Shown here: piece after piece, positions 1 to 64,000 of the stretch
Numbering within the stretch: the first letter of the stretch is position 1
Layout of the letters: each line of letters begins with the position of its first letter
Assembly (NCBI GenBank): GCA_964035545.1
Contig: OZ037768.1
Span: forward strand, 11,812,741-11,876,740
Direction of reading: 5' to 3'
Length of the DNA: 64,000 nt
DNA from: Bugula neritina
Lineage: Eukaryota; Animalia; Bryozoa
Notes under the pieces: generated by a model
Database searches by the model: none
Told to the model about the DNA's origin: nothing
Seen by the model: only the letters and a program-made list of their open reading frames with translations
Translations under genes and position numbers: made by a program

Positions 1-399
1 ATTTTCAATGATTTCCTGATACTAAAGCATCTTAAAATATTTTGGAGAGATTAGATTGTTAGTTCGTTTATTTAAACAGTTCATGTTCATGTAAAGCTAG
101 CTGTTTTATAGTGATTGCTTTTTCTAGTAACCTAAGTAATTTATTACTAGTTGCTACGACAGTAGCACTATAAGGTGTACAGAGCTCTAAGCTTATACAC
201 ATTTTGACTGATTGAAGTATAGCTGGAGGGCTTTTCAATAAAAACACTGAACACTCCTATTTGTGAAATTCAATAGTTAGTCGTATAACCTGTTAAATTT
301 ATTCAGACACCCTGCCTCTGTAAGCATTAGGTTTAATGAGTGGTTAAGTTGAAATGCACACCCTTCTTGGTTATATTAACAGCTACTTGTTTCTTGCAG

Positions 400-3300
400 C
401 ACTGGCTTGATGCCACGAAAAAGATCAAGAAGCAAGTACAAAGTAAGTGAAAGTGGGTGTGAGATTTTTGGCTCTTTCATTTAGTAGAATTTTTACAATG
501 GAACATAATATCATGCAGCCAAAATAGTATTACTTGATTATATTATGTTACTACATCTTTCTGATGAGATAAACTAGTGCTGTGCCAACTCTTCGTATTC
601 CTAGTCTATAGAGCCGGCACGATCATAGAAGTTGAGAAAGACACCAATGTGTCATTACGTTTCCTTAGCCTACCATCTATAAAACATATATTTACTGAAT
701 AATATTGCAATGTTTCCAACTGCCACAGTAACCAGGGCAGTGTCCCCTGAAGCTGATATAAATATTCCTGAGTAGTTAGTTATTCTTCTAATTAATAATT
801 TTGTCATTATGGGTTTATGACTAAGCCTGATTAAATTGTCACCATCAAAAGTAATGAAGTCATGAAAACCCTATACAACAGACTCCATTTTGTTTGCCAG
901 CATGCATCCGCTGTAACAGACTGCATTAAATTGGCAATTGAAAAAGCTGCATTAAATTTACTACCTCCATTTTAAGTTATTATTAAGTTTGCAAAACAAA
1001 TCAGCAGTACTTCTATATTTGAATGTATAGTGTACTTAACAGTTGGTTGTTTACAAAAAACGGAAATAGCTCTATTTTTGGCTGTCCCTGATTAAGCAAC
1101 ATATAATACACTGCAGCCAGCAGATGTGTGTTGCAGAACATAGGAGTTGAAATCAGCTTCGTATGTTAACATAATGCAGTAACTCACTGTGAAGTATGAA
1201 AAGAACTTTCACTGCCAACATCGGCCTGTAAACCTTTCAGTTATATAGAAAGATTAACTGCATAGCCTGCATAGCTTGGTCTCACTGTTTACTTTACTAC
1301 TCAAATGTGCGATTATATTAGCTGAATGCATACCTCTTCAAGTCATAACTCATTTTAAATCTAGATGCATCTAGATTCCGGATGCATTTGCGACTAGGAA
1401 TCTCGTGTCAACTTTTTGGTATATGGGTAAAATCACCAATCTTTCGAGACTATAACTGAGAATAGCCATGTATTTGGAACAAGCCAAGTGTGTCTGGTGA
1501 CTAGTAACTCTACGTTGTATACTAATGTGCCCTTGTATTCACAACTTACTGACCTAAGGCCAAGTGTTTTAGAACTGTAGCTGCAGTACAAACTGTATCT
1601 TCACTCCAGTCTCTACGCTTCAACAAAGTATAATTAAAGCAGAGGGTGTCTAAAGTAGCATTACTGCACCCGGGTGATGCAGCATTGAGTCATAGATGTA
1701 CATTTATAGATAACCTGGAACTAATTTACAATGTATGAGATGCAGCCTCAGTAAGTGTGCTGCTCGAACTGTACATGTGTGATGCTTGTGAAGTGGTACT
1801 TTGTTACTAGACTTGTTGCATGTTGCGATGAATGCCTGCGTAGGCTTTGAGTTTGAATTCATTTAATGAAGTCAAAGATAAATACAATGTTTGGCCTTTA
1901 GTAAACAATAAACTTTGTATGCATGTTATGACTGTATTATTATGTTTGTGAAATGAAAATTTCAAAGCTTTTTCTTAGCATAAGTTTATAAATGATGATT
2001 TTTGTTCTTTATTTGTTGGCTTTTTAAGCAATTGCCAAGTTTTCTTCTTTTTTTCTTGCAGTTGGACCTCCATTTACTCTCAGACTTCGAGTTAAGTTTT
2101 TCCCCACAGAACCTTCAGCTTTGAAAGAGGAGCTCACGAGGTAAGCTTACTTACTGTTTGTGGAACTCCGTCAGTTTTCAACTAGCTATTTTGTAGCGAG
2201 GGTGATTTTAGAAAGTAAAACGATCTGCAGAAATCTATAATTTTAAATTAAGCATTTTTCAGTTTAAGTTTCTACACTTGGAACTTATTTTCCCAGCTGG
2301 TTACCTGCTTTGCCTGGTTGTATGTTCCTAAAACCTTTCTGGAATTAGCTGGTTAGCTGTTGTCAACTGTAATTTTGTTTTAAAATTTATCCCAACTTTA
2401 ATGGGTTGGAGTGAATCTCAGAAAGGTGGGATTTGTTATGTGATCAGATCAAGGCAAGGTTATTTTACTGTCTATTCATTAAAGTTTAATTTTGTCTCTA
2501 GGTACCAGTTTTTCCAGCAATGTAAATCAGACATTCTGAATGGAACATTAACATGTCCAGATGATGCAATGGCTGTTGAACTTGCAGCTTACGCTCTACA
2601 ATGTAAGTATTGAGAGTTTATATTGTATGACGGTGTGATTCATGCGATTCACAATTTCAAGCATGATTTACTCATACTTGATCCACATGCTTACTGCAGC
2701 TTTTAACTCTGGGTATAAGTAGAGTAGTACTAGTATGCTCTAAGTAGAGTAGTACTAGTACTGTATACCCAAGTAGAATAGTACTAGTACTGTAGGCACT
2801 AAATAGAGTAGTACTAGTAAACTCTAAGTGGAGTAGTACTAGTATGCTCTAAATGGAGTAGTACTAGTACTGTATACCCAAGTAGAATAGTACTAGTACT
2901 GTAGGCACTAAATAGAGTAGTACTAAGCAGGCTGAGCAAGACCACCAACATTGCTTTACTGACAAAAATAGTTCTGTTTTTCTGCAAACTACATAATTAC
3001 CGGGGAAAGTCTCTGCTTTAATTTGGGGGTACAATATCGTTCAAAATACACGGTTCCATTATCCAAATGGTAGTCCAGGAGTCTGGAGGTTGGTTTACTT
3101 TTAATTCTAGAACGTTTATTTTATAGGTCTACAGTCGTCAAAAGTTCCAAGACTCTTGTTTTAGATGCTTGGGGATTTTTAATAGCAAAGTTTGCATATA
3201 TACTTGAGTATTTTTATGTTTCAATGCGAGGAGTAGAAAACATATATTCCTACTTTGTCTTTAGAGTCTTGCACTTGGTATAAGTTCTAGTGACCTTGTA

Positions 3301-6300
3301 ATACCAACTGGACCTGTTGGAACACATATTTTTCCTAAAAGTTGTTACCTTGAGTTATTACCTGCAACTGTCTGTAACTAGACTTTAAAACTATACCGCG
3401 ATACAAGTGGCAAGTTAGCATAATTCTAGCAGACAAATTATGCAGAATTTATAGCAAAGCACTGAACAAATTGGCTCATTTATTTCTATGATTAAATTAT
3501 TTTGCGCCCAGCCCATTGTTTCCTATGTTGGTATACACTAACATATATATAGACTAAACAACTCATTATTTCTCTCTACTTCTGAATCCGGCAGTTGGCC
3601 ATGTTTAAAGTTGGTTGTGCTTGCTATTTTTACATCAAAAAATCCTTTTTTATACGATTGCTTTAACCTAGCCAGTAGGGGATCAATGGTAGGGTCAACC
3701 ATCATTAGATTTTGACAATTCACTCTTCTGTTATTAGCTTGATCCTAACTTGAATATTCTTTAAAGGCAGGTACAACTGTTCTACCAACTCTGTTTCTAT
3801 TAGTTGCAAATTATTTCACAGTCTAGGCCCAAAGTGTGAGAATCTTCCAAACAGGTGGGGGGGGAGGTAAAGGAAGCTATCCATTATTTCACACAAGATA
3901 TTTGCTATACTTTTATTTGAATATATGTTTTGTCATTGCTTAGCTGAGCTTGGAGACTTTGACGAAGAAGACCACACTCCAGCTTTCATATCAGAGTTTC
4001 GGTTCATGCCTAATCAGTCGGAGGAAATGGAGCTTGAAATCTTCAACAAATACCAGTCATTAAGGTTAGACAATGCATAGGTTGTTGGGTGTGTGTGTGT
4101 GAGCGACAGCTGTAGGAGATAATCTGCCAGTTGCTGCCTTATCAGTGTGATGAGCTCCGTATAATGCTTTAAGTAAGGACACATTAATTGTAGCAGGTTC
4201 TTCGGTTCCCAATTTTAAAAAGAATTTTCTTCATGAATTGAGAAATTTAATCTCAAGCTGCTTCTAACAAATGACAGTTGATGACTGAAGCTAAGAACAG
4301 CGTTGCTGTACTACTTCTGTGAAGTATATTCTGTAAAAACAGTAAAAGACTCACAAGTTGCCCAATAAACTTTCTTTTTTAATATTTTTTTAAAAGCAAA
4401 TTAGATGAGCCATTTGCAAGATGCCAGTGAGTTTGGTTAATAAAAATCAGCTTTTCCAGTGACATATCTAATGCAATTGCACATGGTGTATTATCAGCAA
4501 ATAGAAATGACAATCAATACTCACAAATGTAAAATATTATTGATTATTTTGAAAACTAGAATATAGGTAGCAGGTAATTTTGTGGGAAGCTAGGACTAGT
4601 TGCTAATGCTGAGTATAGTGTCAGCATGATATTTAGCAGTTCTTCGGTGAAGTTCAGTTCATATACACCGCTGCCTTTCCTCCATTCTTCTGGTATTCAC
4701 TACTTGCACACGCAGAATATTCTACCCTCACAATACTCAACTCAAAAAACAGTGCCCTACAGATCCAGGTTTACAGAATTTCTATTTCTAAGTCATGAGT
4801 TGCTATGCTACTACTAACTGACTAATAACTAGTTCAATGGTGTCACACCTTACCACATATGGGTCGGTTGGCTGATCAGTTACATATATTTTCATTACCA
4901 ATTAGTTTGGGAAACTTTTTATCGTGAAATTATTCAATGACAAAAATTTATCAAATTGCCATTCTTATCACGTCGATAGAAATATGCAGTACATTGGTAT
5001 GACTCAAGAGATTGTACGACATATCTAGTAAACTCTGTGTTACTAAAGTGGAAGTACCAAGCACCAACTACATTTCCCTTTGAATAATGAATATTTGGTT
5101 CGTTTGATGCGCGATTCTAAAAATTGAAGCCCACAAAGCTGTGTAAATATTGAGCAGGGTGGTGACAGTGTACGACTATTGCTGCTTACAAATGTTTATT
5201 TTATATTTAGTTTATTAAATTTCCCAAAGGCTTGATTTTCTACCTTTTATTACAGATTTTTTACTAGGTTTGAAATTCTGAGTTAAATGCCCCCACACCT
5301 GGGCTCAGCTCAGGTGTGGCTGCTGTATCATGATATCAATGTAGAGGAGTTACTGAAGCAGTTGTCGGTACTGTTGAGGAAATAGTCACCATCTGGCAAA
5401 CACTTCTTTTTATCAGCTGTGATTAGAGATTTGTTGACTGCAATAATGTTCTCACTCACCAGTCTAGTAGTTTTATAACTTTAGAAGCTCATGGTAATGG
5501 TATTGTTATAACATGGGTACAGTTTGTGGCACGGGATTTTTCACAAAAAAAACTTTCATTGCTGTTGAAAAGTTTACCTAATTTCAGATCAACTATATTG
5601 GACCCTTCAAAGTTTATAAGTTTCCTTTACGATAAAACTAGAGCAAATCTCGTATATTTTTTTAGTTACCTGAGCATCTACTAAAATGTTGACATCACAT
5701 TTATTCCCAAGCCGCTTTTATCTTATTCTTATTAACAAATATTTGCTGGCACTTGATTACCCCCACCATTGAGTTATAAAGGCCGGGTTATACAGTATGC
5801 ATGGGATCATTGTGTTCAAGTTCTCTTCTTAGAGTGAGGTGATAAGATTGGCATACTTTTACCCCCACTATCATCTTTAGAGTCTGGTATCTAAGTAAAT
5901 TTACATCCTTATTTTTAGGCCAGCAGGTACTTTGCAAAAGTTTCACAAATTGACGGAGTTTTTTCACCATAAAGTTTGGTGTTGCTTGCTTTTCACTATT
6001 TTAGTCATTTCTTTTTTCTAGAACTAGCCTTCCCGGTGCCCTGTTATCACTGCAATGGCTGTGAATATTCCTTTCTGTCTCCATCTCATAACACTAAGTC
6101 CCTGCTAATTCTATAGCTTCCACCAAAAGTTCTGAAGCCTTAGCTACATTCTAATTTTTATAATAAGGTTAATGACCAATCATGATGCAGCAAGCTGCAT
6201 CCACAGTATCAGTCTTCAATCAGCTTGTTGTATTGTATCTTATTGTAATGTATTATATTACTATACAGCATTATACTATTGTATTGTCAACCCGTACTTG

Positions 6301-9300
6301 TATACATGTGTTACATCTTACAAGTGTCTCTCCTACTGCAGTATACTGCTTTGTCAATAACAAATATTGATTTTAAAATTCACAGTTCAATCTATTTTTC
6401 AACAACCATACCAGCTAAACGCTGTACTGTAACAGCTTAGTGTGAGCGTTTACAATGGTTATTTGATATAAATTTTTAGCTTGTAGAATTTAGACTGCAC
6501 AATCTTATGCTGTAATGTCCTGGGCCACAATCTAAACATTGAACCCAATCTTTGTAACAAGAACTTGTGTACATTTTAGTGGCCAAAGGATGACTCCAGA
6601 TAAGGCTGAGCTGCAGTACCTGTTGAAGGTGAAGCGACTAGACATGTATGGTGTGGACATGCACTACGTCCTGGTGTGTATTTCTTCCCCACAGGGATTG
6701 CTTGTTTACCCTGTAGCCTCAATTACATGTTACTTTTCAAACTTGCTCTCAGCTCTCTCTATGCTAAAACACAATGAAGTTTGCCAAAATTGTAATGTTC
6801 TGTATTTATCATAATTTTCAACCATTCCGTATTAGGTTTTGTTGTACTCAATTTAGCCTTTTGCTTTTGGTTCAAAAAGTACATCATGTAAATGTTTTGA
6901 GATGTTGTAATCTGTATGACTTTGCAGGGCCGTGATGGTCTTCCTTATAAACTGGGTCTGACTCCAACTGGGGTTCTGGTGTTCGAAGGAGAAGAAAAAA
7001 TAGGTCTATTTTACTGGTAAGTGTTGAGTTAAAGTATGTAACTTACAGACTGTGTCTATCTCTGCTGACCTTTCATTGGAAAGCAGCAAGTAAAAAGCCC
7101 ATCTGTTTTGTAATGTCAGCTAGGAGAGGTGCGAAGGAAGCATAATATTATATAAAAACATTAATTTCTTCTAAAAAAAACCCTGATTTTGTAAGGATAT
7201 TTAATCACTTCAGTAAGATGCTGTACCAGTCACAGACACCCGTAGTTTTTCATGAGCATTTAATCTTAGGTTAGGATTGTTACTGTGAGAATTGTATATT
7301 TGATATGCCAAAACTAACACAAAACCTATTTTTTTGTCTTCCACCATTTATTATCATTCTGTCTATCAAACTGCCTGTCCAACTAGCTAGAGTTTGACTG
7401 CTGGTGGTAGTGAAGTGTGGACATCTTTTGATCTCTCAGTAGTACTAGTAACTATGTGTATATTACTAGTTACTGAGGAGTAGTACTAGTTACTGAAGAG
7501 TAGTACTAGTAACTATGTGTATATTACTAGTTACTAAGGAGTAGTACTAGTTGCTAAGGAGTAGTACTAGTTGCTGAAGAGTAGTATTAGTTACTGAGTA
7601 TAGTACTAGTTACTGCTAAATAACAAAATACTCAGTCTTGTTCTTTTAGTCTATAAACTTAATATAAGACTGAAGTTGATCCGATAGATGGTAATTATGA
7701 GAATTCTCCAGGCACAGAGGTTTTAATATATTATTTGCTATCCGTAATTTATACAATTTGTTACTCAATTTTTACCCTAGGTAGCTATTCTCATGAGTTT
7801 GGCTGGTTAAGTATTGGGCATATTTTGTTGTCTATTCAGCAGGTTTCCTACCTCCATACAACGAGAGTTGGCTATCTACCTTCCTGTATTTCATAGCTGT
7901 TGGTGTTTCTAGCTGACTAGTTCATACTGACTGATAGTAGGCTAATAGAACTTATAATCTTAATATGACAGTTTCCCAGCAATCAACTGTTCCCCTCTAT
8001 TGTAATTAATAGGTGTACAGCTGTCATTGGATTAAGTTATTAGCTCCTTGACGGGTTAGTGTTTAATTTGCATCTCTGCTAGTAAAAATATACGGTTGAT
8101 ATGTTATATTTTCTTTGTTTTATCTTGTAAAAAGACGAATTGGAAGGTTTTGACTAAGTTATGTTAAGCTATTAGTACTTGAGTCCCTTTGACAACCAAG
8201 TGGTGTAATCTAGTGGGCTTGTAGAAAAGATGAAACTTGCATCAAGTTTGAGTAGGTCCTAGCTGAAAATCTCTAAAACAACTAAGCAGTTGTTATGAGG
8301 GGGGGGGGGGGTAATGATGTTTCAATTTCTATACAAATTGGTTTAGAATTGTAAGTCTATAGAAAAATTTTGAACAAAAATTTTTAAAGAAAACAGTTTG
8401 CTAATTCATTCTGTAGCCTATTATATACTGTTCATAATTTGCATATATGTAAATCATGAATAGTAATTATATTGCTGTTAATTTTGCTCATTTATTCTCA
8501 CTTGGTAGTGTGACTCAGTATGAAATTAGCAGCTTACCTGTTTTTCCATAACTGATATATACAATACACAATTCATGGTATTGACTAGGGATCTGTTACC
8601 TTTAGCTCATGGAAGTGACATATGATAATTACCTACTGGCACATATCTCAGACTTGGTGTAAGGGAACGAAAAAGAGTTTTAGCTGACTGCATAATAATG
8701 CAACTCTCTTAGGAGTTGAGATTTTTTGGTTCACCAGACTACACTATATTTCTTTTATTCCATTCGGCACCCTCACCACTGTACAACAACTGTACTTGAC
8801 TGAATCATCATGGACCTATTGTAATTTGCCTGTTCTCTTCTAATACTGATAGCTAACCACACTATGGTGCTCTTTTCCGTGCCTAAACAATAATTTGATC
8901 TTGAAATTCGAAATGCTCTTAAGTTTTTAGAAATAAAAGGTGCGGTTTCAGGTTTGTACTCTTGTTTGTAAGAGGCAGAATAATTGTTTAGAAAGAAGCT
9001 GCTGGACTTGCAGAGTGAGTCATTCGATCACATCATGTCGAAGTTACCTTACCTTGGTTAAAGACCAGTTTTATTGGAGTATTTATTAAATTGTTAGAAT
9101 CAAAGTGGCTGAAAATTATCTTGACTCTTCTAACAATCAGGTTTCTGGTAAATAACTCAGTAGCAGATTAACTTGGGGTACTTACTTAGTAGCCTAGAAT
9201 AACTATTATTTCCTATTTTAAACAAACTACTGGTAATTAATTTCTAGCAGTTGCAGGTAATAGCAGAACTCTACAGTGTGTGTTACTGTCACTTCAATGT

Positions 9301-12300
9301 GACCTTCGATTGTTTGTAAAGTCATGTAAACATTTTTAGCTTCGACTCTAATGTTAAATAAATATAGCACATGTATTATAATAGCTATGTAGAAGTGGAG
9401 TGACACTACGCGATTGCTTTACTGCTTTAGTATTTCTCTACTTCTGTCTAAATATTTACACACATATATACCTATACATACATATACTGTTTAGATTTAA
9501 TAAATTGTAGATGGGAGTTGCCCTGCTATGGGAAAATAGTCAGTCATTCTTCTGTTAATCACTGGCGTTTGTTTTATAAGCTAAGATACCACTGAAACTC
9601 AATATCCATTGTTCACCATTTTAATTCAATTGTTCAGTTTTTTTATTAGCAAATACTGCTCACTGCTACTAACTGTAGCTCTTGCATTACCACAACTAAT
9701 CATAAGTGCAACAGAGAATGAATGATTGGATAATGTAAAGCTAATTTTCTTTCTTTACTGAACATAAGTGTTTTTTGCTTTTAATAAGGTCCTGCTTATA
9801 CTTCAGAGTTTAGTACCTTACCATCTTGGTGGGTGTGGTTTGTGTACTATTCCAGAGCATGTTTGTTGCAGTAATTGCTTTCTCTATTTGTCATAATAAA
9901 CTGATTATAGAGGTATGCTACCTGCTCACAGCTGCCTGGTTCAAAGTCCTCCAAGTCTACGTTGTCATAGCTAAATAATAAATGTTTATTTTGTGAATAA
10001 TTCCTGCTTGGAATAGCTACTGTGTCGGCATCATGCTGCTTTAGTGACAGTGTCATATTAAATCTCACCATTTCACTGTCTCTCTTGTTTTCTTTAGCTA
10101 GTAATGTTTACATGTGTCACTGCTTAGGGACACCTAACCGTCTGCTAGAGCTAAGCCTGATCTCATACATGTATTTGTATTTAAGGTCAACTTTTTGCTC
10201 AAGTTTCAAGTTATTTGCCTTTGTAATAGTCTTTCCTACCCCTGTTTTTGGACATGGATCATTTCAAGTTTCTTATTCAGTAGAGTCCTAAAATATTGGT
10301 ATTTTTGAAAACAGTTTTTAAATCAGATTTTTCCAAGTTCATTCCCTCCAGCCTAGGCATTTGATGACAATTTTTCTCTTTTCAGGCCAAAAATAACAAA
10401 ATTCAATTTCAAGAAAAAGAAGCTCATATTGGTTGTGGTGGAGGACAATGAGGGAATGGAGCAGCCTACAGAAATAAAGCAGGAGCACACGTTTGTGTTT
10501 AGGTATGCCTCGAGTGTAGTAGAAGGGCAAATGCCAAGACATTATTCTAGAAAACTTGATTAGCTCAATGGAGTAGTCTGATAATTGTACACATATCAGT
10601 GTTGACATTATCATACCCTGAGCAGTTCTACCAGTGAACTATAGCCAACGGTTGCAAGATGTAAAGTTCACTTTCTACTTTCTTTTTTTTCTCTGTAAAC
10701 TAAAACTTGCTAGCATGCTGCACCCATAAAATTGAGTAAATTTGGCAACTGTCAGCAGGTGAGTGTGTGGTTTTCTCAATGATTCATCTACTTTGATTAT
10801 TTGGGGTTTATATGGTGGATCAACTTTGCAGAACTGAAAATCCTAAAGCCTGCAAACACCTATGGAAATGCGCCATTGAGCACCACACCTTCTTCAGGGT
10901 CGTAGTTCAGCCTCTTCAGGAGAGATCAAAGCAAGGGTTTATTAGACTGGGTTCCAGATTCCGATACAGGTCGGTTTATACATTCAGATGTAGTTCTGCT
11001 TATCCTAGCTTATACTCTATAGTTTGAAAGAAGTTGATCTCTAGGTTTAACTCAGTGGTAAGTGCCCATGTATTGCTGTGGTCTAGGTGCTTTTTAGCTG
11101 GTAGGTTGAATCCTAATTAGCATACTTAAAGTTTAAATTGTTTCTCTTCCCTCTATCTGACATGGAGACCCAGAAGCATGCCTTGGGGCAAAGTAAATGT
11201 TCATAAGGATTGTTAGGAGTGAATATGTAAGCTAGCCAGTGTGCAAGTCAATCAATGTGTAAGTTAGTTGGTGATAGTGAGTGAGTTTATAACTTGGAAA
11301 ATGTCAGTTTATTTTTACATTATATTTATATTCAATAGACAATTTTAAATAAGTGGGGGACAGTTCAAGCACGTAGTTGTCTAGCTGATGCTCTGTTAAA
11401 TTGAGATGACATATTGTTTATGATGCTCCTTCTGACTTTGTATAAATGTTTCTTATCAGTGGACGCACACAGTTTGAACAACTCAATAAAAACCAAGCCA
11501 GGAGGAGTGTTAGGTTTGAACGACAGCCCAGTAAACGTTTCTCTCGGCGTCAGTCGCTGGAAGCAAAAGATCGTATCAAGCGAAGGAAACCTCCTGCTTC
11601 ACTGGTACAGCTCAACGGGTGAGGCCATCTCAGAGTATATTATAAGTCATCAAATTGGCTGCGTCTTGTCGTAATGTTGAAAAAGGGCATCTCTACTTTA
11701 AATTTCTAGCTTTTTAGATACTTGAAGGTTTCATAATGTAATAAATTGCAGAATTTAGCTAGTTTGTATGTAATAATATTATATTTCATTTTGAATATAA
11801 CTGACATGTGTAAATAATCTCTAGTGTTGAAGTCTTCACCCAGCTACATTCTATAAACTTGGTAATTAAAAACTGCTTTAATTATTTCTTGAACCTTTCA
11901 TACTATTGATGATATTTGGTATATTATAACCGTTCATGCCATGTTAATTATTAGCCAATTGAACTGTAAAGTGTTAGTTCAAGAGATAAACAGCTTCTTA
12001 TTATTGATTTGATTGAAATACATACTTACTATAAGATTGCTTATGATTCAAGGCGGGCAACGTTACAGAGGAGTTGTCCTCTCTAAAACCATAGTTTAAT
12101 TTTATTATTTAAGCCTACAAATTCTAGACTCAAAATCTTGTAAATGGTTAAATTTTTAGTGAAATATGTGGGTTTCTATGTGTGCATGATATTGTTATAG
12201 TTTAATGCCTGCTAGCATTCTACTGCTAGTACCATATCAATGAAATGTATAATATAGATAATAATGTATAATATAAATACTAATATATAATATGAATAAT

Positions 12301-15300
12301 ATTATATAATGTTGACCATGATATATAATACAAATTATAATTTATAATATAGATGAAAATATATAATGTAAATGGTAATATATAATATAAGGGATAATGT
12401 ATAATGGAATTGGTTTTATTTGCTTCACAGTAACATAAAATCTGGTGGGTCGCCACTTGACTCAGCGCCAGCGTGCAATTCTCCCCCCTCGCAGTCTATG
12501 CTCTCCTCCCCTAATGGTGCTAACATGAGTCTGGTAAACGGCAGTGGATCTCCAGAACTCACCTCTCCGATGGACCGACTAGATAATCTCATATCAGCCG
12601 GCAGCATAGAAAGGAGTTCTGGCCGCGACAGAACTTTGTCAGGAAGAGATAGAACTCCTTCTGCAGCTTCTCCCACTGTTCTAGGTAAACACACGCTACT
12701 CTGGCAGATTCAGTGACAGGTATTTGCTGTGAATCAGTAACCAACAATGACTTCAAAGTCCAATTCTTGTTGTGATATCTATTATATAATTATCACTTTA
12801 TGATAAATCTTGGCTAAATGTCATATGAAAGTCTTTATCAAAAATGCTAAACATCTGCCCCTGTAAATAGTGGTTTTCTATTAAACAACAATTTGCAAAT
12901 AATAGAATACCTGTAGTGGCTGATGAATCTACACTTGTGCATCCGGCTGAGCTTTTAGGTTGTAGCTTTACTGTCAAGTTCGTTGATTATCTCCCCCTTG
13001 TATTCTTCCTCGCTGTATTTAAACCTGAACCCGTATTCTTCAGAGCATTCTGAGGCAGCACAGGCTAAGATTAAAGGCTTATCTGACACACCAGTACCTC
13101 CACCTCGTCCGACAAAAGATGTGAACTTATATCAAAATAACCAAGTAAAAGTGATTGGAAATAAAGAGAAAGTACCAATAGAGATCAAGTCTAACATCTT
13201 GAAAGCAAGAGCTGATGAGGAAAAACACAGCGGTGGGTTTCCTTTCTTCTACATATCCTTCAATAATAGTGTCCATATTTTTCTTTTAATCCTGTATTTG
13301 AGCAACTGACAAGTTCTTATTATAAATCTTTCACCCCATCAGCTATAGAGACGCTTGGTACTTGTTAAGGCATTGTTAGTGCTGTTGAAGTATTGTGTAG
13401 AACTCAACCATATGCTAATTATACAGCTATACTTTCCTCTCTCTCTGGTAGGCCTTAGCGGTATATTGCACATAACTAAGCAGATCAGTAAATTATTTGT
13501 CTTTGAAAAGGCTTAGAAAGGATGTTAGGTGTTGAAATCTCAGCAAGTTTTATATTTGAAATAAATTTTATTTCTAATGCCAATTTAGCCTGGCATGATG
13601 GGCACAGAATTGCATTTAGTGCTCCCAGTTGCCTTATATATTTCAAATGAAGTTCTTATTTCTATACAATACCTTAATTTTGTTGATTTATTTAAAACAT
13701 TGAAAATAATACATGTTTGTAAGAGTCATCATGCTGTAGCCTTCCACCTGCATGTAGTTATCTGTTGTCATTGTTTACAGAATGCATCTGCTATGCTCTG
13801 TAGTTTGTATTGTGCCATCAGTCAAGTATGTCAATTGTTTTTACTTGCAATCAGCTTTGCTTTGCAACAATTTTAGTTAAAGAAACAAACACTTTAACAA
13901 GAAATGTAGGGGCTGCCTATCGGGTGGCCCCACAGGAAATGGCTGCAAAGCCTCCTAGGTCTCACTCCATTGGCCATTCTGCTCCAGCTACTGGTCACAG
14001 TGCCAGGCATGGCTTTAGTTTCAGTTCTGATTTACGCTCACAAAATAGTCGGGGACCTCACTACGGCTCCCCTAGTGAGTGTGCACCAAATAGAATAGGT
14101 GAGGCTGCTACTCGCACTAGGTCAGCTTCCTAAACTTCATCTGCTGCTAACGCCATCTTTCCTGGTTGTAGCTCGTGTTCAGCTAAACTCCCTTCCAGCA
14201 ACCAATAGCAATGCTTCTTTGTTGGTCTTTTTTCCCTTTTCCAGGTTCCTAATGCAAAATCTTAATAGTAATTGCTAGCACCTAACATTTCTATATTACT
14301 ATTTGATCAATTTCTTAAACATAGATGTTGCGTGTAGCATGAGTGTAGGTAGCGATAGCAATGTGGTGTGGAAATGTACAGTAACATCACCAGGTGGTTG
14401 GAGAACCAAATGCAAGAGTTGATTTCGCTGTAGCTGTAGAAATGTATGTGTCTTTTCTACTGCTGTGGCTAATGTTCCGTTACTTCTGCTTCAATATGTG
14501 TGGTAAATGTTTTGTTAGGAGGTGCGGTGATGCAGGAAGATGATGATGTGTCAACAGAGTCGGAGGATGAAAGGTAACTACGTCACTTTATTACCTTCTC
14601 TAAACTACTTCTAAATCAGCCCCCTTTTATAATCGTAATTGCCAGCTTTACAATCTATAATGGCAAAAGTTTTTATACCAGTTGGTTGTAGTTATACAAG
14701 TGGATTGTAGACAATAATATGGAATGCTGCTTTATTATTTGCTGAAATTTTTACTGCTGTCACTCTTGTCTCGTCTAGGCAAAGAAGAATTTTGCTTGGG
14801 TTTGTTTTAGTGATTGTTGCATGTTTAATTTGTTGTTTATATGTTCTATTTTTCTTTGGCACATGTTAAATGATCTTCATGCACATTCCTTTTCTCCTGA
14901 TGTTGTTTTTTTGTCAAATTAGAATCTTATTTGTAAAACTAAAAATTTCATGTCTATACGATTTGTTGCTGTAGTATTTGAATATTTTTGTTTTTAATTT
15001 AAGAAAACAGTTTCTGGTAAAAGCATTTCCTAAGCACTATTTTATACCTGCCTGTAGGCTAATGTAAACATTACATCAATTTGCTACGTGTCTGTAACAT
15101 AGTGACGGTTGCATGGGGGAAATTCTTGCAGTAATAATTCTTATTATAATTATATTGCTCTATTCCCTACCATTTCTCTGCACCTCTAAAATTTGTTCTT
15201 ATAACCAGCGTTGAGTCGAATCACGAAGTGTTTGATGAGGATACGGTTGACCTCATCCCTAGAAAGCAAATTCGTAATTTGCTTAGGTAAATCTTCTTCG

Positions 15301-18226
15301 CACACAGCTTGTCTCTCTCAATCATCTGCCATGCAATAGTTTCTCTACATAATCAAACATGTGATGATTTTATGACTGTGTGACTCACTAAATAAATTGT
15401 GCAGTAGTTGAGTAGTTGTCTGCCCTTAGAACTCATGCTATTACTTACGTTTGTAGAATTCAATGCTCCCTAAACCCCACTTTTAGCTGCAGTTTGTGTC
15501 ACCTTTTGTGTTATTTCTGTCACTAAATACGCTCAAACAATCAGTTTCTGTTAACTTTTTTCTTCCGAGTCTAACGCAGTATCTTTATTAATATTTCTTT
15601 TGTGTTCTTTCGCCATTTGCTAACAACTTATTATTTAAATTGACTGTGAAATTATTTGATACATGGTTGGTATGTTGTCAACCATTGCCCATGGATGTAT
15701 AACCAGTGTCTGTTGTACTTGTAGTCCTACCAGTCCCATCAACAGCCAACAGAAGGAACACTCATTCAACGGGTAAGTCCATCACTAAATGCCATGGTTA
15801 TATCAAATCTACTTCTACAGTTTCACTAGGCTACTCATTGGTCAGCTCACTCTGTAAGGCTGTCAGCTATTCACTGAAATGTTCTGTGTTTGATTTTAGA
15901 ACTCGGCTTCCGCGAAACAAATCTACCAGCAGCAGCCGATCTATCCCATCTCCCGTCAGTAATAAGGGCTATGCCAGTTTATCAAGGGTAGGTGTTAGTA
16001 TATACGTACATAGTATATACGTATATGGTATATATGTACATGGTATATACGTATATGGTATATACGTACATGGTATATACATACATGGTATATATGTACA
16101 TGGTATATACGTACATGGTATATACGTACATGGTATATACGTACATAGTATATACGTACATGGTATATACGTACATGGTATATATGTACATAGTATATAC
16201 GTACATGGTATATACATACATGGTACATATGTACATAGTATATATGTACATGGTATATAGTTTGCATGTCCTGAGTTATCAATGGTTAGATGTCATATTG
16301 GAGAAGTGTTGTCAAGTAGACAGAGAATAAAATGGTAAAGTTACCATTAGGAACATGAATATTGTGTTATACTCAGTCAACTAACATGTAAATCACAACT
16401 AAACTTCACATAAGGCCCTTGCATAACATGTTGGTTAATGTTTACAGGTTTCCACTCCGATCCATCGTACCCATCAGAAAACAGTGACTTATGTTTAGTC
16501 TAGTGTTTCCTACTCTAAATACATGTTAGCAATTAAGTACTCGTTGATTATACTTTAGAATGTGTAGTTTATTATTCAGTGTTTTACTTATGTTAGTTCC
16601 CATAGTTGAGAGTGTGTGTAGTGTTGCACAGACATATGTTTTGTTGTCCACAATAGCACCAAGCTCTATTCTTGAACTTTCCGAGCACCTAATTTAACTA
16701 AATAAGCTGTATTTTTATTGTTAACACAGGATAGAGGTGCCCAATCACCCAAGACTTCACAATTAGCCTCATTGCCTCGAGATTCTCCCATCAATTCTGG
16801 TGCTATGAGGTCTCCTATGACCACTAGCATCGGCTCTGCCGCATCTCATAGCCGCCTTGATACTGTCTCCACTAGTCACGAGTCTTTAGATCTTACCAAT
16901 ATACCACCAGAATGGTCTGCTTCTTCTGAGGTACCTCCGGTTTTGACCCCTGATGCTAACGCTAACACAAATCCATTCTTTGATAGCCCCGAGATTCGGG
17001 CGTTTCTCTTTGGTACATCGGATAGTATGCTTGGAGAGTTGCCAAGTGTTAGTACTGTTGCTAAGGGGAGCAGTACTGTTGCTAAGGGGAGCAGTAAGGT
17101 GCACTGTGCACCTAACAGCTCATCTCCCCAGCATAACCTTAATCTCCTCCTTCACTCCTCGCCTTCTGCACTTCTAGAATCTGTTGTTGATAGTCCAATG
17201 AGCATATCACCCGCTGGCAGTGTAGCACCTCTTGCCTCTTGTGAAGATGATGCGGATTTATGCTCTCCTGGAGTAAGTTAACATGACCCCCACCTGTTAG
17301 CCGCTGTCACTGAATGGCTGGCTGGCGCATGACCACTGGATGCTGTTAGCAATAACCTGCCACCCTCACTCTGCCGGGCCTATCATTGCATGGAGTTGGT
17401 ACATTTGCTACTGGTTGCTATCATACTTTTTGTTTCCTTGAGTTGCTGCATGACCACTTTCTTGCTATCTATCATACTTGTGCACAGTTATTGAGAAAAC
17501 AGATGGTTCGTCTCTGCGTAGCCGTGCCCTGCCTATTTTATTATGGTTCAGGCCTCCGCAGCAGCTGTGGTGTACTTATAACTATACTGTGTAATCAGTA
17601 GCTGCTTCTGCTGTGCATGCCCCCTCTATCCGTGGAAGCTTCTACGGTAGGCCAACTTCTATCGGCCCACACCGGTCTACTTACACATGACTGCCACTCT
17701 GTAAGACAAGAGAATTCATGCTTAATCTGTCATGAGTTGTGATCTTTGAGTTTCTTTGCCAACTCAGTGGAGTTTTTTGCTGTTGAAGTCATGCATGAAT
17801 CCTGACCAACCCGGTGTGCCTTTTATGATTTTAATGTTATATAATGAGCAGTTTTATCGTTTTATATTACTTGTGTGTAGTGTATATAATAACCACCACC
17901 TGTATTAATTTTCTATTTTAATTTCTTGAACTCAACTTATTTTATTTCAACAAAAATTTATAAATAGAATTATTGCTAGCAGATATTCGCTCCATTTTAA
18001 TCAAATTTGTCAACTAGTCGTAACAATAGAATTATATTTTATATTTCAAATAACAATTTGTGATGTATAAATTTAGGAAGCATCAGGTGAAGGATCTAGA
18101 TCGAAAAAGCATTTCACCAGCCGACAGGACTCGAAAACAAACGGAGACGTCTTTTCAGCCAACCCATTACCAACACCTGCACCCCGTAAATATGAAAAGA
18201 GAGTATGTGTGACTACGGAACTATGA
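400..18226 (+). CDS. EPB41L5: Band 4.1-like FERM + FERM-adjacent protein (EPB41L5/EPB41L4B/yurt orthologue), 5' end outside window
   Basis: Phase-consistent GT-AG exons: 400-442, 2062-2140, 2502-2602, 3944-4064, 6580-6673, 6928-7016, 10386-10502, 10832-10969, 11460-11618, 12431-12684, 13044-13232, (13877-~14074/14098), 14519-14573, 15209-15286, 15725-15772, 15900-15987, 16730-17272, 18077-18226. Translation includes [88 protein letters not shown] and [15 protein letters not shown]. It ends ...CVTTEL*, like the EPB41L5 C-terminus. Exon use in the C-terminal half is less certain. Confidence 0.92.
2718..2926. repeat. Degenerate tandem repeat built on the palindrome-rich core AGAGTAGTACTAGTA
   Basis: Repeated (a)gtagagtagtactagta units with ~90-bp higher-order duplication. 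A related array lies at 7437-7615. Confidence 0.8.
3735..3850 (-). mobile_element. Decayed 3' end of a CR1/L2-type LINE ORF2
   Basis: Minus strand reads [14 protein letters not shown], followed in a shifted frame by ...PAFKEY. This resembles the 'FS.RGPRLWN.LP...FK' C-terminal signature of L2/CR1 ORF2, with TGG mutated to TGA. Confidence 0.45.
7437..7615. repeat. Degenerate ~20-bp tandem repeat (AGTAGTACTAGTTACTGAGG-like)
   Basis: About 9 imperfect units sharing the AGTAGTACTAGT core with the 2718-2926 array. Confidence 0.8.
15998..16258. repeat. 15-bp minisatellite (GTACATGGTATATAC)n, ~17 copies
   Basis: Directly visible. It explains the spurious YVHGI/MVYTY/YIPCT ORFs. Confidence 0.95.
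16448..16498 (+). CDS. Candidate alternative terminal exon of the FERM gene ([16 protein letters not shown])
   Basis: Acceptor tttacag at 16441-16447. Phase 0 matches the donor after 15987. 16 sense codons, then TAG. Ends in a T-x-V class I PDZ-binding motif. Confidence 0.55.
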   Translation, partial: VSTPIHRTHQKTVTYV

Positions 18227-18988
18227 GTTTGTGTTGACTCAGAATGAGCTGAATATTTATTACTCTTAGCATGTGGAATATTAGTACTCTGTATCAAGTC
18301 TTACTGTTTTATTATTATGCAGTATAAATAGAAGCAAGACAATTCCATGTCAAAACATATTATATATATACAGTATAGTATATCAGAACCATTTTAGTAT
18401 TTTATTGAGCAAACTCATGTAGTCAGAACTAAAAGTTTTATCTCATGTAATATATTCCTAGTAGTGATTATCATGCTACACTAATTGTTTATTTTAATCA
18501 TATTTTGCATATTGTAGAGGTTTTTTCGCTTTTCTTTCAACTCAAACATTTGCTGTTAGGTGCTTATAGCTTTGAGATGCTATTTCGCCAAATTTTCTCT
18601 GTGCATTTTTCAGCATGATGTTCTCTTTATTTATGAAATAGTATCACAGCGATATCAATAGGCAATATTTTACTACATGCTACAGCGATCATACATATCA
18701 AACTTCGCCATAGAAATCCGAATGCCAACCAAAAGCCTGTTGCCTGATGTAATGCTATATTATTGTCAGACCATATCATGAGATTTATTACTGCAACACA
18801 TGGTATGGTAATGCTGTGTTCCTTCTGTAATTATGTAATTTTAGACTAGACTTTCTACTTTTTTATTCAATATATTCTAAATATTATAATTATTTTTGGA
18901 GCATCCTCCTATTATTTACTTAAAATGATTCGATATTTTGAAAAAATAAATTGAACTACTTAAGCCAACTAATAATATGACATTTTTG

Positions 18989-29014
<10,026 letters not shown>

Positions 29015-29611
29015 TTTTGTTTTGTAGAAATGAACTAAGATATTAAATATTAATATTACTATAATATAGTCTGTATAGATATATCATACAATGAGAACAT
29101 GAATAACAATAACAGGCTTGATTATTAGTCGTTAATTTAGAACACAGCTTTTGCTCAAGTAGAAGGAAAAATATGTATCTAGCTTTAATAGTTTGCATCT
29201 TGCATTCTATAATAAAATCATATTGCAATAACAGCAGTAGAAAGCATCATTTTCTAATTGAAAAAAAACATCTGACAAGCAATGGTGAGTTTAAAAAAAA
29301 ATCATGATGGTATTTTTAAAAATAGAATTTACAACTTTTAAAAAATAATTTCAACATGCAGCCTGACCAAAAGCTGTATCTAAACCACTACACTATCGTT
29401 CTTTTTCCTGTAATTTGCGCAGCATAAGCAGAGTTGTCCACCCTATAAAATTAAAATATTCTGAATATTATATTTATGAACACATTTCATCAATTAAAAC
29501 ATAAATTAATACTAAAATAAAGCTAGATTCAGATAATGCTACAAGTTTGACTTACTTTTCAACTTTTGGTGCACTTCAAGTTTTTCTCTTATTTATCTAC
29601 AGTATCTATAT

Positions 29612-30057
29612 TGTAATGGCTAGCTGAAGTGGAACACTCCCTGTGTCCTGCTAAACATGTGCGATAGTTTATGGCCAGTCATGCCGCTTCTACCTTAGTC
29701 ATTCCGTCTTTTATGCGGCAGGCACCGCAAGTTAATACGGTCAGGACGGCGTAATATAAATACCCCGCCAGTTAGACAATAACAAGTAGAATATAGGTCA
29801 ACCAATCAGGGTCGACCTCCTGCATGTAAACTACACCTTCCGGCGCCCACTGACACAGGAGGACTGGACTAGTAACTAGTAGGCTAACTTATGTAGTTAT
29901 TGTGACAATTGTTTATCTCTTTTATCGACTGATGCACATTCTTTTTAATTTGTGTATTGTTTACTGAAATATATTCTCACGTTCCTGATCTACTCGGATC
30001 CTTACATAACCTCGCATTAGGATGCAGTAACTAGTAACACACAATAAGACTCACAAC
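29612..30057 (+). mobile_element. Solo-LTR-like relic distantly related to the LTRs at 30199/31657
   Basis: Starts TGTAATGG and ends ACTCACAAC, like the intact LTR read on the minus strand. Shares CCAATCAG and aggact(c)gga(c/g)tagtaac. No clear TSD. Confidence 0.5.
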
Positions 30058-30198
30058 TAGTAGTGCACAAAACTACAACAATATTCTATAATATATGGAC
30101 ACTCTTTTTTTAACATACATGCAATAACATACGTGATGCATGTAGCATGTAACTAGCGCATGGATTTCTGCAACCCATCTAACGTTCTATTTAACAAG

Positions 30199-30549
30199 TG
30201 TTGTGAGTTTTAGCACAATTATCAAGCGTGGATTGCCTGCCTGCGTATTTAATGTCAATTTAACTAGTAATCACTAGTCTGGCTTGCGTACGATAACCTT
30301 TATTTAATTCGATAAACATAATTCTAACACCACATCAAACTATTATACAACACTGATCAATTATAAACACATGTTACTACTCCGAGTCCTTGCTCTCAAC
30401 AACACATGGTTTCTGCTGACTAACCCGCGAACAGTCACTTGACCGGAACCTTGCCTTCCGGTCTCTCTGATTGGATAGTAGAACATAGTTATAAGTATTC
30501 CCACGCAGGAGGGGACGAACCCATTATTATACTACGTAATCCCATTACA
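30199..30549 (-). repeat. 3' LTR
   Basis: Near-identical copy of 31657-32003, preceded on the minus strand by the PPT. Confidence 0.92.
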
Positions 30550-30835
30550 CCGCCCTTACTAGCAGAAAGCCCCACTTTCTGATGAAAACAAAACAGTAAA
30601 ATAATGTAAAAAAGTAAAGAAAACCCACAAAGAGAAAGAAGAGAAATATCAAATACATGTACGACATATGTATATAAGTAAGATAAACAGACGGCCAACA
30701 CACAGCTGGCCAGCTACAGAGAGAGAGAGAGAGAGAGATCTGGATCGTCACACAGATATTAGCAGATCAAGCATTTACACGATCACAATGTAGTACCCCG
30801 AGGATAGGCGGGGTGGAATTGTCAACTTCCAACTC

Positions 30836-31621
30836 CTAGTTTTGCAGGGACTGGATTCGGTGTCGTGCTTGCCGTGCACGTAGTCTACGCTTAAGGCGTC
30901 TTACTGAGCCCTTCAGTTCACTAAGGCCTATCGTAGTACTGAGTAAGTCGGGGGCCAGTTGAGTAAATTCATCCTGCAGTCGTAGGAGTCTTTCCTCGAC
31001 GGTTGCTAGTAGGTTAGGCCTGGTTGGAGCTGGTGTCGCTTCTTCTGGGGAATCTGATGCTTCCATGGGGGTGTTGTCTGGCAGGGGTATGATTGCAGCG
31101 ACAGTCTTTACCATGGGGGACTTCTGGCGGGCGGCTGTTAGCAGTGTGTAAAACCCGGAGGATAATGCGGCCCAGGTCAAAGCCTTCTTAACCACTGGTC
31201 TGACGGCTTCTAGATACTGGTCGTAATTGTCCGCGTCCACTACATAGCCTTCGCCTGTGAAACAGTCCATCATATGTGCCAAAACGGGGTATGGATAGAC
31301 GTCGTGAAACCCACACGGACAGAAGCGTAATAGGAAGTGTGCATTCACGTGCAGCTGTAGTCCTTGGTGTGAGGGGAGCTCTTCGTAACACACATGGCAG
31401 GTGTGTTGTGACCTACTTGGTCCCCAGGCTTCTTCAATTTGTCGCTCCGTCTGTCGCGACACCCATATGTGTCTTCGACGCAGCACCGCGGGCAGTCCGT
31501 TGTCCATTTCCGGTCCGTTATCCGAGGAGGAGAGGGGGAATAGATCCTGTGACCCGGAGTTGGTCAATCGAGTGTGATCTTCATTCCTCCGAATGGGTAG
31601 CTCTGTGCCTCTTTCTGTCAT
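30836..31621 (-). CDS. 261-aa LTR-element cargo protein with a C2H2 finger, a second CxC..H..C finger-like motif, and a C-terminal coiled coil/basic tail
   Basis: Intact, intronless, GC-rich ORF starting 16 nt after the PBS. Motifs: CHVC-x12-H-x3-H, then FCPCGF...AHMMDC. The C-terminus has a heptad pattern (VEERLLRLQDEFTQL...LSELKGSVRRLKRRLRARQARHR). Confidence 0.8.
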   Translation of the reverse strand: MTERGTELPIRRNEDHTRLTNSGSQDLFPLSSSDNGPEMDNGLPAVLRRRHIWVSRQTERQIEEAWGPSRSQHTCHVCYEELPSHQGLQLHVNAHFLLRFCPCGFHDVYPYPVLAHMMDCFTGEGYVVDADNYDQYLEAVRPVVKKALTWAALSSGFYTLLTAARQKSPMVKTVAAIIPLPDNTPMEASDSPEEATPAPTRPNLLATVEERLLRLQDEFTQLAPDLLSTTIGLSELKGSVRRLKRRLRARQARHRIQSLQN

Positions 31622-31637
31622 CTTGATATACGCAAAG

Positions 31638-31655
31638 ATCCCACCGCTGCCACCA
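31638..31655 (-). promoter_or_regulatory. Primer-binding site complementary to the tRNA-Leu 3' end
   Basis: Plus strand ATCCCACCGCTGCCACCA equals the 3'-terminal 18 nt of metazoan tRNA-Leu(AAG/TAG) including CCA. The minus strand reads TGGTGGCAGCGGTGGGAT. Confidence 0.9.
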
Positions 31656-31656
31656 C

Positions 31657-32003
31657 GGTTGTGAGTTTTAGCACAATTATCAAGCGTGGATTGCCTGCGT
31701 ATTTAATGTCAATTTAACTAGTAATCACTAGTCTGGCTTGCGTACGATAACCTTTATTTAATTCGATAAACATAATTCTAACACCACATCAAACTATTAT
31801 ACAACACTGATCAATTATAAACACATGTTACTACTCCGAGTCCTTGCTCTCAACAACACATGGTTTCTGCTGGCTAACCCGCGAACAGTCACTTGACCGG
31901 AACCTTGCCTTCCGGTCTCTCTGATTGGATAGTAGAACATAGTTATAAGTATTCCCACGCAGGAGGGGACGAACCCATTATTATACTACGTAATCCCATT
32001 ACA
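31657..32003 (-). repeat. 5' LTR
   Basis: Minus strand TGTAATGGG...CTCACAAC, containing a CCAAT box and AATAAA. The PBS follows immediately. Confidence 0.92.
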
Positions 32004-33178
32004 CCAGGCAACAATTATATAAAATACATTTAAGATTAAATGCTTGAATATTGCATATAAAGTGAAGACTATCTCTACATACTTTATGAAACAGTTATCT
32101 TACCCTAATGTTACATTTTAAGCTATAGATTTCTTTACAGAAGTAATCGCTTACCTTCAGATACAAAGAGAAATGTAACTCTTCAATAACTTACTGAAGG
32201 TGAATTAATCCTTTAAGTTGAAAGGCCTTAATCATTATACATTTTTGTGTATGTTTAGACATTACAGTTGATAAAATACAAAATTAGGTTTGAAACTAAT
32301 ATACTATATTATATAATTTGCAATACAGCAGAAGGGATTAAACAAATAATTCTTTGACAGGCACCATTGCTAGACACTATTAAAGCTTATTTTTAACTGT
32401 TGTCTGCACTTGAAATAAACCGCTAAGCAAACTTTTCAACAGAGTATGAGGCTCAGAGAAACACAAACAAGTCGCATTAAATTCCTAATTGTGAGCTTGC
32501 AATAAAATTAAAAATCCTACATGTTATTATTCCTAAATAAGTGAACACTTCTTGGGTTATGAGGCGTGAGGTAGGGTGAACTGATTGAGCTACAAGTGCG
32601 TAGAGCAATACATTAACTGATGAGTGAATGTATAAACATTTAAAAAACACTTGTAAAAGTAGTAATACTTGATGCAATGTGGTAAAACTTTATTCATCAG
32701 AAATAATTACAGTGAGTTATTAAAAGAGTAGTTACAACACCACAATAGTTTATCAACAATCCACCCGAAGCTGTGAGAGAAAATATTCAGCCAACTACTT
32801 ATGGTAAGTAAAAGCATATATTTAAAAAACGGTAACAATATAGGCGAAAGTATTTCTGAGCCACTTATTAGTACAAAATCATTGAAAGAATGAGTTGAGG
32901 CCTTAGCAAGTTGCAAGTCAACTGAATATTGTAATGCATCACACAGTTTACTCACTTCCACTCATTCACATTCATGTGCTTTTCGACTGACACAAATTGC
33001 AATAAATTAAAGGCAAGAAAAACCAAACAATAACTGATTTAGAAATTAATTACAGAAATTTTGACAACAAATCTGTCAAAATATATCAAATGTGCAGACT
33101 TGACAACATTTAAAGAATCACTATACCCATAGAACACAAGATATATTATGATAGAATGTGTCGAGGAAGAAAAGTATT

Positions 33179-39321
<6,143 letters not shown>

Positions 39322-41490
39322 GTCTTGATCTTAGGGCACACCTAAAATTAAAAAGAATAGCTACTAAACATATTGTTTTCAAAAGTTGCAAAAACACAGT
39401 TAAATGTGTGAAGCAAATAGAGTTAGACAGGGTAGCGTGTCAATAGATTTTTGCCAATAAGGTTGATCTGGTGAAAAAGTGAAGAACAATGGTTAACAGT
39501 GCAAAGCAATTTCGTGTCAGGAGGGCCCAAACCCCACTTATAGGCAAAATATTTGTTCCAACACATCAGTATATCTTACTTTTTATATAAATTATGCATA
39601 TGTTGTGATTTAAATTTGCTAAAATTGATTTAATATAGCATTTATTGATGTGGATACAAACATTTAGGCCAGAGATTATTCTGCTTAGTGAACTGTTGAC
39701 AACTTTACTAGTTAACTTTCCCTTTTAGGGTTAATTTACTAGGGCTGATTGTGAGTATTAAAACTTCACAGAGACACAAGTTTTAAAATCTTACAATATT
39801 TTGGCACAGAGATAGACTTTGAATCAGGTTTTACTTTTTAAACTATTAATTCAATGTGTCATTTATATACCAAATTTAGAAATGTCTATAAGTTCCACAA
39901 CTTTCTTTTATACCAATCTGCATTAGCTAATGTATAGGTAATGCAATGTGAAACTTGATAATAAAAAAATCAATTGCCAACTGCAGCTATAATTTAAGTT
40001 TTTGAAATAGTTCAACATAAATTTACTGCATGTATTAAACAAATATATGTTCACAAATGCTTAAATTACAATTTGTTTAATTTTAATTATGAAAACTCCA
40101 AGTAGCCAGTAGCACCACTAATTGCACTATACGCTTAGACTGCTGAATTGTCCTGTCTAATCTGACAAGCCCTTCTTTACAAAAGTCGTCATTGTGAACA
40201 ATTAAAATCCTTTATTGATTTAAATAAGTTTAGGCCTCACCGATTCAGCTTTAAGTTGGAATATGTGCACACACAAATAAATTATACATCATCAAAGAGC
40301 AAACGTATTATTCAAACGCATTATATATAGGTAAGTGATCCTTTTTAAGAGCTTTTGCCTTCCTATGTTGTAAAATATACTTTTACAAGACAGAAAATTA
40401 GTTCAAATTTTGAGCTTAAAAATGTCTGATATAAAATAATGCTAGATCAGAAATTCTTTTTTTAATTCTATGGTTCTAAGAAGTTTCAATAAAGTTTATT
40501 TAAAATAAATCAAATAACTTTTTGAAACTACATTTGCTATCTTGTGTTATCTTGCATTATGATTATGATTATCATTATGAGTTATTGTAATATAAATATA
40601 TATATTCATCATTAATGAATAAATATAAATTTAAATGTTTACCGGGAAGAAAAAAATTAAACAGGTACCAAAAGGTATGACTATAATACTCTATCAGTCT
40701 ATGGTCTATGAGCATCCGTGTATCACCATCACTGTGGCCATGAAAATTTTTTGATAACTATACATATACTCATACTGATATTCATACTGAAATTTCTATT
40801 GCGATTGTCATTGAATTTGATCATCATTAAGTTTAAGTTCAACTGCCTCACAATCCTAACCATAATAAATAATGATAAAAGTAAAACTAACAGTAGCCTA
40901 ATTGTGAGAGACAAAGTTAGTTAGTTACTGTAAGTGTTAGACTTAGAGTGACTGATTTAGAAAAAAATCAAAATGATCATCAGTATCAGTGTGACTATGA
41001 ATATCACATTCATTATGACTGTGAGTATCAGTATGACCATGACTAATAGTAATAGTAACAGTATGAGACTATGAGTAACACTAACAGTAACAGCATCGGC
41101 AAGACTATGAGTATGGCCATGCTTTTAACTTCAAGTTTAACTCTAAGAGTAAGAGTAAGTCTAAGACTGTCAGTGTCACTATCAGTATGAGTGTATCACT
41201 ATAAACTTGAAATTAATATTTTCATTTTGATAATCATAATGATATAATAAACTTAATTGCCATAGTTGTTCTACGAACTTCAAATGAGTTTAAAGGCACC
41301 CAGGTTCAAAATGGGTGCCTTGAGACTTCGTGATAATCATTGCTGCAATCACAATGACAATGTCAAACTCAATGTGAACGATTGCTTCAGGAGCAATTAC
41401 CATCACTATCAGTATGAGTATTAGAAGTACGAAGTCCAAAGAGTGAGGGATTTATATAACCTCTTTACTCTATACTTTATAGTGAACTTT

Positions 41491-41700
41491 AACCAATGAA
41501 CTGGAAATGATATTATTTCTAGTTCAGTGGCTCTAACGGCCTAGCCCCCGAAGTAATGGTCCCTAACCAATAAAAGTTATTTATAATTCAGCCAGAATGC
41601 CATATCCTTAGAAACCTAGGCGCGGAACTAAGAACTTTAAAGTTGCCTACCCACAAACGCGATGTGGCTAAGAAAAACCGCATCTCATTGAACCAATAAA
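41491..41700 (+). promoter_or_regulatory. Cluster of three AACCAAT (NF-Y-type CCAAT) boxes upstream of ZRANB2
   Basis: aaccaat at ~41491, ~41566 and ~41691, 260-460 bp upstream of the ATG. Confidence 0.4.
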
Positions 41701-41954
41701 AATTATTGTAATAAATTATACCCAGATACACATGCTATAAGTGAAATCGCTAGATTTACCCATCTACATTAGTTATAAGCGGCGCAATAAATGATTGCCA
41801 TATTAATATTTTAAGGAAACTCAAGTTAAATTGCAAATTGAAGTTTAATGTTCTCAAGCCTTTAGAATTAGTGTACACAGTTCCAATTTTGTAATTATTA
41901 ATAAACACAAAATTTGTGAAATTAACAGATACGTATAGTTATATTTAATCATTA

Positions 41955-44900
41955 ATGAGTTCCAGAGGAGGGTATGCGAAAAATGATGGCGATTGGTGTT
42001 GCCCGGACCCCAAGTTAGTAAAACCAGTACTATACTCTATAAATATTACAATCATTATCAAAAAGTAGTTACCAAAAGTAGATTCAAACTCAATTTTAAA
42101 ATGATAATAAGTGGTGGTGAAAGGCCTTTAAATGTTTTGATAGTTCACGCTAAACTGACAAAGTTTTCGAAACTCAAACTGAAACTTCGAAATTCAAGTT
42201 TTGGTTTTACAATTACTTTGAGTTTTGTCTATTGTTTCAATTTTAATAGTTGATAAAGCTAGTTATTTTAGAGAATTTTAGTGACTACGGACTCATCATT
42301 GCTTAATTTGTAAGTTTTTTTACTCTTATTTTAGTTTAATGTTGACTTTAAGCACTTAACTAAGACGTAGAGTTAGTATGACTTAGTTTTAGTTTTTGGT
42401 TATCCCAAAACAAGCCTTTTGCCCTGCTCGTTTAACTTGGTGAGTTGCTAGATATATAATTAACATTTGATATGTTTTTAAATAACAATAAAGACTAAAG
42501 AAAACGTATTAAAAGATGCATTAGAGTAATTTCAAAACATGAATCAAATGTTTGTATCACTAATAATAGTACTACTAAGTACTATTAATTATAATGAAAC
42601 GATTTATTATTATTGTTAATGAATATACGACTTAAATTATCATTATGCTACCCGCTCAAATTTTATTGCAAGCTTAAACTTGATGGGTAATATCGCTACT
42701 AGTTGCCTTTGGAAATTTTAACCAATTTTCATCAGCTATTCCAACAATCATTTCCTTACTGCCCTGTTAGTAAATTTTTTTTTATTTGTCGAATTTTTTA
42801 GATGTGGCAACACCAACTTTGCTCGACGGGATAAGTGCAATCGGTGTGGGTGCGGTAAGATGTTATAGTAGTTGTTGCTATTGTTAGCTGTAGAATGTTA
42901 CTATTAATTATAAAGCTATGTTATTGGTGCTTATATGTTGAGCAAAATCACCCAAAGCAATCTAGCCTATATATTTGTAGATGGCTATCCTATTGTTTAT
43001 ATGATTACGTTAATTTAGTGTTAGTCTTATGATATAAAATCATTTCATGTTGAATTCCTTGTTTTTGCCTCAATGTACACATTGTTGAAATTACTGATAT
43101 ATAAGTTTAAGCAAATCTATCTTGTAGAAAAACCTCAAATGGCAGGTAAAGTTAAACTTGGGGGATTTGAACTGGGGAAGCAGCTTGCAGAAAAAAGTAA
43201 AGGACTATTTAGTGCTGATGATTGGCAATGTAAAACGTAAGAGTAAAAACAACATAAATTTTAATGCTATTAATTGAGTTTTATTGTTGTTTTCTCAGCT
43301 GTACAACAAATCTGATTTATTTTTGTTTTCAAGATGTGGGAATGTAAATTGGGCTAGAAGAGCAACTTGTAATGTATGCAACACCCCGAAAGTGGGCCAT
43401 GTGGAGGAAAGGACTGGTTTTGGTGGTGGCTTTATGGAGCGAGATGAAAATCCTGATAAAATTGAGCGAAACTCTGATGATGAGGAATATGATGAGGTTA
43501 AGAATCTTTTTAATCTTGGAGAATTTTGGTTGATGTTACTGAAAATCTGTCAGTAGTATTTATGCATTAACTGGGCTAAATTATTTTATTTTACAGTTTG
43601 GGAGAAAGAAAAAGAAATTCCGAGGGGTGCCTGCTCCAAGCGAACCCAAACCTGATGTGAATGACGAAGAGGAGAATGAAGACGATGACGAAGAGGACGA
43701 AGAGGACAGTGATGATGATGACCTTGGGAAATATGCATTTGATAGTGATGTAATTATCTAACTTACCTCTTAATGTTTATATTCCAGTTATGTTTGGGGC
43801 AAATATGTAAGGATTGTTTGTGTCATTCTTGAATGACCAGTGTAAATATTTGACTATTGGTTTGATTTGTATATAGTAAGTTATTTATTATTTCATTTAC
43901 AAGTTCATTGGTTAAACTTTCTACAGAAATATTTGGTAATAATGCAACTAACAATTTCAGTACTGCTCAATACTATTTAAATGCCATACTAGGTTGAATA
44001 ATTATGCAAAAATTGCGAAGTTGGCTATAGAAGCAGATCTGTATTAGCCCTTTTCATTTTTGAATTATTTTAACTAAAATATAGAAACCACAAGCTATAA
44101 CTATACAAATAAGCTTCATTTGAACATTGCTAGCTAACATAGCATATGTGCTGTAATTGGACCGAAATTTATATCAGTGATTTCAGAAAATTTGGAATAA
44201 GGTTTGGCAGACTACTCATGTCTCTTATAATACAACGCCGTGGCGCTTGAGACAAATATACACACATCTATTTTAGCACTATAGTAGACAATTCTCTTTA
44301 TCATTATGCTATATTTGTTACTAATGACTAATAACTTTATTTTAACATATTCAGGACAATAATTTGTCAAATTTAAAGGATAGAAGCGCTACCGATTGTG
44401 CTCAGCTTACATTTTGATTAAATCACTTTTTGAGAATCATTCTTAATAAAACGTCGTTACATTACAATTAAAAATACCAGTGCAGTTATTCTCATCGTAG
44501 AAAATCAGTATTGTGGCCTGTTTATAGATCTACTATTTAAAACCTTGCTATTGTTATTAAAAGAATGCTTGTCTCAACATCAAATTTCATGAATGGGAAG
44601 ATAACATTTTCAGTCATACAATTTCAAGGCTTTATTACCTCAATAAGCATTGGTCGAACGTAGCCATGTTGTAAAAATTCAGCTTTATAAAATTTTATAG
44701 GATGCAGAAGAAGTGAAGAAGGAATCTAAACATGGTGATAGATCTAACTCTGGTGCAAGTAAATCATCTTCCAACTACTCACGAGGCAGCAGTGATAAAA
44801 GACGTAGATCAAGCTCTAGGTCCAGGTAACCAGGTCTCCCTGATCCTAAGGAGAATTCAGGGCAGGGGGCGACAGTGTGGTTACTGTTGCTATCTTAGCT

Positions 44901-45179
44901 ACTAGGTCAATGTCTGTATCATTCCTCTTAGTATGTTAACTATTCAACATTTTTTGGACTAATAGCTGTTGAAGACAGGAGAAGATGAGTTGGTAATAAT
45001 CAAATAGTTGTCTACTACGTGGTCTATATTTTCACCATGCTTTACATTTGCATGTTTTAGGTTGTAATGCATCTATTTCAAAAAGCCTTCTTTGTTTGCT
45101 ATGTTTTAGAAACAGTTCAGGAAGTAGCAGTGAGAGTAGCAGGAGCCGGTCAAGGTCTCGCAGCCCTGTCCGCCGCTAG
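41955..45179 (+). CDS. ZRANB2: Zinc finger Ran-binding domain-containing protein 2 (two RanBP2 fingers, acidic region, RS tail)
   Basis: Exons 41955-42013, 42802-42854, 43128-43236, 43334-43496, 43597-43749, 44701-44825, 45110-45179. Translation: [90 protein letters not shown]; ends ...RSRSRSPVRR*. Confidence 0.95.
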
Positions 45180-46486
45180 TAGCGTAAGTCTTGATATCAG
45201 GGTGGTTGAGATCAGGGCTCTCCTGCAGCTTTTGTACAAAAAAGCACAAAATTGCCACGGCAACACATGTTATAGCAAATTCAGTAAACGCAGTAGAATT
45301 TAGAGTTGTTTCATGATGACTGAAATTTTGACACTCTTGCCTAAACTTCATCTACTTTTAGTATCTCTCAGATCAATAATATTATGAACTGGAATTATCT
45401 TCTCATGTAGTCAATGTATGATCTTTTTGTTAAACTGTGTATTTCATAAACTCCACACCGCTCTATAAAACAATTTGTACAAAAATAAAGAAATAAATGC
45501 ATACCTCAAAATATAAAATCTTATTTGACTTCCTCACATTTTTCTTGGGCCAAAATTCAATCAGTCACGGGGAGTCCTGATTTTTTAATCTAGGTCAATT
45601 AGAAATAGAAGTCACTATTAAAACGTTGTTTTTTGTATTTTTATGTATTTTATTAAATTATAGCAAACACATTATCAAGTAATGTCATATAGTTATCAAT
45701 TATACAGAATTTGAATTAACTATGATTTTTCAGCCCACTAAAATGTGCAATTGTTTCTCAACATTCTGTGCCCAAGTAGCCATACCACATAGAAAGGTTT
45801 TCTAGTTAATCTAAAATATCTCTACTTGCCAAGTCATGAGTATTTAGCAAATGATGATCATCTCCTATATCTGCAAATCAGTTTCACAACATAAATATAA
45901 TTGAGTGTGCGGATGATAACTTCAGCTCATACAAAGATGCAGTTTAAAGTGCAATGAATATATGAAAAAGTAGTAATGTATGTTCTATTATGTTGGTTGT
46001 TGTGTTTTATGTTTCAGTCAGTACACAGTGGATTAATATCAATAACGAATTTCTTTCACACATGCTACTGATGAAGTAAGAATACACTTCAGTTGTATGT
46101 AAGCAATCGAATCTTAAACTTTGGTTAGTACAATAATATGTAAATATAGGGCTTTTATTGTACAGCATGTAGATTTTCAATTGTGATTTTTTGTAGTGTG
46201 TTAACATTCAAACACTATTGCCTTCATTTTTCAATTGACAATTTTTATGATGTTGCTGTTTGCTTGTAACTTGATTTTAATTTTCTGCAGATAAATATGA
46301 AGTTTAGTTCCTGTTTCCTTCATCTGTGTGAAACTATTTTATTCTTCTAGTTGAATAAACATTTCATATCAATAAATGTTGATTGTCATTGAAAAGTAGT
46401 AAACCTTATTTTAAAATCAAAATGCAATATTTTACTATAGTTAAAAATTTTTAGAGTTCAACTGTGGTTTAGCCATCACTAGATTT

Positions 46487-49319
46487 TCAAGTGTTGGTCT
46501 GTTTCAGTCTAAATAATGAGAGTGTTCCTTCTCCAGTACCCATAACTAATTTATCATTTCTATAGTCCATCTACAAATACACAAATGCCAAATAAACACC
46601 TGCATGAGCATCATACAAATAAATTTCAAGCACCAGCTTATGATGTTTTCCAAACTTATAAAAGCAACTTATACTAACTGTGCATATTTCATCTTTTTCT
46701 TTGGTTGAATGGAGTGTGTGAATGATGGAGGGCGTTCCACTGGGCTCCCATATTTTGCACATACTGTCTTTAGATACTGTGACAATGCAGCCTAGTGTCT
46801 GCCGTACAGATTGCACAGCTTTTTCATGACCATTTTCAATTGTCTAGAAAATATACTATAGTTTGTAAACTATAGTAGGCATGAATGGGCAAGTTGTCTT
46901 GAATTGTAAAGTTGCCATACTCTGTTAATTACAACTACTCATAAGAAAGTAGAGTCATTCTATTATAAGCAGCTCTGAGTTGGGAGTGATTGAGTGCAAT
47001 AGTTTGAGACTCCAGTTTGGAGTGCCAAGTGTTAACTCGAACTCTAAACTATTGCACTCAGTCACCCCCAACTCGGAGCTGCTTATAGAACGATTCGAGA
47101 AAATAAGGTCAGCAAAGAGCCTGGCTTGTGCTCAAATACACAGTAATTCAAACTCACCTCAATGTAGGTCAAACATCCCAGCTGTTCATCAAAAGAATAT
47201 ATATAAATTGTTCCTAGGTTGCTTCCAATGTACATTGTATTGCCAACAAGAGACATACATCGAGGATAACCTGCCTGAAAATTATAGTAGGCCTATGTGC
47301 ACCACACAATATAAACTGTATTTGTAATTTCTTTCAATGTCCTGATGCAAGTCTAGTATTAATTAATCAACACTAATCTTGAAAAAATATCCTTTTGTGC
47401 AGTGGTTTACTATGTTAAAAGGAATAAAATGGCTAAAAAGTATATAATGGTAAACAATTCAAAAACTTGGTTCACTTCAATTCTTGGTGACTTCGTTTTA
47501 ATTACAATGGGATATTTTAAACATCATATTAATCTTTTTTAAATATAAGATGTTGAAGTTTTTTGCTAAACATTACAAGTGTTGAAACAAACCATAAAAT
47601 GAAATAGGCTTTGGTAATGTTACTTGAATATAAGCAACTTACTGGAATTTTAGCAGTATTGATGGTTTTTAGAGTATTTCTGTCAATAATGTTGATTATT
47701 TTACTCTCGCTGCTAGTAATTATCCACCTTTTTGTTTGCTGCATACAAATAACTGCTCTGGCATAAATTTTTCGAGATGCAATGGGCTCTTTACATCTGC
47801 TATCTATCTACAAGAGTGCTTTGATCATTAAAATAGTGAAAGTGTTAAGTTCTAATTGCCTTCAAAGGTGTAAAACAAAACAATTATGGGTTTTAAAACA
47901 AGCCATGACTCCGATCACCTTGAAAAGAGTTTTGTTGAAAGTGCCCGCTAAAATTTCATTTCCCATCATAGATGAGCATAGTACTGCAGAGCCACATCTA
48001 AAACGCAGAATTTTCATAATTGAAATGCAAATAGGAAATATTTCGGTCTGCAACGTTTTCAGCTAATTCCAACATAGACCATCACTTATGAAAAGTTTAG
48101 GTCTGAGTATCTAGGGAGCAAATGCTATACACTACATTTCCAAGCTTATGGAATGGATGAAAACAGTCGCATTGAATGAAAGCACAACCATAAGTTAATG
48201 CAAACCGCCACCACAAATTCATCTGTATAGCATTCATTGCAATTCGAAGGAATGGAAATGCAGCGATAGCCCATTATAACAAATACAATTACAACAATCA
48301 GTTTTTCCCTTATAGGAAAACAGTATAATTTACACATTACACCATAATTAATAAAGAACCTAATTACTTATAAGATGATATCTCTTCCCCAGAGTATTCC
48401 CAAAGTTTGAGCTTAGCATCCCATCCACCACTGCACAGCTTACTCTCATCGGAGCAGATGGCCCATATCCAACCCTTCAAACGAATAAATATTATGCCAC
48501 CTCGCCTTATTATCAATAAAAAACCTAGAACTTTTTATCTTAAGTCAAATAAGATCTCTTTTAGAATAATATTCACCTCATGTGCAAATTTTTGGAATGT
48601 ACTTTTGCTTGAAATATCATTTACATATATGGAGTGATTTTCACCATCCTGTGCAACTTCATCTGAGCCGCATGCCATAGGTATATCAGAAATTTTAAAG
48701 TTGTATAATGTGTGATTGCGCAAACCAATAATTAGATGGTCATTCTACAAAAGAAATACATAGCTACTAGAAGCTACTAGAAAAATTGTTCATAGGTTTT
48801 GTACAACAAACAAGCTCACAGGCTATTCAAACTGTTGAGGAGAGAAAACTGTTTGATAGCATACCTTGGTAATATGGGCTACATCAATACATATACCAAA
48901 ATGAATATCTTTCCTTTGCATGTGCTCTGCGGGATTAGCCCATTTTCTATACTCACTTTCTCTGCTAATGCAAGCATCTTTCCAATCTATGTTGTTGGCT
49001 ATAACACATTTAATCATAAACCTATTTTAATAAATAAAATTAGAAGTATAAAGTTTCACAATAGTACAGTTGAAATTGTAGTTCATAAATACAGCCCCTT
49101 ACTCTGAACTGCAGGATAGCGTTTTCGCGGCCAACGTTTACGAATTCTGGTCTTCCATATCAATTCGTCATTAGCCAAATCACTTAGAAAAAGGCAAACC
49201 TTTGAGAGAATATTTATCACCGTGAACGAATCCAAATAATCACAAACACGAAGGATGAGCTCTGGGGGCAACTCTAGAAATGGAAAACCGTTACCACCGC
49301 TAGATTGGTAGTCTTCCAT
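46487..49319 (-). CDS. FBXW9: F-box/WD40 protein 9 (MEC-15 orthologue)
   Basis: Exons 49319-49103, 48998-48865, 48744-48576, 48474-48368, 47997-47919, 47807-47643, 47274-47158, 46843-46679, 46570-46487. F-box FLELPPELILRVCDYLD, then WKTRIRKRWPRKRYP...DWKDACISRE and WD repeats GWIWAI..LCSGGWDAKLKLWE and GHEKAVQSV...SKDSMCKIWEP. Confidence 0.85.
46958..47090. mobile_element. Short hairpin MITE (copy 1)
   Basis: ~45-bp inverted arms tataagcagctctgagttgggagtgattgagtgcaatagttt / aaactattgcactcagtcacccccaactcggagctgcttata. Confidence 0.8.
48140..48270. repeat. Interspersed repeat fragment (second copy at 59150-59280)
   Basis: Both loci share caagctt..tggaatgga..aaacagt(c/t)gcattgaatgaaa(g/c)cacaaccat..gcattcatt..atggaa(a/g)tgcag. 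Confidence 0.7.
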
Positions 49320-50786
49320 TTTATTATGTTGTAAAGGCAAATGCTCTCTAATGTCATATTAGTTCATTTCTAAAATAAAAAATGATGAGAAAAAAAGTAA
49401 TTTCTGTTTTCAGTAATTTTACATTAGAAAAATAATTGACCGCATCAAAAGTAATATGAATGAAAAGATTATTTTAAATGCAAACAAGAAACATTAGCCA
49501 CAGCTAGTTAAACTGCTTAATACTGACAAATAAATCTTTTTAAATAAGGTTGAGTTGATTCTATATATTTTTAAAAAATAAAATCAACTTATTATATAAT
49601 GTAGGCACTGCAATGAGCCATCCCCGCGACAATTTACAATTAACATAGCGTTGGTTATCTGAAATATGAGGTCACTCTAATGTCAGTCATGAAAATACTA
49701 TGCTGCAAAAATTACAGCACCGTTGCGCCATAAGCCATTGCCATGCTAATATTTTGCCTTTAAACATTTTGATTTTACATTTCGATTCTAATCATTTAAC
49801 CAGATAATTTTTTCAATGCATTTTTAATTCTTACGCCATTAAATCTATACGTTTACATCAACTATAAAGTTGAATTAGCTAAAAGAAATAGTCTAATGCT
49901 ATTGCTTATTCATATGTATAACAGTTTTAAACTTAGGTGAATGCTGTTCAATTTTGTGTCACAGTCCATGCTGTTTCAGATGTTACAAAATCAAACAAGC
50001 TAGTAAAACTAATACTATCACATGATACTCTATGACTATCAGTATCAATATTATCAATATTTAACTATTAGTATTACTATTAGTATTACTATTACTATTA
50101 AATTACTATTAGTATTATATTTAGTATAACTATAAGTATTAAGAAATAGTATTAATATTAGTTATTACATTTAGCTTTACTGTTACATTTACTTTTAACT
50201 TTACAATTATTGTTAGTATAACTATAACTATAAGTATGAACAAGAATAACTATAGCTATAAATATGAGTATCAATATATAATTCATTAATTGTATAAATA
50301 CAATTAATATTATAATTCAAAGTATAATAATTAAAAATTAAAATAATAATTCATTAATTGTAATAACTATAATAATGATAATATTGATATTCATATTGAT
50401 ATTCCAATCTTTCTTAGACTTAGCACTTCTAACTCAATCACTATCAGTATTAGTCTATTAGTATCACTATGACTATCACAATCAGCCTCAGGCTCAGGTG
50501 TGAGGTACCTGGTAAAATTTTACCACATTTCAAACAGTAAAAAGAACTAGAAGTGTCAGCACGATAAATCAATATGAATATTAATAATGATTATTACGCA
50601 TACAAAATTTAAACATCAAAATACTTTAAGTTTATAATTATAATGATATTACATTTACTATCAACATCAATACTTTTACTAGCAGTTGTACTTGTAAACC
50701 ATTCAATTCCATCATTGTTAGGTTAATTGTTTACAACAGAAGTGATTGAATCTTCTGCAAAAAAGAATAATATCATGTTTTAATTA

Positions 50787-50906
50787 TTCTATAATCAGCT
50801 CCGAGTTGGTGGTGAATGAGTGTAGTAGTTTGGGGTGTCAGGTTTAAAGTTTTGGTTTTAAGTTTTAAATTGAACCCCCAACTCTAACTTGAAGCTGCTT
50901 ATAGAA
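50787..50906. mobile_element. Short hairpin MITE (copy 2, decayed)
   Basis: ttctataatcagctccgagttggtggtgaatgagtgtagtagttt...ccccaactc...agctgcttatagaa. Same termini as 46958-47090. Confidence 0.7.
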
Positions 50907-52948
50907 CAATTTAATCACCACAATAATGTAAAAAATGTATCGTATTACAGCGATTCCAATGACAAATTTTTACAAGGAAATCGGTCTATTCAATTAGCTA
51001 ATCGTTGAATTTAATGTTTTTTTTTAAAATAAAATTTCAGTTCAATTTTGAATTTGTGAGTAAGTTTTTTCACAGTCTTAGTTGTAGCTCCATAAATTAT
51101 ACTTCTGTTGAAGTTTTAAATTATGTAACTTTTAAGCTGGCGTTTATAATTAGAATTATTACATTTTCATTTTGATGTAGTTTTAGTTTTACTACCGACT
51201 ATCAGTATCACTATCAGTATGAGTATCAGTATGAGTATTACTATCAGTATCACTAGTCTACCGCTATTAGTATCACGTCTACTGCGGACTGCCTCAGCCT
51301 GAATTTTGAGTTGTAAAAGTAAAAGTGATTCTTTTTTATGTTCATGTTGACATTCACACTGTGATTGTCATTGTGATTTATTTTGGTCAAAGTTAGTATA
51401 AGTATGTAAGACTAAGTGCAGCACTAACTTTAAAATTAAGAAGAAGTGTGGAAGCCGAGGGTAAAGGCTAGAGCCTCGGGCTAGGCTCAGAATTAGAGCC
51501 TAGAGGTAAAGCCATAAATAATCATATTCATAATGATAATGATTATGAATAATGATAAAGGTTAACTTAAACTTGAAGTTTAACTTTGGGATCTGCGATC
51601 ACTCCCTCACCGTCACTGAATGTTTCACTCACGACTGTATTTTTATAAGTATACCTAATACTATGAGTATTAAACAGTTGGTATAACATTGGACTTGGTA
51701 TAACATTAACTTTAAGTTTTAGTTTAAAGCAAGCTATAACTATAAGTATAAGTATAAAGCTAAGTATAAATAATAAATTACAAGTATTACTATTATATAA
51801 TAATATCAATATGAATGTCACATTCAAAATTATTTAAATTTTACTTATTTTTCATTAAAAGTGTTATTTGTCATAAAGTGATTATCACAATGATAGTGAT
51901 GATTAATATAAGCTAAATAGTAAATAGTGTTATTACTTATTAGTTATTACTATTAGTATCAGCCTTATGCTTAAGTCTTAGCCTATAACTATTAGTAATA
52001 ATAGTAATGAATATAATATTAAGGCTTAAGCTATTGGTCAGTTGATGCAATTATTTAATTTTATGAGAAAAAGGTAAAATAGGATATTCAAAAACATATT
52101 AATGATCACTATTAACCCTGAGATTATATGAGTACTTTTAAATACAAGTAACAAATTGGGAGACTTGCATGCTTCATTAAGTGGTAAAAGAATAAAAAAT
52201 TCGCTTTACGTTTATCACTATTTTACTATTTGTAATGCTATATAGTATTGCAGGTTACAATTAATGTAGAAGCTAGATAAAGTAACGTTATGATATGAAT
52301 ACAAATTAGTTATATTTATATATAAAAGAGAAAATGTCTATTTTTAATTAGCAAAACTACTTTGTCTAATAGCCTTTTAGATGTCAGTTAAAGTTTAAAA
52401 CTTAGTAATAATTATAATGTAGTATAAATACTTTTGTTTTTTTTTATGCTGGTGGTGGTGGTGGTGGTGGTGGCGGCAGTGGTGATGATAGTCCAGTTTT
52501 TATTTTTATTTCAGTTACTTGGTAGTTGTACTAATATTTTTGCTGATATTTATGAATTGATAAAGAACTTTAAATTCATCAAGCTATTTAAGTATTCTTC
52601 TTTTATAAACAACAATACTAAAAGCAGTAATAGATATCTAAATTTATATAATATAGTTATACAAAATATTAATGTGTTTCGCTGATTACACTTTACAGTA
52701 AATCTTACAACAAGAGTGAATTAAGAATACAGATAAAGATACAGCTATATACCTCACTATTTTTAAAACTTTTTATATGCAGCATTAAACAATGTCAATT
52801 TGTCAAAGGATTTTACTTGTGCTTCGAACAGGACAGAGCAGAGACGGTGAGGATAGGTTAGGAAAGCAGTTTACCTCTGCACTCTATGTTATCACTCTCA
52901 ATAAATTGTTGTAGAATAACCTAAAGTCCCGCCATTTGATCCAGAAAG

Positions 52949-55900
52949 ATGAGTTCACGTCGATCTTCGTGCTGTAAGTAGTCTGTTTTTTTAAAAAATT
53001 GAGAAATTTATTTAAAATATATTCTAATGATATGTTCAATAGGCATATGGCATGTAGAAGTTTTACTTTAAGCTATAAATATCAATATGTTCTTCTAATC
53101 ACAAAGAATTAGCCTTTTGAATTACCATATCTCACTACAGCTGAAGTAAATGGAGTGGAACTGGTCCGTATACCTATTAACAACATGAATATAACTAAAG
53201 AAAAGGTAAAAGGTGGTGGACGAGGTCCTGTGATTAGTAGAGAGACATCTAAACCGTCTCGCGGAGGATCAACTCAGACCTCTGGCCGAACTACACCCGT
53301 GATGGCCAAACCTCCTAAGATGATGTCGGAAGCTGCCATTAAAGTAACAGCCAGCTTACGAGGCCACAACGACCAGTAAGCCAACCTCAAATGTTTAACT
53401 TTTAGATACTGTAATTGCACATATCTGACTTTGCATGACCTCAACAAGTTTTACTAGTTTTCTGACATCTTTTATTTTTTCAACTCGTGAGTTGCAAGGG
53501 TTTATTTTAAATACAACATATATTTGTTAATGTTAGACAGCTTTAATAGTTTGAAGATTTTACATAAATCATTCAGGCCTGTTTAAAGGGAGGTTATAAT
53601 GGTTTAATAGTACGTAAAGGACTGAGTGCAGCATATTGCTGTTGATGAGGTGTAGCATGCTGCTGCATCTCATCTATAGGGTTTCTAATCAATTAGGTGC
53701 AACCAGTTATGTCCGATTATCAAATAACTTGAATTCCCAAGTAATAACTAAGCTAACAGACCCAGTTTTAAACTAAGACTTGAAGCTAATTGAGAACTTT
53801 GATTTAGAAAATCACAGTCTAGACTTGCTCGGTCATTGTAGCTCAGCTCATACTAAGATCAATCAGCCACAGTAATAAAATAAGAAACACTGGATGAGAT
53901 TATTATCCTGCAGACTGCCTATTATCAAAATTAGTCTTTATGGAAATAGTAGTCTGATTAGTATAGTATTGCTAATTAGCTGCTGTTTCCATGTAGGCTG
54001 TGGCCTGACTATAATGATCTAATGTTGAGTCTCTATATATTTTATTATATTTAGCCTCAGAGAATCTCCTGATAGACTTAACTCTGTCTTCAATGCTGAA
54101 TATAATGTGTCACCTGTTCGGAACCACCCCTCTTCAGTTGCACAACCTCCAAGTCTGGTTGATGTACCTGCTACGGAAAGGTAATAGTAACAACTATCTT
54201 TCTTTGTATTCAATATAAGTAAATCAAGTCTAATTTGCATCAAGATAAACTAAATATTGCTTTGTTGCTGATTCCACTGCTGCAACCGATGACTTAAAGT
54301 GGCATGCATGTTGAATTGTATGATGGGCTAGCTACAACTATTGTGCTATATTATAATGCTACTATATAAGACCAGATATGTAGGATACAGGTATGCATTC
54401 TAGTTTCTCTTAACAGCTCACTGTGTTTGTGCACTAAAGAAGGGCGTGGCTTCTATTGTACTATCATCAGTCTACTGGTATTGTTGGAAATCTGGATTTA
54501 ATGAAATGTTTATATAGAGAACTCACAACTTGATATCAGTATGCTTTGTGTTTACAATAAGCTAAGCTACTTCTTTCTAATTGCTCTCCATTATAAAAAA
54601 GTGTCTAACAGCCCAATGATGTGCTACTTGAACACTAAGAAGAACTGATTGTTTTGTTTTTGAATCCAGTAAGCATAACCTCTTCAGTTAGGCTTGAGAA
54701 AACCATCTTCCTTTCTAAAGGAGTACTCTGCATATACATAATATTGTGATTTGAAGCATTGCAGAACGCTTGACTATTTTGTTTCGTTTATCATTACACA
54801 GTAACTACACTGTATACTCTATTCTCTCAGTAACTACACTGTATACTCTATTCTCTCAGTAACTACACTGTATACTCTACTCTCACAGTAACTACACTGT
54901 ATACTCTATTCTCTCAGTAACTACACTGTATACTCTATTCTCTCAGTAACTACACTGTATACTCTACTCTCACAGTAACTACACTGTACACTCTATTCTC
55001 TCAGTAACTACACTGTATACTCTACTCTCACAGTAACTACACTGTACACTCTATTCTCTCAGTAACTACACTGTATACTCTATTCTCTCAGTAACTACAC
55101 TGTATACTCTATTCTCTCAGTAACTACACTGTACACTCTACTCTCTCAGTAACTACACTGTATACTCTATTCTCACAGTAACTACACTGTATACTCTATT
55201 CTCTCAGTAACTACACTGTATACTCTATTCTCTCAGTAACTACACTGTACACTCTATTCTCTCAGTAACTACACTGTACACTCTATTCTCTCAGTAACTA
55301 CACTGTATACTCTACTCTCTCAGTAACTACACTGTATACTCTATTCTCTCAGTAACTACACTGTATACTCTATTCTCTCAGTAACTACACTGTACACTCT
55401 ACTCTCTCAGTAACTACACTGTATACTCTATTCTCACAGTAACTACACTGTATACTCTATTCTCTCAGTAACTACACTGTACACTCTATTCTCTCAGTAA
55501 CTACACTGTACACTCTATTCTCTCAGTAACTACACTGTACACTCTATTCTCTCAGTAACTACACTGTATACTCTACTCTCTCAGTAACTACACTGTATAC
55601 TCTACTCTCTCAGTAACTACACTGTATACTCTATTCTCACAGTAACTACACTGTATACTCTATTCTCTCAGTAACTACACTGTACACTCTATTCTCTCAG
55701 TAACTACACTGTACACTCTATTCTCTCAGTAACTACACTGTATACTCTATTCTCTCAGTAACTACACTGTATACTCTATTCTCTCATTAACTACACTGTA
55801 CACTCTACTCTCACAGTAACTACACTATATACTCTACTCTCTCAGTAACTACACTGTATACTCTATTCTCACAGTAACTACACTGTATACTCTATTCTCT

Positions 55901-58900
55901 CAGTAACTACACTGTACACTCTATTCTCTCAGTAACTACACTGTACACTCTATTCTCTCAGTAACTACACTGTATACTCTATTCTCTCAGTAACTACACT
56001 GTATACTCTATTCTCTCAGTAACTACACTGTATACTCTATTCTCTCAGTAACTACACTGTATACTCTATTCTCTCAGTAACTACACTGTATACTCTATTC
56101 TCTCAGTAACTACACTGTACACTCTATTCTCACAGTAACTACACTGTATACTCTTAACATAACTATAACTATATTCCCATTTTACATTTTCTAAACTTTC
56201 TACTGCTTAAGATTGTGAGGCTGGCCCAAATCTACCTGCATTTACTATTTTCATAAATATACTGTGGTTTCATAATGCATAAGGAGTTGCTTTCTCTTCT
56301 CATTCCTGTAATTTTGCATGGGCTTTGGGTGAGACTGAATAGCTTGCAGCTGCTCAACAGAAGCATGGAAACACCTCATGTTTATACTGAGTATATTTCT
56401 ACTACTTGCTGTGGGCTGTCCTTCTCGAATCAAAGCCGTTCTTGTGATGTTCATTTTTCATCATCACATTAAGCGCCATAAAACATTAATTACTAAGCTC
56501 TGGATTAGTATGAGCATTAATTTATTCATCTTCCTTAAGGTTAAGTTTAGCAAGTTTGTAAATTTGGTGAGTCTTGCATGTTCTTGTAACTATTTTATAC
56601 CACACAATGAAAAGTATTATAACACTACAGAGAGGTTTATAGTTCAGACTATACAGCTATTTTAAGAAGAGGTTAGGCTAGACAAGTCTTGGGTGTAATG
56701 ATCTGTCGAATATTCTTCTAGTAAATTCTCATGCCTCTAATGTGCATATTGGCACCTCTATATGTTGTGTCACAGAAACGGTCAAATTTGTTTTGAGTTT
56801 GCTTCACACGTATGTAGTATTTACAGCATAAAAGAGGAATGAGAATGATAAGGATTGTGGTTTCCAATTTAAAAGTTTTGATGACTCCCTAACCTGCTTG
56901 TATAATGTGTGGTTGGTTGTGAAGGGGTGGTGTAATATGCGAAGCAAGGAAAGCTATTGCATGTTGCAGCAGTGGCGAGTTTATATTGGTTGTAGAAGTG
57001 GTAATTGGAAAGATTCCTTTAAATGTATAATAATTCAAGTAGTATTCGTATGTACCACTGGATCAGTTGACCTACTTTCGTTTTTAGTTCTCCTGTGCAA
57101 GAGATTGAGGCTATGTCATCAAATACCCCTTCTATGACTGACACTTTCGGGCCTGCAACATCCAACACTAGCGATGTATCCCAGAAGTCTAGTTCGGATC
57201 TTCTGCAACATTCAAATGTCAATTATGTTGCTAATGGTAACTTTTTAGATTTGTGCAGTCTTGAAAGCGTTGTCTGTCGCGTTTTACTCAAAATTTTACA
57301 AAGTTTGCTTCACTTTTAAAATTCTTAAAAGGCAAAGGAAATAGTTTAATTATTTTCCAGGTCTGCAGATAACTTGTAGAAAGCATTACCAGCTATAAAC
57401 AGAATTGGTGTAGGTCTTTTGCTTTTTTAAAGCTGGCACTTTTTCATATTCAATATTCCTAAAAAAAGTCCAAGTTGTATTGCTGTTTCATTTGATTTTA
57501 TTTTAATATTAGAGTACTCATTCCTTCTATTTCCTAGGATAAAATATTGAAGTTAATGTAGCCATTTATATCTAGTGTCTATTATAACGCATCTTCCCAT
57601 ACATTTTATTTACATTCTATTGGGTTTTCAAGATCATAAGTTATACTGATCACTACGCTCATACAAACTGCAGCTACAAATTTATACATACTGATCTATT
57701 CCAAGCAATTGAAACGCAGTGAATGACAGGCAAATAGGTTATGTTGTTTGCTTAGATTGGCAGGGATGGAATTTTTCTAGGTTACTATTATGTGAGTTGG
57801 GCACAGTTATTCCCACAAGTATATTTACTATTTACCAGGTTATTCTGAGTCTCAGCTCATTGATCTGATGAAAAAGAATGCAGAGCTGGAGGGTCGCATA
57901 GAGATGTTGTCTGTTGAGTCAGAGACGGCCATTAAAGACAGAGCTAAATATCAGAGAGAGCTGGGAGCTCTAAAGTCTCAGCTCCTGGTAATATACTAGA
58001 TTAACTCTTACAATATAATAAATTAATTCATACAATATAGTAGATTTATTCAGACAATATATTAGATTAATACAGACAATGTAGTAGATTAATACATACA
58101 ATATAGTAGATTATTTCATCCAATATGGAAGATTAATTAAGATAATGTTGAAGAATAGTTCGGACAATATACTTCTAGTAGATAAATGTAGTCAATGTAG
58201 AAATGCAGAACTGTGGTAAGGCATTTATTTATATAACTAATAGAGCACTGCCTTGCATGTATTAATAGAGTTGTATCTTTTGTATTGACCCTTTGCTGTA
58301 TTATTTTATCTTATATATATGCAGGTTGATAATGACTTTTAACACTTTCACTGTGTTGCCTGCTTATTTTATTTTTAAGAGTTACGCTGTTCTATTTATT
58401 CATTATTGGCTTTCTTAGTTGTTTGAAAGAAATGCATCGGCGTCACAGCCCGATACTCAAAAGGAGAGTATGAAAACGCAGCAGTTGGCTGATGACCTTA
58501 AAAGACAAGTAGCCGACTTACAGAAACAGTTGACAACCAAAACAACAGAAACTGTTAGATTAAATGAGAATCTACATAACACACAGGTCTGTGATTTGTT
58601 GAATATACTATGTAACTACCACCATGAATAAACTAACACAATGTATTTATCTTTATGTGACTAAACTTGGGTGAATTGATGAGTGGAACCATTTGTATGA
58701 AATTAAATTTTAGTGTACCATGCACTGCTATGCTAACTATATACTGATTGTGTAACATTAAATATATGGGGATATTAAAGGAGCTGAATGCTAAGCTGCA
58801 AGCAACCATCACCTCGTTTGGGCAGCAAATTAAGGACAAGGATTTGGAGCTCTTCAATGTTGGTAATAACCTCCGAACTCTCGAACTTCAAGTCGGCAGC

Positions 58901-61900
58901 ATTTCTGATGACAAGCAGGCAAATCTAGACAAGATCAGTTCTCTGCAGGATGACGTAACGTCGCTGACAGAGACTAAGGAATGGTATCAGCAGCAACTGC
59001 ACTCGGCACAAGAGCTTCGGTAATTCTGTGGTTCTACTATGTTGCTGATGTTATTACATATGCCAGCTATTTAACATGGTGTGCTGGGTTAGTAATGTCT
59101 GTTGAGAAAGACTATAGTATTTGTAATGTAGAGTAATACACTGTGTTTTCAAGCTTCGGTTGGAATGGACTTTTCATTGCTGTTTGGAAACAGTTGCATT
59201 GAATGAAACCACAACCATTAGTTCATCATTCGAGCATTCATTTGCATAATATGAAGTCATGGAAGTGCAGGGATGGATGTTATTTAACATACAACTTTTC
59301 TTCTTTCAAAACTTTGTCGATAGTCGAAGAATAGCAAATAAATAAATAAATTACATAACATTATCTTATCCAAACTGCAAGACATGAAATAACCCACCGC
59401 AAGTGACATGCTGCAATAATTATGTGAGCTGTTGACATTCTACACATGGCTATAATTTGAAATCTATACTCTCACTTTCTCCTAGCAAAATAGACAGGTA
59501 TGATGAGTGAAGTGTTGGCTAGGAATAACTCCATCTAGCTAGCTACTGTAACTATTTCTGTCATCAAACAGCTAAGGGTGTGATGTTTGGTTGACGTGGG
59601 TTAACTGTGCAAAATATGCTAAGATCTTCTTTCATTAATATTTGACAAAATCTATTGCCAGGAGATGGTTTTTAATGTCACAAAACAGAATAAATAAAAA
59701 CTATCATTAAGTATTTGTTGCACAGAATGTTTTAATGGAATATTTTTATTTGATCAACTAAGTATTTATGCAGTTTATCGGAACTCAATTTAACCGTTCT
59801 TAGAGTGAAATGTTTTGTTATCTACAGAAACAATCTGCAGACAGAATTAACCAAGCTGCAGAATCTCGTATCAACTCAAGCTGACACACTGGAAAGAGTT
59901 AAAGTAGAGAATAGTCAGTTGAAGCATCAGCTGGGGGATACACAGCATAAGGTAGTTTTGTCATACAATGTGAAATATATTATGTTATATGTGAGGACAT
60001 AGATATGATGTGGCATATATATGTCGGTTAATGTGTGTCAGGTCATATATATATATGTAATGTAGTGTAGAATGTGTCGCAAGTAATGACTGTAATATAC
60101 AATACCATATAGAGTCGAGTGTTTTAAACTGTATGTTCTACAAAGACTCATGTATAGCAGGCGTGGAATTTTAAATTGATGTCATTTACAAATTGGATTA
60201 ATTTTGAATAACCTAGAATATTCATTAGGAATAAGATGCGAGAAGTATTTTAATTGTGGTTTATTTTGGCTTTTCAAAAACGGGCAACATCTAAGAAACC
60301 AGCCTTGTAACCCTGAAAATATATGCAACAGATTTTGTCATCACTGAAATATAAACACTCATGACATTAGTTTAGTAGAAGTAGTTGCTTTGTGTTTTTT
60401 ACCTCACTTATTTGCATTAAATATTGCTAACTTTATTTCATCAGATTCAAAAGTTCAGAGCTGCATGTTTTTAGTTTCAATCTTTGAACCAATCGCAGTA
60501 AAAATATTTGAGCATAAGTTTGGGCCTAGCAGTTTTCATAATTAAAAGGGCTATTCATTTAATTTATGCTTTGCAACGCCTTAGCTTACTGAGATAATTT
60601 ATGGCTTCAAGAAACTTGGTAAATAATTATTTGAAATAACAATAACCCAATGAGATCTTAAATTAAATGTTATGTTATAAATAGAACTACACTTAGGGCA
60701 TAAGTTATAATCAATTAGTTAGATCATTTACTGGAGCAGCCGTGGTCTAGGGGCTAGAGCATTTGCTTAATTAACACGAAGTCATGGGTTCGAACCCCAA
60801 TAAAGGCCATTGGTGATGTTAGGAAGAGCATTCAGTCATAATTGCTCCTGTGCCACATCTGAATTTGTTAGCCCGTTTAACAAATACCCCTTTCAATCAG
60901 GGGTTTTCTCACAGGGATGGTGACTATAAACTTGCGTGAGTTTTTTAATTAGTTTAATCATATGATCACACTTTTACGGTTTGTAATTGTTTTTCACCTC
61001 AACCGCTTATCCCTGCTTCGGGCACAAAAGATTTTATTCTACCTGGTAAGGCCCAGCGTCAGCTCATACTAGTTAATGTTTCATTAAACTGAAACTGTTC
61101 CCATTGGTCAAATGATGTTGGTTAAATTGCTTAATTTGTGCAATTTCAGAATCGAACGCATGGAAGAGGGTCATGTTACAACGCTCTGTATAATATATCA
61201 CGTTAGATTCATATGTGTACTTCTGCAGGCACTCGCTGAGAAAGAACTTCTCATACGCCATCTGGAGGCCATAGAGGCAGACATGTTGGAAAGGGAAGCT
61301 GGTTTTGAGCAGATGGAGAAGGAAAAGGGGCTGACGGAGTATACGTGGCAGCAGAAGATGATGCAGGTTGGTGTGTTCTGCTGCTTGTACACTTTCTCAT
61401 CCTCTAACATCAGATAGTACTTTGTTTGAGTTGATAACTGCTATCTATTCCTAACATATTGTGTACACAGAAGAATTGAATTATTAGCTGGTGGGATTTT
61501 TGTTAAAACTATTGATTTCTAAAAAAAAATTCTAAATTTAATTTCCTTTTGTCTAGTAAGTAAAAAACCCCTGGATGATAAATGAAAACAATGCCTATAT
61601 ATTTTACTACAGTTCTATATCATTTATTGTACAGATTGAGAAGGAGAGAATGGCACTTGGTAAGCTCATGTCTGACAGCTCAGACCTGCAGAGAGAGCTG
61701 CAGAAGGCAGAACATGACTTAAAAGCTAAAGTAGCTGAAGTGTCTGTCCTGGAAACTCAGCAAGCTGACCTGAATAAGCGCCTCGTTGTAAGGATTTTAT
61801 AGTTTTAGAAGTATAATAGTTTGGTGCTTGTAAAATGTTTAAATAATCTCTAAAGGCTATAATAGAACAGGATGATAAGTCAGGTTATTATTGCTTTCTG

Positions 61901-64000
61901 CTGATGTATTAATGCTATACTATGCTAGTGTTCATCTTAGGTTGCCCAGCAAACTCAACAAACAACAGCGAGGGAGCTGGAATACACCAAGGAGAGGCTC
62001 ATTGAGTGCGAGACTACAATGAATAAACTCCAGAAGCAAGATCGGGAGAGAGGAGGTCTTCTTCAGACACTCAAGCAGGAGAAAGCTGCGTTGCAGGTAA
62101 ATGCGGAGTATATGTAGTCACAGTTCAGTATATAGAAGTAATTACTGTCAAATATATAAGTGACTACAGTGATCTGCCATGCAGAGGGCTGGGAGACCAA
62201 CATTTTTTTCAATGTCCGTTATACCTAATTTATAATTGAGAGTTGTGCCCTCTTAGCAGGTACTATCTGTAACCTAATCGTATAGAAATGAATCATTAAA
62301 ATCTCAGAAATTGACTGCTATATAAAATACCAGCTATGTTAGAAAATTGATATTCTAGAGATTCTGCTATCAACCGCCATACTGTATTAAAGTAACAAAT
62401 GGATACATTTTTAGACAAGTCTGGACTCGGCTTTAGAAGAGAAGAAATCATTTGCTAAGGGTTTGGAGACTCTGAAGGCCAACACGTCTAAAGTGGAGCA
62501 GAACTACAGGCAGATGAAGCAAGAGCTGGCAGTCAAGTCTCAGAGAGTTGATGAGTTAGAAAAGGAAAATGCTGAGCTGTGTGATAGAGTAGATAGTCCT
62601 AGTGTACAGTCAGCGCCACAGACTAACTCCGTACCTGCGGAAGAAGTTACAGGACTACAACAAGAATATTTGGTCTTGCAAGAGCATTTGAATGCTTTAA
62701 GACACAATGTAGAGGTAAAAGGAAATTAATTTTGGGAATATTCATCATACAAAATATTTGTATTCTTTCAACTGTAATTCATTAAAAATGGTAAAACATC
62801 ATTAAATGATATAAGTTGATGGGTAGTAACTACCAATATTTATTGATGTATAACTTGGTTATTACGCTTGTGGGTTTTTTATATCACACGAGTACACAGC
62901 TGCCCTAACATTCCCATATCAACCATATTACACGAGGTATGATACACCCATACACTCTGGTGATATCTGCAATGGTTTTATGTAGGATTCTGAAGACAGA
63001 GCAGAGAGGTTATCTGTAGAAAAGAGAACATTGGAGCAACAGCTAACCAACATGAAGAGTAACGCTGCTGAACTGGAGCACATACTGCAGAAGAAGGAGA
63101 AAGACCGTGCGAGTATAGAGTCTAAGCTTCACGAGGCCTTGGCTACCATAGATTCGCAAAACAAATCGCGTAAATCTGATGAGAATATGCAGCAGAAATA
63201 TAACATTCAGCAAGCAAAGGTAGAGCTTGTTGTATTCTCAGTATGTAGTGAAATCCGCAGGTGATGTGATAATTTGAACTGTCCTCAAGTAGCTATAAGT
63301 ATGTTTATGGAAATGTTAAACTTTGTTTATGCGTCTTTATAAATTAAGTGGTTGTAGCTTTTCTAATCATATTTATGATTATCCAATGTTTAGATGGAGC
63401 AAGTCCAAGCAGCCCTCCTCAAAGTCGAGGCATCTCTGAAAGATAGGATCTCCGACCATAACACAGCTATAAATCTGCTGTCTGCCCAGCTCCAGGAAGC
63501 CATCGTAGAAAGAGATGCTGCCAGACAATCACTGCGTCAGCACGAAGAGACAGTTCAGCAATCATCTTCCTCTCACCACGAACACCTCTACTCGGAGTTA
63601 CAAGTATGTCTACTATCAAACAGCTCACTATTCCATAATGGCGGCTTATTGCGACTTTGAGAAGAGTTGGCGGTGAAGCTTATGTGGCCATTTGAATTTA
63701 ATTTTTTCATCACTGTCTTTCTACATTGTAGAATATCAGGAAAGTTGAAATTACTTGGCCGTGCTCTAAAATTAAAATTTAAAAATATTTGATTTTTTAT
63801 AAAAGTTTACAGTTGACATTCTAGCTGTGTTTATACGTGAAAGCGGAGGTCCATTGTGGCCTACACTGGTTAGCGTACTCATTATCAGTATTTCTATTCT
63901 ACAGTCAGCGAGGTCGAAACTGGAGACAGCTCAGCTGCAGAAAGCGGAGCTGGAGAAGCAGATTTCCTCTTACCACACTGATGTGCAGTCTACAGTGAAG
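52949..64000 (+). CDS. GOLGA3: Golgin subfamily A member 3 (golgin-160), 3' end outside window
   Basis: Exons 52949-52973, 53141-53375, 54055-54180, 57088-57236, 57839-57987, 58419-58586, 58781-59019, 59828-59951, 61229-61366, 61635-61787, 61941-62096, 62415-62714, 62986-63219, 63394-63603, 63905->64000. Ser/Pro-rich head, then a long coiled coil with GOLGA3-type motifs LEGRIEMLSVES..AIKDRA, WYQQQLHSAQELR and HLEAIEADMLEREAGF. Confidence 0.85.
54799..56154. repeat. 29-bp minisatellite (CAGTAACTACACTGTATACTCTATTCTCT)n, ~46-47 copies
   Basis: Head-to-tail, highly homogeneous units with a few recurrent variant positions (tat/tac, att/act, ctc/cac). Confidence 0.97.
59150..59280. repeat. Interspersed repeat fragment (paralogue of 48140-48270)
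   Basis: Same shared blocks as 48140-48270. Confidence 0.7.
60733..60860 (+). mobile_element. tRNA-derived SINE (decayed)
   Basis: Pol III A-box-like TGGTCTAGGGG and B-box GGTTCGAACCC with tRNA spacing, but no complete cloverleaf. Followed by a non-tRNA body ggccattggtgatgttaggaagagcattcagtcataattgctcc. Confidence 0.65.

Follow-up and report, generated by a model that had tools for sequence, protein, structure and literature searches.

A short LTR element of Bugula neritina that is probably a retrocopy of a spliced accessory-gene mRNA from a Ty3/gypsy-type retrotransposon

A 1.8-kb LTR element lies on the minus strand at positions 30199-32003 of the 64-kb stretch of Bugula neritina DNA analyzed here (the window), in which it is present as a single copy. 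It comprises two LTRs of ~350 bp, a primer-binding site (PBS), a purine-rich tract and one open reading frame (ORF); all features below are on the minus strand. A preliminary description drawn from the sequence had listed ~350-bp LTRs with three differences, a perfect 18-nt tRNA-Leu PBS, a polypurine tract (PPT) and a 261-aa ORF filling ~70% of a 1.1-kb interior, and all of these were found. The 5′ LTR (31657-32003) is 347 nt long, reads TGTAATGGG...CACAACC and has an AATAAA at 31753-31758. The 3′ LTR (30199-30549) is 351 nt long, reads TGTAATGGG...CACAACA and has an AATAAA at 30299-30304. The two are 99% identical, and their three differences are one internal substitution, a 4-bp GCAG indel and the terminal base. 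Direct LTRs with TG...CA ends are those of an LTR retrotransposon, as is the pairing of a PBS with a PPT. The PBS (31638-31655; TGGTGGCAGCGGTGGGAT, or ATCCCACCGCTGCCACCA on the plus strand) starts 1 nt beyond the 5′ LTR. It is complementary at 18 of 18 positions to the 3′ end of tRNA-Leu(AAG/TAG), the comparison being with a published tRNA 3′ fragment and not with the host tRNA (PMC10591036). A host tRNA-Leu for direct comparison was not found using ARAGORN on ten related loci, and neither Rfam nor a tRNA scan matched anything in the window. The putative PPT (AGTAAGGGCGG, 30550-30560) abuts the 3′ LTR on its upstream side; it has only 11 nt and is purine-rich with two pyrimidines.

The interior is 1107 nt long, and 71% of it is occupied by the 786-nt intact ORF (30836-31621), which encodes 261 aa and consists of a 14-codon gag leader in frame with a gene here called ORF3. 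The leader, the coding part contributed by exon 1 (31579-31621), extends from the gag ATG through 13 more codons into the first base of codon 15, and aligns with the gag start of related loci L001, L003 and L008 up to a splice donor. The junction with ORF3 (31578-31579; ...AATGAAG|ATCACACT...) is the site at which 3.6 kb of gag-pol is absent. ORF3 encodes a predicted core domain with a double zinc finger (31112-31516, aa 36-170) and a predicted long C-terminal helix (30842-31012, aa 204-260) that is a leucine-heptad coiled-coil candidate. An arginine-rich tail, RRLKRRLRARQARHR (30857-30901, aa 241-255), lies at the end of this helix. The target-site duplication is not clean (CTGG versus CTTG, 3 of 4, when read as 4 bp; 3 of 5 when read as 5 bp), so ordinary integrase-mediated insertion is not proven for the window copy. 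Relative L001 is flanked by 4-bp ATAA and ATAA.

On related contigs from Bugula neritina samples, an element of 5.3-5.5 kb is arranged as LTR, PBS, gag (CCHC), protease, integrase zinc domain, ORF3 and LTR, and the 1.8-kb element corresponds to this relative minus 3.6 kb. Between the break points lie gag, which includes a CCHC knuckle, and the coding regions for an aspartyl protease and an integrase H2C2 domain; protease and Integrase_H2C2 were present in L001, L003, L006 and L008. The PBS is the same in L001, L003 and L008 and has one mismatch in L005 and L010. Homologous purine-rich tracts occupy the PPT-equivalent place in L001, L005 and L008. ORF3 is the usual 3′ accessory gene of gag-pol elements of 5.3-7.3 kb, and its family members are labelled in GenBank as hypothetical proteins of Bugula neritina, nothing more. 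Distant ORF3 homologues are found at the 3′ end of the 7.3-kb LTR element L010, which has a tRNA-Leu PBS as in the window element, and in L013, where the homologue lies 3′ of RVT_1, rve and SH3_Tf2-1. An Asp protease precedes these three domains in L013. The Ty3/gypsy-type pol order PR-RT-(RH)-IN is found in the relatives only, the window copy having no pol. A 330-aa ORF just past the L010 element was considered as a tandem ORF3 look-alike and rejected as unrelated.

Reverse transcriptase (RT) and the integrase core were not detectable in the 5.3-kb relatives, in which the RT block was lost in frame and away from the splice sites. Mobilization of these relatives therefore needs a third party, tentatively an L013-like element. 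The direct parent of the window copy was not found, and the nearest sampled relative is ~86% identical. Scans of metagenome and viral contigs for related loci, and of metagenome contigs for the exact junction pattern, returned no relative, so the copy counts below rest on contigs encoding related proteins and on called proteins.

BLASTN aligned the window element to L001 in two blocks. One, holding the LTR, the PBS and the initial 43 nt of the ORF, corresponds to L001 positions 3896-4252, and the other, with the rest of the element, to 7854-9238. In unspliced loci, the left break is a donor reading AAG|GTAAGG, AAA|GTGAGG or AAG|GTGAGG and the right break an acceptor reading ctctttcag|AT or ctcttgcag|AT; the acceptor ctcttYcag|ATCACACT was seen in six independent unspliced loci. 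The window copy and L005 have the identical junction, GAATGAAG|ATCACACTCGATTGAC, and the frame from the gag ATG is preserved in every case. On comparison of these genomic copies, the missing 3.6-kb piece has the exact bounds of a canonical GT..AG intron, so that the 261-aa ORF reads as ORF3 joined in frame, by splicing, to 14 codons of gag. Such donor- and acceptor-exact bounds, together with retention of R-U5-PBS and PPT-U3-R, are those of a spliced-RNA (SDARE-like) element.

The 1.8-kb element is very probably a cDNA copy of a spliced subgenomic accessory-gene mRNA from a larger bryozoan LTR retrotransposon of Ty3/gypsy type. The full-length form would be transcribed from 5′ LTR to 3′ LTR. 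Judging from the genomic copies, splicing from the donor 43 nt inside gag to the acceptor at the start of ORF3 would take out the whole of gag-pol and fuse 14 gag codons to ORF3. The anatomy of the element suggests that the spliced RNA retains a 5′ R-U5-PBS and a 3′ PPT-U3-R, so that Gag and Pol supplied in trans could carry out its packaging, tRNA-Leu priming, reverse transcription and integration. Reverse transcription and integration would restore two near-identical LTRs, and the end product would be an intronless ORF3 cassette driven by an LTR. The preliminary description had compared the element with non-autonomous TRIM/LARD elements mobilized in trans, and it is supported in that the element is non-autonomous and must be mobilized in trans.

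Spliced copies are rare. Among decidable related called genes, all on metagenome contigs, the ratio of spliced to unspliced was 1 to 21, and two spliced copies were seen in all, the window copy and L005. They share ~83-85% nucleotide identity and 81% protein identity. A maximum-likelihood tree did not place them as sisters, with moderate support for their separation (76-95), and the relatives nearest to the window copy (L014, L016 and L006) are all unspliced. Being rare and not sister, the spliced copies look like recurrent by-products and not a self-propagating family. From this small sample, similar 1.8-kb copies appear to arise again and again without a lineage of their own.

These counts bear on the reading given in the preliminary description, that a distinct TRIM- or LARD-like family lacking gag and pol propagates itself and has evolved to spread a zinc-finger regulator as cargo. 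The LTRs, PBS, PPT and ORF are all intact, which would permit re-transcription and re-mobilization, and L005 provides a second spliced copy. The SDARE of murine leukemia virus (MLV) also shows that a spliced-RNA retroelement can persist (PMC10496198). However, the ORF is a standard component of full-length elements and not the cargo of a special family, and the tree placement and the 1-to-21 count led us to reject a self-sustaining 1.8-kb lineage. The interior of the window element codes for a 261-aa ORF with dN/dS ~0.2, and a family of like copies was not seen among the metagenome contigs. We consider this reading improbable.

An ordinary internal deletion of gag-pol, whether in the DNA or through a template switch in reverse transcription, with splicing playing no part, is very improbable. 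Internally deleted LTR elements are common, and the 5.3-kb relatives themselves have the in-frame RT-block loss away from splice sites. In the window element, however, both breaks fall exactly on what is a canonical donor (AAG|GTRAGG) and acceptor (polypyrimidine-CAG|) in every unspliced relative. The same junction recurs in two diverged, non-sister copies, the frame is maintained and the junction is explicable without microhomology. The preliminary description had allowed for reduction to a deletion derivative. This holds in a specific form, in that the deletion would be a splicing event but not a random loss.

The ORF3 protein contains two zinc motifs, C75-x2-C78-x12-H91-x3-H95 and C101-x-C103...H116-x3-C120. 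These are the C2H2 finger and second CPC..H..C motif recognized in the preliminary description, and their ligands are invariant or nearly so in relatives down to ~25% identity (alignments A2, A3 and A4). The C-terminal helix segment is strongly conserved in alignment A2. Eight diverged copies have kept the ORF whole or almost whole, and pairwise dN/dS is 0.14-0.56 with a median of ~0.2. The preliminary description is supported in that the ORF encodes a conserved zinc-finger/coiled-coil protein under purifying selection. Pfam found no Gag or Pol domain in the 261-aa ORF, in line with the original reading of the sequence, and returned only sub-threshold C2H2 matches (E 0.3-9). The spacing fits zf-C2H2 (C-x2-4-C-x12-H-x3-5-H), at Pfam scores of 7-11 bits versus cut-offs of 25-27. 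A PDB sequence search with the ORF3 family profile gave nothing below E 0.39. Signal peptide and transmembrane segments are absent from the ORF, in which the maximum 19-residue hydropathy is 0.97.

An AlphaFold2 model of the domain, built with diverse homologues, has a pLDDT of 92.7 and a pTM of 0.85. It supersedes an earlier full-length run on a shallow alignment, which was poor (pLDDT 50). In the full-length run, helix 204-260 has block-mean pLDDT values of 61-92, highest toward the C-terminal end. Foldseek searches of the domain model against PDB and BFVD gave no significant match; the best were a tandem C2H2 finger in PDB (E 2.1) and a RING-type finger in BFVD (E 0.57). The next weak matches include C2H2 proteins, and the Kaiso and BCL11A fingers are only weakly similar (E ~2-5, TM 0.3). 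Neither a capsid fold nor a CCHC knuckle was found in the ORF by Pfam, the PDB profile search or Foldseek against PDB and BFVD. A structural role for the ORF, as a much-diverged Gag or Env instead of a regulator, is scarcely credible: the ORF begins at the gag ATG and ORF3 occupies the env position in full-length elements, but gag contributes 14 codons only, the parents carry a gag of their own with its CCHC knuckle, the sequence searches and the confident domain model gave no capsid or envelope match, and signal peptide and transmembrane segments are missing. As had been suggested, the ORF is neither a replication enzyme nor a Gag.

By its sequence features, ORF3 is a conserved, uncharacterized accessory protein of zinc-finger/coiled-coil type. 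Judging by its motif content (compact two-zinc domain, coiled-coil helix and arginine-rich tail) and by analogy with Rev and Rex of retroviruses and CERV of Cer1, its most likely role would be to bind nucleic acid as an oligomer and so regulate the RNA or promoter of the element that encodes it. It would fit the Rev/Rex/CERV-type class in being made from the spliced mRNA of an intron-retaining element. A further proposal, possible but somewhat doubtful, is that this bryozoan Ty3/gypsy-type lineage is "complex" in the retroviral sense. Its fully spliced mRNA would encode a zinc-finger/coiled-coil/arginine-rich protein of new fold, which would control either the LTR promoter or what becomes of the intron-containing genomic RNA. 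Retrocopies would then be stand-alone intronless suppliers of the regulator, may also modulate it, and could feed host domestication.

The window copy potentially shows, by a natural example in the germline, that an invertebrate LTR retrotransposon can take a spliced subgenomic RNA through the entire retrotransposition cycle. From DNA alone, it also locates the parent's splice sites. The accessory gene found in this way is conserved and selected, and encodes a confidently predicted domain without a match among solved structures or predicted viral structures. Should ORF3 turn out to be Rev/CERV-like, post-transcriptional control in the retroviral style would have a further independent instance outside vertebrates. 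The three tiers (RT-bearing relative, RT-less 5.3-kb form and 1.8-kb spliced form) would also make a compact system for studying trans-mobilization.

TRIM and LARD elements have non-coding interiors, propagate as their own families and are mobilized in trans. The window element is like them in being short, gag-pol-less and trans-mobilized with a PBS and PPT, and unlike them in having a selected 261-aa ORF, in its apparent derivation by splicing from a coding parent and in being a rare form. Rev, Rex, Rem and Rec of complex retroviruses are small proteins made from spliced mRNAs, with an arginine-rich tail and an oligomerization region. Proteins of the Rev type are logically required where the genomic RNA holds a large intron. 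To our knowledge, none of the four has zinc fingers; ORF3 shows no homology to them, and Foldseek against PDB and BFVD gave no match.

CERV of the Caenorhabditis elegans Ty3/gypsy element Cer1 is encoded at the env position, forms part of a larger protein translated from a spliced mRNA, and is needed for export of unspliced genomic RNA (PMC10309623). It has a cysteine-rich putative zinc site, multimerizes, and has no homologues beyond the host clade (PMC10309623). The ring-forming domain of CERV contains a putative C4 loop, whereas ORF3 has C2H2 and CxC-H-C fingers and a coiled coil; the likeness is one of description, with no sequence relationship seen. Extra lineage-specific ORFs 3′ of pol are described in Ty3/gypsy-type elements from bdelloid rotifers (PMC5408684) and plants (PMC7264820). 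Like these additional ORFs, ORF3 sits 3′ of pol and is lineage-specific. We know of no zinc-finger/coiled-coil family among the described rotifer and plant ORF3 types (env-like, hydrolase-like and others).

A close precedent is the MLV SD′ RNA, a spliced subgenomic RNA that is reported to be packaged, reverse-transcribed and integrated as a shorter LTR-flanked unit, SDARE (splice-donor-associated retroelement); this unit is directly transcribed and encodes an accessory protein starting with Gag residues (PMC2925334, PMC10496198). The spliced MLV RNA likewise retains what packaging and reverse transcription require in cis. SDARE was defined by experiment in an exogenous mammalian gammaretrovirus, whereas the window element is a germline genomic copy related to an invertebrate Ty3/gypsy-type element. 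The SDARE splice reportedly joins a site inside gag to the end of pol, producing a Gag-integrase fusion, whereas in the window element the whole of gag-pol is removed and the encoded protein is the distinct ORF3.

The element at 30199–32003 lies on the minus strand of the Bugula neritina window. Its LTRs (3′ LTR, 30199–30549; 5′ LTR, 31657–32003) are direct repeats running from TGTAATGGG to CACAAC(A/C). A single substitution, a GCAG indel of 4 bp and the final base distinguish them. One base past the 5′ LTR, from 31655 down to 31638, is the PBS TGGTGGCAGCGGTGGGAT, the complement of a tRNA-Leu(AAG/TAG) 3′ fragment printed as ATCCCACCGCTGCCACCA (PMC10591036). A purine-rich tract, AGTAAGGGCGG, adjoins the 3′ LTR. 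The sole ORF of the 1107-nt interior, from 31621 down to 30836, encodes 261 aa and contains both a C-x2-C-x12-H-x3-H and a CxC...H-x3-C motif. Pfam searches of this ORF for capsid, knuckle, protease, RT, RNase H and integrase found none and returned sub-threshold C2H2 matches alone. The LTRs, PBS, purine tract, intact ORF, paired zinc motifs and lack of Gag or Pol motifs in the preliminary description were all confirmed. The flanks are CTGG and CTTG, and the target-site duplication is not clean. The 64-kb window holds one copy.

Elsewhere in the window, a 29-bp minisatellite at 54799–56154 (~47 copies, 95% matches) lies where the local GC skew is strongly negative (−0.39). Long simple repeats at 21991–22365 and 15998–16259 are an AC-rich array of ~375 bp with a 10-bp period and a 15-bp repeat of 17.5 copies, respectively. 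A 355-aa minus-strand ORF (18989–20056) spans 63-, 93-, and 156-bp tandem repeats (19067–19551), has no Pfam match, and could be either a coding exon of repetitive sequence or an ORF that arose by chance in repeats.

A word-indexed protein search found 100 relatives of the window ORF at E < 1e-15. Almost all are from JGI samples 3300002729 and 3300003318, with contigs tagged AY690838, an accession that a paper on the complete B. neritina mitochondrial genome cites (PMC2678162). In the GenBank genome of B. neritina, family members carry the label of hypothetical protein, and more distant ones are found in the bryozoan Watersipora subatra. The window is accordingly of bryozoan, not human, origin. 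An exhaustive HMMER search that imposed no length window found 79 relatives, including longer proteins, some with two core copies. Two double-zinc-finger cores per protein are present in the distant homologs P0108 (W. subatra XP_067940964.1), P0163, and P0169.

The related contig L001 carries the same LTR (~3861–4175 and ~8898–9246) and PBS. Its full coding interior consists of gag, an aspartyl protease, the H2C2 zinc domain of an integrase, and lastly a homolog of the window ORF (ORF3). Contigs L003, L006, and L008 are colinear with it, and a CCHC knuckle was scored in L003 gag. BLASTN aligned the window element to L001 in two blocks: L001 3896–4252 matches the LTR, PBS and first 43 nt of the ORF, and 7854–9238 matches from ORF codon 15 through the 3′ LTR end. 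In unspliced copies, which retain the intervening segment, the left break (slash) is AATGAAG/GTAAGG (L001), AATGAAA/GTGAGG (L003), or AATGAAG/GTGAGG (L008). The right break at six independent loci is ...ctctttcag/ATCACACT or ...ctcttgcag/ATCACACT. The window junction, AATGAAG/ATCACACT, is exact and identical in L005, a second, diverged spliced copy, and the reading frame opened by the gag ATG continues for 14 codons and on into ORF3. Because the breaks coincide with donor and acceptor sequences in unspliced copies, the 3.6 kb absent from the window element is, judged by sequence, a canonical GT..AG intron. At L005:700–912, the PBS has one mismatch, only the last ~8 nt of the 5′ LTR are recognizable, and the sequence farther upstream is unlike L005's own 3′ LTR.

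The best explanation of the window element, and a highly probable one, is a retrocopy of spliced ORF3 mRNA. The simplest reading, in which the splice is deduced from DNA copies only, is that a spliced subgenomic mRNA, still equipped with R-U5-PBS and PPT-U3-R, was packaged, took tRNA-Leu as its primer, and was then reverse-transcribed and integrated. Reverse transcription would have remade the two LTRs, whose identity is still 99%.

The preliminary description proposed a family of gag/pol-less LTR mini-elements carrying a zinc-finger/coiled-coil regulator. Conservation of the ORF was upheld, with pairwise Nei-Gojobori dN/dS below 1 across copies (0.14–0.56, mostly ~0.2; dS 0.12 to >1). The separate family was not: among the 100 called relatives, the exon-1/exon-2 junction peptide is found in one (P0001, from L005) and 21 read upstream through the intron 3′ end, while 78 start too far downstream to classify. 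The nearest nucleotide relatives of the window copy, L014 (86%), L016, and L006, are all unspliced. A maximum-likelihood tree of ORF3 and the 3′ UTR does not group the window copy with L005, and the separating branches have support of 76–95. This small sample of metagenome contigs therefore suggests that spliced copies are by-products that arise occasionally and repeatedly.

The 5.3–5.5-kb elements have no RVT or rve Pfam match. Their 522-aa pol ORF is ~65% identical to contig L013 on either side of the L013 RVT_1 block, where it skips ~850 nt in frame. L013 encodes protease, RVT_1, rve, and SH3_Tf2-1 in gypsy order, then a distant ORF3 homolog. L010, an LTR element of 7.3 kb, has fragments of RT_RNaseH, a tRNA-Leu PBS mismatched at one position, and an ORF3 homolog last. 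Since ORF3 homologs end both elements, ORF3 is a regular 3′ accessory gene in a lineage of Ty3/gypsy type. The window copy represents the smallest of three tiers: elements with RT, 5.3-kb elements lacking RT, and the 1.8-kb spliced form.

The RT-less, non-autonomous tier with long ORFs includes L001:3861–9246, L003:5401–10472, L006, and L008:382–5850. It retains gag, protease, and the integrase H2C2 domain; the rve core was not detected. Upstream of the L013 element, at L013:1593–2216 (minus strand), a stretch of pol (aa 315–522 of L003 pol) is duplicated in inverted orientation, which indicates a rearranged or nested copy. At L008:364–400, a PPT-like internal sequence precedes the 5′ LTR (TAAGGGCAATGG/TGTAATGGG), suggesting either elements arranged in tandem with a common LTR or a misassembly. 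A 384-aa ORF close downstream of the L001 element contains a 117-bp tandem repeat (6 copies; L001:10465–11349).

ORF3 is without stops or frameshifts in four of eight relatives compared; the others have one or two small defects. C78, H91, H95, C101, and C103 are invariant at ~25% identity, and C75, H116, and C120 nearly so. The protein fits a prediction of two zinc sites, C2H2 and CxC-H-C. AlphaFold2 with a diverse alignment modeled aa 36–170 (pLDDT 92.7, pTM 0.85), and the full-length run supports only a long C-terminal helix (aa 204–260). Within the close family, conservation is highest at the C-terminus, which includes a leucine helix of heptad-like pattern, the motif QLAPDLLSTT.GL, and the tail RRLKRRLRARQARHR. 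A PDB sequence search with the family was empty. Foldseek of the domain model gave no significant match in PDB or BFVD; the best PDB matches were tandem C2H2 fingers (E ~2, TM ~0.3).

An element with a 3.6-kb intron in its genomic RNA must export that RNA unspliced from the nucleus. In complex retroviruses, small, arginine-rich, oligomerizing proteins from spliced mRNAs do this job. The Caenorhabditis elegans gypsy element Cer1 uses CERV, which is encoded at the env position, made from a spliced mRNA, and has a putative zinc site rich in cysteine (PMC10309623). ORF3 shares the expression logic of these proteins and has similar ingredients; no homology to complex-retrovirus regulators or CERV was found. 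Because of this resemblance to Rev-like proteins and CERV, the likeliest role of ORF3, tentatively assigned, is post-transcriptional or transcriptional regulation of its own element, and a nucleic-acid-binding regulator is plausible. A divergent Gag was rejected because Foldseek against PDB and BFVD gave no capsid-like match. Env was rejected because ORF3 has no signal peptide or hydrophobic segment.

The ORF3 accessory gene family is not known to have been described before. TRIM and LARD elements have non-coding interiors and propagate independently, whereas the window interior is coding and the element appears not to propagate independently. Subgenomic RNAs produced by splicing are known for copia, Bagy2, Ogre, and CRR, and retrotransposons are generally expected to avoid packaging spliced RNA (PMC3735527). 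The window element appears to be a natural invertebrate exception. Its closest mechanistic precedent is the SD′ RNA and splice-donor-associated retroelement of MLV. According to two MLV reports (PMC2925334, PMC10496198), virions co-package the spliced SD′ RNA, and direct transcription of the retroelement, which encodes the P50 accessory protein, yields more SD′ RNA.
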